Origin: a virus
Taxonomy: Duplodnaviria; Caudoviricetes
Length of the DNA stretch: 57,671 nucleotides
Direction: 5' to 3' (one strand)
Virus record (IMG/VR): IMGVR_UViG_3300037198_000035
Span: 1 to 57,671 of that record
The notes beneath the pieces were generated by a model. The model was not told the origin of the DNA, did no database searches, and saw nothing but the letters and a program-made list of their open reading frames with translations. A program made the position numbers and the translations under genes. Of the stretch, positions 1-57,671 are shown piece by piece (the first letter of the stretch is position 1; each line of letters opens with the position of its first letter).

Positions 1-91
1 TACTTGAAAAACAAACACCACGGAAGCCGATGTTTTTCCTGTTCCCAAATTACTTTGTGTGAGTAATGTTCGTTCATTTTTCAGGACAAGG

Positions 92-289
92 CTATTTCTT
101 CCTTGCGATTAGAAAAAAATTATAGCCCGTTATATCAAAATCATTACAATCGGGCAGTAAAACCTCTGGATGCGTCAATTTTATGATTGCACTGGCCGAC
201 CCAATTCCCCCCAACATTAAGGGTCGCCTTTCCAGAAATTCAGCAAGCAAATATGGAGACTGACATTTCGATCTGTTTTTCTTAGGCAT
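92..289 (-). CDS. small hypothetical protein
   Basis: 65-aa ORF in the leftward gene run; no recognisable motif. Confidence 0.4.
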   Translation of the reverse strand: MPKKNRSKCQSPYLLAEFLERRPLMLGGIGSASAIIKLTHPEVLLPDCNDFDITGYNFFLIARKK

Positions 290-307
290 AGTGGTAAACC
301 TCTTTCA

Positions 308-580
308 TCAGTTGCTCGCCGGTTCGACAGGTTTTGGTTGAGTAAGAATCACCACTTTTTGGTGCTGAAACAATTTTCCGGTTGTTCCGCACGGCGCATT
401 CGGGCTTCGCACGTCGCTGCACGGGAGGTAGAACTGCTCGCCCATGACCAAGTCCGTCATCTGGAATTTGCGACAGCGCGGCAATGCCCCAAGTCGGTCG
501 CCTTCCTCAACGGCTATAAAGTGGGCGCAATCTTTGCAGAACGGCATCGGTGGTTTGGGGGGCGAGGTTTGTTTAGCCAT
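308..580 (-). CDS. hypothetical Cys-rich phage protein
   Basis: 90-aa ORF with CKDCAHF and three further Cys; its ATG overlaps the left IS target duplication by 1 nt. Confidence 0.65.
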   Translation of the reverse strand: MAKQTSPPKPPMPFCKDCAHFIAVEEGDRLGALPRCRKFQMTDLVMGEQFYLPCSDVRSPNAPCGTTGKLFQHQKVVILTQPKPVEPASN

Positions 581-599
581 AAATTATCGCGATTATCCC

Positions 600-628
600 T
601 TGACGACACTTAATGGTTGTGTTAGTGT
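600..628 (+). promoter_or_regulatory. sigma70-like promoter of the transposase
   Basis: TTGACG-17 nt-TAGTGT with the -35 inside the left TIR; ATG at 637 is 8 nt downstream. Confidence 0.5.
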
Positions 629-636
629 TTTCATAT

Positions 637-1497
637 ATGAGTTATACGTTAATGGATTTCAACGCGCAGTTTCCCGATGACCGCGCTTGCTTGGATTACT
701 TGTTCAAACTGCGCTTTCCGAACGGCGGAAAGTGCGAGTGCGGGAAAGAAAATTGCTTTCATCCGATTGAGAAACGCCGCGCCTACGTCTGCGGCTGGTG
801 CGGCAATCAACTTTATCCGACCGCTGGCACGATTTTCCACAAATCCAGCACGTCGCTCGTCAAGTGGTTCTTTGCGATGGTTCTCATGTCCAATTCCAAG
901 AATGGCGTTGCCGCAAAGGAAATCGAGCGGCAAGTCGGCGTGACGTATAAGACAGCTTGGCGCATGGCGCATGAAATCCGAAAACTCATGGCCGATGAGC
1001 CGACCCCGTTCTTTGGTGAAGTCGAGGCCGATGAAACATACATCGGCGGGAAGCGCAAAGGCAAACGTGGACGAGGCGCGGCAGGTAAGACGCCAGTTGT
1101 CGGCGTCGTGCAGCGTCGTGGCGGCGTCCAAGCTAAGGTTGTGGACGTTGTGAACACCGCCAACGCCATCGGCCATATCCGCAAGACTGTGGCGCAAGGT
1201 GCGACGATTCACAGTGACGAGTATCCGGCCTACAACTACGTCAGCAAACTCGGTTACAGCCATGAGGTCGTGAACCACGGCGCGAAGCAATACGTTCGCG
1301 GACGCTGCCATACCAACACCATTGAAGGCTTTTGGGCACAACTCAAACGCAGTATTGACGGGACGCATCATCATGTTAGTCGGAAGCATTTGCAGGCTTA
1401 CGTTGACGAGTTCGCTTTCCGCTACTCGAACCGCTGGTTTTCGATTTTCCAGATTTTGATTGCGCGAGCGGGAGCGCAGCTTTCGACAGCACTTTGA
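637..1497 (+). CDS. tnp: IS1595-family DDE transposase
   Basis: N-terminal zinc ribbon (CECG...CGWC), HTH region, catalytic motifs VEADETYIGG, TIHSDE and NTIEGFW, C-terminal YVDEFAFRY; start probably at 637. Confidence 0.93.
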   Translation: MSYTLMDFNAQFPDDRACLDYLFKLRFPNGGKCECGKENCFHPIEKRRAYVCGWCGNQLYPTAGTIFHKSSTSLVKWFFAMVLMSNSKNGVAAKEIERQVGVTYKTAWRMAHEIRKLMADEPTPFFGEVEADETYIGGKRKGKRGRGAAGKTPVVGVVQRRGGVQAKVVDVVNTANAIGHIRKTVAQGATIHSDEYPAYNYVSKLGYSHEVVNHGAKQYVRGRCHTNTIEGFWAQLKRSIDGTHHHVSRKHLQAYVDEFAFRYSNRWFSIFQILIARAGAQLSTAL

Positions 1498-1530
1498 AGA
1501 ATCGTTCTTTATGAATTTTGTCGTCATTTT

Positions 1531-1758
1531 TCATGGAATAATCCTGTTCTGCCTCAAAAAATCGGCAAGGTTTAACTTTTCTCCTTCGTGAGGAGCTTCA
1601 TGTTCATCCAGCCATGTTGATTGAATTTTAAAGTCTTCCGGCGGCTGGAATTTTAACAATTCTTTCAGGCGTGGCTTACAAAGCATGTGTTCGCTGTGCG
1701 AACCAACTTTGTTTCCAGCCTTTGTGATTGTAAAATTGATTACGTTTGCAGATGTCAT
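1531..1758 (-). CDS. hypothetical IS passenger protein
   Basis: ATGA-coupled to the upstream PAPS-reductase-like gene; start at MTSANV. Confidence 0.55.
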   Translation of the reverse strand: MTSANVINFTITKAGNKVGSHSEHMLCKPRLKELLKFQPPEDFKIQSTWLDEHEAPHEGEKLNLADFLRQNRIIP

Positions 1759-2531
1759 AGGTCTTTTTGATGTTGAGCTGGCGAGGCACATTCAGGCCCA
1801 CAAGAGACATTCTCTTGTGCAGATTTCTTAAAAAATCTTTTTGGAATTTCGCTGTCTGGCGGAATTTCGTCTAGGAAAATCCTTTTGTTTTTCCACCGCG
1901 TAAGACGGCAGTTAATAGCGCGGGACTGCCTTGCGCGACGGGCAAATGCTTCTGGATTGATCCTGCGCTCTCGAATCCAATATGCGATGCTGGAGGCCTT
2001 CACGCAGCAAAGGCAGTTATTGTTTAAGAAACCTTGCAGGTAGCGCAAAGGCAGTCCAATTCCGGCTGATTGCAGCATTTTGAAACAGGCTTGTTTTGTT
2101 ACGCCATTTTCAATCAAAATCCACTTCAAATTCATGTCAGGATTGCGATGTTTGAAATCTGATGCTCGCTTGCGTTCCTTTTTTTCGCTCGTAAATCCAA
2201 AGAGGTGTATGTCGGTTGCCCGTTGGAATTTTAGGCGCGGAATTTTTTTCATTTCCGTTGTGCAACGCGCTCCTTTTTGTCCGGCCATATAGCGCGTTTG
2301 TTCATACACTTCGTCAACCGTTTGAAATTTATCGGAACGAATTGTTGTTAATGGTTGGCCAACCCATGCGGATACGGCATCCAGAAAGCGTTTATTGTCA
2401 CTTTCCTCTGACTTTGAAGTGTCACAATAAACACCCATGCAGCGTGAACCAAATTCGTTCACTGCCAGCTTCCAAGCAACGGCAGATGCCGCGCCAGCCG
2501 ATACCCAAACAATTATTCTTTCTTCATTCAT
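1755..2531 (-). CDS. PAPS-reductase-like / PP-loop adenine nucleotide alpha-hydrolase family protein (IS passenger)
   Basis: N-terminal VWVSAGAASA PP-loop-like motif; RCTTEMKK, NNNCLCCVK and CGPEC cysteine motifs. Confidence 0.75.
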   Translation of the reverse strand: MNEERIIVWVSAGAASAVAWKLAVNEFGSRCMGVYCDTSKSEESDNKRFLDAVSAWVGQPLTTIRSDKFQTVDEVYEQTRYMAGQKGARCTTEMKKIPRLKFQRATDIHLFGFTSEKKERKRASDFKHRNPDMNLKWILIENGVTKQACFKMLQSAGIGLPLRYLQGFLNNNCLCCVKASSIAYWIRERRINPEAFARRARQSRAINCRLTRWKNKRIFLDEIPPDSEIPKRFFKKSAQENVSCGPECASPAQHQKDL

Positions 2532-2583
2532 CCTGCTATTTTCTCAATGCTGTTTAAGTGTCGCTAGGGGATAATCGCCTAAA

Positions 2584-3078
2584 TTATTTAGGGGTTAGGG
2601 TTTCAAGTCCCAATTGTTTTGCAATTTCGCGCTGCAAGTTTGTCAGTGTAATTTTTGTTGTGAGGGGAAAGTTTTTTAACTGAACCGCCATCGCCCTGAC
2701 GCGATCAATCTCTGACATTATTTGAGCCTTATCCAAATATCCAAATCGTCCGTAATGCCCCCAGTGATGGCTGTAACTTGGTTTTGACGAATGGTTGGTC
2801 AGCAGGCGGAACGGTCTATATTTTTGAATCCACTCCCTTTCTTTTTGCTCCACCTGAAAAACGCTGCACTTTTCCAGCCTTATGATTTTAGGATTGATTC
2901 CATTCCTTAACAGGCTAGAAACCCACTTGCATTTAGCGTCGAGTTCTGGCTTCCTTATTGCGAGAGCAATATGTTCCAATCGCCTTTCTCGAAGTGTTTT
3001 TTTAGTTGCTCCGATATATCGATACTTGCTCGAAAATCGAGGGTCAACTAATGCGTAAATTGTAAAGTCAGATTTCAC
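2584..3078 (-). CDS. GIY-YIG nuclease-domain protein
   Basis: TIYALVDPR...RYIGAT, downstream R..H and EREWI; probable GTG start at 3078 overlapping the upstream stop. Confidence 0.75.
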   Translation of the reverse strand: MKSDFTIYALVDPRFSSKYRYIGATKKTLRERRLEHIALAIRKPELDAKCKWVSSLLRNGINPKIIRLEKCSVFQVEQKEREWIQKYRPFRLLTNHSSKPSYSHHWGHYGRFGYLDKAQIMSEIDRVRAMAVQLKNFPLTTKITLTNLQREIAKQLGLETLTPK

Positions 3079-3233
3079 TTTGGCGGTTCTTGTTCCCGAA
3101 CAGATTTCATAAAAGACTTTCGGCACCATTGCCAGAACCATCTCCCCCTTGATTTTGCAAATGCAATTTTAACGTCCTGATATTCAGTTTCAGTGACGCG
3201 GAATTTTAGCCATTTGAACTTTTCCAAAGCCAT
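3075..3233 (-). CDS. small ribbon-helix-helix-like DNA-binding protein (52 aa, not in the supplied track)
   Basis: MALEKFKWLKFRVTETEYQDVK; preceded by TTGACA-18-TACAGT on the minus strand; stop overlaps the GIY-YIG start. Confidence 0.55.
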   Translation of the reverse strand: MALEKFKWLKFRVTETEYQDVKIAFAKSRGRWFWQWCRKSFMKSVREQEPPK

Positions 3234-3239
3234 TGTTCC

Positions 3240-3306
3240 GACTGTAACATGAGGAACGCATTTCTGTCAAGCGCCAATTGACATTTTTTCAAAACTCGAT
3301 TATTGC
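3240..3306. promoter_or_regulatory. divergent sigma70-like promoters between the leftward operon and the capsid operon
   Basis: minus strand TTGACA-18-TACAGT; plus strand TTGACA (3278)-17-TATTGC. Confidence 0.5.
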
Positions 3307-3498
3307 TCCATCAGCGATTGAAACAGTCACCCCCGGAGAAATCCGGCAGCGCGGGTGAAACCAACCGAAACTACGGTGGTATTGGTTGGACAAAGTGATT
3401 CGGAAAACTACAAACCGAATCGGGGGTCACTTCCCCAACGCAACCGAAAAACGTCAGTCAACAATCACGCACAATTAACAATCAACACATAAAATCAA

Positions 3499-5070
3499 AT
3501 GCCACTCAGCACTAGCCAATGCCAACAATTCCACTCGTATTTAGGCGCACGTCCGTATCCCTGGGACAAGAAAATCTCCGAAGATCGTTTCCCGCAGGAG
3601 TTCATCTACGCCGGGATGTACTCAACCAAAAAATGGGATTCTTTCACTGAAACCCAACATTTGTGGGAGCAAGTCCACGTTGCCCGCGCCAATGACCCCG
3701 GCATGTGGGCGCAGTTCTTTGCCGACCCCTGCTTGGGTGCGCCGTGCAAAATGGACATCCGCTACATCGGCCACGGCGTGACGCAGAAGAAATTCGGGCG
3801 TTATCGCCAGGAATACCGTTCCTCGGTGTTCTGCCTCGACCAGTTGAACACGATTGAGGAAGCCCCGCGCAAGCTGGACATCATCGTCAAGGGTTACAAG
3901 AACATCCCCGAAGAAGTCGCTGGCGGGTTCATCCGTCAACTGTCTTTGGTCAACGCTGGCACGACTGCCGAAGGCGGCGGTTTGTGGCTGACGGGCGTGC
4001 AGGACGTTTCTGGCAATCCGGTTGCGATTGACATGGACGCGGCCATGCTCGCGGTAAGCGCGGGTGGCGCGGCTGGCACGGTCAATGGCCTGTTCATCAA
4101 TCTCAATGCGATTGGCGGTTTGGACGCGATTGTGACGGCGGGTTACATCACCGCCGCAACCACGGCTGGACTTTCGGCCAAGATGAGTCAAATCACGATG
4201 GAATATCTGGCCAACCAGCAGGAAGATTTGGCACTCGCCGGTTATCACAATCAAAAGATGGCCGTGAACGGCAAGTTTGAAATCACGATGGATGGCACGA
4301 CTTCGCGGCTGCTGACGGCTGCGAATCCCGCCCTGACCGCGCTTTACAAGGCGTCGGACTTCACCAAGGCTGGTGAGTTCTACGGCTTGGGCGTTGCTGC
4401 GGGCTGTGGTGACTGGCTGTTCAAGCGCGACAACATGCAGATGCGCTTCCGTTTCCGGTCGGACTTGGATGGCAAGAATCTGGCTGGTGGCGCACTCGCC
4501 CGCGCCGTGTGGGTTGAGCAGATTCAGCCGTTTGAAAATGTTCCGGCCACGTTTGGCATCAAGCCGCGCCCGAATCCGCAATGGAAGAACGCTCCCATTC
4601 GCATGTATCACTGCTACAACCGCGATGCCCGCGAGATTTATGTGGGCGACATTACCAGCGTCAATTCCGAAATGAAATTCGGTCTTGCCCGTTCGTTCAT
4701 GGGCAAATGGAGTTGGAAGCACCCGGATTTCTTCCGGGCCACCGACCCCGGCACTGGCACGGTCTGCGATTACGACAATGTGAAGCAGAACCAGGGCTTC
4801 TTCCTCGGCGAATACGACTTGGGCTGCAAAACCCTGTATCCGAACATCGAACGCTGGTTCATGGCGCTTGGTGAGGCCACGCCTTACGTCCGCCGTCCGA
4901 ACACGGTCACGCCGTCCGCTTACCCGACGAGCGCATCGGATTATCAGGACTTGGTTGCTTACAACGCGCACTGCGCTGACAACCCGGTTTTCTGGAGTCC
5001 GTATGATGTGAGCGAAACCACCGAGGGGACGCCGAACACGACTGGTTGGGCGACCTACGGTTACGCATAA
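3499..5070 (+). CDS. putative major capsid protein
   Basis: 523 aa, strongly biased codon usage, first gene after a promoter and long leader, followed by a strong hairpin and decoration-like genes; no other capsid candidate in the window. Confidence 0.7.
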   Translation: MPLSTSQCQQFHSYLGARPYPWDKKISEDRFPQEFIYAGMYSTKKWDSFTETQHLWEQVHVARANDPGMWAQFFADPCLGAPCKMDIRYIGHGVTQKKFGRYRQEYRSSVFCLDQLNTIEEAPRKLDIIVKGYKNIPEEVAGGFIRQLSLVNAGTTAEGGGLWLTGVQDVSGNPVAIDMDAAMLAVSAGGAAGTVNGLFINLNAIGGLDAIVTAGYITAATTAGLSAKMSQITMEYLANQQEDLALAGYHNQKMAVNGKFEITMDGTTSRLLTAANPALTALYKASDFTKAGEFYGLGVAAGCGDWLFKRDNMQMRFRFRSDLDGKNLAGGALARAVWVEQIQPFENVPATFGIKPRPNPQWKNAPIRMYHCYNRDAREIYVGDITSVNSEMKFGLARSFMGKWSWKHPDFFRATDPGTGTVCDYDNVKQNQGFFLGEYDLGCKTLYPNIERWFMALGEATPYVRRPNTVTPSAYPTSASDYQDLVAYNAHCADNPVFWSPYDVSETTEGTPNTTGWATYGYA

Positions 5071-5084
5071 GCGTTGGTAAACAT

Positions 5085-5118
5085 TTGGGCGGGTTTGGGA
5101 GTTCCAAGCCCGCCCCAA
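5085..5118. terminator. GC-rich stem-loop after the capsid gene
   Basis: GGGCGGGTTTGG pairs with CCAAGCCCGCCC; no U-tract, so it may be an mRNA-stabilising hairpin instead. Confidence 0.45.
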
Positions 5119-5130
5119 AATCAATAAAAT

Positions 5131-5394
5131 ATGCGAATTTTACTCGAACCACTTTCCGCTGATGGCGGCGGGACACCCGCTGGAGATTCACTCGAAGCGC
5201 CGGACGCGGGAGCCGCGAAAACTATCACCGTCCCCGCCGACTTGATGCCGGAGGCAAAGGCGGGCGATACTTTCAAGGTTCAGTCAGTTGCCGATGGCAA
5301 TGTGACACTGGAGCACGAATCCGGCGGTGAAGGTGATGACTGGGGCAAGGGCTTGGAAGAAGCCGCCCCGCGAACCGATGAAGGAGCGATGTAA
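5131..5394 (+). CDS. small acidic head-associated protein
   Basis: 87 aa directly after the capsid gene; shares N- and C-terminal motifs with the putative scaffold. Confidence 0.7.
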   Translation: MRILLEPLSADGGGTPAGDSLEAPDAGAAKTITVPADLMPEAKAGDTFKVQSVADGNVTLEHESGGEGDDWGKGLEEAAPRTDEGAM

Positions 5395-5397
5395 TTT

Positions 5398-5826
5398 ATG
5401 TCAATGACACTTGTAGCACTTCCGCAAATCACGCCGCCGCCAAATCGTGAAAGCAACGCCGCTCTATTGCAGAACATTGCGGTGCTGTCCGCGCTCAATC
5501 CAAAGGAGCGTTTGGCGCTGGCCGTTTATTTCAGGGCGAAAGAACTCGCCAATGACACAACCAATCCACTGACCAATTACGACCCCGCAATCGTCGGAGA
5601 TGTCACCGCGTTGGTTCAGGACGCAAAAACGGTAATGGGCAGCATTCCGGTTGGCGATCTGCCTATTGTGGCACTGGCCATTGATTGGGCGAACAGCAAG
5701 TCGGTTTATGCGGCATTACCGTCTGACGTGGATACGTTGCGCGGCCTGTTGGGGCATTTGGCTCGGCGAGATGATGACGAACTTCGCCGGATATTGCTGT
5801 ATCTCCGACTCGAAATCGCCTCATAA
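5398..5826 (+). CDS. hypothetical virion protein with helical repeats
   Basis: 142 aa in the capsid operon. Confidence 0.65.
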   Translation: MSMTLVALPQITPPPNRESNAALLQNIAVLSALNPKERLALAVYFRAKELANDTTNPLTNYDPAIVGDVTALVQDAKTVMGSIPVGDLPIVALAIDWANSKSVYAALPSDVDTLRGLLGHLARRDDDELRRILLYLRLEIAS

Positions 5827-5832
5827 CAACCT

Positions 5833-6363
5833 ATGGATGCTGCCACCTTGCTTGCGGGTGCGCTGGCGGGCGGCGCAGACAGGTTAAGCCCGCGTGACTG
5901 CTGGCTGTGCTTGGCGTATCTCTACTCGACTGGCAATTCCGCTCAAATACAGATTGACGCCGCCATTGCCGCCGGTTGTGACAGGCTCTCAGATGGCGAC
6001 ATTGAAAAGTGTCTGGCTTACATGCTGACCAGCGGGTCATCTCCCGTTCCTGGGCCTGTGAACCTGATACCAGCAGGGGCGGTATATGATGTGTGGGGTC
6101 GGTATTATCTTCAGGGAACAGACGGAAACAATCCGAACTCCACATTGTTGAATTACGGTAGTTCTTACGTTTTAACGTGGGGACAAAATGAATTTTCAGC
6201 ACATGATATGTCAGCGGGTGGAGCATATTACAGTCCCGCATCAGGACGCCCAGGGGCGCAGCCCAGTGTTCAATTTACATACAGTGGGGTAGGAGATTTG
6301 GGATTTTATTTAACATCTACCATTCCCGGAGCCCTCGTCACCGCAACCCTCGTCCAAGTTTAA
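5833..6363 (+). CDS. putative capsid decoration protein
   Basis: two copies of AxAxGxDRLSxxD...C, then a beta-rich domain also found at the end of 10133..12079. Confidence 0.65.
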   Translation: MDAATLLAGALAGGADRLSPRDCWLCLAYLYSTGNSAQIQIDAAIAAGCDRLSDGDIEKCLAYMLTSGSSPVPGPVNLIPAGAVYDVWGRYYLQGTDGNNPNSTLLNYGSSYVLTWGQNEFSAHDMSAGGAYYSPASGRPGAQPSVQFTYSGVGDLGFYLTSTIPGALVTATLVQV

Positions 6364-6380
6364 TTTAACACCAAACCATT

Positions 6381-6626
6381 ATGGATGCTCAAACAACACT
6401 TAATGCGGCGATTGCCGCCGGATACGACAGACTCTCGCCGCGCGATGTCATGCTCTGTGCCCTGTATGGTGCAAGCAATGGGGGCGGTGGTAATGGCGGC
6501 TGGACGCACGGCGCAGGCTCTCCAATCGCCAACGGGATTTCGCCGGTCACATACAGCACTTATACGAACGATACTGACAGTTCATTCTGGACTGTGGCAA
6601 ACGGTGGATGGATTCAACTTGTGTAA
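6381..6626 (+). CDS. small putative decoration/adaptor protein
   Basis: one AIAAGYDRLSPRD module, Gly linker, C-terminal FWTVANGGW motif. Confidence 0.65.
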   Translation: MDAQTTLNAAIAAGYDRLSPRDVMLCALYGASNGGGGNGGWTHGAGSPIANGISPVTYSTYTNDTDSSFWTVANGGWIQLV

Positions 6627-6630
6627 ATTT

Positions 6631-8148
6631 ATGAAAAACCTACTCACAATCCTGTTTTTGACAGTGGCAATCACCTGCTTTGCGGGACAAAATCCGGTTC
6701 TGCAAACCATCTATACCACAGGAACCTTGGCCCAAGCCGACGCTCACATTGGAACCAACGCCATCCCATTTGCCACGCCCGCCCAAACTGCGGCAGGAAC
6801 TTCGACAACCTTGGCTGTGAATCCGTATGACATAGGACAGACATTTTGGACGTACGCAGATTTGACAAACAATTTGGCGACCAATGGCGTTACAGCCTAC
6901 TCCGCCATCAGTGGCTCCGCGGCCACGGCGGGGACTGCGAACGCCCTATCATATCAAGACTCCACAAACTGCTGGTTTGTCGCATCGTGGGGAAGTTCAA
7001 CTGGTGTGTTTGGCTCAAAGGCTTACCCGCTCAACAATTTCAGCAACGCGATTGTGCAACTGGCGGCGAATCCGGCTACCCTTGGAAACGGTCTGATTAA
7101 AACCTTTCCTGGTGACGTAGTTCTAATGGTTCAATGTTGGCTTACGAATAATCAGGTTGTGATGATTGTCAGCGACCCAAGTACAACCATTTCAAACATA
7201 ACGGCAGGCTGTAAAGGGTTTTATCAGCTTTACACCAATTCGACCCTTACAGTAAATGGCGGTCGGTTGGCGGAAAATGCCACATCCGCTAGTTTCTTTT
7301 GTCCGATTGGCACGAACAACACGTTGAACATTTGGAACACGATTGACATGCCTGCGCATGATTTCATTTACCAGCATAATGGCGTTGGCGTCTTTGGTAC
7401 GGCTCAGTTTCTTACCATTGATGTCGAAAATAATTTGATTATTCCCAGCAGCGCAGGAGCCGATTTTACTTACCTTGACAAACTAGGAGTTGGCGCGGAG
7501 GGAAACTCGATTGAACGAATAAGAAACTGTTTGTTTGTATGGAATGACGGTGGATATTCCCCCATTAAGAACAATGGGAATCATTTGCACTGGTTGCTTG
7601 AAAATGATGTTTTTGAAGACGTAAATTTTAGCGGCCTCGGGAATACGTTCCCAATTGTAAATGTGGTTTCTGCCACTTCATCAGCCGACATTTTCAACTG
7701 TTCGGCAATCAGTTACGCTGGCGCGACAAACCAACTAATCAATGTAACGTCTGGGGGGACAGTAATCTTGCACTCACCGTTCGGTTTGTCTTCGCAGTGG
7801 AACAATGATGGAGCCAGCACCATTCAACTTGCCTATTTAGATGTCGGAAATTCAGGGTCAACAAATTACACCGGAACTTTCATTGGCCAAGGCCCAACAC
7901 TGTCTAATGTCCCTTCATCAAGTGTCTCGGTTGACACCACTATGAGTAGTACACCAACAGTGAATGCTTATGGTCAAACAAATTACTTCTTATCTGTAAC
8001 TAACATCACTGCTCTGTCAACAATCAGAGGCATCCATTATGTGCCTAGTATGACCTTCAGCAATCACAATACCGGCTACATGCTTGGGACAAATGTACTT
8101 GGTATGCCGATAATGTGGGCAGTTTCAACCAACATCATAACCTACTGA
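6631..8148 (+). CDS. signal-peptide-bearing fibre/tailspike-like beta-helix protein
   Basis: starts MKNLLTILFLTVAITCFA; fibre-like FATPAQTAAGTSTTLAVNP segment; Asn/Thr-rich beta-helix-like body. Confidence 0.65.
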   Translation: MKNLLTILFLTVAITCFAGQNPVLQTIYTTGTLAQADAHIGTNAIPFATPAQTAAGTSTTLAVNPYDIGQTFWTYADLTNNLATNGVTAYSAISGSAATAGTANALSYQDSTNCWFVASWGSSTGVFGSKAYPLNNFSNAIVQLAANPATLGNGLIKTFPGDVVLMVQCWLTNNQVVMIVSDPSTTISNITAGCKGFYQLYTNSTLTVNGGRLAENATSASFFCPIGTNNTLNIWNTIDMPAHDFIYQHNGVGVFGTAQFLTIDVENNLIIPSSAGADFTYLDKLGVGAEGNSIERIRNCLFVWNDGGYSPIKNNGNHLHWLLENDVFEDVNFSGLGNTFPIVNVVSATSSADIFNCSAISYAGATNQLINVTSGGTVILHSPFGLSSQWNNDGASTIQLAYLDVGNSGSTNYTGTFIGQGPTLSNVPSSSVSVDTTMSSTPTVNAYGQTNYFLSVTNITALSTIRGIHYVPSMTFSNHNTGYMLGTNVLGMPIMWAVSTNIITY

Positions 8149-9035
8149 TGAAACTGATTGCAGTCATACTATTTGTAGCCCTGTCTGGAATCGCATTCGG
8201 TCAGAATGTGACAAACCAGTTTGGTGGACAGCCGTCGTTTGCCGGGCAACTGATATCCGCCGTGCCAAGTGCTGCTGCTATTCCTTATCCCTTGTTGCTC
8301 GATTTGAATCCTGATTTGGGAGTTTTCTCTGATGCGGGAACCACACCGGCAACCAATACTGGAATTATTATACAATGGAACGACCAGAGCGGAAACGGGT
8401 ATAATTTTAGTGGAGGGACTACCCTAGAAACGAACATTGCCAATGGACATTCCGTTGTCCGTTTCTTGGCTTCTGCCCTCGGTGGAGGCACTGGCAATTC
8501 AATGGCCAATACCACACTTGTTCATCCGTGTCCATTGGTTGTGTTTCTGGTAATGGCCACATCTTCATCTGATTGGAGTTTGGGGGAGACTATTTATAGC
8601 AGCCCTATTTCTTCTAGTACTCCCAGTTTGGGTGGAGCAGATTTTGGCTATGGAACCCCCCATCTTAATGCGATGTCCGCAGGAAACCCCGGACTCATTC
8701 CCGCTACTGCTTTTCCCACTAGTGGGTTCAATTTGATAACCATCTCTTGGGCCGTTTCTTCCATTAATATAAGATTAAATGGAATTGATATTGGAAGCAG
8801 TAGTGGTGGAACGAGTGTGGGGTTTAATGGTTTGGTTATCAATCCTTCATTTTTGTCCTACTGTGACATTGCTCGCTTCGCAATCAGTACCAACGCCAGC
8901 CTATCGTCTGTTACCAACATTGAAAACGTGTTGATGACTAATTACATAACTGGGTCAGTGTCACTAAACTACCTTCTCGACCCCAACGGCCTAACAATTT
9001 TTGACCCGGCCGGAAATCCAATTATATCATTATGA
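8148..9035 (+). CDS. signal-peptide-bearing LamG/concanavalin-A-like protein
   Basis: MKLIAVILFVALSGIAFG; QWNDQSGNGYNF motif; C-terminal LLDPNGLTIFDPAGNPI. Confidence 0.65.
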   Translation: MKLIAVILFVALSGIAFGQNVTNQFGGQPSFAGQLISAVPSAAAIPYPLLLDLNPDLGVFSDAGTTPATNTGIIIQWNDQSGNGYNFSGGTTLETNIANGHSVVRFLASALGGGTGNSMANTTLVHPCPLVVFLVMATSSSDWSLGETIYSSPISSSTPSLGGADFGYGTPHLNAMSAGNPGLIPATAFPTSGFNLITISWAVSSINIRLNGIDIGSSSGGTSVGFNGLVINPSFLSYCDIARFAISTNASLSSVTNIENVLMTNYITGSVSLNYLLDPNGLTIFDPAGNPIISL

Positions 9036-10000
9036 AAAAGTTAATCGTCTCTATCTATGTTTTATTAACAGCCCTTAATATCTTTGCACAAGGAACAGTA
9101 GTAACAAACTATCCTTATGAGCCTCAGATGAGTAATGGGCAGACAATTCTAATCGTTGATGCGGCCCATTTAACAATGTATCAAATTGATAAGACTAACG
9201 TGTCCCTGACTGCAGGCGACAACGCGAACACAAACGGCACACCGCAGGCGTGGAGTGGGACGAATTACTTTACCAATCCGAGCAATACTTTCACCGGAAC
9301 TTTCACCGGCAGCGGCCCCAACCTGACGAACCTGAATCCCGCAAACCTGTCTGCCGGGAATTTGCCTGCGACTGTCACCAACACCGCGCCACTCAACTCA
9401 GCGAACCTGACTGGCACCTTGCCGATGGGCACCTTGACCGCGTCCGGCACAAATCTGCCCGGCGGTGTGCTGATAACAGATGGTGTTGGTAGCAGGAGTT
9501 ACACCAACAGCCTGGTTGGGTTATCTAACATCACCGCTTCTGGCAACGTCACTGCTTCAACCTTCAGCGGTGGCGTTGCGTCCACCAACCTGACCGGCAC
9601 TGTTCCGCCGGAGCGGTTGCCGATTTGGATATGGCAGACAAATGTGCTTTATTCTCAGGGGTCCGCCACAGTATATTTATTTACCAACAACTTCCTGCTT
9701 ACCAATTCTGGGTCGGTATTTATTGACTGCACTGCTGTCGGAGACTGTCTAACCAACATTTTGCAGGGGTCTTTTGTTCAAGAGAAAATGATAAAATACT
9801 GCGCTCCAACTTCAAATGCCACTCCCACGGTTGTTGGGGCATCTTTATATTCCGCTAGTCAGTCCCTTGGGTCGTCAGTCAGCATAAATGCGACGGCCGC
9901 GGCGGGCGGATTAGTGGAAATGTTTACGGGCGGGTTGGCAACCACGAACAATTACAAAATTGTAGTCATTTGGAAAACGCTTCAACAAGCAGGCCCATGA
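9032..10000 (+). CDS. signal-peptide-bearing fibre-like protein
   Basis: MKKLIVSIYVLLTALNIFA; repeated fibre-like FTGSGPNLTNLNPANL and NLTGT segments. Confidence 0.65.
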   Translation: MKKLIVSIYVLLTALNIFAQGTVVTNYPYEPQMSNGQTILIVDAAHLTMYQIDKTNVSLTAGDNANTNGTPQAWSGTNYFTNPSNTFTGTFTGSGPNLTNLNPANLSAGNLPATVTNTAPLNSANLTGTLPMGTLTASGTNLPGGVLITDGVGSRSYTNSLVGLSNITASGNVTASTFSGGVASTNLTGTVPPERLPIWIWQTNVLYSQGSATVYLFTNNFLLTNSGSVFIDCTAVGDCLTNILQGSFVQEKMIKYCAPTSNATPTVVGASLYSASQSLGSSVSINATAAAGGLVEMFTGGLATTNNYKIVVIWKTLQQAGP

Positions 10001-10132
10001 AAACCATCCTCCTACTCCTACTATCCCTGTTGGATGGCATTGACTATTTGACGCCATGACCACCCTCCGAAAACTTTATCGTGGACTTGGCCTTGCGACC
10101 ATTGGCCTGCTCGTATGGGTTTTAATTTACAT

Positions 10133-12079
10133 ATGACCCTTCGCCTCTCCATCCTTTGCGCCCTGCTGCTGGCTGTCCCGGCGATGGCTACGACGTACTA
10201 TGTCGCAACCAATGGCAATAACTCTTGGGATGGTTCTGCACCGACGTATGTTTCGGGAACGACCGGCCCGTTTGCGGATTTCTACCCGATTAACTGGGGT
10301 AGTGCTCATGCATTGCAGCCGGGGGATACGCTTTATGTTAGGGGAGGTGTTTGGAATCACACGAATGATGGCTTAAACAACAGATTGCTCGTTGCAAATG
10401 TCTCCGCGTCTCAGGCCAGTCCTATTGTAGTCTCTAATTATCCGGGCGAATATCCCATAATTTATGGCAGTGGGCCGAACAATAATGCCATTCAACTCAC
10501 GGCCTGTTCATGGGTGAAGATTTTTGGAATCAATGTAACAAATGCCTATCGTTCCGTTCTTTGCTTTGGTGTGACAAATTGTGAGATTGCCTACTGTGAT
10601 TTTGGAGGCGGGGACACGTCAGTTGGATGCTGTTTGGCGGTGTTCTCGATGTATTCCAGTTCGCAATCGAATTGGGTTCACAACTGCACCATTCACGACG
10701 GGGGAGTTGACCCAACGGCTGTTCAGGGTAGCGGGCACAGCGCCACTTTTGGCTTGTTCTATTCGACTAATGATTGCACGGCTTACAACATCATTGAGAG
10801 TAACAATCTCTATCATGCCGGGCATGACACCCTGTCGGTCTATGGGCAGAATAATCTCGTTCAGTATAACTTCATGCACAACGAGCCGTGGTATTTTATG
10901 ACCACAAACATCAATCAAGAAGTTGGCATGAGGGACATGGAGTTGGGTGGGGAGTATTGCGTGGGAAACATCGCTCAATACAACCGATGTCAATATGCCG
11001 GGATTACGCCGAACAGTGGTTCTCATGGGATTGAGTTTGACGGGGCATCGTTAAATATCATGCGGATGAATACACTCGCTAACAACGACTTTGCCGGACT
11101 TGTTATTTATCCCAAGCCCGGCACGGCAAACTGGTATTTCGGCAGCAATTACTTTTACAATAATACCATAGTAGGCAATGGGTTTGGCAGCACGAACTTA
11201 AACCAAACCTACGAGTGGAGTGTCGCTTCGGTAATGACTACCGGAACGACCAATAACTTTTTTGTGAACAACCTCTATTGGGGCAATGAGACTAATTATT
11301 ACAGTGGCGTCGCGCTCTTGATGGTCAACAACTCATCTGGAATTGGTCTTTGGCGGAACAACCTCACAAACGTCAATCCCATGTTCGCGGACACGACGCT
11401 TGGCGGGCCATTCAGTCAGACACAGCCAGACTATCATTTGACTACAGGCAGTCCAGCGATTGATGCAGGGGTTTTCTTGACAACCATCACCAGTGCGAGC
11501 GGTAGCAGCACGACATTTAATGTCGGTGATGCGAATTACTTTTACGCGGGTTTGACAGCCGCCGGACACACAATTCCGGGGGACACAATTCAACTGCAAG
11601 GTCAAACCAATACAGTTACGATTACCTCCATTTCTGGAAACACACTCACGGTGAACAGTTCGGTGACGTGGACGAATGGGCAGGGCGTGGCTTTGTCTTA
11701 TTCCGGTAGTGCGCCAGATGTCGGGGCATTTGAGTTTATGACCAGTCAGCCAACAACGAATTTGATCCCGGCCGGGGCGGTGTATGATGTGGCGGGCCGG
11801 TATTATCTTCGTGGTTCCGATGGGTACAATCCGAATGCGACCATTTTACAACTTGGAGGAACGTATCTTATGACATTTGGAGCCAATGAATTTAGACTGT
11901 CCCCATTTGGTGGGGCGAATGTTATGGGGCCGTCTTATCAATGGACGTATCCCGACCCGGCTGTGGGAGATTTGGGTTCTTGGTTGGTAGGAACCAGCCC
12001 CGGCGCACCCGTCACCGCAATCTTGACATCAAACACGCCGCCAACGGGCTTGAAAGTTTACGCACCAGTGAGGAAATGA
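10133..12079 (+). CDS. signal-peptide-bearing right-handed parallel beta-helix (pectin-lyase-like) protein, possible depolymerase
   Basis: MTLRLSILCALLLAVPAMA-TTYYVATNGNNSWDGS, LQPGDTLYVRGG, PbH1-like Asn repeats, DYHLTTGSPAIDAG, APDVGAFE. Confidence 0.8.
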   Translation: MTLRLSILCALLLAVPAMATTYYVATNGNNSWDGSAPTYVSGTTGPFADFYPINWGSAHALQPGDTLYVRGGVWNHTNDGLNNRLLVANVSASQASPIVVSNYPGEYPIIYGSGPNNNAIQLTACSWVKIFGINVTNAYRSVLCFGVTNCEIAYCDFGGGDTSVGCCLAVFSMYSSSQSNWVHNCTIHDGGVDPTAVQGSGHSATFGLFYSTNDCTAYNIIESNNLYHAGHDTLSVYGQNNLVQYNFMHNEPWYFMTTNINQEVGMRDMELGGEYCVGNIAQYNRCQYAGITPNSGSHGIEFDGASLNIMRMNTLANNDFAGLVIYPKPGTANWYFGSNYFYNNTIVGNGFGSTNLNQTYEWSVASVMTTGTTNNFFVNNLYWGNETNYYSGVALLMVNNSSGIGLWRNNLTNVNPMFADTTLGGPFSQTQPDYHLTTGSPAIDAGVFLTTITSASGSSTTFNVGDANYFYAGLTAAGHTIPGDTIQLQGQTNTVTITSISGNTLTVNSSVTWTNGQGVALSYSGSAPDVGAFEFMTSQPTTNLIPAGAVYDVAGRYYLRGSDGYNPNATILQLGGTYLMTFGANEFRLSPFGGANVMGPSYQWTYPDPAVGDLGSWLVGTSPGAPVTAILTSNTPPTGLKVYAPVRK

Positions 12080-12087
12080 AAGGGTGA

Positions 12088-12522
12088 ATGGACAATATGA
12101 AACTCGAATCCGAATCCGAATCCGAATTAAGAGACGAACGCCGCGAAGAACGCAAAGAGCAGCGCAGAGAATTGCGACAGATGCGCGACAATGGAATTAT
12201 TGGAGAAAAAACACCCATTCGGATTGGGTTGTTGTTGACCATCGCACTTCTTTTAACTGGAGGATTTGGCACTTCTATTTGGTGGGCGGCAACAATCTCA
12301 ACGAAGTTGGATGCCATCATTATCAGTCAAGGCGTACAGACTGCCGCCATCGCAACAACCCAAACAGACGTGGCCGACTTGAAAGCGTGGCGGAAGGTGG
12401 TGGATGTAGCCGGAACTCCATCAGCAAGTGCCAGATTGAATGCTTTGGGCGAGAAATTAAACACGGTTGAGGAAATGATAAAAATGCACATAGCCAAGGA
12501 AGATAGAACAAAAACAAATTGA
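12088..12522 (+). CDS. single-TM coiled-coil membrane protein (lysis-associated?)
   Basis: charged N-terminus, one hydrophobic helix, then coiled coil. Confidence 0.55.
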   Translation: MDNMKLESESESELRDERREERKEQRRELRQMRDNGIIGEKTPIRIGLLLTIALLLTGGFGTSIWWAATISTKLDAIIISQGVQTAAIATTQTDVADLKAWRKVVDVAGTPSASARLNALGEKLNTVEEMIKMHIAKEDRTKTN

Positions 12523-12526
12523 GATT

Positions 12527-12811
12527 ATGATTCAAAAACTGTTTGCCCATTGGAAAACAACGTCTGCCGGTTTGCTGATGATTCTCGGTTCAGTCGTTCA
12601 TCTTGTGTTTTCCGTTCGCGCCCATACCGCCGACGAAAACACATGGACAATTTCATTGACGGCCATCATTGGGGGAATCGGATTGATGTTTTCTGGCGAT
12701 GCCGCAAACTCTGAAAAGAACTCCGTTGCGATTGACAAGATCAATCTTGAAGGCCCGGATGCCTCTGCTGCGCCACTGGCAGCCACGTCAGCCGTTCCGC
12801 CAACGCCATAA
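12527..12811 (+). CDS. putative holin
   Basis: 94 aa, HWKTTSAG motif, two TM helices. Confidence 0.55.
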   Translation: MIQKLFAHWKTTSAGLLMILGSVVHLVFSVRAHTADENTWTISLTAIIGGIGLMFSGDAANSEKNSVAIDKINLEGPDASAAPLAATSAVPPTP

Positions 12812-12857
12812 TTTCACGCTGGCAATTCAAAGAAAACGCAGTATCCTTTAATTCACC

Positions 12858-13532
12858 ATGAAAAAAACACTCCTAATCCTAACGGCGGTGGCGGCTATGC
12901 TGGCCATCGGTTTTACGGCACAGGCGCAGACCTACACAACGAACGTAGTCTTCACCGCAGTCACGAACGCAAATGGGCAGATCGTCACTACCGAGACTGA
13001 CACAATCAATGTGGCGATTCCAGCGCCCGTCACGAACGTCGTCGTAATCGTTCAGACGAACGGAGTTACACCCCCGCCCACCGCTCAAAGCTTTCTAAGC
13101 ACGGCTTGGAACGACTTCAAGGGAGCAACGAATTATGCCATTGCGCCATACGCGACCTATGCGCCCAGTGCGCCAACAAAGATTGGCGGGGGCATCCTCG
13201 GCATTTACAACGTCAACAACTACGTTGGGGCGGGCCTTGGTCTTGACTGGCTCGGCGATTTTAGCATGGTGTCAGGCAACATCCAGTTGAAGTTGCCGAT
13301 CAGCGTGGGGCAGTCCATTAAATTTACTCCGTTTGTTCTCGGCGGAATTGGCGCTCCATTCTCAGGCGGAAGTGGCGCGTCCTTAATTGAAGATGCTGGT
13401 GCTTATGCCCAATTTGGGCATCTGTGGGGTGGCCAATTTGTCGTTGGTGCGAGTTACGGAAAATGGCTTGGCAGCGGGCCTTATGATGTGACGCGCTATC
13501 ACGGTTTCCTTGGCTGGATGAAAGGATTCTAA
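12858..13532 (+). CDS. outer-membrane beta-barrel-like protein
   Basis: signal peptide ending AQA, Thr/Asn/Val-rich linker, about eight alternating Gly/aromatic strands, terminal GFLGWMKGF. Confidence 0.65.
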   Translation: MKKTLLILTAVAAMLAIGFTAQAQTYTTNVVFTAVTNANGQIVTTETDTINVAIPAPVTNVVVIVQTNGVTPPPTAQSFLSTAWNDFKGATNYAIAPYATYAPSAPTKIGGGILGIYNVNNYVGAGLGLDWLGDFSMVSGNIQLKLPISVGQSIKFTPFVLGGIGAPFSGGSGASLIEDAGAYAQFGHLWGGQFVVGASYGKWLGSGPYDVTRYHGFLGWMKGF

Positions 13533-13549
13533 TTTTGGGGTAGGGTTGT

Positions 13550-13596
13550 CGGGCGGCACTGGCTCCGTATGGGGCACCGCCGCCCGCAATGTTTTG
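13550..13596 (+). terminator. putative intrinsic terminator
   Basis: CGGGCGGC...GCCGCCCG stem followed by AATGTTTT. Confidence 0.45.
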
Positions 13597-13608
13597 TGAA
13601 GGCTGACA

Positions 13609-13707
13609 AATCAACGTATGAGCCAAGCCACAGCCAACCAAAAACCGTCAACCGTGAAAGCGGAGGCTGGCCACCCAATGGCTGTTGGCTTCGGCGATTT
13701 GTTGGGC
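13609..13707 (-). other. attC: attC-like recombination site
   Basis: minus strand GCCCAAC-5 nt-GCCGAAGC...GCTTGGC-6 nt-GTTGATT, with one extra base in L''. Confidence 0.75.
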
Positions 13708-14379
13708 TGGCGCGACTATGACAACCAAAACCAAAGGAATAATATGATGCAGAATTTAATCCTGTTTGCTTGGCGACATGGAATAACCGCTTGCGAGAAA
13801 AAGGCGGAGGCAATCGCTTTGGAACGAAGGGGGCCGCTGGTCAACATCGGCGGTGGCGTCACATCAAGCCGCTGGCACAACATTCCAAAATGTGATGCGA
13901 AAATTGACGGGCTTGATTTTAACACCCACCGGCTTCCTTATCCTGACAACCAATACGGGGTTGTGGTCTGTGAACAGGTCATCGAGCACCTTCACAACAC
14001 GACTTGGTTTTTGTCGGAACTGTATCGCATTTTGAAACCGTGCGGAAAGTTGTTGCTGGCGACGGAGAATCTCGGCTCATTGCCAAACATCTTTGCATTG
14101 CTGCTCGGCGTTGCCCCGTTCAGCACCCAGCCGTGCTGCGGAAAGTATCGCGGCGGATGGAAGCAGGGTACCGCAGATAATCATGGCTTGGAAAAGAACC
14201 ATCCCTGCTATTCGGGAGTCACCGGCCATGTGCGCGTGATGACCACGAAACAGTTATGCGAATTGCTGGTTGAATCCGGGTTCATTGTGCAGGCTGTCCA
14301 CGGCTTTTCCTTCCGGCACTACATTTTAATCGAAGCAACCAAAGCCGCGACCGCGCAGCCCAACAAGGTCCTATCATGA
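13618..14379 (+). CDS. class I SAM-dependent methyltransferase (cassette-borne)
   Basis: VNIGGG, LPYPDNQYGVVVCEQVIEHL, ELYRILKPCG. Confidence 0.85.
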   Translation: MSQATANQKPSTVKAEAGHPMAVGFGDLLGWRDYDNQNQRNNMMQNLILFAWRHGITACEKKAEAIALERRGPLVNIGGGVTSSRWHNIPKCDAKIDGLDFNTHRLPYPDNQYGVVVCEQVIEHLHNTTWFLSELYRILKPCGKLLLATENLGSLPNIFALLLGVAPFSTQPCCGKYRGGWKQGTADNHGLEKNHPCYSGVTGHVRVMTTKQLCELLVESGFIVQAVHGFSFRHYILIEATKAATAQPNKVLS

Positions 14380-14843
14380 AAATTTTAATTTGGACAGCGC
14401 CGCCCACCGATTTCCTCGAAGGGGCCATTCAGTTTTTAACGCACGGCCCGGCGCATCATGTTGGATTTTTGCGCGCAAACGGACTGGTTCACGAATTGTA
14501 TCCGCCGAAGATACGCGAACGGTCAATCTCTGACGATGAAAAGAAAATCGTCCAAGTATTTTCGCTGGCCGGATTGCCGCCCGAACTGGAATCAAAGTTT
14601 GAGCGCCTGTTTGATTTGGACTTGGAGGCCGGGCTAAAATATAGCAACGCGGATTTGTTCCGGTTCCTTTTCAACGAGGAAATCCCTTTCGACCTGTCCG
14701 GCTATTGCTCTTGGTATGTCATGCGCTGCATTTCCATGTGCGCGCCGATGTGCCTGCCACTGGTCAGGTGCAGTATTGGGCAGGTCAGTCCGCGCGACCT
14801 TTACATTTCACCCCGGTTAATTGAGGAAGGCTGGCAATGTTAA
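14376..14843 (+). CDS. permuted NlpC/P60 (papain-like) amidase
   Basis: His motif HHVG precedes Cys motif YCSWYV; terminal SPRDL. Confidence 0.65.
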   Translation: MKILIWTAPPTDFLEGAIQFLTHGPAHHVGFLRANGLVHELYPPKIRERSISDDEKKIVQVFSLAGLPPELESKFERLFDLDLEAGLKYSNADLFRFLFNEEIPFDLSGYCSWYVMRCISMCAPMCLPLVRCSIGQVSPRDLYISPRLIEEGWQC

Positions 14844-14975
14844 CGTATGCTGTGGTAATATTTCTGTTCTCCGGCTCGGCCCTGATGCTGATTCTGGCCA
14901 TGAACGCTTTGAAGAAGTGACGGGTAGGGTTTTACCCCACTTGCGTCACGCCCGATTCGGGGCTAGGGTTGGCGC

Positions 14976-15158
14976 ATGACATTAAATATTTGGTTTTGGA
15001 TTATCTACGTTGTTTGCGTTTTGTTCAGTTTGTATTTCGGCTGGCCGGAAGGCCCGGCAAATCGAACCACCTTGCGGCCACTCAGCAGCAATGTGATATT
15101 CTTCATCCTTGTTGGCATTCTCGGATGGCGGGTTTTCGGGCCTGCAATTCACGGATAA
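14976..15158 (+). CDS. small two-TM membrane protein
   Basis: 60 aa, two hydrophobic helices; TTGCGT-17-TAGGGT ends 6 nt upstream of the ATG. Confidence 0.6.
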   Translation: MTLNIWFWIIYVVCVLFSLYFGWPEGPANRTTLRPLSSNVIFFILVGILGWRVFGPAIHG

Positions 15159-15254
15159 GACAGGTTTTAGGCAAAGTTGATGCTTTTTGGGGTGAAAGTG
15201 CGGCAAATCAAGCGGTAGGAAGCCAAACCAGCCTTCTGGCGCGTCGGCAGATGG

Positions 15255-15890
15255 TCATTTTGGCTCAAACAGCTTCTTGGCGATTCGGCAGGCGGTGGAT
15301 TCGCATATTCCAAATCTTTTAGCAATGCGTGTCGGCTTTTCCCCCAACCGAATCAGGTCCGAAAATTGATTGAATCTTTTTCCAACCAACTTGGCCCGTT
15401 TATGACCGTTAAACCGCGTAAAATAATGCCCCTTATTGGTTCTGTCTTTCATGTTATCCAGATGAGTTCCGATAAACAAATGGTTTGGGTTGCAACACGG
15501 CGGATTGTCGCAACGATGACACACAAAAAGACCTTGCGGAATTGCGCCCCTAGAAAGAATCCAAGCCATCCTGTGCGCCCCGAAAGGCAATCGGTCTTTG
15601 CTCAGAGTCCCATATCCTTGTTTGGAAATTGCCCTCATCCAAGGCCAACATTCGTTTTTCTTTCCCCGTTTTACGCCGCCCCAGAAATCGTGGTATGTCT
15701 TACGCGAACATGCTGGACATCCAGTTCTCTTTCCAGACAGAAATGGGTGCGACAATGAATCAAATTCTTTTCCACAGTCGCATTTGCAGTGCCACATCAG
15801 TTGCTTTCCTGGGATTCTGATGGGGCGAAGAATGAGCGCCATACCAAATCGCTGTCCGATTATGTTTTTGGCCTGTCTAGCAATAGTCAT
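15255..15890 (-). CDS. HNH homing-type endonuclease
   Basis: WHCKCDCG, ECWPW, AHRMAW, HRCDNPPCCNPNHL, C-terminal HTH. Confidence 0.88.
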   Translation of the reverse strand: MTIARQAKNIIGQRFGMALILRPIRIPGKQLMWHCKCDCGKEFDSLSHPFLSGKRTGCPACSRKTYHDFWGGVKRGKKNECWPWMRAISKQGYGTLSKDRLPFGAHRMAWILSRGAIPQGLFVCHRCDNPPCCNPNHLFIGTHLDNMKDRTNKGHYFTRFNGHKRAKLVGKRFNQFSDLIRLGEKPTRIAKRFGICESTACRIAKKLFEPK

Positions 15891-15901
15891 AATTCACAAT
15901 A

Positions 15902-16294
15902 TCACTTTTTAGAAAAGAGCGCAAGCGAATACTTGGCAATGGCCAGAGGAAGGGTTTCGGCTCCACCTTCGTGAAGTGTTTCGCCTCTTTTGTTGGTTGT
16001 AAAAACAACAGCATATCCATCTCCCATGCCTTGAATAATCTGAACAGGAATGGACGATTCTTTTGCACACTTTTCCAGCACCATCATCGCGGCGGCGGCG
16101 TCGGTGGTTGGACGAAAGTATTTAATCCGGTTACTTTGTCCCTTTTCCTCGATGATAACCCCGTCAGTCGTGTGCAAGTAAAATGACGCGGCATCCAGTT
16201 GGTTTAACTTTGCGACGCGCCTCCATCCCATCACACGCCCGGCTAAATGGGCATCCAATTTTCTCATTTCTTTTTCAGTCATAATTCCTTTCAT
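15902..16294 (-). CDS. phage ABA-sandwich-domain protein
   Basis: LDAHLAGRVMGW...PTTDAAAAMMVLEK...AETLPLAIAK. Confidence 0.7.
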   Translation of the reverse strand: MKGIMTEKEMRKLDAHLAGRVMGWRRVAKLNQLDAASFYLHTTDGVIIEEKGQSNRIKYFRPTTDAAAAMMVLEKCAKESSIPVQIIQGMGDGYAVVFTTNKRGETLHEGGAETLPLAIAKYSLALFSKK

Positions 16295-16491
16295 TTTACC
16301 TGCAACTCGCCTGACTTTTCCCCGCCGAGATCAACTCCCGCACGCAACTTGTGCGCCCGGTCAGCCTCGACTCGCGTCACCATTGCCGCTCCTGCCGCCA
16401 TCGCTTCAATGACCATCTCCACAGGAACTTGCGAAGCGCACGCATGGTCAATGACGAACTTCACGGCGGCTGGCTTGAAATCAAATTTCAT
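16291..16491 (-). CDS. hypothetical protein
   Basis: ORF coupled to both neighbours; probable start MKFDF. Confidence 0.5.
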   Translation of the reverse strand: MKFDFKPAAVKFVIDHACASQVPVEMVIEAMAAGAAMVTRVEADRAHKLRAGVDLGGEKSGELQVK

Positions 16492-16778
16492 GGGTTTGCG
16501 AGTCGGATAAGCACCGAGGCATGACAAATATCAGGTTCTCCCGCTTTCGGCAGCGGACACCAACACGCCAAGTTCTTGCCGCGCAACTGTTCAATGGCAT
16601 CGCCAATCAACCCGTCCGTGATGTTGGCTTCGTAAAGCGAAACGCATTGGTCGCGGTCGCCGTCTATTCCAATTCGGAATGGATTGCCAAAGCGTGATGG
16701 GCGGGAAACTTTCACGGTGTTTGGAGGCATACGCCAGCCGCGCTTTCGACTCAACTGGATTCGTTTAGGTTCACTCAT
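16488..16778 (-). CDS. DUF4326-family protein
   Basis: VSRPSRFGNPF...LRGKNLACWC...CHASVL. Confidence 0.85.
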   Translation of the reverse strand: MSEPKRIQLSRKRGWRMPPNTVKVSRPSRFGNPFRIGIDGDRDQCVSLYEANITDGLIGDAIEQLRGKNLACWCPLPKAGEPDICHASVLIRLANP

Positions 16779-16835
16779 CTCATTTCCTCATCCGTCAGCT
16801 TGGTTGACCGTAAAACAAAATTGGAAAGCGGGGGG

Positions 16836-17054
16836 TCATAACGGTGTGGATATTTGTCCTAATCGAAGCGTCATAACTGTGATAGACACTCCGAATTTCA
16901 CGGCTAGTTTCTTCATGGCCATATCATCGCCGATGTCTATGTTTCCGCCCATGCGCTTAATCTCTTTACGCACCAATTCCTCCGGCATGAGCAAACACAT
17001 GGCGAAATAGTTGGACTCTTTTTCTTCGGTCAAGTCAATGGATGGAATTTTCAT
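16836..17054 (-). CDS. ImmA/IrrE-like C-terminal fragment
   Basis: EKESNYFAMCLLMP and LAVKFGVS...RL present; HExxH absent. Confidence 0.65.
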   Translation of the reverse strand: MKIPSIDLTEEKESNYFAMCLLMPEELVRKEIKRMGGNIDIGDDMAMKKLAVKFGVSITVMTLRLGQISTPL

Positions 17055-17938
17055 TTAGTCTTTTTCCGCTTTGAGCCGTCTGCGTTTAACCCCCTCGCAA
17101 GATTATCTTCAATTTTGCTGTAAAAGTCGTTTTCTTCCGGGATGTCGGTTACGGGAGGTATTGATGAATGTTTGTGACTGTCAGGTATCCCCAAAATCTC
17201 TCTGGCCTCGGCCCGTATCTGATACCACGCAGCACACTTCTCTGCTTCGCGCGCCCAATGGTCAGCGGCGATAGCTTCTTGATTCAGGGCGTCGAGGCAT
17301 TTGGCGAGCATCTTTCGGAGTCGGTCGCGCTCGGTTTCAATCTGATAAATGTAGGATGCCACATTCGGAAGAATAACACACGCTTCAACTTTCCTTGCCT
17401 CATCCCGTTGGCGTTCGAGTTTGCGGGCGAAGATAACAAGTCCAAGTGTTCCTAATTCACATTTATGATTTTTAAGAATAAAAGCATCCGTCTCTGGTGT
17501 TGGTGTGTTCATGTGTTCGAGTCCTTGACGAGCAGATTGACAGTTTGGGCAGTATTCCGGCGAACCTTCGCTCATTGTCGTTTTACGGTCAGGTGTTTTG
17601 CATTCATAGTGTCCGGTAAATTCCTTCACAAACTCATTAACTTTTTCAGATTCGGACTTTGGCGCTCTGCGAGTTTCAGTTTGCCAAATAATTGGGAAGC
17701 ATGGCACAATGCAGAGATACCACGTCGTTTGTTTCGGTTGCGTCATTTCGGTTGGCGTGTGGCCGCTGGTGTAGGCATGACCGGCTATTGGGTCGCCGCA
17801 GTGACACGTTGGCTCCGGGACGAGAGTTTTCCAGTATAGACCTATCCAGCAGTCTTGTTTGACGAATTTTATTTTCATATTGTCTTGAATTGATATTTGA
17901 TTGAGTTCGGATTCAATTATTTCATCGCTGTTTTTCAT
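17051..17938 (-). CDS. mosaic hypothetical protein
   Basis: 295-aa open frame with several module-like segments (CHCG, CPNC, TPETDA...ARKLERQRDEAR). Confidence 0.55.
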   Translation of the reverse strand: MKNSDEIIESELNQISIQDNMKIKFVKQDCWIGLYWKTLVPEPTCHCGDPIAGHAYTSGHTPTEMTQPKQTTWYLCIVPCFPIIWQTETRRAPKSESEKVNEFVKEFTGHYECKTPDRKTTMSEGSPEYCPNCQSARQGLEHMNTPTPETDAFILKNHKCELGTLGLVIFARKLERQRDEARKVEACVILPNVASYIYQIETERDRLRKMLAKCLDALNQEAIAADHWAREAEKCAAWYQIRAEAREILGIPDSHKHSSIPPVTDIPEENDFYSKIEDNLARGLNADGSKRKKTK

Positions 17939-18234
17939 TTTGGTTGATTGAATTGGGCGAGAGAGGCGCGGGCCATTTTTTGAATCCTACCAATGTCGTC
18001 CACCCAATCTGCCGCATCCGTGTATTCATTTGAAATGGCCAGAGCCAATTCCAAAAGCCCTTTTGAGCCTTGCTTCCATCGGTTCAATTCCTGTTCGAGT
18101 TGGTCTTTAACAGCCTCTGTGAGCCCGATGCTGGTCAAATGCAATTCGGTTGATGACTGGATATAACAATCATCCCCGACTTCACACTTCTTAAATCCTA
18201 GTTGTTCTAGTGTTCTTGGTGTTTCAGAGTTCAT
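17935..18234 (-). CDS. hypothetical protein
   Basis: probable start MNSETPRT; coupled to the downstream ORF. Confidence 0.5.
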   Translation of the reverse strand: MNSETPRTLEQLGFKKCEVGDDCYIQSSTELHLTSIGLTEAVKDQLEQELNRWKQGSKGLLELALAISNEYTDAADWVDDIGRIQKMARASLAQFNQPK

Positions 18235-18343
18235 TTGAATTGATAGTTTCTTCGGTTCAGCCGTGCCCGCAGATTGGCGCAGGCCAGTTGACGGCACGCC
18301 ACGCGCAGTTCGCGCAGGGCTGAGGCTGTTTTGGGGAAGTCGT

Positions 18344-18883
18344 TCATGTTGATATTAACTCCACATCACTTTCAACTTCGTCGCCGAAGGCGTGCCAGCC
18401 GGTTTCTCGTTTGCGGCAGAACAGTTCGATCCTCGGCACGTCGCCGAACAATTCCACGATTTTGTCTTTGATAACGATTGGTTTTTCAGAGTGTCGAGTC
18501 AGCGGTTCAAAGCACAGTTGGCTTACCGCATTGCCGACGCGCTTGGGTTTGCCGCGAGTGGCAAGCAGGCACACTTCCGAGTTGCCGCGAGTCCAGCGGC
18601 CAAGCCCGAAGAAGAAGCCCGCATCGGATTTGTTTTTCTTCACCCACAAAAAGCCGATTGATTTGTATTTGAAGCCCCACGCCTCGATGACATGCAAAGC
18701 TTCGGGAAGTAGCGGCCACGTTGCCCACATGAGCAGCACGCAGTCATTGGCGGAGATTGACGCGACGGGCAGGGCTTTGATTTGTTCGATGCTCATCGTG
18801 TTGTAGTGGCCTTCCGCGTTGCCATTGCACCCGGCGTCTTGGTAGCGCCACGGCGGGTCTGCGTAGATTACTTGGTATTTCAT
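18344..18883 (-). CDS. MT-A70-family adenine methyltransferase
   Basis: IYADPPW, LLMWATWP, WGFKYK, GRWTRGNSE, HSEKP, RIELFCR. Confidence 0.92.
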   Translation of the reverse strand: MKYQVIYADPPWRYQDAGCNGNAEGHYNTMSIEQIKALPVASISANDCVLLMWATWPLLPEALHVIEAWGFKYKSIGFLWVKKNKSDAGFFFGLGRWTRGNSEVCLLATRGKPKRVGNAVSQLCFEPLTRHSEKPIVIKDKIVELFGDVPRIELFCRKRETGWHAFGDEVESDVELIST

Positions 18884-19083
18884 ACCTGTTTGAACTTTTT
18901 AAGGAACTCCACCCTGCTCCACCGCTCTTGCACGCCGTCCTCGGCAACTACGGTTACGGTCTGCCCGTCGTCCTCAATCACAACCACGCGACCGAGTAAC
19001 TCGCCAGAATCCCACATGACGGCCAGATTGCCCTTGTTGCGGGCTTGGTCGCGGGCGAGAAGCATGGCGGCGAGGGGGGTCAT
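18880..19083 (-). CDS. hypothetical protein
   Basis: 67 aa, ATGA-coupled on both sides. Confidence 0.55.
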   Translation of the reverse strand: MTPLAAMLLARDQARNKGNLAVMWDSGELLGRVVVIEDDGQTVTVVAEDGVQERWSRVEFLKKFKQV

Positions 19084-19529
19084 GGTAAAACAAGCTGCTG
19101 TTTCCAGACGGATTTTTCACGCCACACCAAATAGAAATCCACTTCCGGCCAGAGCGTGGCGGCGACTTTAATGGTGAGGATACCCCGTGCGACGTTTTTT
19201 GCCTGCTTCGGCCCTTTCGTTTCCCAACAAACAAGCCCGCCCTCCATCCACGCCATCAGGTCCGGTTTATACCACGCTCCATTGGCCAGCCGGAAGCGGA
19301 TTGCCTGTGCGCGGAATTTAATGTCGGGATGTAATGCCTCTTGATGACGACGCCAATCAGCTTCCAGCTTGTTCGGCGGCTTCTCCCCCTGGCGTATCCT
19401 CTTGTCCTGACCAGCAACCGGCGCGGGAGTGCTGGCGAGCGGGCGGGACGAAACCTTTACCCACTCGCCAGCGGAGTTTTGGGCAAACCCTTTCGCCCGC
19501 ATGGTTGAATTGAAGTCGGCGGTCAGCAC
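19080..19529 (-). CDS. PD-(D/E)xK nuclease (DUF1064-like)
   Basis: NKLEA...YKPDL...ETKG...KVAA. Confidence 0.75.
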   Translation of the reverse strand: MLTADFNSTMRAKGFAQNSAGEWVKVSSRPLASTPAPVAGQDKRIRQGEKPPNKLEADWRRHQEALHPDIKFRAQAIRFRLANGAWYKPDLMAWMEGGLVCWETKGPKQAKNVARGILTIKVAATLWPEVDFYLVWREKSVWKQQLVLP

Positions 19530-20243
19530 TTACTCGTCCCTTTCCTTGTTCTTCGCCAGCACGTCGGCAATACCGTTTTGGAATCCCTTGGCACCGTCCG
19601 CGCCGAGATTCGCGTTGAGCCAGTCATTAAACCGCTTGCAGCCGCGCTTGACGGCATCGAACCGCTCCTTGCTGGCGGGTTGTTCGCTGTCCAGACGCTC
19701 GCCCAGGATGCGCGTGCCGATTTTGACGCGGAGCGCGGCATACCACTTTTTGCCGAACCGTCCGACAATGAGCGTGCCGTTGTCATCGTTGGCCGGTGTG
19801 AACAGTGGGATTTCCTCGCGCAGTTCAAACTTGGCTTCGGCCTCGATCAACTCGGCTTGGAAGTCGGCGGGAGTCATCACTTCCGACAGGCAGCAATTCA
19901 GGGCAAGCACTTCCTTGTCAGTTGGAATTTCGCCTTTCCAAATGTCGGCGATGAACTTCTCCAAAAAATAATACTTCTTGGAATCATTTGGGCAGAAAAC
20001 CACGACGCACTTTTCCGGTCGCATTTCAAACCCGGCATTGAGTGTCGCGGACAGGGTTTCCATGCGGCTTTCCGCTTCGGTGGTCTTGGCTTTGTAGGTT
20101 GCTTTCACGCTGTCAAATTCCGCCTCAACGGATTTGAGCGAGTCGTAAGACCGGCGAAAATCTCCGTTGAGTTGCAAGACTTCTTCGGGCGTGAACGTGT
20201 GTTTAATGGACTTGGTTTCGATTTTTGGTTTGATGGGTGTCAT
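19530..20243 (-). CDS. hypothetical protein with N-terminal coiled coil
   Basis: 237-aa ORF in the leftward operon. Confidence 0.7.
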   Translation of the reverse strand: MTPIKPKIETKSIKHTFTPEEVLQLNGDFRRSYDSLKSVEAEFDSVKATYKAKTTEAESRMETLSATLNAGFEMRPEKCVVVFCPNDSKKYYFLEKFIADIWKGEIPTDKEVLALNCCLSEVMTPADFQAELIEAEAKFELREEIPLFTPANDDNGTLIVGRFGKKWYAALRVKIGTRILGERLDSEQPASKERFDAVKRGCKRFNDWLNANLGADGAKGFQNGIADVLAKNKERDE

Positions 20244-20273
20244 GGCGTCTTTCGTGGTTTATGGTTGTTGTTT

Positions 20274-20609
20274 TTATCTCCCGCCGGCTGCCGCCCCTTG
20301 CGGAGCGACAGCGTTCTTCTGTGTCTGTGAGACGCTCAAAGCAGTCTCGTTTTGATTTAGAACAAAGAACGCGCTGGGCTGCGATAACGGCAGCCGGCGG
20401 GGGATGGGGGAAGGTTTTAGTATGGCATCAAGCGGACTTATAGACAAGTAAGATTCGATGCGTTTCTCGGTGGATAGAGATTTAGGCAGGCGCTGGGAGT
20501 GTTCGCAAAACTGGCGGACATAGAGGCAATAACTATCCTCGGTAGAAAGCGAGAAGTGCTTTAGCCTTATGAACTCGCGTACTTTTTGAACTGCCTGATC
20601 CGTTGTCAT
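20274..20609 (-). pseudogene. intI: internally deleted integron-integrase-like gene
   Basis: IntI-like N-terminal domain (VREFIRLKHFSLSTEDSYCLYVRQF...IESYLS) joined directly to the IntI C-terminal SPLD; catalytic RHRY domain absent. Confidence 0.8.
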
Positions 20610-20610
20610 A

Positions 20611-20645
20611 GATAAGTTACAAATGTTGCTTAATCATTGTTCAGC
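20611..20645 (+). other. attI: attI-like site
   Basis: immediately upstream of the intI start; ends in core GTT (20639-20641), whose downstream bases complement the first cassette's R'' flank. Confidence 0.65.
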
Positions 20646-20934
20646 GGCTTACCGTAGAGAGGTATGCTTTTGTTTCTGCCGCGAATCGTTCTTTACCGGC
20701 TGCTGGATTTGCGACCAGTCCTTTATCAATGTCGCTACACAGTGCAAAACCGGCGTCGTATCCCTTTACGAAGGCGAGTTCTATTTGTTTGCTGTCTGTC
20801 ACATATACGGTGTTTGTCTTGTATTGCGTCACAGTTGTTTCGGTGGCTGATTCTTGTTTCGAGCAGCCGCTGAACAATTCCATGCAGGCGACAGCTAGTG
20901 TTCCTGCCAGTGCGATTGATTTCAGTCTTTTCAT
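20641..20934 (-). CDS. cassette 1: putative lipoprotein
   Basis: MKRLKSIALAGTLAVACMELFSGC signal with lipobox-like Cys. Confidence 0.65.
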   Translation of the reverse strand: MKRLKSIALAGTLAVACMELFSGCSKQESATETTVTQYKTNTVYVTDSKQIELAFVKGYDAGFALCSDIDKGLVANPAAGKERFAAETKAYLSTVSR

Positions 20935-20994
20935 ATTTCGGTTTCAGTTGTGAGTCTCGGCATTACCCGCCGCGCCTGATGTCGGTCGTTCGGC
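20869..20994 (+). other. attC: attC-like site 1
   Basis: GCTGAAC-AATTC-CATGCAGG...CCTGATG-TCGGTC-GTTCGGC. Confidence 0.85.
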
Positions 20995-21251
20995 TTTTTC
21001 ATTTGTGGTCGCACCGGAAGTGATTCCTGATATTTGCGTGCCCTTTCATTTCCTGATTTGCAGTCAATTTTATGCCCCGGCCACACCGCAGCACACTCTT
21101 TGCACTTCCCGTTTTTATGGCGGTTTTCATCCGTTGCCCAAGCCGAACAAGGCGTTGCAGATAATTCGCTTTTCCGCTTTCGCCTCATGGCGTCTTGACA
21201 CAAGATGCAGTCCTCGTCGTAGAGGATATGACTTTTACAATGGTCGCTCAT
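20931..21251 (-). CDS. cassette 2: Cys/His-rich hypothetical protein
   Basis: 106 aa with CILC and CKEC...H..C; starts in attC2 and ends in attC1. Confidence 0.6.
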   Translation of the reverse strand: MSDHCKSHILYDEDCILCQDAMRRKRKSELSATPCSAWATDENRHKNGKCKECAAVWPGHKIDCKSGNERARKYQESLPVRPQMKKPNDRHQARRVMPRLTTETEI

Positions 21252-21272
21252 ATCTGAACTTTCTCGTTAGGT
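21142..21272 (+). other. attC: attC-like site 2
   Basis: GCCGAAC-AAGGC-GTTGCAGA...TCTGAAC-TTTCTC-GTTAGGT. Confidence 0.85.
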
Positions 21273-21273
21273 G

Positions 21274-21522
21274 CTAATTGATTTCTCGGCATTCAATGCT
21301 CGGTTTTTCACATTTTTTGCCTGCGAATGGGCAGTCTATCCGCTCCATCTTGGTTAGGAACTTTCCCACGTCTTTCTCGCTTGGATGGCGCAGTTCTGTT
21401 GTGAAGTTGCCGAGCTTCGTTCCACATTCGGCGCATCGGTATTCCGTTCCCTCTAGCGCGTCATTTATTTCTTGGATGACTTTCATATTCGTGAGTTCGC
21501 ACCTAACAACGCGCTGCTGCAC
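21274..21522 (-). CDS. cassette 3: small zinc-finger-like protein
   Basis: CAECG...HP...CP; start may instead be MKVIQ at 21486. Confidence 0.55.
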   Translation of the reverse strand: MQQRVVRCELTNMKVIQEINDALEGTEYRCAECGTKLGNFTTELRHPSEKDVGKFLTKMERIDCPFAGKKCEKPSIECREIN

Positions 21523-21627
21523 AACGAGTGGTGTCCCTTCCAGTTGGCGGCATCGCGTTAATTTTACGGTTTGGTTGCATTGGTTACTCCCTGCCCACCA
21601 CTCGTGGCAGAGCTTGATTCGTTAGCC
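21501..21627 (+). other. attC: attC-like site 3
   Basis: ACCTAAC-AACGC-GCTGCTGCACAACGAGTGGTG...CACCACTCGTGGCAGAGC-TTGATTC-GTTAGCC. Confidence 0.88.
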
Positions 21628-21848
21628 GTCTCTGCGAGTAAGATGCGGGCTTTTGATGCCTCGCGCCCCAAATCACTTACTGCGACTTCTCGTGTTCCGA
21701 CTAGCGCTTGGGCGTCGTAGCGATGAGCACACACGTAGTCAGCCCTGTTCGTGAGGTTTTGGAGTTGTTCACGCAGACGGCTAACAACGCGCTTCACCGC
21801 GACGTCGGATAGCCCCTTCAGTTTGGTTGTTTTTTTGGCAGTACTCAT
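21564..21848 (-). CDS. cassette 4: hypothetical protein
   Basis: 94 aa; starts in attC4 and ends in attC3. Confidence 0.6.
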   Translation of the reverse strand: MSTAKKTTKLKGLSDVAVKRVVSRLREQLQNLTNRADYVCAHRYDAQALVGTREVAVSDLGREASKARILLAETANESSSATSGGQGVTNATKP

Positions 21849-21905
21849 ATTCCAGTTTTCCTTTCTCCACCCGCCACCGGCGCGGGTGAGCTTGATTCGT
21901 TCGGC
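21779..21905 (+). other. attC: attC-like site 4
   Basis: GGCTAAC-AACGC-GCTTCACC...GGTGAGC-TTGATTC-GTTCGGC. Confidence 0.85.
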
Positions 21906-21965
21906 TTCATGAACACGATCCAGTGCGTCTTAGCCGTTTTGCCGCACCGTTGTCCTACCAGCTTC
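21899..21965 (-). pseudogene. truncated fifth cassette: C-terminal remnant of a phage SAM-dependent methyltransferase
   Basis: minus strand reads LVGQRCGKTAKTHWIVFMKPN, resembling the G.RSGK..KTHW..FMK terminus; no upstream body or attC. Confidence 0.5.
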
Positions 21966-22194
21966 GCTGTTGAACGAATAGCTCGGTATGCTAGCGAATT
22001 GTATCTAGTGCTTTGCGGATGGTCGCAAAGGAAGGGATATCGCCGGAATGCGGTTTTATCTTCAGGCGCTTACAAACGACGTCTTTAGTTAGGGATTCCC
22101 GACTAGACTTTGGCTGCATCGCTACGTGGGTTTTGCTTGATTTTGGTGTGGGCATGCAATGTTCTCCTTTTAGAATAGTCGATGTTGCTCATTT

Positions 22195-22656
22195 TCAAAA
22201 AGGCACGTCATCGGATTCGCCTTCGCTTGGCAATGGGGCGGGCTTCGTCGCTGGAATTGTCACCGGCGCAGGCGGCAAGTAATCGTCCACTTCATTTTTA
22301 TCGCCGTATTTCGGATCGTGGGTAATTTTCAACCGCACAAATCCAGTTCGGCCCGCCCAAGAATTTGAAGCCGGGTCAACCACGCCAGATTCGTATTCCT
22401 TTGCCTTTCTCGTCGTCTCACAGAAATGCTTCAACTTCCACTCACTGAACCAGTCCGCGAAATAATCATAAACGTGACGATCAAAGTCCGGGCCATGCAC
22501 ATTCAATTTCAGCGCACACATTTCCTTACCGGCGTTCTTTGCCGACTTGCTGGTTTTGATATCGCTCTCCAAAACTGTGAACGGATAGTCACCGTCCGGC
22601 AGATTTGAAAAACGCGATATTTCGGATTCGTCTTTTGGTGTAAATTTTAGTGCCAT
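22195..22656 (-). CDS. ssb: single-stranded DNA-binding protein (DUF669-like)
   Basis: LPDGDYPFTV..., acidic DDVPF tail, adjacent to an AAA_24 gene. Confidence 0.75.
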   Translation of the reverse strand: MALKFTPKDESEISRFSNLPDGDYPFTVLESDIKTSKSAKNAGKEMCALKLNVHGPDFDRHVYDYFADWFSEWKLKHFCETTRKAKEYESGVVDPASNSWAGRTGFVRLKITHDPKYGDKNEVDDYLPPAPVTIPATKPAPLPSEGESDDVPF

Positions 22657-22665
22657 AATTTTGTT

Positions 22666-23565
22666 TTATTGAAGTTTTTTCTTAAGCCAGATAATTGTCG
22701 CCGCCGCCTGTTCAGTCGAAAGCTCCTTCCAGGATTCAACCCCGGCCCTCGTCCAAACTTTTTCGATTTCCTGTTCCGTGGTTTTGACTACCGAAAGCAA
22801 TTTTTCGATTTCCTTGATCTGCTCCGGTGTTGCAAACGTGATTTGATGCGTGGCGGATTCGATGTAATCCTTGCCGTAACGCTTCGCAAATTCGTCGTAT
22901 TCGAGCGGGAACTGCTCAAGGTCGGGGAAGCCGAGCAACCGCGATTTCTTTACGATGGCAATTCTCGCCGGGCCGCGCTTGACAGCTTGGAGCGTCAGGT
23001 GAAGCTCAAAAATGAGTTTGTCCCAAACGTCGGGTATGCGACCAATTTCCGTGCGCTGGCCGCTTTTGGCGTCCAAACCCCATTCAGCAGTGTCGTGCGC
23101 GACAAACCAGATATTCATATCCAGTTTCATCGCCCAGTTGACCAGCCGCCGCATTCCGGCAATGGCCGGCTTCTTAGACGCGCCAAAGGCGTCTTTCTCG
23201 CCCAGGCGTTCCGCCTCGTTCGCAATGGCGGTCTGGTAAAGCTTCGTGATGCTGTCCACGATGAGCGTTTTGTAAGGATGCTTTTCGGCGGCGAGCGCCT
23301 GCATCTGCTCGATCAAGAAATTGAAATTAAGTGCGCCGTCTTTCGGGCCAATGTAGGCGCCCCCACTTCGCTTGAGCCGGTCTTGGTAATGTTGCAAATC
23401 CGCCCCACCCTCTGTGTCAATGTAATACGGCGCTGGAAATGTCAGAGTGAACCATGTCTTTCCGACGCCGGACGCACCGAAAATCATTCCTTTGGTTTTA
23501 CCTGGAAGAACATCTTCCGGTGATTTTGCTTTTAATTTTGTGACTGTTGTGTTTTGTGGTGGCAT
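22666..23565 (-). CDS. AAA_24 / Sak4-like recombination ATPase
   Basis: Walker A GASGVGKT, IDTEGG, TLIVDSIT, FVAH. Confidence 0.85.
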   Translation of the reverse strand: MPPQNTTVTKLKAKSPEDVLPGKTKGMIFGASGVGKTWFTLTFPAPYYIDTEGGADLQHYQDRLKRSGGAYIGPKDGALNFNFLIEQMQALAAEKHPYKTLIVDSITKLYQTAIANEAERLGEKDAFGASKKPAIAGMRRLVNWAMKLDMNIWFVAHDTAEWGLDAKSGQRTEIGRIPDVWDKLIFELHLTLQAVKRGPARIAIVKKSRLLGFPDLEQFPLEYDEFAKRYGKDYIESATHQITFATPEQIKEIEKLLSVVKTTEQEIEKVWTRAGVESWKELSTEQAAATIIWLKKKLQ

Positions 23566-23585
23566 GGTTTTATTTTGGTTGATGG

Positions 23586-23735
23586 TTATTCGATGAAAAA
23601 TGCGATGGTGAAAAAGTAGAGGGCGACGGCCAGAAAAAGGAAGCCGACGATTTCGGAGAAAGCTGCCCGCCCCATTTCTGAGGCGGGTTTGCTCGCTTTG
23701 TGGTTAGGCAGCGAGTGCCTGTTGGCTTTCGTCAT
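23586..23735 (-). CDS. small membrane protein
   Basis: C-terminal TM helix; start uncertain. Confidence 0.4.
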   Translation of the reverse strand: MTKANRHSLPNHKASKPASEMGRAAFSEIVGFLFLAVALYFFTIAFFIE

Positions 23736-23797
23736 TTTGTTTTTCAACAAACAGCTAACTTCAGACCCAGCCAAAATTCTACGCTGCAAAATAGTTG

Positions 23798-24013
23798 TCA
23801 TGCGATCCTCTCAACCTCAAACAGCCGTTCGTTAAGTGCGGCACCTTTGGTTTCTGGGGTGACCAGCGCACGGATAACGATGCCGATGTCTTTGGCGGCG
23901 TTGTAGAACACCCGGCGCATTCGCAGGTCGCAGGGCCGCTTGAGTGACTGGCGTGGTTTGAGGACGGTGAGCAGCTTTCGCGCTCGGATAAGGTCTTCAC
24001 TGGGTGTTCTCAT
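23798..24013 (-). CDS. hypothetical basic protein
   Basis: probable start MRTPSEDL; divergent from the replication genes. Confidence 0.45.
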   Translation of the reverse strand: MRTPSEDLIRARKLLTVLKPRQSLKRPCDLRMRRVFYNAAKDIGIVIRALVTPETKGAALNERLFEVERIA

Positions 24014-24352
24014 TGGCCGAACACTCTCACAGGCTTGGCGACGAGTCAACAATCATTTCAAAATAAATTACGATTACAGATTTGTTAATGACTGAGCCTT
24101 GGACATGCTAATTGTCCAACCAACCGTTTATTGTCCTGCGATTGGCAAAAAGTGTGTGTTGACGGAATCTTGGACTTTTGCGAGGGTTGGGTGTTCGCAG
24201 GAACCGGCGGCGTGACACCCGACCGTAAGCGCAGAAACATGACAATCGAAAATTCAACTCCGTTGCTGGCGTTCTCGACGCCCTCCAAAGTGCCGCAAGG
24301 CTGCTGCGAAGTGTCACCGTCCCCGCCGGCAACGGAACTGAGATTTTGAATT

Positions 24353-25180
24353 ATGCCGCTCTACCAAATTAAAGACTGGGACGCCTTTTTTGAGAACGAC
24401 CGCAGCCGCAACCGTATCCAGTGCTCGTTTGTGTGCGTTCCAAACAAGCAGCATGGTATGGGCTTTTGCCGTATCATGGCCGAGGTGGACGGGGCGGCGA
24501 TCTACGGCATTTGGCATTGCATTGTGGGCGCCTGTTCCCAGCAGCGCAAACGCAACGGCTGGCTCACACCAGACGGTGACAAGGCGGTGAGTGGATGGGG
24601 AGTCGAGGACCTGGCTTTGAAGTTCCGCCGGCCTGAATCCGAAATCGCCCGCGCATTGGAAGTGCTTTGTTCTGAAAAGGTTGGGTGGATTATTGACCAC
24701 GAAAACACCGCAAGTCACCGCCAAGTCACCGCCAAGTCACCGCCTACTCACGTAGAAGGAAGGAAGGAAGGAATAGAAGGAAAGAAGGAAGTGAATGGTC
24801 GCTTCACTCCCCCCGCGCTCGAAACGGTGAAGCTTCAAGCCGCCAAAATCGGACTCAGCGACCTCGAAGCGGAGAAGTTTTTCAACCACTACACCGCTAA
24901 CGGTTGGAAGGTTGGGAAAAACCCAATGCGGTCATGGACTCACGCGCTTTCAAACTGGAAGCTCAACGCTCAAAATTATGGAAACGGAAAAATCAACAGC
25001 ACGAACAGCCGCCCAAATCCTCGAAACGTCGGAATCATTCGCGGGCCTACGGACTACGCCACCGCCAAGCCGCGCCGCCAAGTCGAACTCGAAGCCGAAC
25101 GCGCTCGCCTGGCAAGCCAAGTGGCTGCCGATGAAAATAACCCACCCACAACTCAATCAGGCGCGGGCGTCACTGTTTAA
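24353..25180 (+). CDS. phage replication initiator protein
   Basis: N-terminal YQIKDWDAFFE domain, iteron-containing linker, C-terminal FTPP...EKFFNHYTANGWKVGKNPMRSW domain; upstream of a DnaC-like gene. Confidence 0.8.
   Translation: MPLYQIKDWDAFFENDRSRNRIQCSFVCVPNKQHGMGFCRIMAEVDGAAIYGIWHCIVGACSQQRKRNGWLTPDGDKAVSGWGVEDLALKFRRPESEIARALEVLCSEKVGWIIDHENTASHRQVTAKSPPTHVEGRKEGIEGKKEVNGRFTPPALETVKLQAAKIGLSDLEAEKFFNHYTANGWKVGKNPMRSWTHALSNWKLNAQNYGNGKINSTNSRPNPRNVGIIRGPTDYATAKPRRQVELEAERARLASQVAADENNPPTTQSGAGVTV
24711..24790 (+). repeat. iterons and purine tract (putative replication origin)
   Basis: three tandem CAAGTCACCGC (24711-24743) followed by (GAAG)n. Confidence 0.75.
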
Positions 25181-25733
25181 TTTCTGCGCAGCTTATTCAA
25201 AACAGCCAAGCTGCGGCAGGACCGTCATTCTCTACGGCGAGAACGGGAGCGGAAAAACCCGCCTGATAAAACAAGTCTGCCGTTGGGCGTCACTCACCGC
25301 GCAATTCATGCCGATGGTGAACCGGCCCGACCTTGGAGATCAAACCGGGCTGGCTTACTCGCTTTTTTATCACTGGCCATCCGTGGTGGATGAGTTCCAA
25401 AAACGGCAGGACATCGGAGCGGTTGACGAGTTGATGGATTGCAGTCTGGCTGTGGTTGATGACATTGGAGCAGAGCACGACCCAAGCGGATTTGGACGCG
25501 AGCAGCTTTACCTTCTGCTGTCTCGCCGGGAATATAAATGGAACCTGTTCACGACAAACTTTGCGCCCGCCGAATGGGACAATAAATTTGAGCGTCGGAT
25601 TGCCTCTCGACTGTTTCGCAACGCGGAGCACATTGACCTTTCGATGGTGCCTGATTTCTCGACGGTCAATTTAAAACCGCTCATTCAGTCGCCAGAGTTG
25701 GCGAAGAAGTTCCGGGAGGCGGCAAAAGTTTAA
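24978..25733 (+). CDS. DnaC/IstB-like AAA+ helicase loader
   Basis: GENGSGKT, VVDDIGAE, FTTN, RIASRL; start uncertain (24978 or 25131). Confidence 0.85.
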   Translation: METEKSTARTAAQILETSESFAGLRTTPPPSRAAKSNSKPNALAWQAKWLPMKITHPQLNQARASLFNFCAAYSKQPSCGRTVILYGENGSGKTRLIKQVCRWASLTAQFMPMVNRPDLGDQTGLAYSLFYHWPSVVDEFQKRQDIGAVDELMDCSLAVVDDIGAEHDPSGFGREQLYLLLSRREYKWNLFTTNFAPAEWDNKFERRIASRLFRNAEHIDLSMVPDFSTVNLKPLIQSPELAKKFREAAKV

Positions 25734-25850
25734 CGAAAAAGCTCAGACGCGCTCGCGGTGAGCTTGGCAAAAAGAGAAAGGTAAATATGACAAAACGACA
25801 ATCGAAAACTGGAAGGCGTACCCCGCGTCGTCTGAAGCGCGTTGTTAGCC
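25728..25850 (-). other. attC: attC-like site
   Basis: minus strand GGCTAAC-AACGC-GCTTCAGACGACGCG...CGCGTCTGAGC-TTTTTC-GTTAAAC. Confidence 0.82.
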
Positions 25851-26044
25851 GTCGTAAGCGCGCGCTCGCAACCTTCTATATTCCGCCGGATGACGGGACA
25901 AACTTCGTGATACCAGGGCCACCTGACGAAGCGGGGCTGGACATGGCAAGCGACCACATGGGCATTCCGGCGGTTCAAATAAAAGTGCGCCGAAAATATG
26001 TGACGGAAGCGTTTCTAAAAAACCTGCCCGAATACGACGGCTAA
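25787..26044 (+). CDS. solo-cassette hypothetical protein
   Basis: 85 aa; starts within the attC loop; stop lies in the core site GGCTAAC. Confidence 0.65.
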   Translation: MTKRQSKTGRRTPRRLKRVVSRRKRALATFYIPPDDGTNFVIPGPPDEAGLDMASDHMGIPAVQIKVRRKYVTEAFLKNLPEYDG

Positions 26045-26159
26045 CAGTTGATTCAACCAACCTGGTTGGCATAACTCAAAAAATAACCGCTTGACATTCC
26101 CGCACTTAAGCCGCCGTCCCGAAGCCAACGGCAGGCCGATTGCGATTTGGAGGAAGAAA

Positions 26160-26353
26160 TGATCGCGCTCAAGCAATGGCTCGCAACTGAAGCAGCGCGG
26201 ATGCTGACAACGCCCGCCGTGATTTACAATGCCCTGCGCCGGGGCGATTACAAGAACGTCCAACTGCGGCGCGTAAACAAGCGCGTTGTGTTCGTTCGCA
26301 AACTCAGGACACACCCGCACAGATTCCAAGTGAACACCGGACAAAACAACTGA
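26160..26353 (+). CDS. small putative DNA-binding protein
   Basis: LKQWLATEA...TPAVIYNALRRG HTH-like segment. Confidence 0.5.
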
Positions 26354-26354
26354 A

Positions 26355-26567
26355 ATGAAACCCCGCGAATGTGAATCAATGGCCGACCTCTGCTCGATGG
26401 ACTCAACACACAAGAGCGTTGGGAGATTCGATATGTTGCTGCAACACGACCAAGCTGTGATATTCACCGACCAGCCAAACGGCGAAAAATGCCGGGCCAC
26501 AATCACAATTCCAAAACCCATCTTCCTGCAAATGATCGAATGGTATTCAACTGACCAAACCACTTAA
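26355..26567 (+). CDS. hypothetical protein
   Basis: 70-aa ORF abutting the upstream gene. Confidence 0.5.
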   Translation: MKPRECESMADLCSMDSTHKSVGRFDMLLQHDQAVIFTDQPNGEKCRATITIPKPIFLQMIEWYSTDQTT

Positions 26568-26730
26568 AGCCGGGGCGCTCTTGGCCTGTTGCCAAGCGGT
26601 CTTAAAATCCACCGTCACGCGCCCCGGCTTATTTTCCGGCGTTTGGTGGTATCTGGACACCATCCGACATCGAAAAGCCCGTCTCAAGTCATTTGCGGCT
26701 TGAAACGGGCCTATGTGGTGGATGGACAGA

Positions 26731-26901
26731 CTATCCAGACGCCATTTCCTGATTCTGTGGCTTCACAGGGCGCGTTTTCGGCGTATGTCCTGCCCACCGC
26801 GCCGAGTTAGCCTTGCGAGCGGCTGCGGTCTTGGCCGGGCTTTTGGCTTGGCCACCCTTGCGTCCGATCTCGGATAGGTAGTTTCGAGTTTCTTGGTTCA
26901 T
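26731..26901 (-). CDS. small basic KGG-motif protein (56 aa, not in the supplied track)
   Basis: MNQETRNYLSEIGRKGGQAKSPAKTAAARKAN. Confidence 0.6.
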   Translation of the reverse strand: MNQETRNYLSEIGRKGGQAKSPAKTAAARKANSARWAGHTPKTRPVKPQNQEMASG

Positions 26902-27216
26902 AAATCAGCTTGGTTTATTGTCGGGCCTTGGCGCGGAGCGTGGATGCCTTTTTGAAAGCATCGGAAAGGACTTTCAGCGTGTTTGGGTCACGCAATCCGT
27001 TGTTCAGTGGGCCAGATTCAAGGGCCATCACAGCAAAACGCCCTTCGACCGTTGCGTTCTCCTTGCCACAATCCGGGCTGTCCGCATTCACAGGTTTGCG
27101 CCTCCGTAGCTGGCGCGGTTTGATGGACTTCAGGACGCGGATTGTTTTCGTCAGCGTCAACGCCGAAATTCGGATTCGGCAAGCTGGACTTGGTTTGAGT
27201 TTTTGATTTCATAGTT

Positions 27217-28017
27217 TTAGCTGTTGTGGTCTTGAGCCTCTTGTTTGGTGATGAAAAAGTGGATGCCGTTTGAGCATTCTAATAGCGGGTTAGGGTCGTA
27301 TTTGTCCGGCTTGACGGTTTCGCCCACTTTGTAAACATGCCCGTTGTGCAAACCTTTCCCTTCACCCCCAAGTACAATGGCGAATTCGGCTCGGCACTTG
27401 CGACCAATTAACCCGCCAACTCGTTTTGCTTTAGCCGGGATTTGCAGTTTGCATAGCACGCCGTTTTGCAACTTTTTCCAGCCGATTAAATCACCTTCCG
27501 GCAGGATGGTTCTTTGATTCAACAATTTTTTCAGGTCTGCGCCTGACAGGTTTGCGCCTGACAGGTATGCGCCTGACAGGTCTGCGCCTGACAGGTATGC
27601 GCCTGACAGGTATGCGCCTGACAGGTCTGCGCTTGACAGGTTTGCGCGTGACAGGTTTGCGCGTGACAGGTCTGCGCTTGACAGGTATGCGCCTGACAGG
27701 TTTGCGCTTGACAGGTATGCGCCTGACAGGTTTGCGCCTGACAGGTTTGCGCGTGACAGGTTTGCGCCTGACAGGTTTGCGCCTGACAGGTATGCGCCTG
27801 ACAGGTCTGCGCCTGACAGGTTTGCGCGTGACAGGTTTGCGCCTGACAGGTCTGCGCCTGACAGGTCTGCGCCTGACAGGTTGGCACCGCGCAGGTCGGC
27901 ATCGCGCAGGTTGGCATGGATGGCAAGCGCGGCAATTATAGCATCGCCGATGCTTTCCGCGTCGGTTTCAAAAATAACTGTTTCTCTATTCCAGCGGGAT
28001 ACAATTTTTATTTTCAT
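27217..28017 (-). CDS. pentapeptide-repeat protein with C-terminal DUF5758-like domain
   Basis: about 25 A(D/N/Y)LS(G/R/S) repeats; C-terminal GWKK...KCRAEFA...ECSNGIHFFITKQEA. Confidence 0.9.
   Translation of the reverse strand: MKIKIVSRWNRETVIFETDAESIGDAIIAALAIHANLRDADLRGANLSGADLSGADLSGANLSRANLSGADLSGAYLSGANLSGANLSRANLSGANLSGAYLSSANLSGAYLSSADLSRANLSRANLSSADLSGAYLSGAYLSGADLSGAYLSGANLSGADLKKLLNQRTILPEGDLIGWKKLQNGVLCKLQIPAKAKRVGGLIGRKCRAEFAIVLGGEGKGLHNGHVYKVGETVKPDKYDPNPLLECSNGIHFFITKQEAQDHNS
27532..27915. repeat. 15-bp coding tandem repeat
   Basis: (CAGGTHTGCGCBTGA)n encoding the pentapeptides. Confidence 0.95.
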
Positions 28018-28057
28018 AATTTTATTTGAGTTGCCGCCAGTTAAGGCGGCGATTGGG

Positions 28058-28471
28058 TTAGTTCTGCATCTTCCTTTCCTCGTCAACCAGATCGTGCAAC
28101 TGCAAATCTTCAAGATCGGCAACGAACATAATGCCAAATTGCTTTGTCTTGATGAAACAGCCGTGCCGGTGCGTTGAGTGGTCGGGCAGGCAGAACAGGC
28201 CCCAAAGCCCGCTTGAGGACGTGTAAGCGGTTTGCGTGTAGCCGAGACGCTTGGCGGCGCGTTCGCAAAACTCAATTTCCTTTTCGCTCATTTCGACTTG
28301 GTTAATATCCGGCGCTCCCCCGGTCGGAATTGTGGCGCGTTTTATGGCGGAGCAAACTAGCCCGGCATATAACCCGCCGACTGTTCCGTCCTGCTTGTCG
28401 GCCCGCTCTTTGTAGCGTAGAAAATTGGCCGCGTCTTCACTGTCTGCAAACTGTATTTTCACTGTTTTCAT
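28058..28471 (-). CDS. hypothetical early protein
   Basis: 137-aa ORF with A-rich upstream region. Confidence 0.6.
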   Translation of the reverse strand: MKTVKIQFADSEDAANFLRYKERADKQDGTVGGLYAGLVCSAIKRATIPTGGAPDINQVEMSEKEIEFCERAAKRLGYTQTAYTSSSGLWGLFCLPDHSTHRHGCFIKTKQFGIMFVADLEDLQLHDLVDEERKMQN

Positions 28472-28549
28472 ATTTTCATTTCCTTTTTAGTTGTTTGTTA
28501 ATTCCGGTTACAAGCCGCCCGCCGCGTGTGCGGGCGAACTGAAAACGGG

Positions 28550-29059
28550 CTATTTGCCGAGAACGGCGGCGAGTTGAGCGTCAGCTTTCTGCACGGCGAG
28601 ATATGCCTCGTTCATCGCGCCGTAATCCTGCAACGTCAGTTTTCCAAGAAAGCCGGGATTTGATTTGGCGAGGTCATCGAAATAAAACGCCTTGAACTTC
28701 GCCCAAGCATCCGCCACCGCGACCAGAGCGGCGCGTTCGGATTTTTCTTTGAATGGCTCAGCCACAAAAACACCCAGAGCGGGAACAGCATCGGCCACTT
28801 CCAAGGCGTGTTCTAATTGTCCCTCGTATCGTTCGCAAAAATTTCCTTCGTCATCAAACAGGCCAACCATCAAACGGAGCGCCTCAATTGCTTTTGTGTT
28901 TTCGTTCAATTCTGACTCAATCACCATTGCTAATTCGGCCTTTTGCTCAGGGCCGCGCCGAGGCTCTGTTAGGCACCAAGTTAAAATGCGGCCTGCTAGT
29001 TTAAGCGTGAACCCTTCCGGCCTCGCCGTAGCCTTGTCGTTTTGATTCTGTGTTTTCAT
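28550..29059 (-). CDS. hypothetical early protein
   Basis: probable start MKTQNQN. Confidence 0.6.
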   Translation of the reverse strand: MKTQNQNDKATARPEGFTLKLAGRILTWCLTEPRRGPEQKAELAMVIESELNENTKAIEALRLMVGLFDDEGNFCERYEGQLEHALEVADAVPALGVFVAEPFKEKSERAALVAVADAWAKFKAFYFDDLAKSNPGFLGKLTLQDYGAMNEAYLAVQKADAQLAAVLGK

Positions 29060-29090
29060 CGTTTTACCTTTCGTTTTGTGGGTGGGGTGG

Positions 29091-29582
29091 TTAAAGGTTA
29101 GAAGATTTTGACAGTCTTTCATTTTCGGCCATGAGTGCCGCGATTCCAGTGGCGAGGTCATACCAGACGCCGTGAACGCCCCGGTCGAGATATTCCGCGA
29201 CATAGTTTGCGAGTTGCTCCCGTTGAGCATCTGTCAGGGGTGCGGACGCGATTATTTTTTGATTTGCGACAATAAGCTCCCCGATGATTCCATCCTTCGC
29301 GGCGGCGCGGCGCGTTAGGCTTTTCACCTCGCAGAGGATGGACTCGTTTTCTTTTCTCAGCCTGTCGCACTCATTGCAGAGCCGCTGAATATCCTTAAGT
29401 GACCCGCTTCCAAAAACGGGGTCGTTACCGATCCCCCACTTGTGCATTATCTCATTTTCAATATTAGATGCCTTATTCTGTCTATTTTTGGTAGTCATAT
29501 AATTCAAAAGCCCCAACCATCCGCTCAGCGTTAAACCTCGGCGTGTTGTGTGCTCAGTTCGGTCATTCATGCAATTAGACAA
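29091..29582 (-). CDS. hypothetical early protein
   Basis: coiled-coil ORF; start uncertain. Confidence 0.5.
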   Translation of the reverse strand: MSNCMNDRTEHTTRRGLTLSGWLGLLNYMTTKNRQNKASNIENEIMHKWGIGNDPVFGSGSLKDIQRLCNECDRLRKENESILCEVKSLTRRAAAKDGIIGELIVANQKIIASAPLTDAQREQLANYVAEYLDRGVHGVWYDLATGIAALMAENERLSKSSNL

Positions 29583-30108
29583 TCGGCAAATCTGAAATAA
29601 CGGGGTAATAATTAAGCTTTTGCTGCCCCTGTATTACTTTAATCGCGCAATCTTTAGAGCAGCCCAAAACGTGCGTGAAGGTGCAAAATTTCCACATGAG
29701 GTTGCTTTCTGCACCACAGTTGCATTTGAACCACTCGATTGAATTTCCAGCACGCTCAACAAGCGGAGCCAGGCTTTCTGCTGTGTTTGCTTGGCGCTTG
29801 TTGCAATGTTGGATTAGAGAAAATCCGAGGTTAAAATCCGACTCAATTCTATCATGTGTTTTCATGTTTCCAGATGTGTTAGGAACCTCGTTGCGGTTCG
29901 ACCAAGAGCCGTCCGCGTTGATGCTGTAATAAAAATAAGTCGTGTCCGTTTTGTAATGAACGCACGGGCTGGAGTCGTGGTTGTTTTCCCAAAGTTTGTT
30001 GGCGATTAGAATTGCATCGTCAAAAGTGCCATTGAAGATTCGATTGCTGCGAGTCATGGCCGGAGCCGGGTCGAGTGTCGTAATTGTCCACTGATGTTTT
30101 GATTTCAT
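29575..30108 (-). CDS. hypothetical early protein
   Basis: probable start MKSKHQW; C-terminal CNC...CSKDC. Confidence 0.5.
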   Translation of the reverse strand: MKSKHQWTITTLDPAPAMTRSNRIFNGTFDDAILIANKLWENNHDSSPCVHYKTDTTYFYYSINADGSWSNRNEVPNTSGNMKTHDRIESDFNLGFSLIQHCNKRQANTAESLAPLVERAGNSIEWFKCNCGAESNLMWKFCTFTHVLGCSKDCAIKVIQGQQKLNYYPVISDLPIV

Positions 30109-30142
30109 TTTTTTCTCTTTGGTTAATTGTTGGGGTGGTTTG

Positions 30143-30409
30143 TTATTGGACTTTGGACAAATCGGGGCGGACAACTTTCCACGCTTCGCCGCCCTGCCAT
30201 TCAGACTGAGGATGAAGCATATAGGAAGCGCCGCGAAAACCGTCAGCACGCGCCAACATATTCAAAGCGCCGATTTTGTTGGCGTCAGTAAGCTGTTTTG
30301 ATTGGACAATCTCCACGGCAAAAGCACTGAGGGATTCTTCAATATGCCTTGCAATCTCGCTTAGGCGGCCATATTCGGCGGATTCTTCATTATCAATAAA
30401 AGTTTTCAT
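30143..30409 (-). CDS. hypothetical early protein
   Basis: probable start MKTFIDN; first gene of the leftward early run. Confidence 0.55.
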   Translation of the reverse strand: MKTFIDNEESAEYGRLSEIARHIEESLSAFAVEIVQSKQLTDANKIGALNMLARADGFRGASYMLHPQSEWQGGEAWKVVRPDLSKVQ

Positions 30410-30619
30410 TGTCAGACCTTTGGTTAATTGTTTCCCGTTCACACCAATACAATCTCACATGCCTAGCAGCTTGGCAATATATTTCTCCATCTCAATTACC
30501 CTAATCCTAAATCACTTGCGGTCGCTATATTGTATAGACACCTGATTTCACGCCGTTTTTCACACCCCAAACACTCAACCCAAGGTGTATAGACTGAGCA
30601 TAGACTGATATGGCGCGAG

Positions 30620-30648
30620 TTGACACCGAACCGCTCACGGGGTAGTTT
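30620..30648 (+). promoter_or_regulatory. sigma70-like promoter (leaderless transcript)
   Basis: TTGACA-17-TAGTTT; GTG start 6 nt downstream. Confidence 0.6.
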
Positions 30649-30654
30649 CGCCGC

Positions 30655-30987
30655 GTGAACTTACGCCCATGTACGCCACCAATCACAAAAGAGAACGCAG
30701 CCGATTACGCTAGGCGTGCCACAATCTCACGCGAAAATAACCGCGCCGCACGCCTGATTGCGTCACTGCCAGAACGCGCAACGGGTCGCGCTGTCGTTCA
30801 GGTTAACAAGGTTCTAACATGGATGGAGAAGGAAAAGGACAAGGACGAATATGCTAAACTCGCATCCATCCTCGACCGGCTCTGGAACATGGCCTATCCC
30901 AAAGCCGGTGTAATGCGCCCAAGATCGCCAGGACAGCGCCGAACAGCGCCAAGCGCCGAACCTGCACCACAAGCGCCGCAGACCTGA
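30655..30987 (+). CDS. possible terminase small subunit / DNA-binding protein
   Basis: ITKENAADYARRA motif, helical body, followed by a G-rich non-coding region; function is inference only. Confidence 0.4.
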   Translation: MNLRPCTPPITKENAADYARRATISRENNRAARLIASLPERATGRAVVQVNKVLTWMEKEKDKDEYAKLASILDRLWNMAYPKAGVMRPRSPGQRRTAPSAEPAPQAPQT

Positions 30988-31318
30988 TACACAAGGAAAA
31001 ATGCGGCAAATCAAACAATCTTGCCAGATTCGATTAAATCAGGCTGTCAAATATAGCCACATTGCAAAGCCATTGGCATCATTGATTGAAACAATTCAGG
31101 TCGCACAATAGTTGATATACCTATAGTGTTTGCTCTTGTGGTGTGATCAAAGCATTCTTTTTCCCCAGGGCTGGGGGTGGTGGGGCTGGGGTGGTGTAGG
31201 GGGCTTTTGCTATTGGCCCGCTTGGGTGGGACTCCCGCCCCTAAACCGAACATGTATTTTGGAATCTCCCTCTGTGTATTCGTCTCCGTCTCTGTGGGCT
31301 GATTCTGCTTACTGGTGG

Positions 31319-31373
31319 TGACGTTTTATTACGTCAGCAAATATGTTGACATGGGACGGAATGATGGTAGTGT
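31319..31373 (+). promoter_or_regulatory. operator-like palindrome and promoter upstream of the tRNA
   Basis: TGACGT-N6-ACGTCA (31319-31336); TTGACA (31346)-16-TAGTGT with extended TGn. Confidence 0.55.
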
Positions 31374-31418
31374 TTTTAGAATGAAAGAGCAATCATCATT
31401 GCCTTCTGGCTCAGGGCT

Positions 31419-31504
31419 GGAAGGTGTCCGGTTGGTCGAGGACGCTGTCCCGAAAACAGTTGCGGGTAAAACCGTCGGGGGTTCGAATCCCTCACCTTCC
31501 GCCA
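31419..31504 (+). tRNA. tRNA-Ser(CGA), atypical
   Basis: acceptor GGAAGGT/ACCTTCC, G73, encoded CCA, anticodon loop CC-CGA-AA, long variable arm, GTTCGAATCC. Confidence 0.9.
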
Positions 31505-31531
31505 AATTCTGCAAAGAAAGGGAGTATTCGA

Positions 31532-32038
31532 ATGTACGGTAAATCATTCGACTCGAAATACACCGGCTCAATGGTTGGAAAGGGTTTCGCTTCTTTTGCC
31601 CTGCTGGATTACGTCATCGCCAACATGAAGCCGGATAAGACGGTTGGTTTTCAGGTTGATTTGAACAGCAAAATTCTGGCAACGGTTTTTGGGGAGCCGG
31701 AGGAAAGTGTTGTAAAAGCGATTGAGTTTCTTTGCGCCCCCGACCCAAAATCACGAACGACAACGGAGGAAGGGCGGCGACTGGTTCAGGTCGGCACATT
31801 TTCATACCGTGTGGTCAATGGCGTAAAGTATGACAAAATCCGCAACGAGGAAGACCGGCGCGAGCAGAATCGGGTGGCACAGCAGAGGCATCGGGAAAAG
31901 ACGAAGAAGCCGTCCAACCCGATGAAGAAAATGTCCAAAGTTGGAACGCCACTCAAGGGCGAGGTCAGGGCGGTCAAGGACTTTGCTGACGGCAAGGTGG
32001 ACAAGAACTTTCAGCCGATAGTGCCAGAAGGAACGTGA
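31532..32038 (+). CDS. replication-organiser-like protein (N-terminal domain only)
   Basis: MYGKSFDSKYTGSM...L.APDPKSRT..EEGRRL...VVN..KY...RREQNR.AQQRHR. Confidence 0.6.
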   Translation: MYGKSFDSKYTGSMVGKGFASFALLDYVIANMKPDKTVGFQVDLNSKILATVFGEPEESVVKAIEFLCAPDPKSRTTTEEGRRLVQVGTFSYRVVNGVKYDKIRNEEDRREQNRVAQQRHREKTKKPSNPMKKMSKVGTPLKGEVRAVKDFADGKVDKNFQPIVPEGT

Positions 32039-32187
32039 TTTATGAGAATTAACAAGATTTACCGGAGAGAATCGGCGGATTCATTGCAAGGGCACGGCGA
32101 GGCTCCTTAGTTCCGATGTGCGTGACGACCTCTGACCGATTGCCGGGATTTGCTAAGGTCTAATTGGAACACTCGCCGAATAAATTT

Positions 32188-32565
32188 ATGAACATTCTTC
32201 AACTCTGGCGCGATTTCCTGTCATTCCGGTCAACGATGAAGGAATGGCTCGGTGAAGGCGGTCGTCCGGTGGATGCTTCCGTGGCGGCTGCGCGTGCGCT
32301 GCAATGCCGCCACTGCGTCTTTAACCAGCATGGGGCCGGTTACACTCAATTCACCGCCGGGGTGCTAAAAAGGCATCTGGAAGCGAAAATGAAAGCCCGG
32401 TTGAGCGTGTTGAAAGAGGCGGAATTGCACACCTGCCAGCTTTGCCGATGCCCGCTCGTTCTAAAAATCCACGTTCCGTTCACCCATATTCGGGCGTATC
32501 AGCGTGAGGACGTGCGGCAGGAGATAATGAAGGGCAAGCCAGATTGCTGGCAACTTACTCAATGA
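32188..32565 (+). CDS. Cys-rich (zinc-binding) hypothetical protein
   Basis: RALQCRHCVFN...CQLCRCPL...CW. Confidence 0.7.
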   Translation: MNILQLWRDFLSFRSTMKEWLGEGGRPVDASVAAARALQCRHCVFNQHGAGYTQFTAGVLKRHLEAKMKARLSVLKEAELHTCQLCRCPLVLKIHVPFTHIRAYQREDVRQEIMKGKPDCWQLTQ

Positions 32566-33844
32566 TGTCTGCCGGGTCGGGGATGGTCTGGTCGGTCATC
32601 TCAACCCCGACTTCTTTGGCGGCTTGAAGTTCTTTCATCAGGTCTGCTAGTGACGAAAACTCGACGTGGACGCCTTCCGGCATCTGGTCAACGACTTCTC
32701 GGAGATGGTCAACCGCTTCTTCGATGGTGTCGCCAATGCCCACACACCAGCCGATTTCAGAGACGCCTTGCGGGTCGGGCGGAACGCAGATTTTTCCATT
32801 AGACCTGCATGAGAATGAGATTTTAACAAATGGGTCAATTTCTTCCGGGATGTCGAACACGCCCCAATGGTCGCGGTCAACCTTGAAAATTGCCTGTGCG
32901 CCGAATTTGGCTGTTTGCTCCGGCTCAACCAGAATTCCATTTGCGCCCTGCCAGATGATTTCTCCCAAGTTGCCGATCATCTCGCACATACACTGGCTTG
33001 GAGGCGAAGGCATACGGCACGTAGGATCAATGAAATAACTTTCCCCCTCTTTTGTGATTCTGACTTCGGTGCAAAACATGCCACGGTAGCCGTATGATTC
33101 AAGAATGGGGGAAAACGATTCGTTGACGCAGCGGACTTCTTCGGGGCAATCAGCGAACTTTTGGAACGCCCCGATGTAACTCTGGTCTTTTTTTTCAAGA
33201 CCATGAATGATTGTTTCCGGCCACTGTCCATCAATGCAGTAGGTGTCAATTCCATCCTCGATTTCGGTGTCAATCGGGGCGAACACCCAAAACACCAGAT
33301 TTTCCTTGAGCGGCCCCAACTTCGCGGCCATCTCATCAATGATGTTTTCATCCTCTGCCATGCTGTGGAAGTGGAACGTCTCAAAGTCGCCCCGGTAGGT
33401 GTCCACCTTGATGTATTGGTCAGGGTTATCTTGCAGGAACAGGCGAAGGTTGGTGATACCCTTGACTTTCTCAGCCTTTGGGACGGGAAGATTGGTCTTG
33501 TTTTTTAGGACATCAAGGAACTTGCCGCGTCGGGCCTCAAGTTCATCACCATTACGGCAACCCCATACCGGGATACCGCGTTCAATGAATTGTTTTTGCA
33601 GGTCGGAATATCCTATATCGGGAAACACGGCTAAATCAATTTCGCTTGCAACTGATTCGACGGATTCAACCCGGATAATTTCACTGTATCCGTCTCCGAT
33701 AATGTCGTCTCGAAAGTGGGGAAAGGCATTTTCCCATGGCGACCAGTAATAGACGGTTTTGAATTCGCGGGCGAGTCGTCGGGCGACGTGAACAAACAGC
33801 CCGGCGTCCGCAACCAAACAGATGATGTCTTTTGCCGATTTCAT
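32555..33844 (-). CDS. ATP-grasp ligase (PurD/GARS-like fold)
   Basis: IPVWG...LE.RR, YIKVD, GYRGMFCTEVRI...YFIDPTCRMPSP. Confidence 0.75.
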   Translation of the reverse strand: MKSAKDIICLVADAGLFVHVARRLAREFKTVYYWSPWENAFPHFRDDIIGDGYSEIIRVESVESVASEIDLAVFPDIGYSDLQKQFIERGIPVWGCRNGDELEARRGKFLDVLKNKTNLPVPKAEKVKGITNLRLFLQDNPDQYIKVDTYRGDFETFHFHSMAEDENIIDEMAAKLGPLKENLVFWVFAPIDTEIEDGIDTYCIDGQWPETIIHGLEKKDQSYIGAFQKFADCPEEVRCVNESFSPILESYGYRGMFCTEVRITKEGESYFIDPTCRMPSPPSQCMCEMIGNLGEIIWQGANGILVEPEQTAKFGAQAIFKVDRDHWGVFDIPEEIDPFVKISFSCRSNGKICVPPDPQGVSEIGWCVGIGDTIEEAVDHLREVVDQMPEGVHVEFSSLADLMKELQAAKEVGVEMTDQTIPDPADIIE

Positions 33845-34239
33845 AAATCGTTCACGTTTCGTTCATGGGTTTCCCACGGCAAATCCAGACGTGAACAAAC
33901 TTCCTTTTCAATCCACGTCGCGCCCACATGCTGCGAATGGTAAGGCGCATCCGGGCTGTCCCCCGGTTCGCAACTATTGCCAGATTTTCGATGCGCTTCA
34001 TAGTTCATGTCGAATAAATCAATGTCCTTGAATTTCACATCAGAGGCAAGGCATGTCACAGATTCAAACGCCTCATGCACAGCAACTGCAAGCTCGCTGC
34101 GCCAGTCGGACATGCGGCTGATAAAGATTGTCAGGGTGTCATCCTCGGCATCATACAAAAAATCACCACAAGTCAAATAACGATGGTTCTCCGGCTTAAT
34201 TGTCTTGATGACTATTTTGGGGATGTGATTCACAATCAC
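33841..34239 (-). CDS. small zincin-like metalloprotein
   Basis: VAVHEAFE (HExxE) and distal EPGD...APYHSQH..A..IE. Confidence 0.6.
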   Translation of the reverse strand: MIVNHIPKIVIKTIKPENHRYLTCGDFLYDAEDDTLTIFISRMSDWRSELAVAVHEAFESVTCLASDVKFKDIDLFDMNYEAHRKSGNSCEPGDSPDAPYHSQHVGATWIEKEVCSRLDLPWETHERNVNDL

Positions 34240-36491
34240 TCCCTTTCAAGCGGCTGTCTGGATTGGCGGGCAATGTCAGCCACGGTCTTGATATTCTGCC
34301 GTTGCTGGTCGGCGACAAACGCGGTGTCCTTGTGACGGCGCTTCTGCATCTCGGCAAGCTCCTTCGCCTTAAGTTTCTGCTGAGTCTCGGCGGTCTTGCC
34401 TTGAATCTTGGCTTGGGTTTCCATCATCATTTTCTGGATGTCACCATTGCCATTCTGCTGCTGCTGTTTCTGCATCTCCATTTGAAGATGCTGCTGCAAC
34501 TTTTTGATTTCGTTGTTCAACTGGTTCAACGCCTTGGCAAATTCCTTCATCTTCGGCTCGTTGCCGGTGTCGCCCTGCATTCCCTGAACCAGTTTCTCGA
34601 TGGTGGCGGCAGTGTTTTGCAGGCCGATAAGTTCTTCGGGTTTGGGAATTTTGGTTGTCTGTTCAATCATGGCCACCTTGCGGACGGCCAGTTCCAACAG
34701 GGTTTGAATCTGTTCAATGGGATTCAATCCTTCGGGAACGATGTAGGGCATTCCCAACATCAAGGACGGGAACGCGGCGGCGGCGGCGCTGGCGGCTGTG
34801 GAAATTGATTTCTTGTCCGATTTGAACCAACGGCGGGCACGTGCCGTTCCGATCATGGACACGGCTGCATCGTGGGTCATCTCCTGCTGCGATGACGGGT
34901 CGGCAAGCGGACGTAACTGCATGACATTCTGGGATTCAACCATTGCCATCGTTGGGTCGCCGTTGCCAAGTGGAGCGGTTATTTCAACGCGCCATTTTCT
35001 AACATCGAGCCAGGCTTGGGGAATGCCTTCTTGTTTGCAGGCTTTTTGAAAGGCGATCACATCTTCGTCATCGGAATTTGGCAGACAGAAACGGCGGCAT
35101 ATTTCCTGACAGGCGGTTTTTTCAAATGCCTTGGCCATGTTCATAATGCCACTTTTCATGGCGTTGTTTTGCTGCACCTTAACGCCCGTCTCGAAAGCCG
35201 TCTGTTCGCGAGCAGTTCCGTTGTCAATGCTCTGCGTGTATGCTGTGGACGCTTCGGCTTGAAGTTGTTTGGTCTGCGCCATTACGCTCTCAATGAGATT
35301 GGCGTCAACCTGATGGCGCTCTGCTGCGGGCACGATGCTGATTCCCGGCTTGAGGACTGACAGATTTTGGAATGTCTGCACCGTTGCTTTTGCCCGGTCA
35401 ACCGGGTCGGAGATTCGGAGCAGTATGTTGAATTGGTCAAGCGTATGTTGCAACAACCGGCAGCGGGTAAAGTCCGTCCAATAACACGGCTCAAAAAGGG
35501 CAAAACCGAGTGAGCGGACGGAATGATAAAGCAGCGGGGCTTTATTGTTCAGGTCGGCAAACTGGACGTGCAGGATTTCACGCCAGCTATCAGCAACTTC
35601 TCCCTCGCTTTTGCAGATGAACTTTTCACTGGTTTCCGCCGTTACTCCTGACGTGGTGTTTTCCGGCACCACCTTCAAAAACCATTTTCCCTTGTCGTCT
35701 TTGTGGTAGAAATGCCATAGATTGATGGTGGGCATGGCATCGCCCGACCAGTAACCGGAATTTTGTTTTCGCAATTCCTCGAACTTTTCCGGCACGGTTT
35801 CAAAATCATAATTATTTTCCGCCATCGTCGCCTTGCACTGGTCAACATTTTTGAGGATGTCGGCGACGGATTTTTTATCCCAAATGAACTTGCTGCGTGT
35901 TTTGGAAAATGCCTTTTGTGACAGTTCTCCGGGCGAATAGGGGATTCGGGCGGCAAACCAAGTCAGATTGCGAAAGCTGATTTCCGTGTCCGTGGCAATC
36001 CTCAAATCCTCAATGGCAAGATAGCGCGGAAGCCATGAGTATTTATCTTCCCACAGCATAGGCCCGATGCCATGCGCGGCAACCGCCTTCCATTTGGATA
36101 AATGCAACATGAAATAATCCATCTGGCGCGGCCCCTCTTTCATGCAATTATTGATGAACTCAGTGATGAAGCCGCCCCAGTCAGCGCGCGATTCTTCCGG
36201 GGCTTTTGGAATGGCGATGGTGCAATAGGTGTCTTGGGATGTAAAATTGGTCAGGAATTGGCGCGATGCGCTGGCCAGCGCAATCATAAATTCCCCCCAC
36301 CGATTGAAAATCTTCATGCCAATTTTCTTGGCTTCTTCGTCAGATACAAGCGGTTCGTTGTTCGCGGCCCGATTTATTAACACCCGGTTTTTGCCGCGCT
36401 CGGTTTCAACATCATCGCCGGATTGAATCGTTTCTAAAACCTTCTTGGGGTCTTCCCAACTGGCCGACCCATTTTCATTTTCATCAGTCAT
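34236..36491 (-). CDS. putative portal protein
   Basis: 751 aa downstream of the terminase; REQTAFE tunnel-like motif; long Gln-rich C-terminal helix as in P22-like portals. Confidence 0.72.
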   Translation of the reverse strand: MTDENENGSASWEDPKKVLETIQSGDDVETERGKNRVLINRAANNEPLVSDEEAKKIGMKIFNRWGEFMIALASASRQFLTNFTSQDTYCTIAIPKAPEESRADWGGFITEFINNCMKEGPRQMDYFMLHLSKWKAVAAHGIGPMLWEDKYSWLPRYLAIEDLRIATDTEISFRNLTWFAARIPYSPGELSQKAFSKTRSKFIWDKKSVADILKNVDQCKATMAENNYDFETVPEKFEELRKQNSGYWSGDAMPTINLWHFYHKDDKGKWFLKVVPENTTSGVTAETSEKFICKSEGEVADSWREILHVQFADLNNKAPLLYHSVRSLGFALFEPCYWTDFTRCRLLQHTLDQFNILLRISDPVDRAKATVQTFQNLSVLKPGISIVPAAERHQVDANLIESVMAQTKQLQAEASTAYTQSIDNGTAREQTAFETGVKVQQNNAMKSGIMNMAKAFEKTACQEICRRFCLPNSDDEDVIAFQKACKQEGIPQAWLDVRKWRVEITAPLGNGDPTMAMVESQNVMQLRPLADPSSQQEMTHDAAVSMIGTARARRWFKSDKKSISTAASAAAAAFPSLMLGMPYIVPEGLNPIEQIQTLLELAVRKVAMIEQTTKIPKPEELIGLQNTAATIEKLVQGMQGDTGNEPKMKEFAKALNQLNNEIKKLQQHLQMEMQKQQQQNGNGDIQKMMMETQAKIQGKTAETQQKLKAKELAEMQKRRHKDTAFVADQQRQNIKTVADIARQSRQPLERE

Positions 36492-36495
36492 AAAA

Positions 36496-36819
36496 TCAGG
36501 AAGTTGTTACCGGATTGCCGCAGGTCGGGCAGTTCTTTTGGAAGAAAACATGGGTTGAACGTGCGGCTTCAAATGTTGAATCGGTTTCGCGGCAGAATTG
36601 GGGATTGTTGTTAAGCTGGCGGCAGAGGAAGGTGTCAACGTCCTCCAGGGATTCACCAAGACTGGCACGTCGAAGGTTGTTTCCGATGCGAAAGTCACTG
36701 ACAGACTTTGCGACATCCTCGATTGACGGACGCTGTTTGAAGGAATGACGGATTTCATCAGTCTGCTCATAACGATAGCTTCCCGGCGGTGCGACATTGT
36801 AAGATTTCAGTATCCACAT
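36496..36819 (-). CDS. hypothetical protein between terminase and portal
   Basis: probable start MWILKS; PPGSYRY and terminal CPTCG. Confidence 0.65.
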   Translation of the reverse strand: MWILKSYNVAPPGSYRYEQTDEIRHSFKQRPSIEDVAKSVSDFRIGNNLRRASLGESLEDVDTFLCRQLNNNPQFCRETDSTFEAARSTHVFFQKNCPTCGNPVTTS

Positions 36820-36821
36820 GG

Positions 36822-38588
36822 TTAATGTTTTAAGAGTCCCGCATTTATTGCAGCGTCCCACTCTTTTACCTCTTTGTCAAAGTAATCCTCGTCAGGTTTG
36901 CTGGATTGAACCTCGCGCCCGATTCGCTCAATCCTGAAACCGAGTCGGCGAGCGCCCTCAAGGGCGATTGCAAAATAATCGTAAAGGTCGGGACTTTTCT
37001 TTACCCGCTCCTTCATGTCGTCCTTAGATTCGACCTCGACCTTATTTCCGGCCACGATTCTGAAAAGCCGCAACTGGCCCTCTTGTGCAACTGGCATGGA
37101 AAGATTTCTGACCTGATTAGATTCAATGGCCTCGCGTGTGGAAAACCACATCTCTGTAACAAATTTCGAGTAATGTTCCTTGCATGTTTTTAGGCGTCTC
37201 TCGCCATTTTTTTCATCAATGAACAAATCAAATCTGACGGGCCTCTCGGTGGTCGGCGCGCCGGAATCAACTGGTATTGGGCAGGTGCTTCCAAACTTCT
37301 TGGCGAATGAATTGCCAAGCGTTCCCCGGCCAAATGAATCGTAAAAGAAATTCTCAGGCGGGATGTTGAGTCGTTTGTGTTGGTTAAAAATAAACTCAGC
37401 AATCTGATCTTCTGGCTCAATGCCGCAATTTAGTCGGATAGGAATTATTTCAGGAGTTCCAACGGCAAAGATGATATTGCCGTCCTTGTCCTCTCCAAAT
37501 TCGCACTCACCGCCAACGCAGCGGTCGCCTCCACCAAATGCTGGATCACAGGAGAAAAGTTTCGTCCGAGCCGTCCCTTTCCAAGCGGCGGATTCAAATG
37601 CGTGATGCTTCTCACACAGGCCAATGGTGATGACTCGGTTTGAAACCATGCCGCGAGACGGCTTCCCAATGGCTTGCTGGAAATACTGCCACGAATCAAG
37701 CCCATGAGTTGAAGCCATCAAGTCAATGAACTTTTGGGTTATGAGATAGGGGTAACGATTCTTCGGCTCATCGTTGTTTGGCGTATCGCGCCCGTCAAAC
37801 GCAACGACATGGGCATCATACCAGCGCGAAGTCCATTCTTGAGTCTTGCCGGTGTCAATGAACGAATCCCAACCGCCCCTTGGTTCGGCGGCAGTGCAGA
37901 GCGGGTCTGAAATGTCGGTCGGATTTCCGCCCATGACTCCCTTGAAACCGTCGTTCACCATCCAATTTGCGTAGGCGTCCAGAAAGGAGGATTCCATTAC
38001 AGCCGCCTCGTCGCCGTAATGAACCATTATGCCGTCGTTTTTCCCCGGAGAATTTGGTGGCTTTGAACCTTGAAACTTTCCCATTCCGACAAATCTGCCA
38101 TTGGACACACAGGCAACCGTTCCGATTCCGTGGTCAAGGGTGCGGGCGACTTCATTTTCGTCGTCAATGTCGTCCGGGGTGATTTGACGCTTTGAGTCGA
38201 GGACAAATCCTTCGAGCCAAGAAAATCTTTCCCGGCCACGGTTGAACATCTTTTTCAACCGTCCCCAGACCTTTCGTTCCAGAGAAATGATGTCTGTTGT
38301 GGAAAGGATGCCAAGAGAAGTTTGGGGAAAAACCCAAAAGTTAATCAGTGCGTGAACGGTGAAAAGGTAGGTCTTGTTAGTGGATGCCGCGCCCAGAAAC
38401 ACCGTGACTTTGTTTTCACAAATCCGGGTCAATCCCAAGACAAACCAGCGGTGCTGGTCGTCCTCTGGCCAAATCAATTTGTGTGCGGCAAGATAATGTT
38501 TAACCACTCCCGGCTTTCCATACCCTCGCCGGATGGCGTCAAATTCTCTCGCCAGCGCGAATTCTTCCGCCGAGTATTGGTCTGACAC
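36822..38588 (-). CDS. terL: terminase large subunit
   Basis: Walker A GAASTNKT, Walker B HYGDEAA, coupling motif GGNP, nuclease CDPAFGGGD and KSPDLYD. Confidence 0.9.
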   Translation of the reverse strand: MSDQYSAEEFALAREFDAIRRGYGKPGVVKHYLAAHKLIWPEDDQHRWFVLGLTRICENKVTVFLGAASTNKTYLFTVHALINFWVFPQTSLGILSTTDIISLERKVWGRLKKMFNRGRERFSWLEGFVLDSKRQITPDDIDDENEVARTLDHGIGTVACVSNGRFVGMGKFQGSKPPNSPGKNDGIMVHYGDEAAVMESSFLDAYANWMVNDGFKGVMGGNPTDISDPLCTAAEPRGGWDSFIDTGKTQEWTSRWYDAHVVAFDGRDTPNNDEPKNRYPYLITQKFIDLMASTHGLDSWQYFQQAIGKPSRGMVSNRVITIGLCEKHHAFESAAWKGTARTKLFSCDPAFGGGDRCVGGECEFGEDKDGNIIFAVGTPEIIPIRLNCGIEPEDQIAEFIFNQHKRLNIPPENFFYDSFGRGTLGNSFAKKFGSTCPIPVDSGAPTTERPVRFDLFIDEKNGERRLKTCKEHYSKFVTEMWFSTREAIESNQVRNLSMPVAQEGQLRLFRIVAGNKVEVESKDDMKERVKKSPDLYDYFAIALEGARRLGFRIERIGREVQSSKPDEDYFDKEVKEWDAAINAGLLKH

Positions 38589-38594
38589 GATGAA

Positions 38595-38632
38595 AATTTA
38601 CCGTTGCAAAAATGGATGTCAAGTGGTATAGC
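38595..38632. promoter_or_regulatory. overlapping divergent promoters for the packaging and tail operons
   Basis: minus TTGACA (38622-38617)-16-TAAATT, 6 nt before the terL GTG; plus TTGCAA (38604)-17-TATAGC, 7 nt before ATG 38640. Confidence 0.6.
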
Positions 38633-38639
38633 AGATTGC

Positions 38640-38858
38640 ATGAGCGCAATTTCACTTGTTCCGGTATCGGAATTCAGTATTGGAAATCTGCCGGTCGCCG
38701 CCAATCCACCGCTGTCTTACGATGTCACGCTTGGAACGCCAACCTTTCAGCAAATCTCCCCGCCGTTCACCAATTTAGTGGCACACATTGACGAAACCAA
38801 CGGAGTCGGGCCGTCCTATGTCTGGAACACAACTTCGGGAGAGTGGAAACAAATATGA
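38640..38858 (+). CDS. small tail-fibre adaptor-like protein
   Basis: 72 aa, terminal YVWNTTSGEW motif. Confidence 0.6.
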   Translation: MSAISLVPVSEFSIGNLPVAANPPLSYDVTLGTPTFQQISPPFTNLVAHIDETNGVGPSYVWNTTSGEWKQI

Positions 38859-39616
38859 AAAAAATTCTCTGGCTTATTGTTTTTCTGTCGCCGTTCGTCG
38901 CCAAGGCGGATTGGTATGCGTCTCAGTCGTGGGTAATCAACTACGTTGCGACCCACTCGGCTGCTGCGCCAGTGCTATCACAGTCTCAGTCAAACATTCT
39001 CAACTCTGCCGTAACCAACGCCGCTGGTGGGAATCTTTCATTTCAAAGCGGAAGCTACCAGCCGGTTTCTAACAATTTCACCTCCTACGGTTATCAAACC
39101 ATCTTGAACAACAACATGAAGTTGGGAGCGGATGCGTTTGGAACCCTGACGATAAACAGCCTAAAGTCGTTCGGATTTACGGGATTCCCATACAACAATC
39201 AGGACTATCTCTACGGTTTGAATTGGCTGGCGTATTCGGCTCCGGCCACAAATGTTTTCACTGTCATAGTGGGTGGTGGCGTTTCAGAGATTGATTTCTC
39301 AACAACTCCAACCGTTACTCCGGGGACAACGATCAACTGGATGATTGACGGGTATGGAAACCTTCAACCCAAATCCGCAAGTTCTGCCATTACGCTTGGC
39401 TCTGCCACCAACCGAGTGTCAACCGGATATTTTTCAAACTTGGACGCCGCCGCATCCATCAAGACGGCGGTTATCACGAACGGCAACATGATTCTTTGGA
39501 GCAGCACAAATGTCGCGCCGCCAAACGGAAATCCGAATTACATCTGGTTGGCAACCTCGACCAATGCGCCGGGATTTTTCTTTGTCAGCAGCAACGGAGT
39601 TTGGGCGAAAAAATGA
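38855..39616 (+). CDS. signal-peptide-bearing fibre-like protein
   Basis: MKKILWLIVFLSPFVAKA; YASQSWV; G.L.P....ITLGSATNR; terminal FFVSSNGVW. Confidence 0.65.
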   Translation: MKKILWLIVFLSPFVAKADWYASQSWVINYVATHSAAAPVLSQSQSNILNSAVTNAAGGNLSFQSGSYQPVSNNFTSYGYQTILNNNMKLGADAFGTLTINSLKSFGFTGFPYNNQDYLYGLNWLAYSAPATNVFTVIVGGGVSEIDFSTTPTVTPGTTINWMIDGYGNLQPKSASSAITLGSATNRVSTGYFSNLDAAASIKTAVITNGNMILWSSTNVAPPNGNPNYIWLATSTNAPGFFFVSSNGVWAKK

Positions 39617-39617
39617 T

Positions 39618-40787
39618 ATGGCTGGCGAAAAACGCATCTACGGATTCTTGAAGTCGTTTCCGAAGGGAATCAATTCAGACGTTGACCCCTTACTTTTACC
39701 TCCTGACCAGCTTTCCTTCGCCACCAACGCCACGGTGCGCGGTGATTTTGTAACGCAGCGACCGCCATTCAAAAATCTTCCTCTCAATTTTGCAGACTCT
39801 CAAACTCAAACAGATTTTCAGACCGGACTTTTTCAAGGAGCGTGTTACTACCGGAACGGGGCGAATGGTTTCATCATGGCGGCTGTCGGAGGAAACCTTT
39901 TCCAAATCATTTTTGATTCCAGCGGGATGCCCACCGTTTACGAAATACCACTTGGTGCATCGCCAGTTCCATTACAAGTTCCGTCAGTTCCGACCGGATT
40001 GGTTGCAACAGCCGGAAACGCTCAGGTCGGCTTGGCTTGGTTCGCAGCCAATAACGCGACAACTTACACCGTTCTTCGGTCAACCGTATCTGGCTCTGAA
40101 ACTTCACTGGCCACACTGGTTTCTGGAACATCATACACCGATACAACGGCAGTAAATGGAACAACTTATTTTTACACCGTCATATCCGTCAATGCCGCCG
40201 GAACCAGTGCGGCCTCAAATGAGGCAAGCGCATCCCCGTTCGTTCCCGCCACTGCGCCACCTGCGCCAACAAACCTTATAGCGGCGGCAGGAAACGCACA
40301 GGTTGGATTGACATGGAACGCATCGGCAACTGCGGTCAGTTACGCCGTGTTGCGTTCGGTTACGGGCGGCAGTGGATATGTTGTGCTTGCCGGGGCAACG
40401 GCACTCACAGTCCTGAACTGGACTGATTCCACGGCGGTTAATGGAACGGCCTACTATTACGTTGTGACGGCCACAAACGCAGTTGGAACCAGTGGAAACT
40501 CTAATCAGGCGAGTGCAACGCCAGTCGCTCCGGTTCAAGTTTTTTCCATTGCGTTGGTCAGTGTCGTTTCAAACAACCCAGGACTACTTTGTGCGGCCCC
40601 CACTAGTATAATAATTTATGGAACCGGAACTACGGTTGGAACCATGACGCAAGCGGCGACATCAAATAATGCGAACATAACAATTCAAGCTACGATGGTC
40701 AGTCCAAACTCAATAACATTGGGGATGCACATTTACATAGCTGACGGATTTGCTTCATTCGCCGGAGTTGTAAACACAATTACCTAA
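39618..40787 (+). CDS. tail nozzle N-terminal part fused to two fibronectin type III domains
   Basis: GINSDVDPLLLPPDQ...NATVRG start; two PTGLVATAGNAQVGLAW...YTV.R...YTDTTAVNGTTYFY.V repeats. Confidence 0.75.
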   Translation: MAGEKRIYGFLKSFPKGINSDVDPLLLPPDQLSFATNATVRGDFVTQRPPFKNLPLNFADSQTQTDFQTGLFQGACYYRNGANGFIMAAVGGNLFQIIFDSSGMPTVYEIPLGASPVPLQVPSVPTGLVATAGNAQVGLAWFAANNATTYTVLRSTVSGSETSLATLVSGTSYTDTTAVNGTTYFYTVISVNAAGTSAASNEASASPFVPATAPPAPTNLIAAAGNAQVGLTWNASATAVSYAVLRSVTGGSGYVVLAGATALTVLNWTDSTAVNGTAYYYVVTATNAVGTSGNSNQASATPVAPVQVFSIALVSVVSNNPGLLCAAPTSIIIYGTGTTVGTMTQAATSNNANITIQATMVSPNSITLGMHIYIADGFASFAGVVNTIT

Positions 40788-40788
40788 C

Positions 40789-43359
40789 ATGCCCACCAAC
40801 TCACCATCCGCAGTTAAAAACTGGCTTCGACAGGCCGAACAGTTTTTGATTTGGAATGACGGCATAAATCTGCCGGTGATATGGGACGGAAATTCGGCGC
40901 GGCGTTCACTTGGGCCGTCAACTCCCGGCGCGGGACTGACTTCGCTGGCAACCATAGCCGCCAGCAATTCAAACGGTGACGGGTGGAATCCCCCGCCGAT
41001 AAACCAATACATTTCACTGTTGCTCAATGCGCCATACACCGGCCCGATTGGGATTCCTGTTCTAATAAATACTGCAACCTACTATCTGCAAAGCGCGTCC
41101 ACTCTTTCCGGCGCATCTGGGTTGAACTATTTGGTGTTTGGGATTGTTTCGGGTTCAGGCTCAGACGCAATTCCAGTCGGCAGCAAGTTTTCTATCAACA
41201 ACAAGATTTGTGGGGCGATTCTTTCGGCGGCGGATGGGAGTGGCAATCCCATTTCTGCTTGGCCCCAAATTCCGAGTTCAACCCCTCCTTCAACTTTGAC
41301 CTGCATTGTGGGCGGTCAAATGACAAGTTTTGCAATCGGAATTGGTTTTGACTTCAAAGACTACACAATCGGAAAAACCCATGCTCATGGGATTGTAGAT
41401 GCGGTAGCTTTTAATTCCACAACAAATCAGACAACAGTTACTTGGAGGAATCCGCTCGGCTCTTCTGACCAATCGGCCACGTCAACAGTTAATAAACTCA
41501 TTTACGGAGGCTCAACTTGGGTTGTGGTTTCGTGGAATCTTACAAATTTTCCTTCGATTGCTCCAGCAGTTGTTCCAAATTATGTCATTTTAACATTGAC
41601 TCAATCCTTTCGTGGCAATGTTGGCGACACGCTTCAAATCGGAACCGCGTTGATGACAGTTTCGGTAATAAATGGAACAAAAGTAACGTGCCAGATGCAG
41701 ACAAACGGACAGCAAGCCATCCCATTCATCGCCTCGGTATCCACCGTTCCGACAACCGCCCTGCTTTTGATGGACAATACAGCAAGCGGCGGTCTGACAA
41801 CGGTGGCAACCTACCCTGAGACTGGGCCAAACGGAGCGCAATCAGCCACGACGGTAACTGGATTGGCGGGCGGAGTTTATTGTCAGCCCGGCAGCGTCGT
41901 TCCGGCGGCGGGTATGGTGGTTCAGGTCACAAATCCGACCACGAATGTAACAGACACTTTGTTCATCACCAGTTCAAGTGGGGCGGCTCCCGGCCAAACA
42001 TCTTATTTCGTCCTGTTGAAAAATCTGAATGACACAAGCGGAAGCAGTAACACGGCGGGGACAGCCTATTCGATAGCGGCGGGAACTCCAATCTACTCGC
42101 TTCCCGAACTTCCGGTAGGAACCGTTTTGGTTTATGGCATGGGCCGGATTTGGATGGCACTTCCTGACGGACAGCATTTCATCGGGGGCGACATTGTGGG
42201 CGCTCCATCCGGCAGCAACTCTCCGCCGACAAATTACAATTTTGCCGACGCCATTCTCAAAATCAGCCAGAACTTTCTTCTGGCTGGCGGAACTACATTT
42301 TCAATTCCCGGCTCTGGGGAAACAATTTGCGCGATGGCATTTGTGCAGCAGCTTAACGTCGCGCTTGGACAGGGGCCGCTGATGGTGTTCACCGATGACA
42401 CGGTGTTTTCCTGTCAGGCTCCGACCGATGCAACAACTTGGTCGAACCTCACCAGCCCGATTTTGACCGAGGCGTTGCTTGGGTCGGGCGGAATATCAGA
42501 CGACGATGTTTCTCCCTGCAATGCGGATTTGATTTTCCGAACTTCCGATGGAGGGATTCAGTCCCTTCAAATGGCCACCCTCGCCTTTGTGCAGTGGGGG
42601 AACACTCCAATCAGCAAGGAAGTTTCTCGCAGCATCCAAAACGACGACCCCACACTACTGCCATTCAGCAAGAGCATCATTTTCAACAATCGCCGACTGA
42701 CAACCTGCCAGTTCCAACAGGCGGCGCGCGGAGTCTATGGCCCGGCGATGGTGTCGCTTAATTTCGACCCTAACAGTTCACTTTCAGGGAAAGCTCCTTC
42801 AGTTTGGGAATCGGAATGGAACGGGTTGAACGTGCTGGAATTCATCGTGGGGAGATTCAACGGCTCGATTCGGTGTTACGCGCTCTGTTTGTCCGACGAC
42901 TTGTCGCAGATTGAACTTCACCAAATCCAACTCGACGATGACGGTTATCTCGACGACGGAGTGACGCCGATTACGATGACCGCCGAAAGTCCGATGCTGT
43001 TTCCTGAAAAACCGAATGCGGCGCGGGAATACAAGCGGCTGGCGAATGGCGAATTTTCGGTGAAGAACATCGTCGCTGACGTGGACTACTCATGGTGGTA
43101 TCGTTCCGACCAAAATCCGAACTGGACGCTTTGGTATTCCTCGACCATCAAATATCAGGGCGCGAGTGACCCCGGCTATCGCCGCAGAATCTCGATTGGT
43201 ATGCCTGGCCCAAAAAAGTTTGATGCGACCAACAACCAACCCTTGCGCGAGGGTTACAATTTTCAGGTCAAACTTTCTTTCACCGGACAGGCGACATTGA
43301 CCAATGCAAGATTTGCTGCCGATTTAATTCCCGAACCTACATTTGCCGAACCAAAATGA
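40789..43359 (+). CDS. tail nozzle / packaged-DNA stabilisation protein (remaining part)
   Basis: beta-propeller-like segments (QAEQFLIWNDG, YGMGRIW, DLIFRTSDG, PISKEV, FNNRRL) and terminal GYNFQVKL. Confidence 0.65.
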   Translation: MPTNSPSAVKNWLRQAEQFLIWNDGINLPVIWDGNSARRSLGPSTPGAGLTSLATIAASNSNGDGWNPPPINQYISLLLNAPYTGPIGIPVLINTATYYLQSASTLSGASGLNYLVFGIVSGSGSDAIPVGSKFSINNKICGAILSAADGSGNPISAWPQIPSSTPPSTLTCIVGGQMTSFAIGIGFDFKDYTIGKTHAHGIVDAVAFNSTTNQTTVTWRNPLGSSDQSATSTVNKLIYGGSTWVVVSWNLTNFPSIAPAVVPNYVILTLTQSFRGNVGDTLQIGTALMTVSVINGTKVTCQMQTNGQQAIPFIASVSTVPTTALLLMDNTASGGLTTVATYPETGPNGAQSATTVTGLAGGVYCQPGSVVPAAGMVVQVTNPTTNVTDTLFITSSSGAAPGQTSYFVLLKNLNDTSGSSNTAGTAYSIAAGTPIYSLPELPVGTVLVYGMGRIWMALPDGQHFIGGDIVGAPSGSNSPPTNYNFADAILKISQNFLLAGGTTFSIPGSGETICAMAFVQQLNVALGQGPLMVFTDDTVFSCQAPTDATTWSNLTSPILTEALLGSGGISDDDVSPCNADLIFRTSDGGIQSLQMATLAFVQWGNTPISKEVSRSIQNDDPTLLPFSKSIIFNNRRLTTCQFQQAARGVYGPAMVSLNFDPNSSLSGKAPSVWESEWNGLNVLEFIVGRFNGSIRCYALCLSDDLSQIELHQIQLDDDGYLDDGVTPITMTAESPMLFPEKPNAAREYKRLANGEFSVKNIVADVDYSWWYRSDQNPNWTLWYSSTIKYQGASDPGYRRRISIGMPGPKKFDATNNQPLREGYNFQVKLSFTGQATLTNARFAADLIPEPTFAEPK

Positions 43360-44177
43360 GAAATTCAATCATCATGCCGGTCGGAACCATTGTTGGTTCG
43401 GTGACATCAACGCTTCCGGTTCAGACATTCACTGACTCGATCTCCGACCTTTTCATTTCAGGAACCGTTACGGTGAATGTCATCCGGGCGAGCGCGAACA
43501 CCCTAAAATATGACGCGCTGGACGTTGGCTCGGCGCAGAGAATCATCCAGCAAATTAACAAGGCGATGAGTGGCGGCGGCGGGTTGATTGCTATTGTGGA
43601 TACTCCATCTCCGGCCATTCCTTCAGGACTGGCGGCAACAGCGAAAACTTTGGAGATAGACTTGGGCTGGACTTATGCGGTTCCGGCAGCAAGCCAATAT
43701 AACGTCTATCGCTCGACAACTTCTGGCGGGCCATACGCCCTGATAGGCTCGTCAACCACGAACTTTTACAACGATGTCGGCCTGACGGTGGTGCAGGAGT
43801 ATTTCTACGTCATTACCAGCGTGTTGAACGGATTAGAGAGTGCATATTCAGCAGAGGTTGGGACAACGCCAAGCGCCCCGCCGACACCAACATTTGCCAG
43901 CGTAACTCCCGACACAATGGCGTCAAGTTCTACAACCCCATTTGCACTTGCTGGCACTGGGCTGTCTTTCATTAACCAAATCAAGTTGGACAACAGCCTT
44001 GGAAATCCGCCTTATATTGTTCCTCCCTTTACCGTGGTTCCGTCTTCGGTTAGCTCAACTGAAATTGATTTTACGGTTCCAAGCGGAGCATTGTTTCCAA
44101 GTTACTTCACCGTTTATTATTCAATAGATAATGGAACGACGTGGACAACCACAGGATTGACAATCCATACAACATAA
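43356..44177 (+). CDS. virion protein with FN3 and IPT/TIG-like domains
   Basis: PSGLAA...L.W...YNVYRS...YFYVITS...ES.YS; PTFASVTP...GTGL. Confidence 0.75.
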   Translation: MRNSIIMPVGTIVGSVTSTLPVQTFTDSISDLFISGTVTVNVIRASANTLKYDALDVGSAQRIIQQINKAMSGGGGLIAIVDTPSPAIPSGLAATAKTLEIDLGWTYAVPAASQYNVYRSTTSGGPYALIGSSTTNFYNDVGLTVVQEYFYVITSVLNGLESAYSAEVGTTPSAPPTPTFASVTPDTMASSSTTPFALAGTGLSFINQIKLDNSLGNPPYIVPPFTVVPSSVSSTEIDFTVPSGALFPSYFTVYYSIDNGTTWTTTGLTIHTT

Positions 44178-44190
44178 TGGAATGTGACTT

Positions 44191-45213
44191 ATGCTAACGC
44201 TCGGACAGATTAAAAGCGGGCCATGCGGGAACATTGCCAGCGTGAACGTGCAAGACCCGCAGTTCACCGCCTATGTCAACGAGGCTGTCCAGATTTTGAT
44301 GGATTTGGGAAGCTGGTGGGCGACGGTGGTTTCGATGCGGGGAATTGTCATGGGCGGTTGCATGACGTGGCCTCACAAGATTGAAGCAGTGCTCGCCATG
44401 AACCTGAATCATCGGGCGGAAAAGCTGGCGAACCTCTGGTATTCGTATATCCCGGTCAATGACAACTTCGCCGGAATGATTGCAAATCCAGGCTTCTACC
44501 GCAGTTGGGGGCCGGGGGGTTGCCATCACAACGCCGTTGAGTTTTCCGGTACACAGCCGATGTTCGCCGGGCCGACGCCAAGCAACCCGTTTCAAATTCA
44601 AGTCACCGCCGACAACCCCGCTGATTATGGAAAGCACGTCACAATTTATGGACTGGACACAAACGGGCATGAAGTTTTCTCCAACCAATTTGACGGCACT
44701 CAAAACGCCATCATCCCGCAACGGGGCGTTCAACTGACTTTGGCCGCTGCTTCAACATTCACGACACAGGTATTTGCCGTTGTGACTGCCGTTACAAAAG
44801 ACATCACGGCGGGCGATGTTCGGGCATGGAAATATAGTCCCACCGGAATCATGGGAAACCTGACGGCGGCATGGCGCGGGTCGCAGACCTCGCCGGAATT
44901 CCTTTTCAGCCGAATTGCCGGGGCGGAACATCACCGCATTTATTTCATGGATGCGCTGGTCAAGTTGGCCTTCGAGCCAGTGACTCAGGATTCGGACATT
45001 CTTACTTTGGGAAACGAGGCGGCGATCAAAATGATGATTCAGTCTATCCGCGCAAGGGAAGCGGGAGATGATGACGCTGGCGACAAGAAAGAATCGCTCG
45101 CCATCCGGCGGCTCAACATGGAGATGAGCAGCCGATTTCCTGATGAACAATTTGTAGTCGAAAACGAAACTTTTTCCGGGGTGAACATGAGCCGGAGAAC
45201 CAGAATCTTTTAA
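44191..45213 (+). CDS. putative head-tail adaptor / tail tubular protein A
   Basis: YVNEAVQILM...W N-terminus, helical C-terminus, position between nozzle and ejection genes. Confidence 0.55.
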   Translation: MLTLGQIKSGPCGNIASVNVQDPQFTAYVNEAVQILMDLGSWWATVVSMRGIVMGGCMTWPHKIEAVLAMNLNHRAEKLANLWYSYIPVNDNFAGMIANPGFYRSWGPGGCHHNAVEFSGTQPMFAGPTPSNPFQIQVTADNPADYGKHVTIYGLDTNGHEVFSNQFDGTQNAIIPQRGVQLTLAAASTFTTQVFAVVTAVTKDITAGDVRAWKYSPTGIMGNLTAAWRGSQTSPEFLFSRIAGAEHHRIYFMDALVKLAFEPVTQDSDILTLGNEAAIKMMIQSIRAREAGDDDAGDKKESLAIRRLNMEMSSRFPDEQFVVENETFSGVNMSRRTRIF

Positions 45214-45216
45214 TCT

Positions 45217-45894
45217 ATGACAAATTACAATATCGCCCCTACGCCAACGGCGGGGAATGGAGCCTTCGGTTTAGTTCCAGGAGCCACCCAAACCCCACCG
45301 TCTCTCTGGGAGCAACTCAACCAGAACGTGCCCAACTACGGCGCGATGACAACCAGCGCGACCGGCGACATTTCAGGCATGTTGAATGGCCAGTTATCGT
45401 CGTCCACGATGAACAACATCGGGAATTATGCGGCTTCACGCGGCGTTGCGCTTGGCCAGCCAAACAGTCCAATGTCCAATGAGATTGGCATGGGATTGAC
45501 CGGAACGACCACCGAAGGATTGCAGCAACAGGGATTGACTGATTACAACACGCTCACCGGCACGGCGGGAGGATTACAGCAAAACCCCGCGCTGATGAGT
45601 GAGATTTCTCAGTCCAACGCGGTTCTCGGCTCGGCCCCAAGTCCATCGGATGCGGCGTCCTACGCGAAAAGTTTGTATGACCAATATCTGAAAAATGCGA
45701 ATCCGAGTTCATGGAGCCTAAATCCCGCAGGAGGCACGGGCGCTCGCGGCGGAGGAACGGCATCATTGTCCAATCCATTTCAGGTTCAAAGTAGTTACCA
45801 AGGCATTCCCGGTCAGGCGGGTTCAAACCCGTATCAGGTCTATTCAACTGGCGGTTACGGGAATGATAATGTTGATATGTCGGGATTCTATTAA
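45217..45894 (+). CDS. putative ejection (DNA pilot) protein
   Basis: Gly/Ser/Asn/Gln-rich, 225 aa; first of three genes of increasing size. Confidence 0.55.
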   Translation: MTNYNIAPTPTAGNGAFGLVPGATQTPPSLWEQLNQNVPNYGAMTTSATGDISGMLNGQLSSSTMNNIGNYAASRGVALGQPNSPMSNEIGMGLTGTTTEGLQQQGLTDYNTLTGTAGGLQQNPALMSEISQSNAVLGSAPSPSDAASYAKSLYDQYLKNANPSSWSLNPAGGTGARGGGTASLSNPFQVQSSYQGIPGQAGSNPYQVYSTGGYGNDNVDMSGFY

Positions 45895-45899
45895 AATTT

Positions 45900-46811
45900 A
45901 TGCAACTTCCGCCGTGGCTCCAAATCAATCCGATGGATTACCTGCAAGCGGCAGAGGCGGGCACTCGCGCCGGGATTTCGCTGCGCCAAACCGCCGACAG
46001 CGAGAGAGAGCGGCAGGCACGACAAAATTTTGCTGAGGAAGAATTTGCGGCACAGGAAAAAGACCACCAAGATGCTGTGCGGCGTCAAGCTCAGGAATTC
46101 TCGGCGGGACAGGGATTGCAGCGCGACAAGTTGATGGCCGATGTTTTGCAGGCAAGACAGAGGCGCGGCGAGGCCATAGCCTTGAATCAGGCCAAGATGG
46201 AGCAAGCCGCCACGCTCGCCGCCAACAGGAACGATTTAACGGAGCAACGCAACACCGACTTGGCAGCATTCCAAAGGGGGCAACTTGACAGCAAGAGCGA
46301 CCTTCTGGACTTGAAACAGAAAATTGCCGAACTGAACGCTTCCGGCAAAACACCTTTCCACGAACAGGAAAAGTTGAAATACCTTTACACCCAACTTCTT
46401 GCCGCGAACACGGCGTTGCCAGTGGAAAAAGACCTCGACAAAAAAGGTGCGCTGGTCGGCACCATCAACGCCCTGAAAAGGCAGATTGCAGCACTCGCCC
46501 CGCCCGCTCCCGCCGCAACCAGCTTGCAGCAGACCGGAGCACCTGCATTGCCGGATGTTCCTGCCGCCGGGCCATCGCCTAATTTTCCACAGAATCCTTT
46601 GGCAGATTCTAAATTGCCAAGCGGGAATTATTCCGCGCCTGAGTTTCAATCCAAGGCGGCTTCATCGCTGCAATCTGCCGCGCCAACATCCAAACCGTCA
46701 AAGGCTGCGATTGATTATCTCAACTCCAATCTCAACGACCCCGCAGTTCAAAAACAGTTTGTCGCTAAATACGGCCAAGCCGCATTTAATGAAGCAATCG
46801 GCATACAATAA
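45900..46811 (+). CDS. putative ejection protein
   Basis: Gln/Ala-rich coiled coil; terminal AIDYL...QFVAKYG. Confidence 0.55.
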   Translation: MQLPPWLQINPMDYLQAAEAGTRAGISLRQTADSERERQARQNFAEEEFAAQEKDHQDAVRRQAQEFSAGQGLQRDKLMADVLQARQRRGEAIALNQAKMEQAATLAANRNDLTEQRNTDLAAFQRGQLDSKSDLLDLKQKIAELNASGKTPFHEQEKLKYLYTQLLAANTALPVEKDLDKKGALVGTINALKRQIAALAPPAPAATSLQQTGAPALPDVPAAGPSPNFPQNPLADSKLPSGNYSAPEFQSKAASSLQSAAPTSKPSKAAIDYLNSNLNDPAVQKQFVAKYGQAAFNEAIGIQ

Positions 46812-46817
46812 AATGCT

Positions 46818-49800
46818 ATGGCTCAAAATGTTTTTGACCAGTTTGACTCGCCTCAAACGTCGAACGTATTCGACCAATTTGACGATTCGACAAAGACAGC
46901 CACAAGTCCATCCACGCCTGCAACGCCTGCATCACAATCATTAGACAGTCGGCCAAAGTTGAGCCAGTGGAATCCGACCATTGGCGACCGTCTTAAAATG
47001 GCGTGGAAAGATTTAGAACAAAGTAACCCGATTCAGACAGCCGAGAAGATTCCGGGACTGGCAAAAAAACTCGTATCCGACATTCCAAAAGTTGCAACGC
47101 TTTCTCCGGGCGACTTGTTGCCAGATCAAACAACATTTTTAGGCGGGGTGAACAAAGAACTTCTCAGTCAGGTAAATCTCGAAAATGTGGCCATGCTGAC
47201 GGGAGTTGGTGAAATCTGGAAAGCCGCCAATCTCGCAAAGGACACCCCTAAGATTGCCGCGCTTACAAAAGCACTGGTTGGAGCTTACTTCACCACGCAG
47301 GGAGCAGCAGGCGCGGCAACGCTTGCGGGACAAAGGGCAGGAACGCCGGATATGACCGCTGGCGAAAAGGGAAGGAACATTGTTGGTATTGGAATTAACA
47401 GTTTGATGGCTTTTGCGCCTGCCGGGGAAGCCATTTTATCAGGCAAGGTAAAACCGTTCACTGAGCCGCCAGTTTCGGGCAAGGTGTTAGAAAAGATGAA
47501 GCCGAAAGGCGCGCTGCCGCCCGAAGCCGAGCCAGTTGCACCCATTCCAGAGCCAATAACCCCGCCAGCGAAGCCACAGGCTCAATATGACGTAACTGGC
47601 GTGCCTTATGGACATCGTGCGGGAGTCATTGAGGGGTTAAAGCTAAAGCCAGAAGAAGCACCAGCCTTGTTGAAATTAGGAGAGGACACGTTTGCAGAAG
47701 CAAATAAGGCATTGGAAGATGGTGATGAAAAAACCTACATGGATTTGGCGAATAAGAGCATTACCCTGAGAGGCATGGCAGAGGGCGCTGCCAGAAAGGG
47801 GCCAAATTACGATACTTACATGGCCGAAAAACCTGTTCCCAAACCCACTCCGGTCGCTGAATCGGTCGCTACTCCGCAGCAGGAAGAATCACACCCATCT
47901 GGCGCGAAATTCACAACGCGTACAACAAAATCTGGACGAACGGCTAAAGTTTGGACTCAAACCGCATCTGGCCGGCGTGTGGGCGATGTCTATGACGAAG
48001 GAAACATTGAAACCATTCCCGTTCCATCCACCGGGGAAACAACTCAACCACCCGAATACACTGTCACGACTTACGGCGAAATTTTAGACGGCCCAAAAAA
48101 CGAAGTATCGCTTCACAAACGCGACATGACGCCGGAAGAAATTTCGTCAAAGCAGGAAAAAATGCGGCGCGATAACGAAACGAGAAAGGAAATGGGATTG
48201 CCAGAAGAACCAATTCCGACCCCGGCAGCCAAACCGCCAGTGCCGGAGCAAGCTTTGGCTGCTGCTCCGGCGCAGGAGGGGGTGAAAGAGCCGTGGCAGA
48301 TAAAGCAATCTGATTTTATTGATTCTAACATCAATAAAAAGGATTTGCGTGACAAGAGAAAGGTTCAACTTGTCCAATCCCAAACATCTGCCCTGCGAAT
48401 ACGGCATAGGCAGGAAGTGGAATCGGCATTGTCAGAAGGCAAGTCCGTTCCTCCCGAAGTGCTGGCCGATTATCCTGACCTTGTTCCTGCCGAGCATCCC
48501 ATCATTGGCGAGTTGAAGCAGATCGAGGCGATGAAACAGAAGCTCAAGGCGCAGTCCATGATTTACCAGCATGACGCCAAGGTGGATTACGCCGAATTGC
48601 TTGGAATCCCCGCCGACAAATTACTCCACATGTCCTACGAAAAGTGGGATGCGTTGCAACGCGATGTCGAGCCGTTCAAGGATGAAGCCTCTGCCATTTA
48701 CAAGGGCGACAACAAGACAACGATGGGAAAGGTTTGGGCTGACTACGCCAAGGCAAATCCCAAAAAGATTCAGGCGATTCTTGAGAAGCACGACCTGAAA
48801 CCAGTCGTTGCAAAACCTGCACAGGTTGAGACAGCGAAGGCAGAGACGACGGGTGCAAAGGGTGGAGTAACTTCTGATACCGTTAGCGTAGCGGCAACGG
48901 CGGCAACGCAAGCGACAGAGGCGTGGGGGAAACACGTCACTGAGGTTGTTGACCCGCTGAAAGAAAAGATTCGCAAGATTCAGTCCGAGGTTTTTGAAAT
49001 GACCACGGACGCCAATCGCGCAAAGCCCGAAACAAAGGGAAAGAACAAACTGACCATCAAGGCGTTGCTGGTTAAATACGGCGTTGCCACCAAGGATGAG
49101 TTAAACGCGATATACAAATCCAAAAACGCAGAATGGGCGGATTTAGAAAAGCAACTTGAGGCGGCTGAATCCACACGCAGGGAACTCGCTGCTGCAAAAG
49201 ACAAGCGCGGTCAAGAATGGAGTCGTGCAGTGACGCGATTTAAAGAATCACAGCCCACGCCAAATCCCCCAGACCTATCCGGCCCCGGAAGCCCATCAGT
49301 TAGGCAAGGGCCGGATACTGGCGGTGGTTGGGCGGAAGGCGATGGCGGTGACGTTTACGGCATCGCGCAGCGCGTTCGTGAGGCTCGCGCAAAGGCTGGA
49401 CAGGTTGCTCCCGTGGCATCCGGTCAGGGCGTCAGCGCGGAAGCTGCCGTTGACTGGGGACGTGAGATTTTGAAAAACGGTGGCGATGCTGAAAAGGCAT
49501 TGCGCCAGTTTGAGTCTGACAAGAAAACTTCATTCGACCTGATTGCCGTTGCCCGTGCTAAGGGTGAAGAACTGGCCAAAGCCGCCCGCAACATCGAGGA
49601 AAAGTTTGGGACGGATTCAAAGGAATTCCGAATGGCTCAAAAAGCCCTGTCCGATTGGGACACGCGCACAAAGTCCATCCAAACGGAATGGCACAAGCAG
49701 GGCATGGCGCAACAGGGCGAAACCGATTTGGACACAGGCTCATTTACCGGAATAAGCCGCGCTTTCCATGATGTAACCGGAGAGGATTTGCCGAAGTATC

Positions 49801-51962
49801 TTGAGCCAAAGGCCAAGGGAATCGCCAAGGGAGTGTCGGATGCGGACAAGGCTGTTGAACCAGCCAAAGTTAGCCTGCAAGCCGCTATTGACAACCTGAC
49901 GGAAACGGGCAAGCCGCGATACAGCGACACCATCATCAAGATTGCTGAAAAGATTGTTTCCAGCCTCGACAGACGGGCGGATGCTGCCCGCGCCAGAATC
50001 CGCGCAAGGGCGTTCACTTTTGGGGCGGGCATTGACCCGACTGTTTTGCGCGACGTGGCCGAAATTGGGGCATCTCACATTGCCCACTGGGGACTCGACT
50101 TCGCCAAGTGGTCAAAGGTGATGGTGGATGAGTTTGGGGACAAGATTAACCCACACTTGAAAACCATTTTCGATGCGTCTCAAAAGCTGGTGGACGCCGA
50201 GGGCGACAAGCACGGGACAAATGCTGAAACAGTGAAGAAAGCCGTCAAGAAAACTGGTGGCTCAAAAGTCCCGACTGATTTGGTTGAACAGCAGAAAGTT
50301 TTCCAAGATTATCAGTCTGGAAAACCGATGACGCCAATTCAGGTCAAGACTCTGTGGCAGCGCGCCAAGGATGAATATATTAACAGGGGCGACACCAACA
50401 TGGGTGACACGGTTCATAAACTCGCAGATGATTTAGGCATACCTGCCAAGGATGTTTTGAGCGGTTTGTCGCAAACCAAGCAGGTCAAGCGGATTGCCGA
50501 TGACGTGTGGCAGAAGCAGCGCCAAGCGCGAATGCTCAAACAGTCCGCAAAACGATGGGTTGAAAATTCACAGCAAACTTGGCTGCAAAAAGCGTTACCC
50601 GCAACGGCTAAGACGATGTTTTCAATGAAGGTCGGATTGCACGGCACGGTTGCGATGGGAACTCACGCGCCCCTGGTCGCCGCCACACACCCAATCGTGT
50701 TCGGGGAGAACTTTGGCAAGATGTATAAACTAGTTGCCAGCCCGGAGTATTTTGAGATGGAGAAATCCGCGCTTGCTCGCCGTCCAAATTACACCATTGC
50801 ACAGCGTAATGGTTTGGTGAATGACATGAACAAGATGGAGGATTTCAATGACCCGCAGCTTGCTCAAGGGTTTCCCAAAATGGCGGCATGGTTCAAAGCG
50901 CAGTTGGATAAGGCGCATCTTGGACGACTTCAAGGCATGGGCACACGCGGTTATTCCGTCCTGAAAATCCTTCGCCAAGACCTATTCGATCACGAATGGG
51001 ACAAACTGCCTGAATCAATGCAGAATGATGGCATGGCCAAGGCCATCGCTGATTCTGTGAATCACATGACGGGCGTTACCAAGGCCGGAGCCGGACAACT
51101 TGGTAAAGCTGCCAGTTATGCCCTGTTCGCTCCTAAACTGGAAGCGTCCCGCGTGGCCGTGATGGTTTCTGACCCACTCCGCGCCGCAAATAGTCTTGTC
51201 AAGATGGGCGACATGACTCCCGCTGAGAAATGGTTTGTCAAAAACCAGTTCAAGGAAAAGGCCAAAGTCGCCGCCGTTGGATTTGGCCTGTTGCTGGCCA
51301 ATCAGCAGTTGAACAATCTGTTTGGGGACGACAAGAAACTCAACGGAGTTCCCGCATTTCTTGGTGGCGGCGGGTGGAATCCGATGGCGTCCGACTTTAT
51401 GAAATTCCGCGTTGCCGGGATGAACATCGCCTGGGGAAGTCCGTTCCTGACAATGGCACGTTTGCCGTTGAGACTCTACCAAATCGGCGCGGGGAGCGGC
51501 GGTAAAACCAAGTATCTGATTTACCCGGATGAATCCATGTATAAAACAGCAGGCTCGTATCTGCGAACTCAAGCCAGTCCGTTTTTAAGCCCGATTATTT
51601 CCGTCATCACAAAGGGCGATTATGCCGATAGGCCGCTGCCTCAAATCCCCGGCTACGGTGAACCGCCGCCAGTTCCAAAGCGTCTCGCCGCGCAAGGCGT
51701 CAAGCCTTACACTTGGCCGGAGTTTCTGTCTGACATCGTTCTCCCAATTCCCGTTGAGCAGGCCATGAATGACATCTGGCACAGCCATGAGCTATCCACG
51801 ACATCAGAGCAAGACCACGCTTTGACAAAGGCGTTTGTTACCGGAATCATAATGGCCGGAACAGGCGGCAGGGTGTCCGATGACTGGAACAAGGGCGAAA
51901 CAGCCGCTCCGACAACTCGCCCGCCCGCCAACCCCTTCAAAATTCAAAAGCCCCACCTGTAA
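46818..51962 (+). CDS. large ejection / internal virion protein (1,714 aa)
   Basis: N-terminal NVFDQFD repeats, Pro/Ala/Glu linkers, KEPWQ...HRQEVESALSEGKSVPPEVLADYPDL module, helical C-terminal region. Confidence 0.7.
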   Translation: MAQNVFDQFDSPQTSNVFDQFDDSTKTATSPSTPATPASQSLDSRPKLSQWNPTIGDRLKMAWKDLEQSNPIQTAEKIPGLAKKLVSDIPKVATLSPGDLLPDQTTFLGGVNKELLSQVNLENVAMLTGVGEIWKAANLAKDTPKIAALTKALVGAYFTTQGAAGAATLAGQRAGTPDMTAGEKGRNIVGIGINSLMAFAPAGEAILSGKVKPFTEPPVSGKVLEKMKPKGALPPEAEPVAPIPEPITPPAKPQAQYDVTGVPYGHRAGVIEGLKLKPEEAPALLKLGEDTFAEANKALEDGDEKTYMDLANKSITLRGMAEGAARKGPNYDTYMAEKPVPKPTPVAESVATPQQEESHPSGAKFTTRTTKSGRTAKVWTQTASGRRVGDVYDEGNIETIPVPSTGETTQPPEYTVTTYGEILDGPKNEVSLHKRDMTPEEISSKQEKMRRDNETRKEMGLPEEPIPTPAAKPPVPEQALAAAPAQEGVKEPWQIKQSDFIDSNINKKDLRDKRKVQLVQSQTSALRIRHRQEVESALSEGKSVPPEVLADYPDLVPAEHPIIGELKQIEAMKQKLKAQSMIYQHDAKVDYAELLGIPADKLLHMSYEKWDALQRDVEPFKDEASAIYKGDNKTTMGKVWADYAKANPKKIQAILEKHDLKPVVAKPAQVETAKAETTGAKGGVTSDTVSVAATAATQATEAWGKHVTEVVDPLKEKIRKIQSEVFEMTTDANRAKPETKGKNKLTIKALLVKYGVATKDELNAIYKSKNAEWADLEKQLEAAESTRRELAAAKDKRGQEWSRAVTRFKESQPTPNPPDLSGPGSPSVRQGPDTGGGWAEGDGGDVYGIAQRVREARAKAGQVAPVASGQGVSAEAAVDWGREILKNGGDAEKALRQFESDKKTSFDLIAVARAKGEELAKAARNIEEKFGTDSKEFRMAQKALSDWDTRTKSIQTEWHKQGMAQQGETDLDTGSFTGISRAFHDVTGEDLPKYLEPKAKGIAKGVSDADKAVEPAKVSLQAAIDNLTETGKPRYSDTIIKIAEKIVSSLDRRADAARARIRARAFTFGAGIDPTVLRDVAEIGASHIAHWGLDFAKWSKVMVDEFGDKINPHLKTIFDASQKLVDAEGDKHGTNAETVKKAVKKTGGSKVPTDLVEQQKVFQDYQSGKPMTPIQVKTLWQRAKDEYINRGDTNMGDTVHKLADDLGIPAKDVLSGLSQTKQVKRIADDVWQKQRQARMLKQSAKRWVENSQQTWLQKALPATAKTMFSMKVGLHGTVAMGTHAPLVAATHPIVFGENFGKMYKLVASPEYFEMEKSALARRPNYTIAQRNGLVNDMNKMEDFNDPQLAQGFPKMAAWFKAQLDKAHLGRLQGMGTRGYSVLKILRQDLFDHEWDKLPESMQNDGMAKAIADSVNHMTGVTKAGAGQLGKAASYALFAPKLEASRVAVMVSDPLRAANSLVKMGDMTPAEKWFVKNQFKEKAKVAAVGFGLLLANQQLNNLFGDDKKLNGVPAFLGGGGWNPMASDFMKFRVAGMNIAWGSPFLTMARLPLRLYQIGAGSGGKTKYLIYPDESMYKTAGSYLRTQASPFLSPIISVITKGDYADRPLPQIPGYGEPPPVPKRLAAQGVKPYTWPEFLSDIVLPIPVEQAMNDIWHSHELSTTSEQDHALTKAFVTGIIMAGTGGRVSDDWNKGETAAPTTRPPANPFKIQKPHL

Positions 51963-51991
51963 CAGTGGGGCGTGAAATGATTCGGTGATGG

Positions 51992-53179
51992 TTATTCCGG
52001 CGTAACCGCTTTCTTCAATCCGGTTCCCCAATCTTCTTCCGTGCCCGCGCCTTCCGCCCCGCCAGGTCGCTGGACTTTGCCGGGAGCCGCTCCCTTCAAC
52101 TCGTCAACTTGGGCCTGCAATGCGGCGATTTTCTCATTGGCGCGGGTCAACTGCATTTTAATCACCGGGAACGCCCCGACACGCTGCCGGACATGGGCAT
52201 CGCGGAGAATCTTCTTCTTGATAAATTCGGCGCGATCTTTCGCCTGAATCTGCGAGTCGAATATGGACAGGGCGTGTTTGCGGGCGTCATTCAACTCAGT
52301 GTCCTCCGGGTCGTTCTTGTAATCATCAACGGATTCGGAAAGGCGGGCGTTGGTTTCCTGCCATGTCTTGCCAACCGTTTCCCGTTCGGTGGCTTGAGTG
52401 GCGATTTCAGTGTCGGTCTTTTCCTTCCACTTCGCCCGTTCCTCTGCCAGCGCAGATTTGCGTTTGTCGTCAAGGTTGTTCAGTTCGTTGAAATAGCGCA
52501 GAGCAAGACCGGCCCCGGCTTCACCGAACAATTCTTTTGCCGCCGTCTGGGCACTCGCTTCGTCCATTGCATACAGCTTTTGAAAGTCGCTCCACGCCCC
52601 CTTGCGGGTCGTTCCGTCCTCGTTGGTGATTACAATGTTTGGAATGACGGTTTGCGCCTTTTCTGCCATGCGATTGAAAGGCTCGTCGTAATTCTTTTTG
52701 TATTCCGGGCTTTCCTGAAAGTTTGCCGCCCGGAGTTTACCGGCCAATTCATCTTTCTCTTTTTCAAGAGCGGTCAGGCGGGCAGTCAGGGCACTTGTGT
52801 CCTTGCCCTGTGACTCGAAGGATTTGATTTTGGCTTCCAGTTCCTTGACCTTGCTGCCTGATGACATGGATTCAGTCCGCAACTGTTTGACTCGCTCGCG
52901 AAGCTCCTTTGGCGCGAGCTTGTCAATCTCATCTGGCGCGGCAGGAGCGGCGGCGGCGGGCTTTGCCGGGGCTGTGGCAGGTGCTGGCTTCTTCGGCGGC
53001 TCAAACGGGTCATCGGATGCCAATTCTGTCGCTGGCGCAGCGGCGGGCGGCGCTGTGTGGGCAGCGGGCGCGGCAGTGGCCGGGGCTGGACTTGGTGTGG
53101 CGGCTGGTTTGACCGGCGCGGGAGCGGGTGTTCCGCCGCCGCCGACAGGCAATGGGTCGAGTAATAGGCGTCTTAGCAT
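51992..53179 (-). CDS. putative capsid scaffolding protein
   Basis: Pro/Ala-rich N-terminus after LLLDP..GGGG, long charged coiled coil, short C-terminal helix. Confidence 0.65.
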   Translation of the reverse strand: MLRRLLLDPLPVGGGGTPAPAPVKPAATPSPAPATAAPAAHTAPPAAAPATELASDDPFEPPKKPAPATAPAKPAAAAPAAPDEIDKLAPKELRERVKQLRTESMSSGSKVKELEAKIKSFESQGKDTSALTARLTALEKEKDELAGKLRAANFQESPEYKKNYDEPFNRMAEKAQTVIPNIVITNEDGTTRKGAWSDFQKLYAMDEASAQTAAKELFGEAGAGLALRYFNELNNLDDKRKSALAEERAKWKEKTDTEIATQATERETVGKTWQETNARLSESVDDYKNDPEDTELNDARKHALSIFDSQIQAKDRAEFIKKKILRDAHVRQRVGAFPVIKMQLTRANEKIAALQAQVDELKGAAPGKVQRPGGAEGAGTEEDWGTGLKKAVTPE

Positions 53180-53182
53180 GGA

Positions 53183-53461
53183 TTATTTCCCTTTCTTGGA
53201 TTCTGTGGTTTTGCGTTTGGTGTCGAGATTGTGTTGCAGTCCGGGCTGCGGGAAATCAACGGCGGGAGCGTCTTGATTTGAGAGCGTCAGAAGGATGTCT
53301 TTGAATCTCAAGACGCCTTCTCGCTGTTCCGCCGATGGAAACGCCTCAAATGCTACGTTGCTGGCGTAAAGCATAACGGTGTCGAACTTCGGGTCGTTGG
53401 CGAAAGACGACCACCATTCGGCAAGTTCTTTGTGGGAGATGAATTGTTCTTTTGCGTTCAT
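53183..53461 (-). CDS. hypothetical protein upstream of the scaffold
   Basis: 92 aa, helical. Confidence 0.65.
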   Translation of the reverse strand: MNAKEQFISHKELAEWWSSFANDPKFDTVMLYASNVAFEAFPSAEQREGVLRFKDILLTLSNQDAPAVDFPQPGLQHNLDTKRKTTESKKGK

Positions 53462-53465
53462 GGTT

Positions 53466-54215
53466 TTAAGGTATCACCCTTTCCAAGTGATTTTTAATGA
53501 AATTTCTCTTTTCTTGGACGTGAATTTTCCCCGACCACTGGCAACCCCAACGATTCTTAATGTTGGCTTCACACATTCTGGCTGTGTGGTCGTCATACCG
53601 CTCCGCAATCTGTTCAGCAGGCCCAATCTGGTGATAATGCAACAGGCAACATAGCGGGTATGAGTATTGGTTCAGATTCTCGGGTGCGGCATTTCCAACC
53701 ACCTTAATTTCGTCCAGAGAGTGTGCGCCAGTGGAAAACCGGATGCGCTCGATTCTGCCGGGGGCAAATAAAACAGGCTTGGAGTAGTCGTCCAACTTGG
53801 CACCAAACTTTGCTTCATCGTAAATCTGACCCTTTGGATTTGGCCAAGTATCGTGCAGCATCTCGAATCCGTGAGGACGCGCAACGGCAAGGCTTTGCCT
53901 ATCGTATGAGTCCAGTGTGTTCATCCATCCTTTCGGAAAGTAAATAATCTCGTCGGCGTCCAAGACCATCACCCAGTCAGCATCAATCCCTAACCAGCAC
54001 TCGTTTTTAATGCGCGTGTTAAGATTGTCATCGAACTTCCCGCCAGTGTCCCAATTACGAATTGTGGCTCCGAACGATTTGGCGATTTCCAGAGTGCCGT
54101 CAGTGCTGCCCATGTCGTGAACAAATATCCTTTCGCAAAATGTTGCGTAATGGCGCAGGGAGTAGGGCAGAATGTGCTGCTCGTTGCGGGTAAGAAGGTG
54201 ACAGTGAATTTTCAT
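53466..54215 (-). CDS. GT2-family glycosyltransferase
   Basis: TRNEQHIL, DMGSTDGT, DWVMVLDADE, LLHY. Confidence 0.88.
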   Translation of the reverse strand: MKIHCHLLTRNEQHILPYSLRHYATFCERIFVHDMGSTDGTLEIAKSFGATIRNWDTGGKFDDNLNTRIKNECWLGIDADWVMVLDADEIIYFPKGWMNTLDSYDRQSLAVARPHGFEMLHDTWPNPKGQIYDEAKFGAKLDDYSKPVLFAPGRIERIRFSTGAHSLDEIKVVGNAAPENLNQYSYPLCCLLHYHQIGPAEQIAERYDDHTARMCEANIKNRWGCQWSGKIHVQEKRNFIKNHLERVIP

Positions 54216-54961
54216 TTTCGTATCCATAGCGCATGGGGGTTTCCTTCTACGGCAAGAATTTCTTCTTTAACCAAAGTGAAATGTTTTTCGATTGCCGGTC
54301 TGAATGATGGTAGGCTTCCGTTGAACCATGCCTTGTATGCCGATTCGGAATTGCCGTGTGAAACGGTGAAAAGATAGGGAATCTTCAATTCTACAATCGC
54401 ATCAATCCATTCCTCAATTTGCGGCAGCATACACTCATTCCATGAATGAGTGTTAATAGCTAAATCAAACTCTGCCGGACTATTTACAAACTCATCAATG
54501 CTCAAAACCTTCACAGCGGGGGAGAACTTGTTGGTATAAAAACGACAGATATTTTCAGAGATTGGAACCGGGTCAATACAGGTAAAAGATTTAACAAGCG
54601 GGGAGAGCATGACCGCCAACCGGCCATAGCCAGACCCAATATCCAGAACTCTCATACCCTGTAGTCCGGGCAGGTTTCTTCTGATAAAATCTATCTCAAC
54701 ATTTCCATCCAGCCACATCCTAGTAACTCCGCCCAACTCAGTTTCCACAACTCTAGCCCCAAACTCGGAGTCTCTGATCTTTCCTTCAATGTCAATCGGC
54801 CCCAATTCGGCAACTGCTTTTGCAACCTCTCTGAATTTTTCTTCGGGGTAACTGTCTTGGGAAACATAAATTGGACTCTTGGCGAAATTAGGCATTGCAC
54901 TTTTGACGTTTTCCTGCCAGTTAGTCCACATTCCTAATCCTTTAAGTTTTGTAGCATTCAT
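54212..54961 (-). CDS. class I SAM methyltransferase (putative sugar O-methyltransferase)
   Basis: VLDIGSGYGRLA, FDLAINTHSWNEC. Confidence 0.82.
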   Translation of the reverse strand: MNATKLKGLGMWTNWQENVKSAMPNFAKSPIYVSQDSYPEEKFREVAKAVAELGPIDIEGKIRDSEFGARVVETELGGVTRMWLDGNVEIDFIRRNLPGLQGMRVLDIGSGYGRLAVMLSPLVKSFTCIDPVPISENICRFYTNKFSPAVKVLSIDEFVNSPAEFDLAINTHSWNECMLPQIEEWIDAIVELKIPYLFTVSHGNSESAYKAWFNGSLPSFRPAIEKHFTLVKEEILAVEGNPHALWIRK

Positions 54962-54962
54962 G

Positions 54963-55511
54963 TCATTCTTTGGTTTTAACCGCGATTATCTGCCAGCCGA
55001 CAAACTCTACACGCAGACTGTGGGCGTATATTTTAAGAAATGCTTCGATTGCGATTCTTGGTTTGTCCAATTCATCAGGAGTAATGTCCCACATGAAGTC
55101 ATCCCAGATGATTGTTCCTCCAACCTTCATCAGGTCAAATAGTAAAACAGAGTCTCTCAACACGTCGTTTGCCTTATGGCTTCCATCAACATATCCAAAA
55201 TCAAGTTTGTGTGAAAACGTCCTTAATACATTCTGTGAATATCCCTTGATAATGCGCGATTGTGGAAATACAGAAAGTCTGGAACACGCCTCTTGTTCAA
55301 CATTTGTACAATCCATGCCGTGTTCCTTTTGTTCGCAGAATGTAAATGGGTCAACGCAGTAGTAACATGAAGAGGGATGCGTGAATATGTTTTTCATGGC
55401 CCATTCAGCCGACTCGCCTCTGAAAGTTCCAATCTCAATCCCCTTGATGTCTGGCCTCCCGGCCAGATGTCTTAGGAATTTTAGCCAGTTGCTTTCTTCG
55501 GGTTCGTTCAT
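54963..55511 (-). CDS. class I SAM methyltransferase (Methyltransf_24-like)
   Basis: IEIGTFRGES, CVDPF, YVDGSH, GGTIIWDD. Confidence 0.88.
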   Translation of the reverse strand: MNEPEESNWLKFLRHLAGRPDIKGIEIGTFRGESAEWAMKNIFTHPSSCYYCVDPFTFCEQKEHGMDCTNVEQEACSRLSVFPQSRIIKGYSQNVLRTFSHKLDFGYVDGSHKANDVLRDSVLLFDLMKVGGTIIWDDFMWDITPDELDKPRIAIEAFLKIYAHSLRVEFVGWQIIAVKTKE

Positions 55512-56218
55512 GGATTGTAAAATTGTTCGTATGCGTCCGCATCGCTGCCAATGAGCGTCCTCAGTTTGGCCATATTTAATTCGCGTATCGCGTCTTGTGC
55601 CATCTTGTCATGCCCGACATTGTATCCAGCGCGTCCCGGCATTCCTTTAATCCCGATAACCAACCTTCCTGCGTCTGGACGGAAAACCCTTTTGGAGCAT
55701 TTTATCCCGCCGTTGTCGAGCCAGATTCTTTGGTCTAAAAACGGGTCTTTGTTGGTTGTCGTGTCACACAGTTCAAGCACTTTCGGGAATAAATTAGACC
55801 GTATCGCGGTTGAACACAGGCTCGAATGACTCATGTTCCGGTAATCAATCCAGTAGCGGTAGCGCACGTTGTAATAGAAGGCGTGGCCTTCGCCGATCAT
55901 GTCGTATTTTTCGAGTTGGTCAGAGCAAAATTGAAGCCATTTCGGATGATACCAATCGTCATCTTCTACGAACACAAGCGCGTCACCCGTAACTTTTCCA
56001 GACGAAATCAGGAACGCAATTTTATTCAACAGGCTCATGCGCCCCTTGAACTGCGGGCAGAAGATGTATTCCTGCCCCATCGTGCATATGGTTCGGGGAA
56101 CTTCATCGTCCATCACAATAAATTGATGCGGCTGCAAAGTCTGCCGAGAAACGTAACGCTCGCAGAGTTTGAAAGCCTCTTGCCGTGCGCCGGTTGGAGT
56201 TATGACGGTGAGTTTCAT
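55508..56218 (-). CDS. GT-A fold glycosyltransferase
   Basis: TVITPT..R, IVMDD, FVEDDDWY. Confidence 0.85.
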   Translation of the reverse strand: MKLTVITPTGARQEAFKLCERYVSRQTLQPHQFIVMDDEVPRTICTMGQEYIFCPQFKGRMSLLNKIAFLISSGKVTGDALVFVEDDDWYHPKWLQFCSDQLEKYDMIGEGHAFYYNVRYRYWIDYRNMSHSSLCSTAIRSNLFPKVLELCDTTTNKDPFLDQRIWLDNGGIKCSKRVFRPDAGRLVIGIKGMPGRAGYNVGHDKMAQDAIRELNMAKLRTLIGSDADAYEQFYNP

Positions 56219-56754
56219 GGTTTGGGCCATATCACAAAAATCAAATCATCAAACCGCCCATTAACGTGCCTCTGGTCAATCGCCATACTGCTAAATCCAG
56301 AAGTAACGATGGTGGATAACAAACTAAGATATTCCCACTCCTGAATGTCCTCCACGATGGCGATGCCGTCCGGTGCCAGTAGCGCCGGATAGTTTTTGCA
56401 GAACCAGACTTGATGTTCCAAAGTGTGAGAACCGTCGTCAACAATCAGGGCGAACTTCCCGCCATGCTTGTGCATAAAGTTGAAAGAATCCAAGGTGTAG
56501 GCGTCTCGCTGGAAGTATTGAATCAGTCCATGCCCCAAGCCGGGGGGTGTCGGCAGGATGTCCATTGCAAACGCCTTGGCATGGGTGAAGTAATCCGAAT
56601 ACATTTTGATTCCGCCACCGTCATTGGTGCCGATTTCGAGGATGGAATTCTTCGTGTCCCTGGTTGGCGCGAACAGCTTCTCATAAACCGGCAACAAAGC
56701 TGAGTGACTTGTGAAGTGGTCGGTTTGAAGGTTGGATGGAATAAATGCACTCAT
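56215..56754 (-). CDS. class I SAM methyltransferase (sugar O-methyltransferase-like)
   Basis: ILEIGT..GG, LIVDDGSH, L.PDGIAIVEDI. Confidence 0.85.
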   Translation of the reverse strand: MSAFIPSNLQTDHFTSHSALLPVYEKLFAPTRDTKNSILEIGTNDGGGIKMYSDYFTHAKAFAMDILPTPPGLGHGLIQYFQRDAYTLDSFNFMHKHGGKFALIVDDGSHTLEHQVWFCKNYPALLAPDGIAIVEDIQEWEYLSLLSTIVTSGFSSMAIDQRHVNGRFDDLIFVIWPKP

Positions 56755-57578
56755 GGTTTTGGTTCCGGCCCCGGCCAGTTGCTTTTTATCTGGTGAATCC
56801 CGACGACCATCTTTTCCTCAAGCCACTGAATCCGTTCTTCCTCAGAACAGATGTTGTTTCCGTAACCAGAATAAATTGACTCAAGATTGACCACCTGATG
56901 ATAGGTTTCTTCCTTGAACTCAGCCCACAACCGCAAACCGATTTCGTAATCCCACACCTTTATGGTCTGCGCGAGTTCAATGTATTGCTGCGGTGTTCCA
57001 AGAGCTTCGGGGAATGTTTTCAGCAGCCAATCCATCCGGTGAATCGAAAATGCGCCTATTGGGAACACGTTTGAATCCCGATGTTGCGCTGGCGCGGCAG
57101 TTCCGAATACGGGCATGGGCAACAGTCGGTTTGCCTTTGAATCAGAAAGCAGAGTCTCGAAATGCTCGGCGGCTTGGCGGTTATACGAGTGAGGATTGAA
57201 AACGGCCAACGTCCCGCCAGAAATCGCATTGCGGTTTTTGGACAGAAATTCCTGCCAAATGATGTCATCCCATCCGGCGACGTTCATTCTGCAATCCTGT
57301 TCCAGTATCATTACATGCGTGAATCGCTTGTTGGCCGCAATTCGCAGTCCGGCCAGAAACACCAAGTTGTGAACCGCCATCCGGTTTTTGTCGCATTTGG
57401 CAATCTCAACAGACGCATTCAGTTTGTATATTCCCGGCCATTGCTTGCTCCAATTATGCTCACTGTAAACGATGAGTTCATGCTTGGGCGGGAAGTTTTT
57501 GAGATTTGTGAAGAAGGAATCCGCCTTGGCCATCCGGGGAGAGCCAATGCAACATAGAATTCCTAGCTTTTCGTTCAT
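56751..57578 (-). CDS. putative GT-A fold glycosyltransferase
   Basis: HVMILEQDC (DxD-like), WDYEI, terminal IHQIK; gene context. Confidence 0.55.
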   Translation of the reverse strand: MNEKLGILCCIGSPRMAKADSFFTNLKNFPPKHELIVYSEHNWSKQWPGIYKLNASVEIAKCDKNRMAVHNLVFLAGLRIAANKRFTHVMILEQDCRMNVAGWDDIIWQEFLSKNRNAISGGTLAVFNPHSYNRQAAEHFETLLSDSKANRLLPMPVFGTAAPAQHRDSNVFPIGAFSIHRMDWLLKTFPEALGTPQQYIELAQTIKVWDYEIGLRLWAEFKEETYHQVVNLESIYSGYGNNICSEEERIQWLEEKMVVGIHQIKSNWPGPEPKP

Positions 57579-57671
57579 TTAGTTAAACCACCCCGGCCAA
57601 CGGATTTTGCTTAGAGCGGAATGATGTTTGGGAGTCGTAAAACGATTTAACCACCCGCAAAATCTGTCAAT

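Follow-up and report, generated by a model that had tools for sequence, protein, structure and literature searches.

Integron cassettes are usually treated as closed units, each consisting of a complete gene and a non-coding recombination site, attC, which follows the consensus RYYYAAC/GTTRRRY. In the sedentary chromosomal integrons of Vibrio, near-identical attC sites (VCRs) are found on unrelated cassette contents. The PeSL cassettes of T4-type phages are small accessory genes in plastic regions, with repeated structured elements thought to mediate shuffling; PeSLs are not attC sites and are not known to encode protein parts. Integron material is nonetheless on record from phages: CALINs and integron fragments in phage genomes have already been published (Qi et al., 2023; PMC9892861), and phage attC sites were recombined by IntI1 (PMC9892861).

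The window analysed here, a single stretch of 57,671 nucleotides, is a complete phage genome (viral and 100% complete according to the source classification), and its host is probably Verrucomicrobial. The phage originates from peat. Known families were nearly absent among the large ORFs searched against PHROGs and Pfam (ten for each), these searches recognized few structural genes in the record, and a distant blastn search of 20200-22200 found no match among INPHARED phages. An integron remnant occupies 20442-21905, in which four cassettes follow an attI-like junction and the N-terminal part of intI. Directly next to this array, at 22195-23565, are a gene of the Sak4-type AAA_24 kind and one that is DUF669 SSB-like. 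With six attC units in a viral record that lacks a functional integrase, the window fits the description of a phage CALIN, for which two attC sites are enough; a complete integron has a full-length integrase, and none was found in the window phage or in five other attC-bearing viral records (0/6).

We located attC sites with R2, a covariance model whose training set consisted solely of 97 sites from Verrucomicrobial genomes. R2 recovered all six units of the window on the strands listed below, the four array sites with the same ends, and its best match outside the family in the 57.7 kb scored 11.7 bits (E 0.59). An ad hoc AAC/GTT scanner was also tried and was discarded, as it missed the four known units and ran near the noise of shuffles; it did flag 25732-25846. 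The features are as follows.

13609..13707, minus strand: solitary attC, 99 nt (R2 59.3 bits; model R1 30.3 bits, the unit being outside the R1 training set)
20442..20591, minus strand: intI remnant, N-terminal SAM-like domain only, 50 residues (Pfam, TIGR02249, tblastn)
20610..20645, plus strand: putative attI-like junction, from the intI start to cassette 1, GTT at 20639-20641 (position and repeat)
20640..20988, plus strand: cassette 1, textbook boundaries TT...G, 14/14-nt flanking repeat, attC1 at its 3' end
20934 to 20641, minus strand: ORF1, 97-aa predicted lipoprotein, contains ...ACMELFSGC...
20869-20994, plus strand: attC1, 126 nt (R2 42.0 bits)
20989..21266, plus strand: cassette 2, repeat 20988-20996 / 21140-21148 (9/9 nt), attC2 at its 3' end
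21251 to 20931, minus strand: ORF2, 106 aa, contains ...ELSATPCSAW..., tail PNDRHQARR...
21142-21272, plus strand: attC2, 131 nt (R2 30.6 bits, E 5.9e-6)
21267..21621, plus strand: cassette 3, repeat 21266-21277 / 21496-21507 (11/12 nt)
21274..21486, minus strand: ORF3, 70 aa, start and stop both in the cassette body (phrog_2834)
21501-21627, plus strand: attC3, 127 nt, no gene start within (R2 60.9 bits)
21622..21899, plus strand: cassette 4, repeat 21621-21631 / 21775-21785 (11/11 nt)
21848 to 21564, minus strand: ORF4, 94 aa, contains ...AVKRVVSRL..., tail ANESSSATSG...
21779-21905, plus strand: attC4, 127 nt (R2 47.9 bits)
25728..25850, minus strand: solitary attC, antisense to the local genes (R2 44.7 bits)

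The intI remnant matches Pfam PF13495 (6.2e-7, residues 8-56) and only positions 2-51 of the 315 in TIGR02249 (18.3 bits, against a cut-off of 265), and is 33-40% identical to the intI N-termini of three Verrucomicrobial loci (tblastn); its frame continues to 20274 without similarity. Judging by position and repeat, 20610-20645 appears to be an attI-like site. Its 14-nt repeat pairs 20636-20649 with the complementary 20865-20878, and the geometry of the junction agrees with that of a complete bacterial integron in locus L080.

An earlier sequence-only reading of this DNA, made without database searches, had observed that the attC sites double as coding sequence, and our analysis confirms this. 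The start codons at 20934, 21251 and 21848 do lie inside attC1, attC2 and attC4, with all coordinates and peptides as that reading gave them, and the ORFs leave these sites via the L'' and R'' boxes, as the peptides ACMELFSG, LSATPCSA and AVKRVVSR in the translations attest. On its bottom strand, attC1 carries the tail and stop of ORF2, the ATGA overlap, the ATG of ORF1 and a predicted lipoprotein signal peptide as far as ...ELFSG. Residues 1-23 of ORF1 come from attC1, its body-specific part begins with the lipobox Cys24, and the ORF stops 1 nt inside its own cassette. Residues 1-24 read as a putative lipoprotein signal peptide (an MKRLK n-region, a hydrophobic run, then LFSG-C), for which codon 1 would be needed. 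In ORF2, residues 1 to about 37 are encoded by the bottom strand of attC2, and in ORF4 the ATG and about 22 codons come from the bottom strand of attC4, which also holds a purine-rich run resembling a ribosome site.

The 3' ends of two of these genes are also attC-encoded. Neither ORF2 nor ORF4 has an in-frame stop before the crossover, and, just as had been described for cassettes 2 and 4, both cross G|TT and stop in the neighbour's attC, each 58 nt past the crossover: ORF2 in attC1, which provides its last 18 residues and stop, and ORF4 in attC3, whose bottom strand gives the tail ESSSATSGGQGVTNATKP and a stop. ORF4 is composed of an N-terminus from attC4, a body from R20 to N76 and a tail from attC3. 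At 20931-20934 the plus strand reads TCAT, the reverse complement of an ATGA in which the ORF2 stop overlaps the ORF1 start; the earlier report of this overlap holds, and it recurs in the single other DNA copy of an attC1-type unit that we found (locus L145). ORF3, which starts in its cassette body and was not among the starts named in the sequence-only reading, matches phrog_2834 (E 5.4e-4) with residues 1-58 on profile positions 1-58, starts at ATG 21486 and stops 7 nt inside its own cassette.

Because attC sites hold gene starts, first residues and sometimes last residues, exchange at these sites would change the ends of proteins. The accompanying claim, that reordering the cassettes would change C-terminal tails and translational coupling, is supported, the comparison of protein ends drawing in part on P0002 and P0004-P0007, which are known only as proteins from short metagenomic contigs. 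Natural chimeras have breakpoints at R boxes. ORF4 and its homologue P0002 are identical at 52/57 positions in the body (R20-N76), at 2/19 in the N-terminus and at 3/18 in the tail, so that tails are not conserved regardless of the neighbouring cassette. The P0002 tail diverges from that of ORF4 exactly after the AAC-encoded Asn, which is the switch that had been predicted, seen here in cassette 4, the one of the two boundary-crossing cassettes with a usable homologue; this P0002 tail is similar to what the bottom strand of a long bacterial attC encodes (12/19 identical, E 0.24). Since both ends differ in P0002, reassortment between bodies and attC interiors extends to either side of the body, a pattern that is not predicted for the textbook cassette of a body with its own attC.

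Conversely, the attC-encoded ends are found on different bodies. The predicted attC1-type signal peptide is common to six unrelated mature proteins, including P0004-P0007 and an ORF of L145, and is conserved to the Cys in all six. The attC3-type 18-residue tail occurs on four unrelated proteins, among whose bodies there was no cross-match at E<=10. As DNA, attC3 recurs at 95-96% identity in another five viral contigs, with flanks that differ on both sides, additional attC3 contexts are present in two RNA-library assemblies, and a unit with ends like those of attC2 occurs in another phage (G002, 34916-35046). In viral contigs, matches to ORF4 were confined to its attC3-encoded tail and no relatives of ORF1 were found; in metagenome contigs, none of 590 ORF4 candidates was confirmed.

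The explanation we favour, to which as a whole we assign a probability of about 70%, is that the phage acquired the part of a chromosomal integron nearest to its integrase gene (intI itself cut short, then the attI junction and four cassettes), that its cassettes belong to an inverted-coding class with the gene on the attC bottom strand, that attC interiors are portable adaptors, and that exchange remakes protein ends. The unpaired middle of the enlarged attC (about 80 nt) would bear a ribosome site, an ATG and the first 17-38 codons. Translation would run out of the attC through L'' and R'' and on into the body of the cassette, and these boxes would therefore be read as ...ELFSG..., ...LSATPCS... 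and ...KRVVS.... Where a body has no stop, it would be read over G|TT into the neighbouring attC, gaining 18 residues and a stop, and the attC1-type stop that overlaps the next ATG would make a termination-reinitiation arrangement. Because attC carries starts, leaders and stops, its interiors could be portable adaptors that supply a start, an export signal or a stop; the bodies, flanked by inverted repeats, would be the cargo, and exchange at either end would give the same body a new end. We infer that the ORFs are translated as drawn, that the sites are active at the present day, and that host IntI is the agent of exchange, acting at R' of the bottom strand and, less often, at R'' of the top strand. 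Top-strand recombination proceeds at about one-thousandth of the bottom-strand rate (PMC13108822).

A more far-reaching version, which we put forward only tentatively and think rather doubtful, is that in phages of Verrucomicrobial hosts, and in a minority of host cassettes, attC hairpins serve as exon-like junctions at which host integrase, working at either R box, builds chimeric proteins. Each enlarged attC interior would then bring the stop of the upstream gene together with a ribosome site, a coupled ATG and either an N-terminal leader or a lipoprotein export signal, and the cargo bodies would lack both start and stop and be flanked by inverted repeats. If true, this would amount to a natural system that shuffles leaders and tails by site-specific recombination.

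The chimeras could also have arisen by another route, which we consider unlikely but by a smaller distance than any other competing account. The units would be attC-derived but no longer integrase substrates in phages; they would be intergenic start and stop adaptors whose conserved 12-14-nt ends provide short homologies, and homologous exchange by the phage's recombination machinery would make the chimeras. Folding is in line with this, as are the identical ends on units with different interiors, the exchange on both sides of the ORF4 body, the absence of integrase from all six viral records examined, and the Sak4-type AAA_24 and DUF669 SSB-like genes beside the array. As single strands, attC1, attC2 and attC4 do not fold better than shuffled sequences (z -0.3 to -0.5; -0.65 to -1.2 in a second run), and may be poor or dead integrase substrates; attC3 reaches z -1.5 and -2.3 in the two runs. 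Of the hairpin, only the basal stems are retained. The bacterial 99-nt family sites have a mean z of -3.3, with 98/105 below -2. Homology, however, would have no need of the circular-cassette signature that every cassette retains: in 4/4, the cassette start is complementary to its own R'' over 9-14 nt, a mark of hairpin recombination at G|TT, although the signature is symmetric and by itself does not give orientation. The upkeep of the R- and L-box geometry and of the bulged base through compensatory changes also counts against this account, as does the position of the host site family beside full integrases.

That architecture is as follows. The G of G|TT lies at 20639, 20988, 21266, 21621 and 21899, and inverted repeats across GTT/AAC flank every cassette (14/14, 9/9, 11/12 and 11/11 nt). 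In an alignment of 10 units including the four window sites, AAC and GTT are invariant (10/10), the fit to the attC consensus is approximate only, with C at position 4 in two R' boxes, and the layout joins a 5-bp R box to an L box that has a single bulged base, by unequal unpaired spacers of 5 and 6-7 nt. The extra unpaired base is on the L'' side, and 10 of the 16 pairs show compensatory changes (RNAalifold consensus of the 10 units).

It is highly improbable that the overlaps are annotation artefacts, with shorter real genes and with the attC stretches as untranslated leaders and trailers. Such an account can point to the source gene call P0003 (80 aa), which begins ORF1 at M18, and to ORF2 having been left uncalled; Shine-Dalgarno-like runs are weak ahead of ORF1 and ORF2; and a scan of 20200-22700 gave 1 sigma-70-like promoter site (2.5 in shuffles) and 7 terminator sites (4.2 in shuffles), no signal above background. 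Yet M18 is itself inside attC1, four independently called metagenomic proteins begin at ORF1 codon 1, and the predicted signal peptide encoded by attC1 is complete to the lipobox Cys in all six proteins that have it. The sequence-only reading had allowed that the true starts might lie within the cassette bodies, but this does not hold for ORF1, ORF2 or ORF4. The first in-frame ATG, GTG or TTG in the ORF2 body is codon 56, past the invariant CxEC of a conserved zinc-knuckle-like domain (CxEC...PGHKIDCKxGNERARKYQ, about residues 39-88), and that in the ORF4 body is codon 39, within the stretch conserved with P0002; both ORFs, moreover, run to the crossover without a stop.

The ORF2 domain was found in 10 proteins at E<=0.001 (phmmer), with 12 invariant columns across 9 aligned sequences. 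A word-index search of a 5.8-billion-protein index returned no ORF2-like protein, ORF2 itself included. In two other phages (L152 and L153), homologues of the domain start and stop on their own codons with no attC closer than 1.2 kb, which counts against the favoured explanation. The region is covered by RNA-library contigs, which are strandless and may include DNA carry-over, and contigs from four RNA-library runs contained no cassette-skipping joints, coverage gaps being uninformative.

The four units are attC sites of a host integron family. An exact 21-mer of this family occurs in at least 120 loci, with Verrucomicrobiota (MAGs) making up 59 of the 80 matches listed, and model R1 found 120 units in 10 of these loci. 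Exact-string searches of species-representative genome contigs gave 0 matches each for the attC3/attC4-end pattern and an attC1 23-mer. That the repeats are instead a phage-specific intergenic repeat or terminator family resembling attC by chance is scarcely credible: an Rfam scan of 19500-23000 at E<=1 matched no family and most large ORFs of the record lack a known one, but the bacterial-only R2 picks exactly these units, an intI fragment is adjacent in the canonical position, and Verrucomicrobial genomes have the family in arrays, at densities reaching 13 units per 8 kb, next to full intI.

Phage and bacterial members of the family tend to differ in coding strand. In the bacterial arrays, 94/110 cassettes have their longest ORF on the top strand of attC, and in the control integron L080, which contains family units, intI (348 aa, 442 bits) is divergent from the array and the first cassette ORF is sense. 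All four window ORFs, by contrast, lie on the attC bottom strand, and the textbook order of a sense ORF followed by attC is not found. We considered whether the gene strand might be the attC top strand and rejected this, as it conflicts with the asymmetry of spacers and bulge, with the bacterial arrays and with the control integron. The longer ORF is antisense in 15/23 phage versus 15/110 bacterial cassettes (Fisher p 1.2e-6), counts that are non-independent because arrays contain related copies. Antisense ORFs of at least 50 aa with their ATG in attC accompany 11/15 long and 8/17 short units in phages, and 7/15 long and 5/105 short units in bacteria. True domains occur in antisense ORFs, namely Methyltransf_11, R2K ATP-grasp and the ORF2 domain. 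The solitary sites of the window are similarly involved in coding: a 253-aa methyltransferase ORF (Methyltransf_11, 38.7 bits, cut-off 21.2) starts within 13609-13707, while at 25728-25850 the R' box holds the stop of a 273-aa AAA-type gene and the loop holds the start of an 85-aa ORF.

In the window, then, recombination sites double as coding sequence, and some genes need a neighbour to be complete. Under the favoured explanation, recombination would alter proteins (export signal, N-terminus, C-terminal tail and translational coupling) besides gene order and expression. This would bear on the diversification of phage accessory genes, on the origin of cassettes with uniform attC sites, and on the annotation of cassette ORFs, as gene callers miss or mis-start such ORFs.

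Among known systems, the Vibrio VCRs are alike in that near-identical attC sites accompany unrelated contents, and unlike in that the shared attC interiors are here coding modules common to otherwise unrelated phages. PeSLs differ in that the window units are built like attC sites and are members of an integron family of the host. The phage CALINs (PMC9892861) are likewise attC arrays without a working integrase, and methyltransferase cassettes are common in both; their cassettes, however, are described as typically oriented, the main text of that report describes no attC-encoded starts, signal peptides or tails, and the window additionally retains an intI stub and an attI-like junction. The toxin-antitoxin cassettes of chromosomal integrons (PMC13108822) are also independent of the Pc promoter, but they have their own promoter, and that account places no start codon or coding sequence in attC. 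Finally, ORF-11 and ORF-18 of attI1 and the short attC ORFs (PMC8876359) share with the window a frame across the crossover, a stop given by the next cassette, and termination-reinitiation coupling. As described there, these are tiny sense-strand leader peptides that aid translation, whereas in the window antisense cassette proteins would take their N-termini, an export signal and C-terminal tails from attC.

The complete 57,671-base viral record carries an integron remnant (20442-21905) embedded among phage genes, within an interval where every plausible gene lies on the minus strand (19080-23565).

13609-13707, antisense to flanking core phage genes: solitary attC
19080-23565, minus strand: interval whose genes include a phage-type DNA methyltransferase
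20442-20591, minus strand: N-terminal SAM-like domain of an integron-type integrase (Pfam PF13495, 6.2e-7)
20869-20994, plus strand: attC1, 126 nt, right of the integrase stub
21142-21272, plus strand: attC2, 131 nt, right of the stub
21501-21627, plus strand: attC3, 127 nt, right of the stub
21779-21905, plus strand: attC4, 127 nt, right of the stub
22195-23565, minus strand: AAA_24 (Sak4-like) gene and DUF669/SSB-like gene, directly beside the cassette array
25728-25850, antisense to flanking core phage genes: solitary attC

Of the 315-position NCBIfam integron-integrase model, the stub matches positions 2-51 alone. Between it and the next phage gene is a 141-nt hairpin (20270-20410; z -5.9 against shuffles, 18-bp basal stem) containing a motif like the R''/spacer of this attC family (20365-20376); the hairpin may represent a decayed site or a terminator bounding the captured fragment on the left. 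Elsewhere in the window, the 15-nt tandem periodicity of the repeat scan (27442-27981) is explained by a 352-aa pentapeptide-repeat protein (27217-28275, minus strand; Pfam 1.5e-64) whose C-terminal domain is DUF5758, and an 11-nt unit repeated three times in tandem (24711-24751), possibly iteron-like, lies within a 275-aa ORF (24353-25180) just upstream of an AAA-type gene.

All four units have AAC near the start and GTT near the end, five unpaired bases after AAC, six or seven before GTT, and inner repeats that pair over 3 bp, have a single bulged base in the 5' arm and pair again over 4-10 bp. RNAalifold, applied to ten aligned units from the window and five other viral contigs, recovers exactly the attC layout, with compensatory changes in 10 of 16 pairs. 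The first bases of every cassette form the complement of that cassette's R'' for 9-14 nt (14/14, 9/9, 11/12 and 11/11 for cassettes 1-4), the mark of a cassette able to circularise. A 21-nt string of related phage units occurs at no fewer than 120 loci in species-representative genomes, 59 of 80 among the matches listed carrying the label Verrucomicrobiota, with copy number reaching 13 per 8 kb at some loci; in ten of these bacterial loci a first covariance model found 120 units. A second model (R2), trained exclusively on 97 bacterial units that had themselves been collected with a model seeded from phage units, recovers attC1-attC4 with identical ends and strand (42.0, 30.6, 60.9 and 47.9 bits) as well as the two solitary units; the next-best match in the window scores 11.7 bits (E 0.59).

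The sequence-only reading had placed ORF starts inside attC sites, and the start candidates of ORF1, ORF2 and ORF4, the minus-strand cassette ORFs concerned, all fall in their own attC, as judged from comparison of homologues. ORF1 (20934->20641) begins MKRLKSIALAGTLAVACMELFSG-C, a predicted leader of basic n-region, hydrophobic core and lipobox; attC1 supplies the codons up to ...FSG from its loop, L'' and R''. This leader is common to four metagenomic proteins and one ORF of another viral contig with unrelated mature parts: the alignment has 15 invariant columns up to Cys24 and 0 beyond. The source gene caller's start, M18, is also within attC1. The ORF2 body is a small conserved domain, CxEC...PGHKIDCKxGNERARKYQ, with 12 invariant columns in nine sequences (eight of ten phmmer matches were taken; proteins of 3325 and 601 aa were omitted). 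Since its earliest in-frame start codon inside the body, codon 56, lies past CxEC, the predicted start is limited to codons 1, 17 and 22, all in attC2. Likewise, ORF4 shares 52 of 57 residues (R20-N76) with P0002, a 97-aa metagenomic homologue, and its earliest in-body start is codon 39, so that codon 1 or 18, both in attC4, must serve. The start of ORF3, at 21486, is within the body.

Enlarged attC sites may act as initiation regions. Counting ATGs within a unit that open an antisense ORF of 50 aa or more, we found them in 11 of 15 long (at least 120 nt) and 8 of 17 short phage units, and in 7 of 15 long and 5 of 105 short bacterial units; sense-strand counts were 1, 3, 0 and 1, respectively. 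Several bacterial long units have a purine-rich run a few bases ahead of the antisense ATG, and from these runs and counts we conclude that a start-bearing attC class exists as a minority in the hosts' integrons. In three Verrucomicrobial MAG arrays (L054, L057, L061), a minority of cassettes has 126-129-nt attC sites whose bottom strand reads purine-rich run, ATG and a frame open into the body, the same design as the phage units.

Phage and bacterial arrays differ in their coding-strand bias. The longest ORF is on the model top strand in 94 of 110 bacterial cassettes, as in L080, a complete bacterial integron (348-aa intI, 442 bits against a cut-off of 265, divergent from the array) with its first cassette gene on the sense strand, upstream of that cassette's attC. 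In the window the L080 geometry recurs: the minus strand carries the intI stub, and the attC sites to the right of it have their top strands on the plus strand. The cassette genes of the window, however, unlike the first of L080, lie on the attC bottom strand. In 15 of 23 cassettes from phage arrays the antisense ORF exceeds the sense ORF in length, and in 15 of 23 it starts within its own attC (Fisher p 1.2e-6 for the antisense bias against bacterial cassettes, although cassettes of one array are not independent). Antisense ORFs encode Methyltransf_11 (13618-14379, window) and, in another phage, R2K ATP-grasp domains. The solitary site at 13609-13707 contains the start of a 253-aa methyltransferase; at 25728-25850, an AAA-type (helicase-loader-like) gene has its stop codon in the R' box, and an 85-aa ORF starts in the unit. 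G004, a complete 71.6-kb phage record bounded by terminal repeats, has 17 attC units within 8 kb, all oriented alike (L016 16219 to L017 4276; record positions 56219-64276), and no integron integrase; among its opposite-strand genes are one for an ATP-grasp protein and one that weakly resembles Dam.

At their other ends, ORF2 (21251->20931) and ORF4 (21848->21564) meet no stop ahead of the G|TT crossover and each terminates 58 nt into the neighbour's attC. The ORF2 stop overlaps the ORF1 ATG (ATGA), and this overlap recurs in L145, a viral contig with the sole other attC1-type DNA copy found. The decisive comparison for tail switching is that of ORF4 with P0002: identity is 2/19 over the attC4-encoded N-terminus, 52/57 over the body and 3/18 beyond Asn76, whose codon comes from the AAC complement of the R' GTT. 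Thus the predicted switch of tails at the AAC-encoded Asn holds in this pair, but the proposal that shuffling swaps C-termini described only half of the exchange, as the N-terminus switches too; both protein ends appear exchangeable. The P0002 tail matches a bottom-strand reading of a long bacterial-array attC weakly (12/19 identical, E 0.24). An attC3-type unit, 95-96% identical in five viral contigs sharing almost nothing else with the window, would add the tail (N)ESSSATSGGQGVTNATKP to four proteins without detectable similarity to one another, and in two RNA-library assemblies it has other flanks, divergence beginning right at the unit ends. This unit (window 21501-21627; L002, L003/L005, L006, L008) contains no gene start; possible reasons for its strong conservation are that it holds a small RNA or a regulatory site, or that it spread very recently. 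The observation of coding attC sites is confirmed, and natural chimeras support its interpretation, with translation and recombination both predicted.

How modules would be exchanged is a separate matter, the protein-level breakpoints fitting two routes. In one, an integrase would recombine R' as bottom strand and, on rare occasions, R'' as top strand; PMC13108822 puts the rate of top-strand use roughly a thousandfold below that of the bottom strand. Homologous exchange, with the conserved 12-14-nt attC ends as the shared sequence, also fits, and a Sak4-type recombinase gene adjoins the array; this gene and its DUF669/SSB-like neighbour may matter if the phage's own recombination system is used. 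Current integrase activity at these sites is favoured by the intact R/L-box geometry and cassette-flank complementarity, and by the host attC family being plainly active in bacterial arrays; against it, the window and five other attC-bearing viral records have no full intI, and the three sites that bear starts, attC1, attC2 and attC4, show no more folding stability than shuffled sequence.

Phage attC clusters and integron fragments have been published, with phage sites shown to be IntI1 substrates (PMC9892861). A review (PMC8876359) describes ORF-11 of attI1, whose frame spans the crossover so that the next cassette supplies the stop, and short ORFs within attC that aid translation. A search of the main texts of openly available papers found none that describes attC-encoded signal peptides, N-termini or tails. 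Because the N-terminus also switches and one attC interior serves many bodies, the reassorting units are of two kinds, a body flanked by an inverted repeat and an attC interior. This differs from textbook reassortment, in which a cassette is a body with its own attC; here body and attC interior reassort separately.

Follow-up and report, generated by a model that had tools for sequence, protein, structure and literature searches.

A mobile integron-type cassette behind the DnaC-like gene of a phage-like genome, probably the stranded end of a cassette array

Our analysis suggests that positions 25668-26102 of a phage-like genome, within its rightward replication operon, are probably the attI-proximal end of an integron cassette array that has been stranded there without an integrase. 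Integrons are known mainly as bacterial gene-capture devices, and the locus offers base-pair-level evidence that a phage-like genome has exchanged a small early gene in the form of an integron cassette. Starting from it, we also arrived at a family of viral contigs in which long cassette arrays lie beside true integron integrases. The window, by which we mean the whole stretch of 57,671 nucleotides that was analysed, comprises positions 1 to 57,671 of IMG/VR record IMGVR_UViG_3300037198_000035 (virus; Duplodnaviria; Caudoviricetes). Its relevant features are given below; a stroke within a motif marks the predicted crossover point.

25131..25667, + strand: backbone part of the DnaC-like helicase-loader gene (PHROG phrog_50, DnaC-like, E 5e-18); likeness to L079-L084 stops at ...PDFST(I/V)
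25668..25733, + strand: putative tail of a truncated second cassette that extends the DnaC-like ORF in frame up to the TAA of GTTTAA/C
25728..25850, - strand by the top-strand convention: attC site, R' GTTTAAC at 25728-25734 and R'' GTTAGCC at 25844-25850
25734..26044, + strand: gene cassette of 311 bp, predicted crossovers A25733/C25734 to A26044/C26045
25787..26044, + strand: ORF85, the cassette gene, with its ATG within the attC loop and, as stop codon, the TAA of GGCTAA/C
25843..25856, no strand assigned: left arm (R'' plus 7 nt) of a 14-nt inverted pair, right arm at 26033-26046
26045..26102, + strand: attI-like site, C AGTTGATTCAACC and, 25 nt further, ATAACTCAAAA
26159..26353, + strand: ORF68, the next backbone gene, whose homologue lies directly 3' of the DnaC-like gene in relatives L081-L083
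20868..21905, - strand: main array of four attC sites, with ORF94, ORF82, ORF106 and ORF97
20615..20645, - strand: main attI site, the top attI-profile match in the window (12.6 bits)
20274..20609, - strand: integron-integrase stub, covering only positions 2-51 of the 315-position family model
13609..13707, + strand: further lone attC-like site, before a SAM-methyltransferase-like gene (covariance model R1, 34.5 bits, E 1.4e-7)

The attC site and its family

The first-pass annotation had proposed an attC-like site at 25728-25850, and a profile trained on 17 copies from elsewhere (other contigs, with no window copy among them) recovers it as a full-length match (25731-25849; 36.3 bits, E 3.5e-10). 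By alignment, the window contains a ~125-nt element in three full copies, of which this is one; it scores 82.7 bits with covariance model R1, this copy having been in the R1 training set. We read its geometry against the definitions given in the available part of Nivina et al. 2016 (PMC5027507). In that account, the bottom strand reads RYYYAAC at R', complementary to GTTRRRY at R''. The arm opposite the bottom-strand AAC triplet carries two or three extrahelical bases; the first, usually a G, is at position 16, and a 6-bp stem separates it from the last, a T at 23/24. The central spacer is unpaired over 5-6 nt per arm and total length is 57-141 nt. Here the + (mRNA-sense) strand corresponds to the recombinogenic bottom strand. 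R' is a perfect fit to RYYYAAC, and R'' fits GTTRRRY at 6/7 positions, with one departure. A 3-bp L stem leads to an extrahelical base at position 16 (25835), an A in place of the usual G, then to a 6-bp stem (25744-25749 paired with 25829-25834) and an extrahelical T at position 23 (25828), both bases sitting on the arm opposite the AAC triplet. The unpaired spacer is 6/5 nt (GAAAAA, 25735-25740; GCGTT, 25839-25843), and the length of 123 nt falls inside the published range.

Single-sequence DNA folding of the site was no better than that of shuffles (z -0.34 on the + strand and -0.46 on the - strand); its structure rests on covariation across the family. Twenty family elements from 13 sources fold into 19 pairs, with compensatory changes in 11 of them. 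Cells are paired in 97.1% of cases versus 79.0% in shuffles, and double-change cells number 63 versus 19.6; for each measure, 0/500 shuffles scored as high. In slid controls the paired share was 27-53%, and the AAC and GTT triplets are invariant in all 20 members. Model R1 finds 117 sites in 34 loci, forming same-strand arrays; in L087-L098 the arrays are located upstream of integron integrases and share their orientation. The IntI proteins of L085 and L086 pass TIGR02249 (270.4 and 270.7 bits; cut-off 265), and the best solved relative is VchIntIA 2a3v (E 7e-44), in an alignment that spans the IntI-specific insertion. Arrays beside integrases are thus found at the level of the family, and the window itself holds only an IntI stub. 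A search of bacterial species-representative genomes with an 18-mer from the attC 3' arm gave 13 loci, none of which holds the full element as judged by blastn; the covariance model finds related short-attC arrays in two of them, both MAG contigs (L073, 7 matches; L072, 6). An Rfam scan of the window returned 0 matches, the IntegronFinder / HattCI attC models being absent from Rfam.

The same family is represented elsewhere in the genome. The main array, 3.8 kb from the cassette locus and on the other strand, comprises attC sites at 21779-21905, 21501-21627, 21142-21272 and 20868-20994 (- strand; R1 92.8, 115.9, 25.7 and 48.3 bits), the last two of which were outside the R1 training set. The lone site at 13609..13707 was also outside that set and scores 14.0 bits (E 0.0028) with the leave-window-out profile. 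The stub beside the main array matches PF13495 (E 6e-7), and its best NCBIfam matches are integron integrases at 18-22 bits versus cut-offs of 265 and 435; a six-frame search recovers TIGR02249 positions 2-51 only, and the ORF lacks the full catalytic domain and IntI-specific insertion of an integron integrase. PF00589 has no match in six frames of the whole window, and tblastn with the L085 and L086 IntI proteins gave nothing below E 2 in it. As judged from these searches, the genome is without any tyrosine-recombinase catalytic domain and its main integrase is dead.

The cassette and its upstream neighbour

The clearest evidence for mobility comes from a second context. Comparison of window 25731-26048 with L099 shows the cassette to be 97.6% identical to positions 1388-1686 of that locus (290 matches, 7 mismatches, 23 gap columns), and the flanks on the two sides are unrelated (20% and 38% ungapped identity). 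In L099 the cassette sits between other cassettes of a different array, with junctions TAA/C and GGCTAA/C, and the likeness begins and ends at the predicted AA/C crossover points. L099 is the only second context recovered and may be from a similar habitat; the two contexts, with junctions at the crossover point, support the interpretation of 25734-26044 as a mobile gene cassette. This mobility, the structure of the element and the association of its family with integron integrases together support the assignment of 25728-25850 as an attC site.

A perfect 13-bp inverted pair had been reported to bound the cassette body, and it is present (GTTAGCCGTCGTA, 25844-25856 on the + strand and 26033-26045 on the - strand). 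The perfect pairing in fact extends to 14 nt (TGTTAGCCGTCGTA, 25843-25856 and 26033-26046) and sits within a 21-nt inverted repeat (86%). Of perfect 14-mer inverted pairs whose arms are no more than 300 nt apart, the window has three, against a mean of 0.02 in mononucleotide shuffles, where any such pair occurred in 2/100. An equivalent pair of 11 nt accompanies the ORF94 cassette of the main array. We attribute the pair to the chimeric nature of R' in an array, the cassette's own R' half being at its far end; the two arms together would make up the R box of the excised circular cassette.

The cassette gene starts inside the attC, as had been claimed. The ATG of ORF85 at 25787 lies within the element, which holds a ribosome-binding site, the ATG and ~20 codons, and the conserved attC 3' arm encodes the residues around ...KRVVS. 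Homologues P0002 (89%) and P0003 (70%) are full length. Pfam, PHROG and NCBIfam gave no match to ORF85 and the ESM Atlas no usable one, the AlphaFold2 model (mean pLDDT 52) was too poor for a fold search, and 29 pattern matches to relatives in viral_contigs included 0 that were confirmed.

On the upstream side, the stop codon of the DnaC-like gene indeed proves to be the TAA of the core (25731-25733, within GTTTAAC 25728-25734); its start codon is uncertain, the ORF list giving TTG at 24912. The final 66 bp, 25668-25733, form a 22-codon C-terminal extension that is missing from all DnaC relatives. Run X1 has contigs with other DNA ahead of 25668-25711 and contigs in which a different attC arm comes after 25684-25737. 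Because the segment is joined elsewhere to other DNA and to a different attC, we take it to be the tail of a second cassette, which would make the upstream junction a cassette-to-cassette one. The earlier description of a solo cassette thus holds in that there is one complete cassette, and fails in the strict sense because this tail adjoins it. Comparison of the tail region (25650-25740) with all fetched loci gave only 13-nt chance matches. Among DnaC relatives, the covariance model found no attC in loci L079, L080, L081 and L084, and 0/4 genomes (G006-G009) carried an integron integrase. Their protein identity of only 32-65% precluded recovery of an empty site at the nucleotide level. In public phage genomes, blastn in distant mode with 24353-26600 found no match.

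Among the 23 metagenome runs listed, 20 hold the stretch at 0.98-1.00 of sampled words and in the same arrangement, all of them possibly including the source sample. No joint skipping the cassette appeared in the four runs compared with the locus. Together, these results give no sign of turnover at the locus in this phage population. Loose ends of metagenome contigs fall at 25668, 25737, 26043 and 26102: in runs X1, X18 and X20 there are contigs that carry 26041-26102 and depart from the window beyond it, and in X20 one departs earlier, before 26043. The loose-end contigs, only 79-212 nt long and low in depth, are ~95% alike and may derive from other elements. Neither outer breakpoint of the block (25668 and ~26103) is a core site, which suggests that recombination not due to an integrase stranded or moved it.

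The attI-like flank and the origin of the block

The flank beyond the cassette had been likened to the main attI-like site (20615-20641), and an attI profile built from 12 integrase-adjacent junctions in other contigs agrees. Its best match in the window is the main site (12.6 bits, E 0.0098), followed by the flank at 26039-26085 (10.7 bits, E 0.04); the third match has E 1. A true attI from outside the sample, that of L019, reaches 11.0 bits versus 10.7 for the flank; across the attI models the flank scores 8.5-9.7 bits, the L019 attI 9.1-11.0 and five attC arms ~0. In 649 kb of loci, only integrase-adjacent sites scored on the profile. The flank's score is modest, and the first 7 profile columns overlap the cassette end that is common to every cassette. 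The flank resembles related attI sites in sequence, with its predicted crossover at A/C. An attI is defined by its place between intI and the first cassette, and the flank lacks that context, as no integrase adjoins 26045-26102. The out-of-sample profile supports calling this flank attI-like. Comparison of 26045-26160 with all fetched loci gave only 13-nt chance matches, and a search of viral_contigs for an intact integron with a homologous attI, using a 30-nt loose-end consensus and a 21-nt window stretch, gave 0 exact matches.

We favor a history in which the block is the end of a cassette array. Its order in transcription would then be a 66-bp cassette end fused to the DnaC-like gene, the 311-bp cassette and an attI-type site of ~60 bp. 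In this integron family the attC bottom strand is the coding one, which is why the attC precedes its gene; ORF85 would have its ribosome-binding region and ATG within the variable loop of the attC. The cassette would once have been inserted by an integron integrase through attI x attC exchange at the A/C of the AAC triplet, and later non-integrase recombination or deletion would have parted the array end from its intI. ORF85 is probably expressed by read-through from the rep/DnaC operon and translated from the ATG at 25787. A scan of 25400-26700 found no promoter-like or terminator-like site at the cassette, the single promoter-like site in that range being 26581-26608. Since the genome has no integrase, the cassette would be movable only with a related integrase in trans, and its excision is predicted to leave the empty junction AAAGTTTAA/CAGTTGATT. 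The first-pass annotation had spoken of a second, integrase-less platform: its integron reading stands and no integrase adjoins, but a demonstrably active platform is more than the locus offers. With no tyrosine-recombinase catalytic domain in the genome and intI reduced to a stub, the term is best kept as a structural description. The virus probably once shuffled genes by integron machinery that is now lost.

Other histories deserve consideration. One is that the flank, taken as 26045-26159, is the decayed attC of a further cassette and the locus an eroded attC cluster. The attI and attC 5' arms of the family are alike (C, then RRTGATT or GAATCAAGC), the attC that follows the matching cassette in L099 also starts CAGT, and the flank is 115 nt long with an end, GCGATTTGGAGG, faintly like attC 3' ends. 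However, the covariance model with its filters off reported nothing at the flank up to E 10, and the second attI box, ATAACTCAAAA, stands at the family spacing. An attC-arm profile found no match there either, a weak negative because the same profile also missed the true arm of attC 25728-25850. We consider this history unlikely. It is also rather improbable that the 3' end of the DnaC-like gene provided an integron integrase with a secondary (non-att) GTT site for the direct insertion of a single cassette, beside a flank of ordinary phage DNA that is attI-like by chance. The flank scores like the true out-of-sample attI and unlike the attC arms, it has both boxes and their 25-nt spacing in common with L090, and the upstream 66 bp are not DnaC backbone and are elsewhere followed by another attC. 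These observations outweigh, in our view, the perfect core that the target would present (GTTTAA/C), the flank's modest attI score and the insertions at secondary or genomic sites documented in the available parts of Cury et al. 2016 (PMC4889954) and of a preprint (10.1101/2022.09.11.507474).

A more radical alternative is that the element is no part of an integron, being instead a regulatory repeat of the phage or a 5' region conserved among paralogous small genes. The element does contain a ribosome-binding site, an ATG and ~20 codons, an in-frame ATG lies inside it in 14/39 profile matches, and its single-sequence folding is not significant. Against this, the window's copy C keeps the element and not the reading frame. 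The attC type of copy C is 95-96% identical in five other contigs, where conservation starts and stops exactly at CTAAC...GTTAGG and the flanks are unrelated. The compensatory changes in 11/19 pairs and the integron integrases adjoining the arrays also speak for an attC, and we regard this alternative as very improbable. To return to the stranded array end, it can be extended, quite tentatively, to a broader picture in which peat/permafrost phages possess a “backwards” integron family of their own. Its genes would lie on the bottom strand, each attC would bring a ribosome-binding site and start codon as well as a shared basic N-terminal peptide (...AV(Q/K)RVVS), and its arrays would be transcribed from early operons towards attI/intI. 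The site behind the DnaC-like gene might then serve as a second landing pad for an integrase provided in trans by a co-infecting phage or the host, so that small early genes could be shuffled between two divergent early operons and between phages.

Relation to known integrons

Phage-borne integrons and a CALIN with its own attI have already been published, and the present locus differs from them as a variant. Compared with the canonical cassette as described in the available parts of PMC5027507 and PMC4889954, it shares the hairpin with R and L boxes, the AAC/GTT triplets, the spacer, extrahelical bases at 16/23 with the 6-bp stem, the chimeric R' of an array and the occurrence of one cassette in two contexts joined at A/C. 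It differs in that the gene lies on the attC bottom strand with its start in the variable loop, giving the order attC then gene; in that the first extrahelical base is A or C, not G; and in that the cassette could not be expressed from a promoter located on the attI/intI side. Our literature search, which was not exhaustive, found nothing specific on bottom-strand-coded cassettes or on integrons in viral contigs. Such an inverted coding logic would alter cassette prediction and the view of cassette expression, and every cassette of the family would be mis-assigned by annotation pipelines built for the order “gene then attC”.

The homogeneous attC repeats of sedentary chromosomal integrons, as portrayed in the available part of PMC9892861, recall the near-identity of copy C across five contigs. 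Here, in contrast, the copies are distributed over different viral genomes and not along one chromosome, and at the 18-mer searched no species-representative bacterial genome holds the full element.

The closest parallels are found in phages. In the sections available to us, Qi et al. 2023 (PMC9892861) report only a handful of cases in 10,705 phage genomes (3 complete integrons, 1 In0 and 17 CALINs), a CALIN being a cluster of attC sites that lacks an integrase (Cury 2016 and Neron 2022, from the portions available). Their Shewanella prophage M16-3 carries a CALIN with its own attI beside a complete integron, and resembles our window in combining, within a phage-type genome, one integron with separate integrase-less cassettes that begin at an attI-type site. 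As far as that account of M16-3 goes, our locus differs in having a single complete attC, below the two-site threshold for a CALIN, in that its two attI-type sites are unlike each other and the main integrase is also dead, and in that the system is not a captured host Shewanella/Vibrio integron but a family spread over many uncultivated viral contigs. The CALINs described in the same sections for the virulent phages TJE1, P12002L and PH101 likewise place integrase-less attC sites inside phage genomes. Those examples have 2-3 predicted sites and no family integrase identified, whereas the present family has an integrase of its own, arrays of at least 10 sites and visible cassette exchange.

The repeated attC-type element

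By alignment, a ~125-nt element occurs in three copies (A to C) in the window, each oriented with local transcription; in a self-search, 25788-25853 resembles 21776-21840 (-). The copies share the ends xxxxAAC GAA(TC)AAGCTC and AGCGCGTTGTTAG, and the 13-mer at 25844-25856 (+) has three exact occurrences in the window. Copy C and the 3' end of an ORF overlap, and this copy keeps the DNA without the reading frame; conservation of the element is therefore at the DNA and not the protein level. A scan of viral contigs by motif returned 63 loci, five of which (L003, L006, L010, L015 and L065; three distinct contexts, since L003 = L015 and L006 = L010 over the aligned part) carry copy C at 95-96% identity over 123-135 nt; their flanks are unrelated, and conservation begins and ends exactly at (C)CTAAC and GTTAGG. 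In elements of the copy C type, the loop ATG opens a frame of only 25 codons, for which GTTAG supplies the TAG stop; the next gene begins just past the element.

Scanned with filters off, the covariance model of the attC family (R1) found six sites below E 1e-4 in the window; the 12 other listed matches had E 2.7-9.8.

attC-type sites in the window
25728-25850, +, copy A by alignment, R1 training copy
21779-21905, -, copy B by alignment, R1 training copy
21501-21627, -, copy C by alignment, R1 training copy
20868-20994, -, attC site outside the training set, 48.3 bits
21142-21272, -, attC site outside the training set, 25.7 bits
13609-13707, +, attC-like site outside the training set, 34.5 bits

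Since copy A had been used in training, it was also scored with a profile built from 17 non-window elements, which gave 36.3 bits (E 3.5e-10) over 25731-25849. The consensus of the 20 elements aligned for R1 has 19 pairs, 11 with compensatory changes; neither its paired cells (97.1% vs 79.0% shuffled) nor its double-change cells (63 vs 19.6 shuffled) were equalled in any of 500 shuffles, and slid controls gave 27-53% paired cells. Folded as a single DNA sequence, copy A gives no better a structure than shuffled versions do (z -0.34 and -0.46); the structural case rests on covariation.

The attC features of copy A, which is 123 nt long, were judged by the definitions of Nivina et al. 2016 (PMC5027507). 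On the + strand its R' (GTTTAAC) fits RYYYAAC, its R'' (GTTAGCC) differs from GTTRRRY at one position, and GAAAAA and GCGTT form the spacers. Next to the L stem (GCT/AGC) comes an unpaired A at 25835 (position 16 from the R'' end); six pairs, 25744-25749 with 25829-25834, then separate it from an unpaired T at 25828 (position 23), beyond which lie three further pairs. Because these unpaired bases lie on the arm opposite the AAC triplet, the + strand is assigned as the bottom, recombinogenic strand, and the top strand falls on the minus strand, where the first-pass annotation had placed the site. The side on which the intI stub and main attI are found is the one this assignment predicts, which provides an independent check.

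The lone site at 13609-13707 (+) is a third integron-type site. It precedes a SAM-methyltransferase-like ORF (13618..14379; Methyltransf_11, E 1.6e-9) that is 94% identical to positions 69-730 of the metagenome contig L099, where it heads a cassette array.

Limits, coding strand and mobility of the ORF85 cassette

The stop codon of the DnaC-like gene is the TAA of the core GTTTAAC (25728-25734) and ORF85 starts inside the attC at 25787, both as first proposed. The perfect 13-bp inverted pair said to bound the cassette is present (25844-25856 (+) / 26033-26045 (-)), but its full perfect length is 14 nt. Perfect 14-mer inverted pairs no more than 300 nt apart are rare: the window has three, whereas 100 shuffles average 0.02. 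This one arises because the cassette's own R' half sits at its far end and, once the cassette is excised as a circle, would pair with R''. In the main array, the ORF94 cassette carries an equivalent pair of 11 nt.

Cassette genes lie on the attC bottom strand, giving the order C + attC + gene ... YTAA in the direction of transcription. Among 39 profile matches in non-redundant loci, an in-frame ATG lies inside the element in 14 (ORFs of 59-192 aa) and upstream in two; 13 have none in that frame and 10 were unscorable by pattern. When a cassette ORF starts in the attC loop, the conserved 3' arm of the attC encodes a basic N-terminal stretch common to such proteins, with ...AV(Q/K)RVV(S/R) at its end. 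In the main array, the cassette nearest to attI (20641-20934, -) encodes a 97-aa protein with a weak EexN-like match (E 0.056) and an N-terminus that, by eye from the translation, looks lipoprotein-signal-like (...LFSGC).

ORF85 has three database relatives, itself counted, and its cassette was found in one metagenome contig, L099. Window 25731-26048 and L099 1388-1686 are 97.6% identical (290 matches, 7 mismatches, 23 gap columns), and the 100-nt flanks are 20% and 38% identical. In L099 the cassette, with junctions TAA|C and GGCTAA|CAGT, sits among others (R1 sites at 723, 1115, 1387, 1677 and 2025). This contig also matches window 13705-14365 (94%) and 21017-20873 (76%), and the same units are therefore arranged differently in the two sequences. 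Judged by these comparisons, the ORF85 cassette is mobile. The L099 copy is probably immobilised, because loss of 21 nt (L099 1480-1500) between two CGTCGT repeats removes the R'' core along with seven codons (compare the ORF85 homologue P0002).

The attI-like flank and the integrases

Twelve junctions from other contigs, each immediately upstream of an intI, were aligned; they share AAC ARTGATT(A/C)... and, ~25 nt further on, (C)GTATAWCTCA. A profile of these ranks the main attI site first in the window (20645-20622, 12.6 bits) and the cassette flank second (26039-26085, 10.7 bits, E 0.04; third match E 1), bearing out the likeness seen in the first-pass annotation. Across 649 kb of loci, integrase-adjacent sites alone scored with the attI profile, an untrained site in the viral locus L019 reaching 11.0 bits. 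The flank reaches 8.5-9.7 bits on the attI models; four of five attC arms gave no reported match and one (L099_next) at most 1.7 bits. R1 found no attC site in 26045-26159. By these scores and the missing attC match, the flank is attI-like, lacking the defining context of an adjacent intI.

In window ORF 20274..20609, only the first ~50 residues match integron-integrase models, and no tyrosine-recombinase catalytic domain was found in any frame of the genome. Two other motif loci have full-length tyrosine recombinases 350-600 bp away; both exceed the NCBIfam integron-integrase cut-off of 265 (270.4 and 270.7 bits), and among solved structures the Vibrio cholerae integron integrase 2a3v is closest (E 7e-44), in an alignment that spans the IntI-specific insertion. 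Relatives of these integrases occur in 12 viral loci and in a thirteenth genome, G010. R1 found 117 sites on 34 loci, many of them grouped in arrays of at least ten on one strand; in L087-L098 the arrays are upstream of intI and share its orientation. The four loci with DnaC relatives had none. In the viral loci L051, L032, L013 and L019, arrays of this size have their sites ~300-400 bp apart, again all on one strand. Related short-attC arrays lie in MAG contigs L073/L072 of Chthoniobacterales (7 matches) and Thermoanaerobaculia (6 matches), which may represent host lineages or prophages.

Genomic setting, proposed mechanism and known systems

The window is one entire IMG/VR virus record (57,671 bp; classed as linear, CheckV completeness 100%), with a phage-type early/replication module at 19.5-26.6 kb.

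Replication-module genes (Pfam/PHROG)
22195..22656, -, DUF669/SSB-like gene
22666..23565, -, Sak4-like ATPase
24353..25180, +, replication-protein-like ORF
end at 25733, +, DnaC-like helicase loader

The large structural ORFs mostly have no Pfam match and weak PHROG matches only, so the phage label rests on this module and the IMG/VR classification. The record also carries an IS1595-family transposase near its left end (613-1497, +; DDE_Tnp_IS1595, E 7e-45), a single tRNA, tRNA-His (12722-12811, -), and, just downstream of the module, a pentapeptide-repeat protein with a C-terminal DUF5758 (27217-28275, -).

Homology of the DnaC-like protein to its relatives stops at ...PDFST(V), leaving 22 extra codons (25668-25733), and in L081-L083 a homologue of window ORF68 directly follows the DnaC-like gene. 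The stretch 25300-26500 is present at 0.98-1.00 of sampled words in 20 of 23 listed metagenome runs, all possible sources, whose 13 study codes may be one campaign. Contigs of four runs were compared; no joint skipping the cassette was found, and short contigs diverge at four places.

Divergence points in contigs of the four runs
before 25668, one contig, other DNA upstream
behind 25737, one contig, different attC arm downstream
before 26043, one contig, other DNA upstream
behind 26102, contigs in three runs, other DNA downstream

The first two suggest that 25668-25733 is the tail of another cassette, and the last two that the attI-type sequence occurs with other partners, joined at the crossover; the contigs, short and ~95% alike, are supportive of both readings, not decisive. 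The second, integrase-less platform of the first-pass annotation holds in structural terms, as an attI-like flank without adjacent intI, but would include the tail of a second cassette.

The structures, the family link and the junctions are the observed part of the mechanism. Starting from these, we infer that an integrase once inserted the ORF85 cassette at an attI, and that a later rearrangement left attI, cassette and cassette tail flanked by the DnaC-like gene and ORF68. Because no promoter- or terminator-like site was found at the cassette (a scan of 25400-26700 gave one promoter-like site, at 26581-26608), ORF85 is likely expressed by operon read-through, with translation presumably starting in the attC loop.

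A non-exhaustive literature search found neither bottom-strand coding nor a spread of such a family over many viral contigs. In Qi et al. 2023 (PMC9892861), 10,705 phage genomes yielded 3 complete integrons, 1 In0 and 17 CALINs; in one of them, a Shewanella prophage, the integron and the CALIN both start at an attI. Cury et al. 2016 (PMC4889954) trace integrase-less attC sites to intI loss, rearrangement or secondary-site insertion, and in the IntegronFinder 2 preprint CALINs are called only from two sites up. As far as these sources go, integrons and CALINs in phages, including a CALIN with its own attI, are therefore already known, and the present locus is a variant of that kind.
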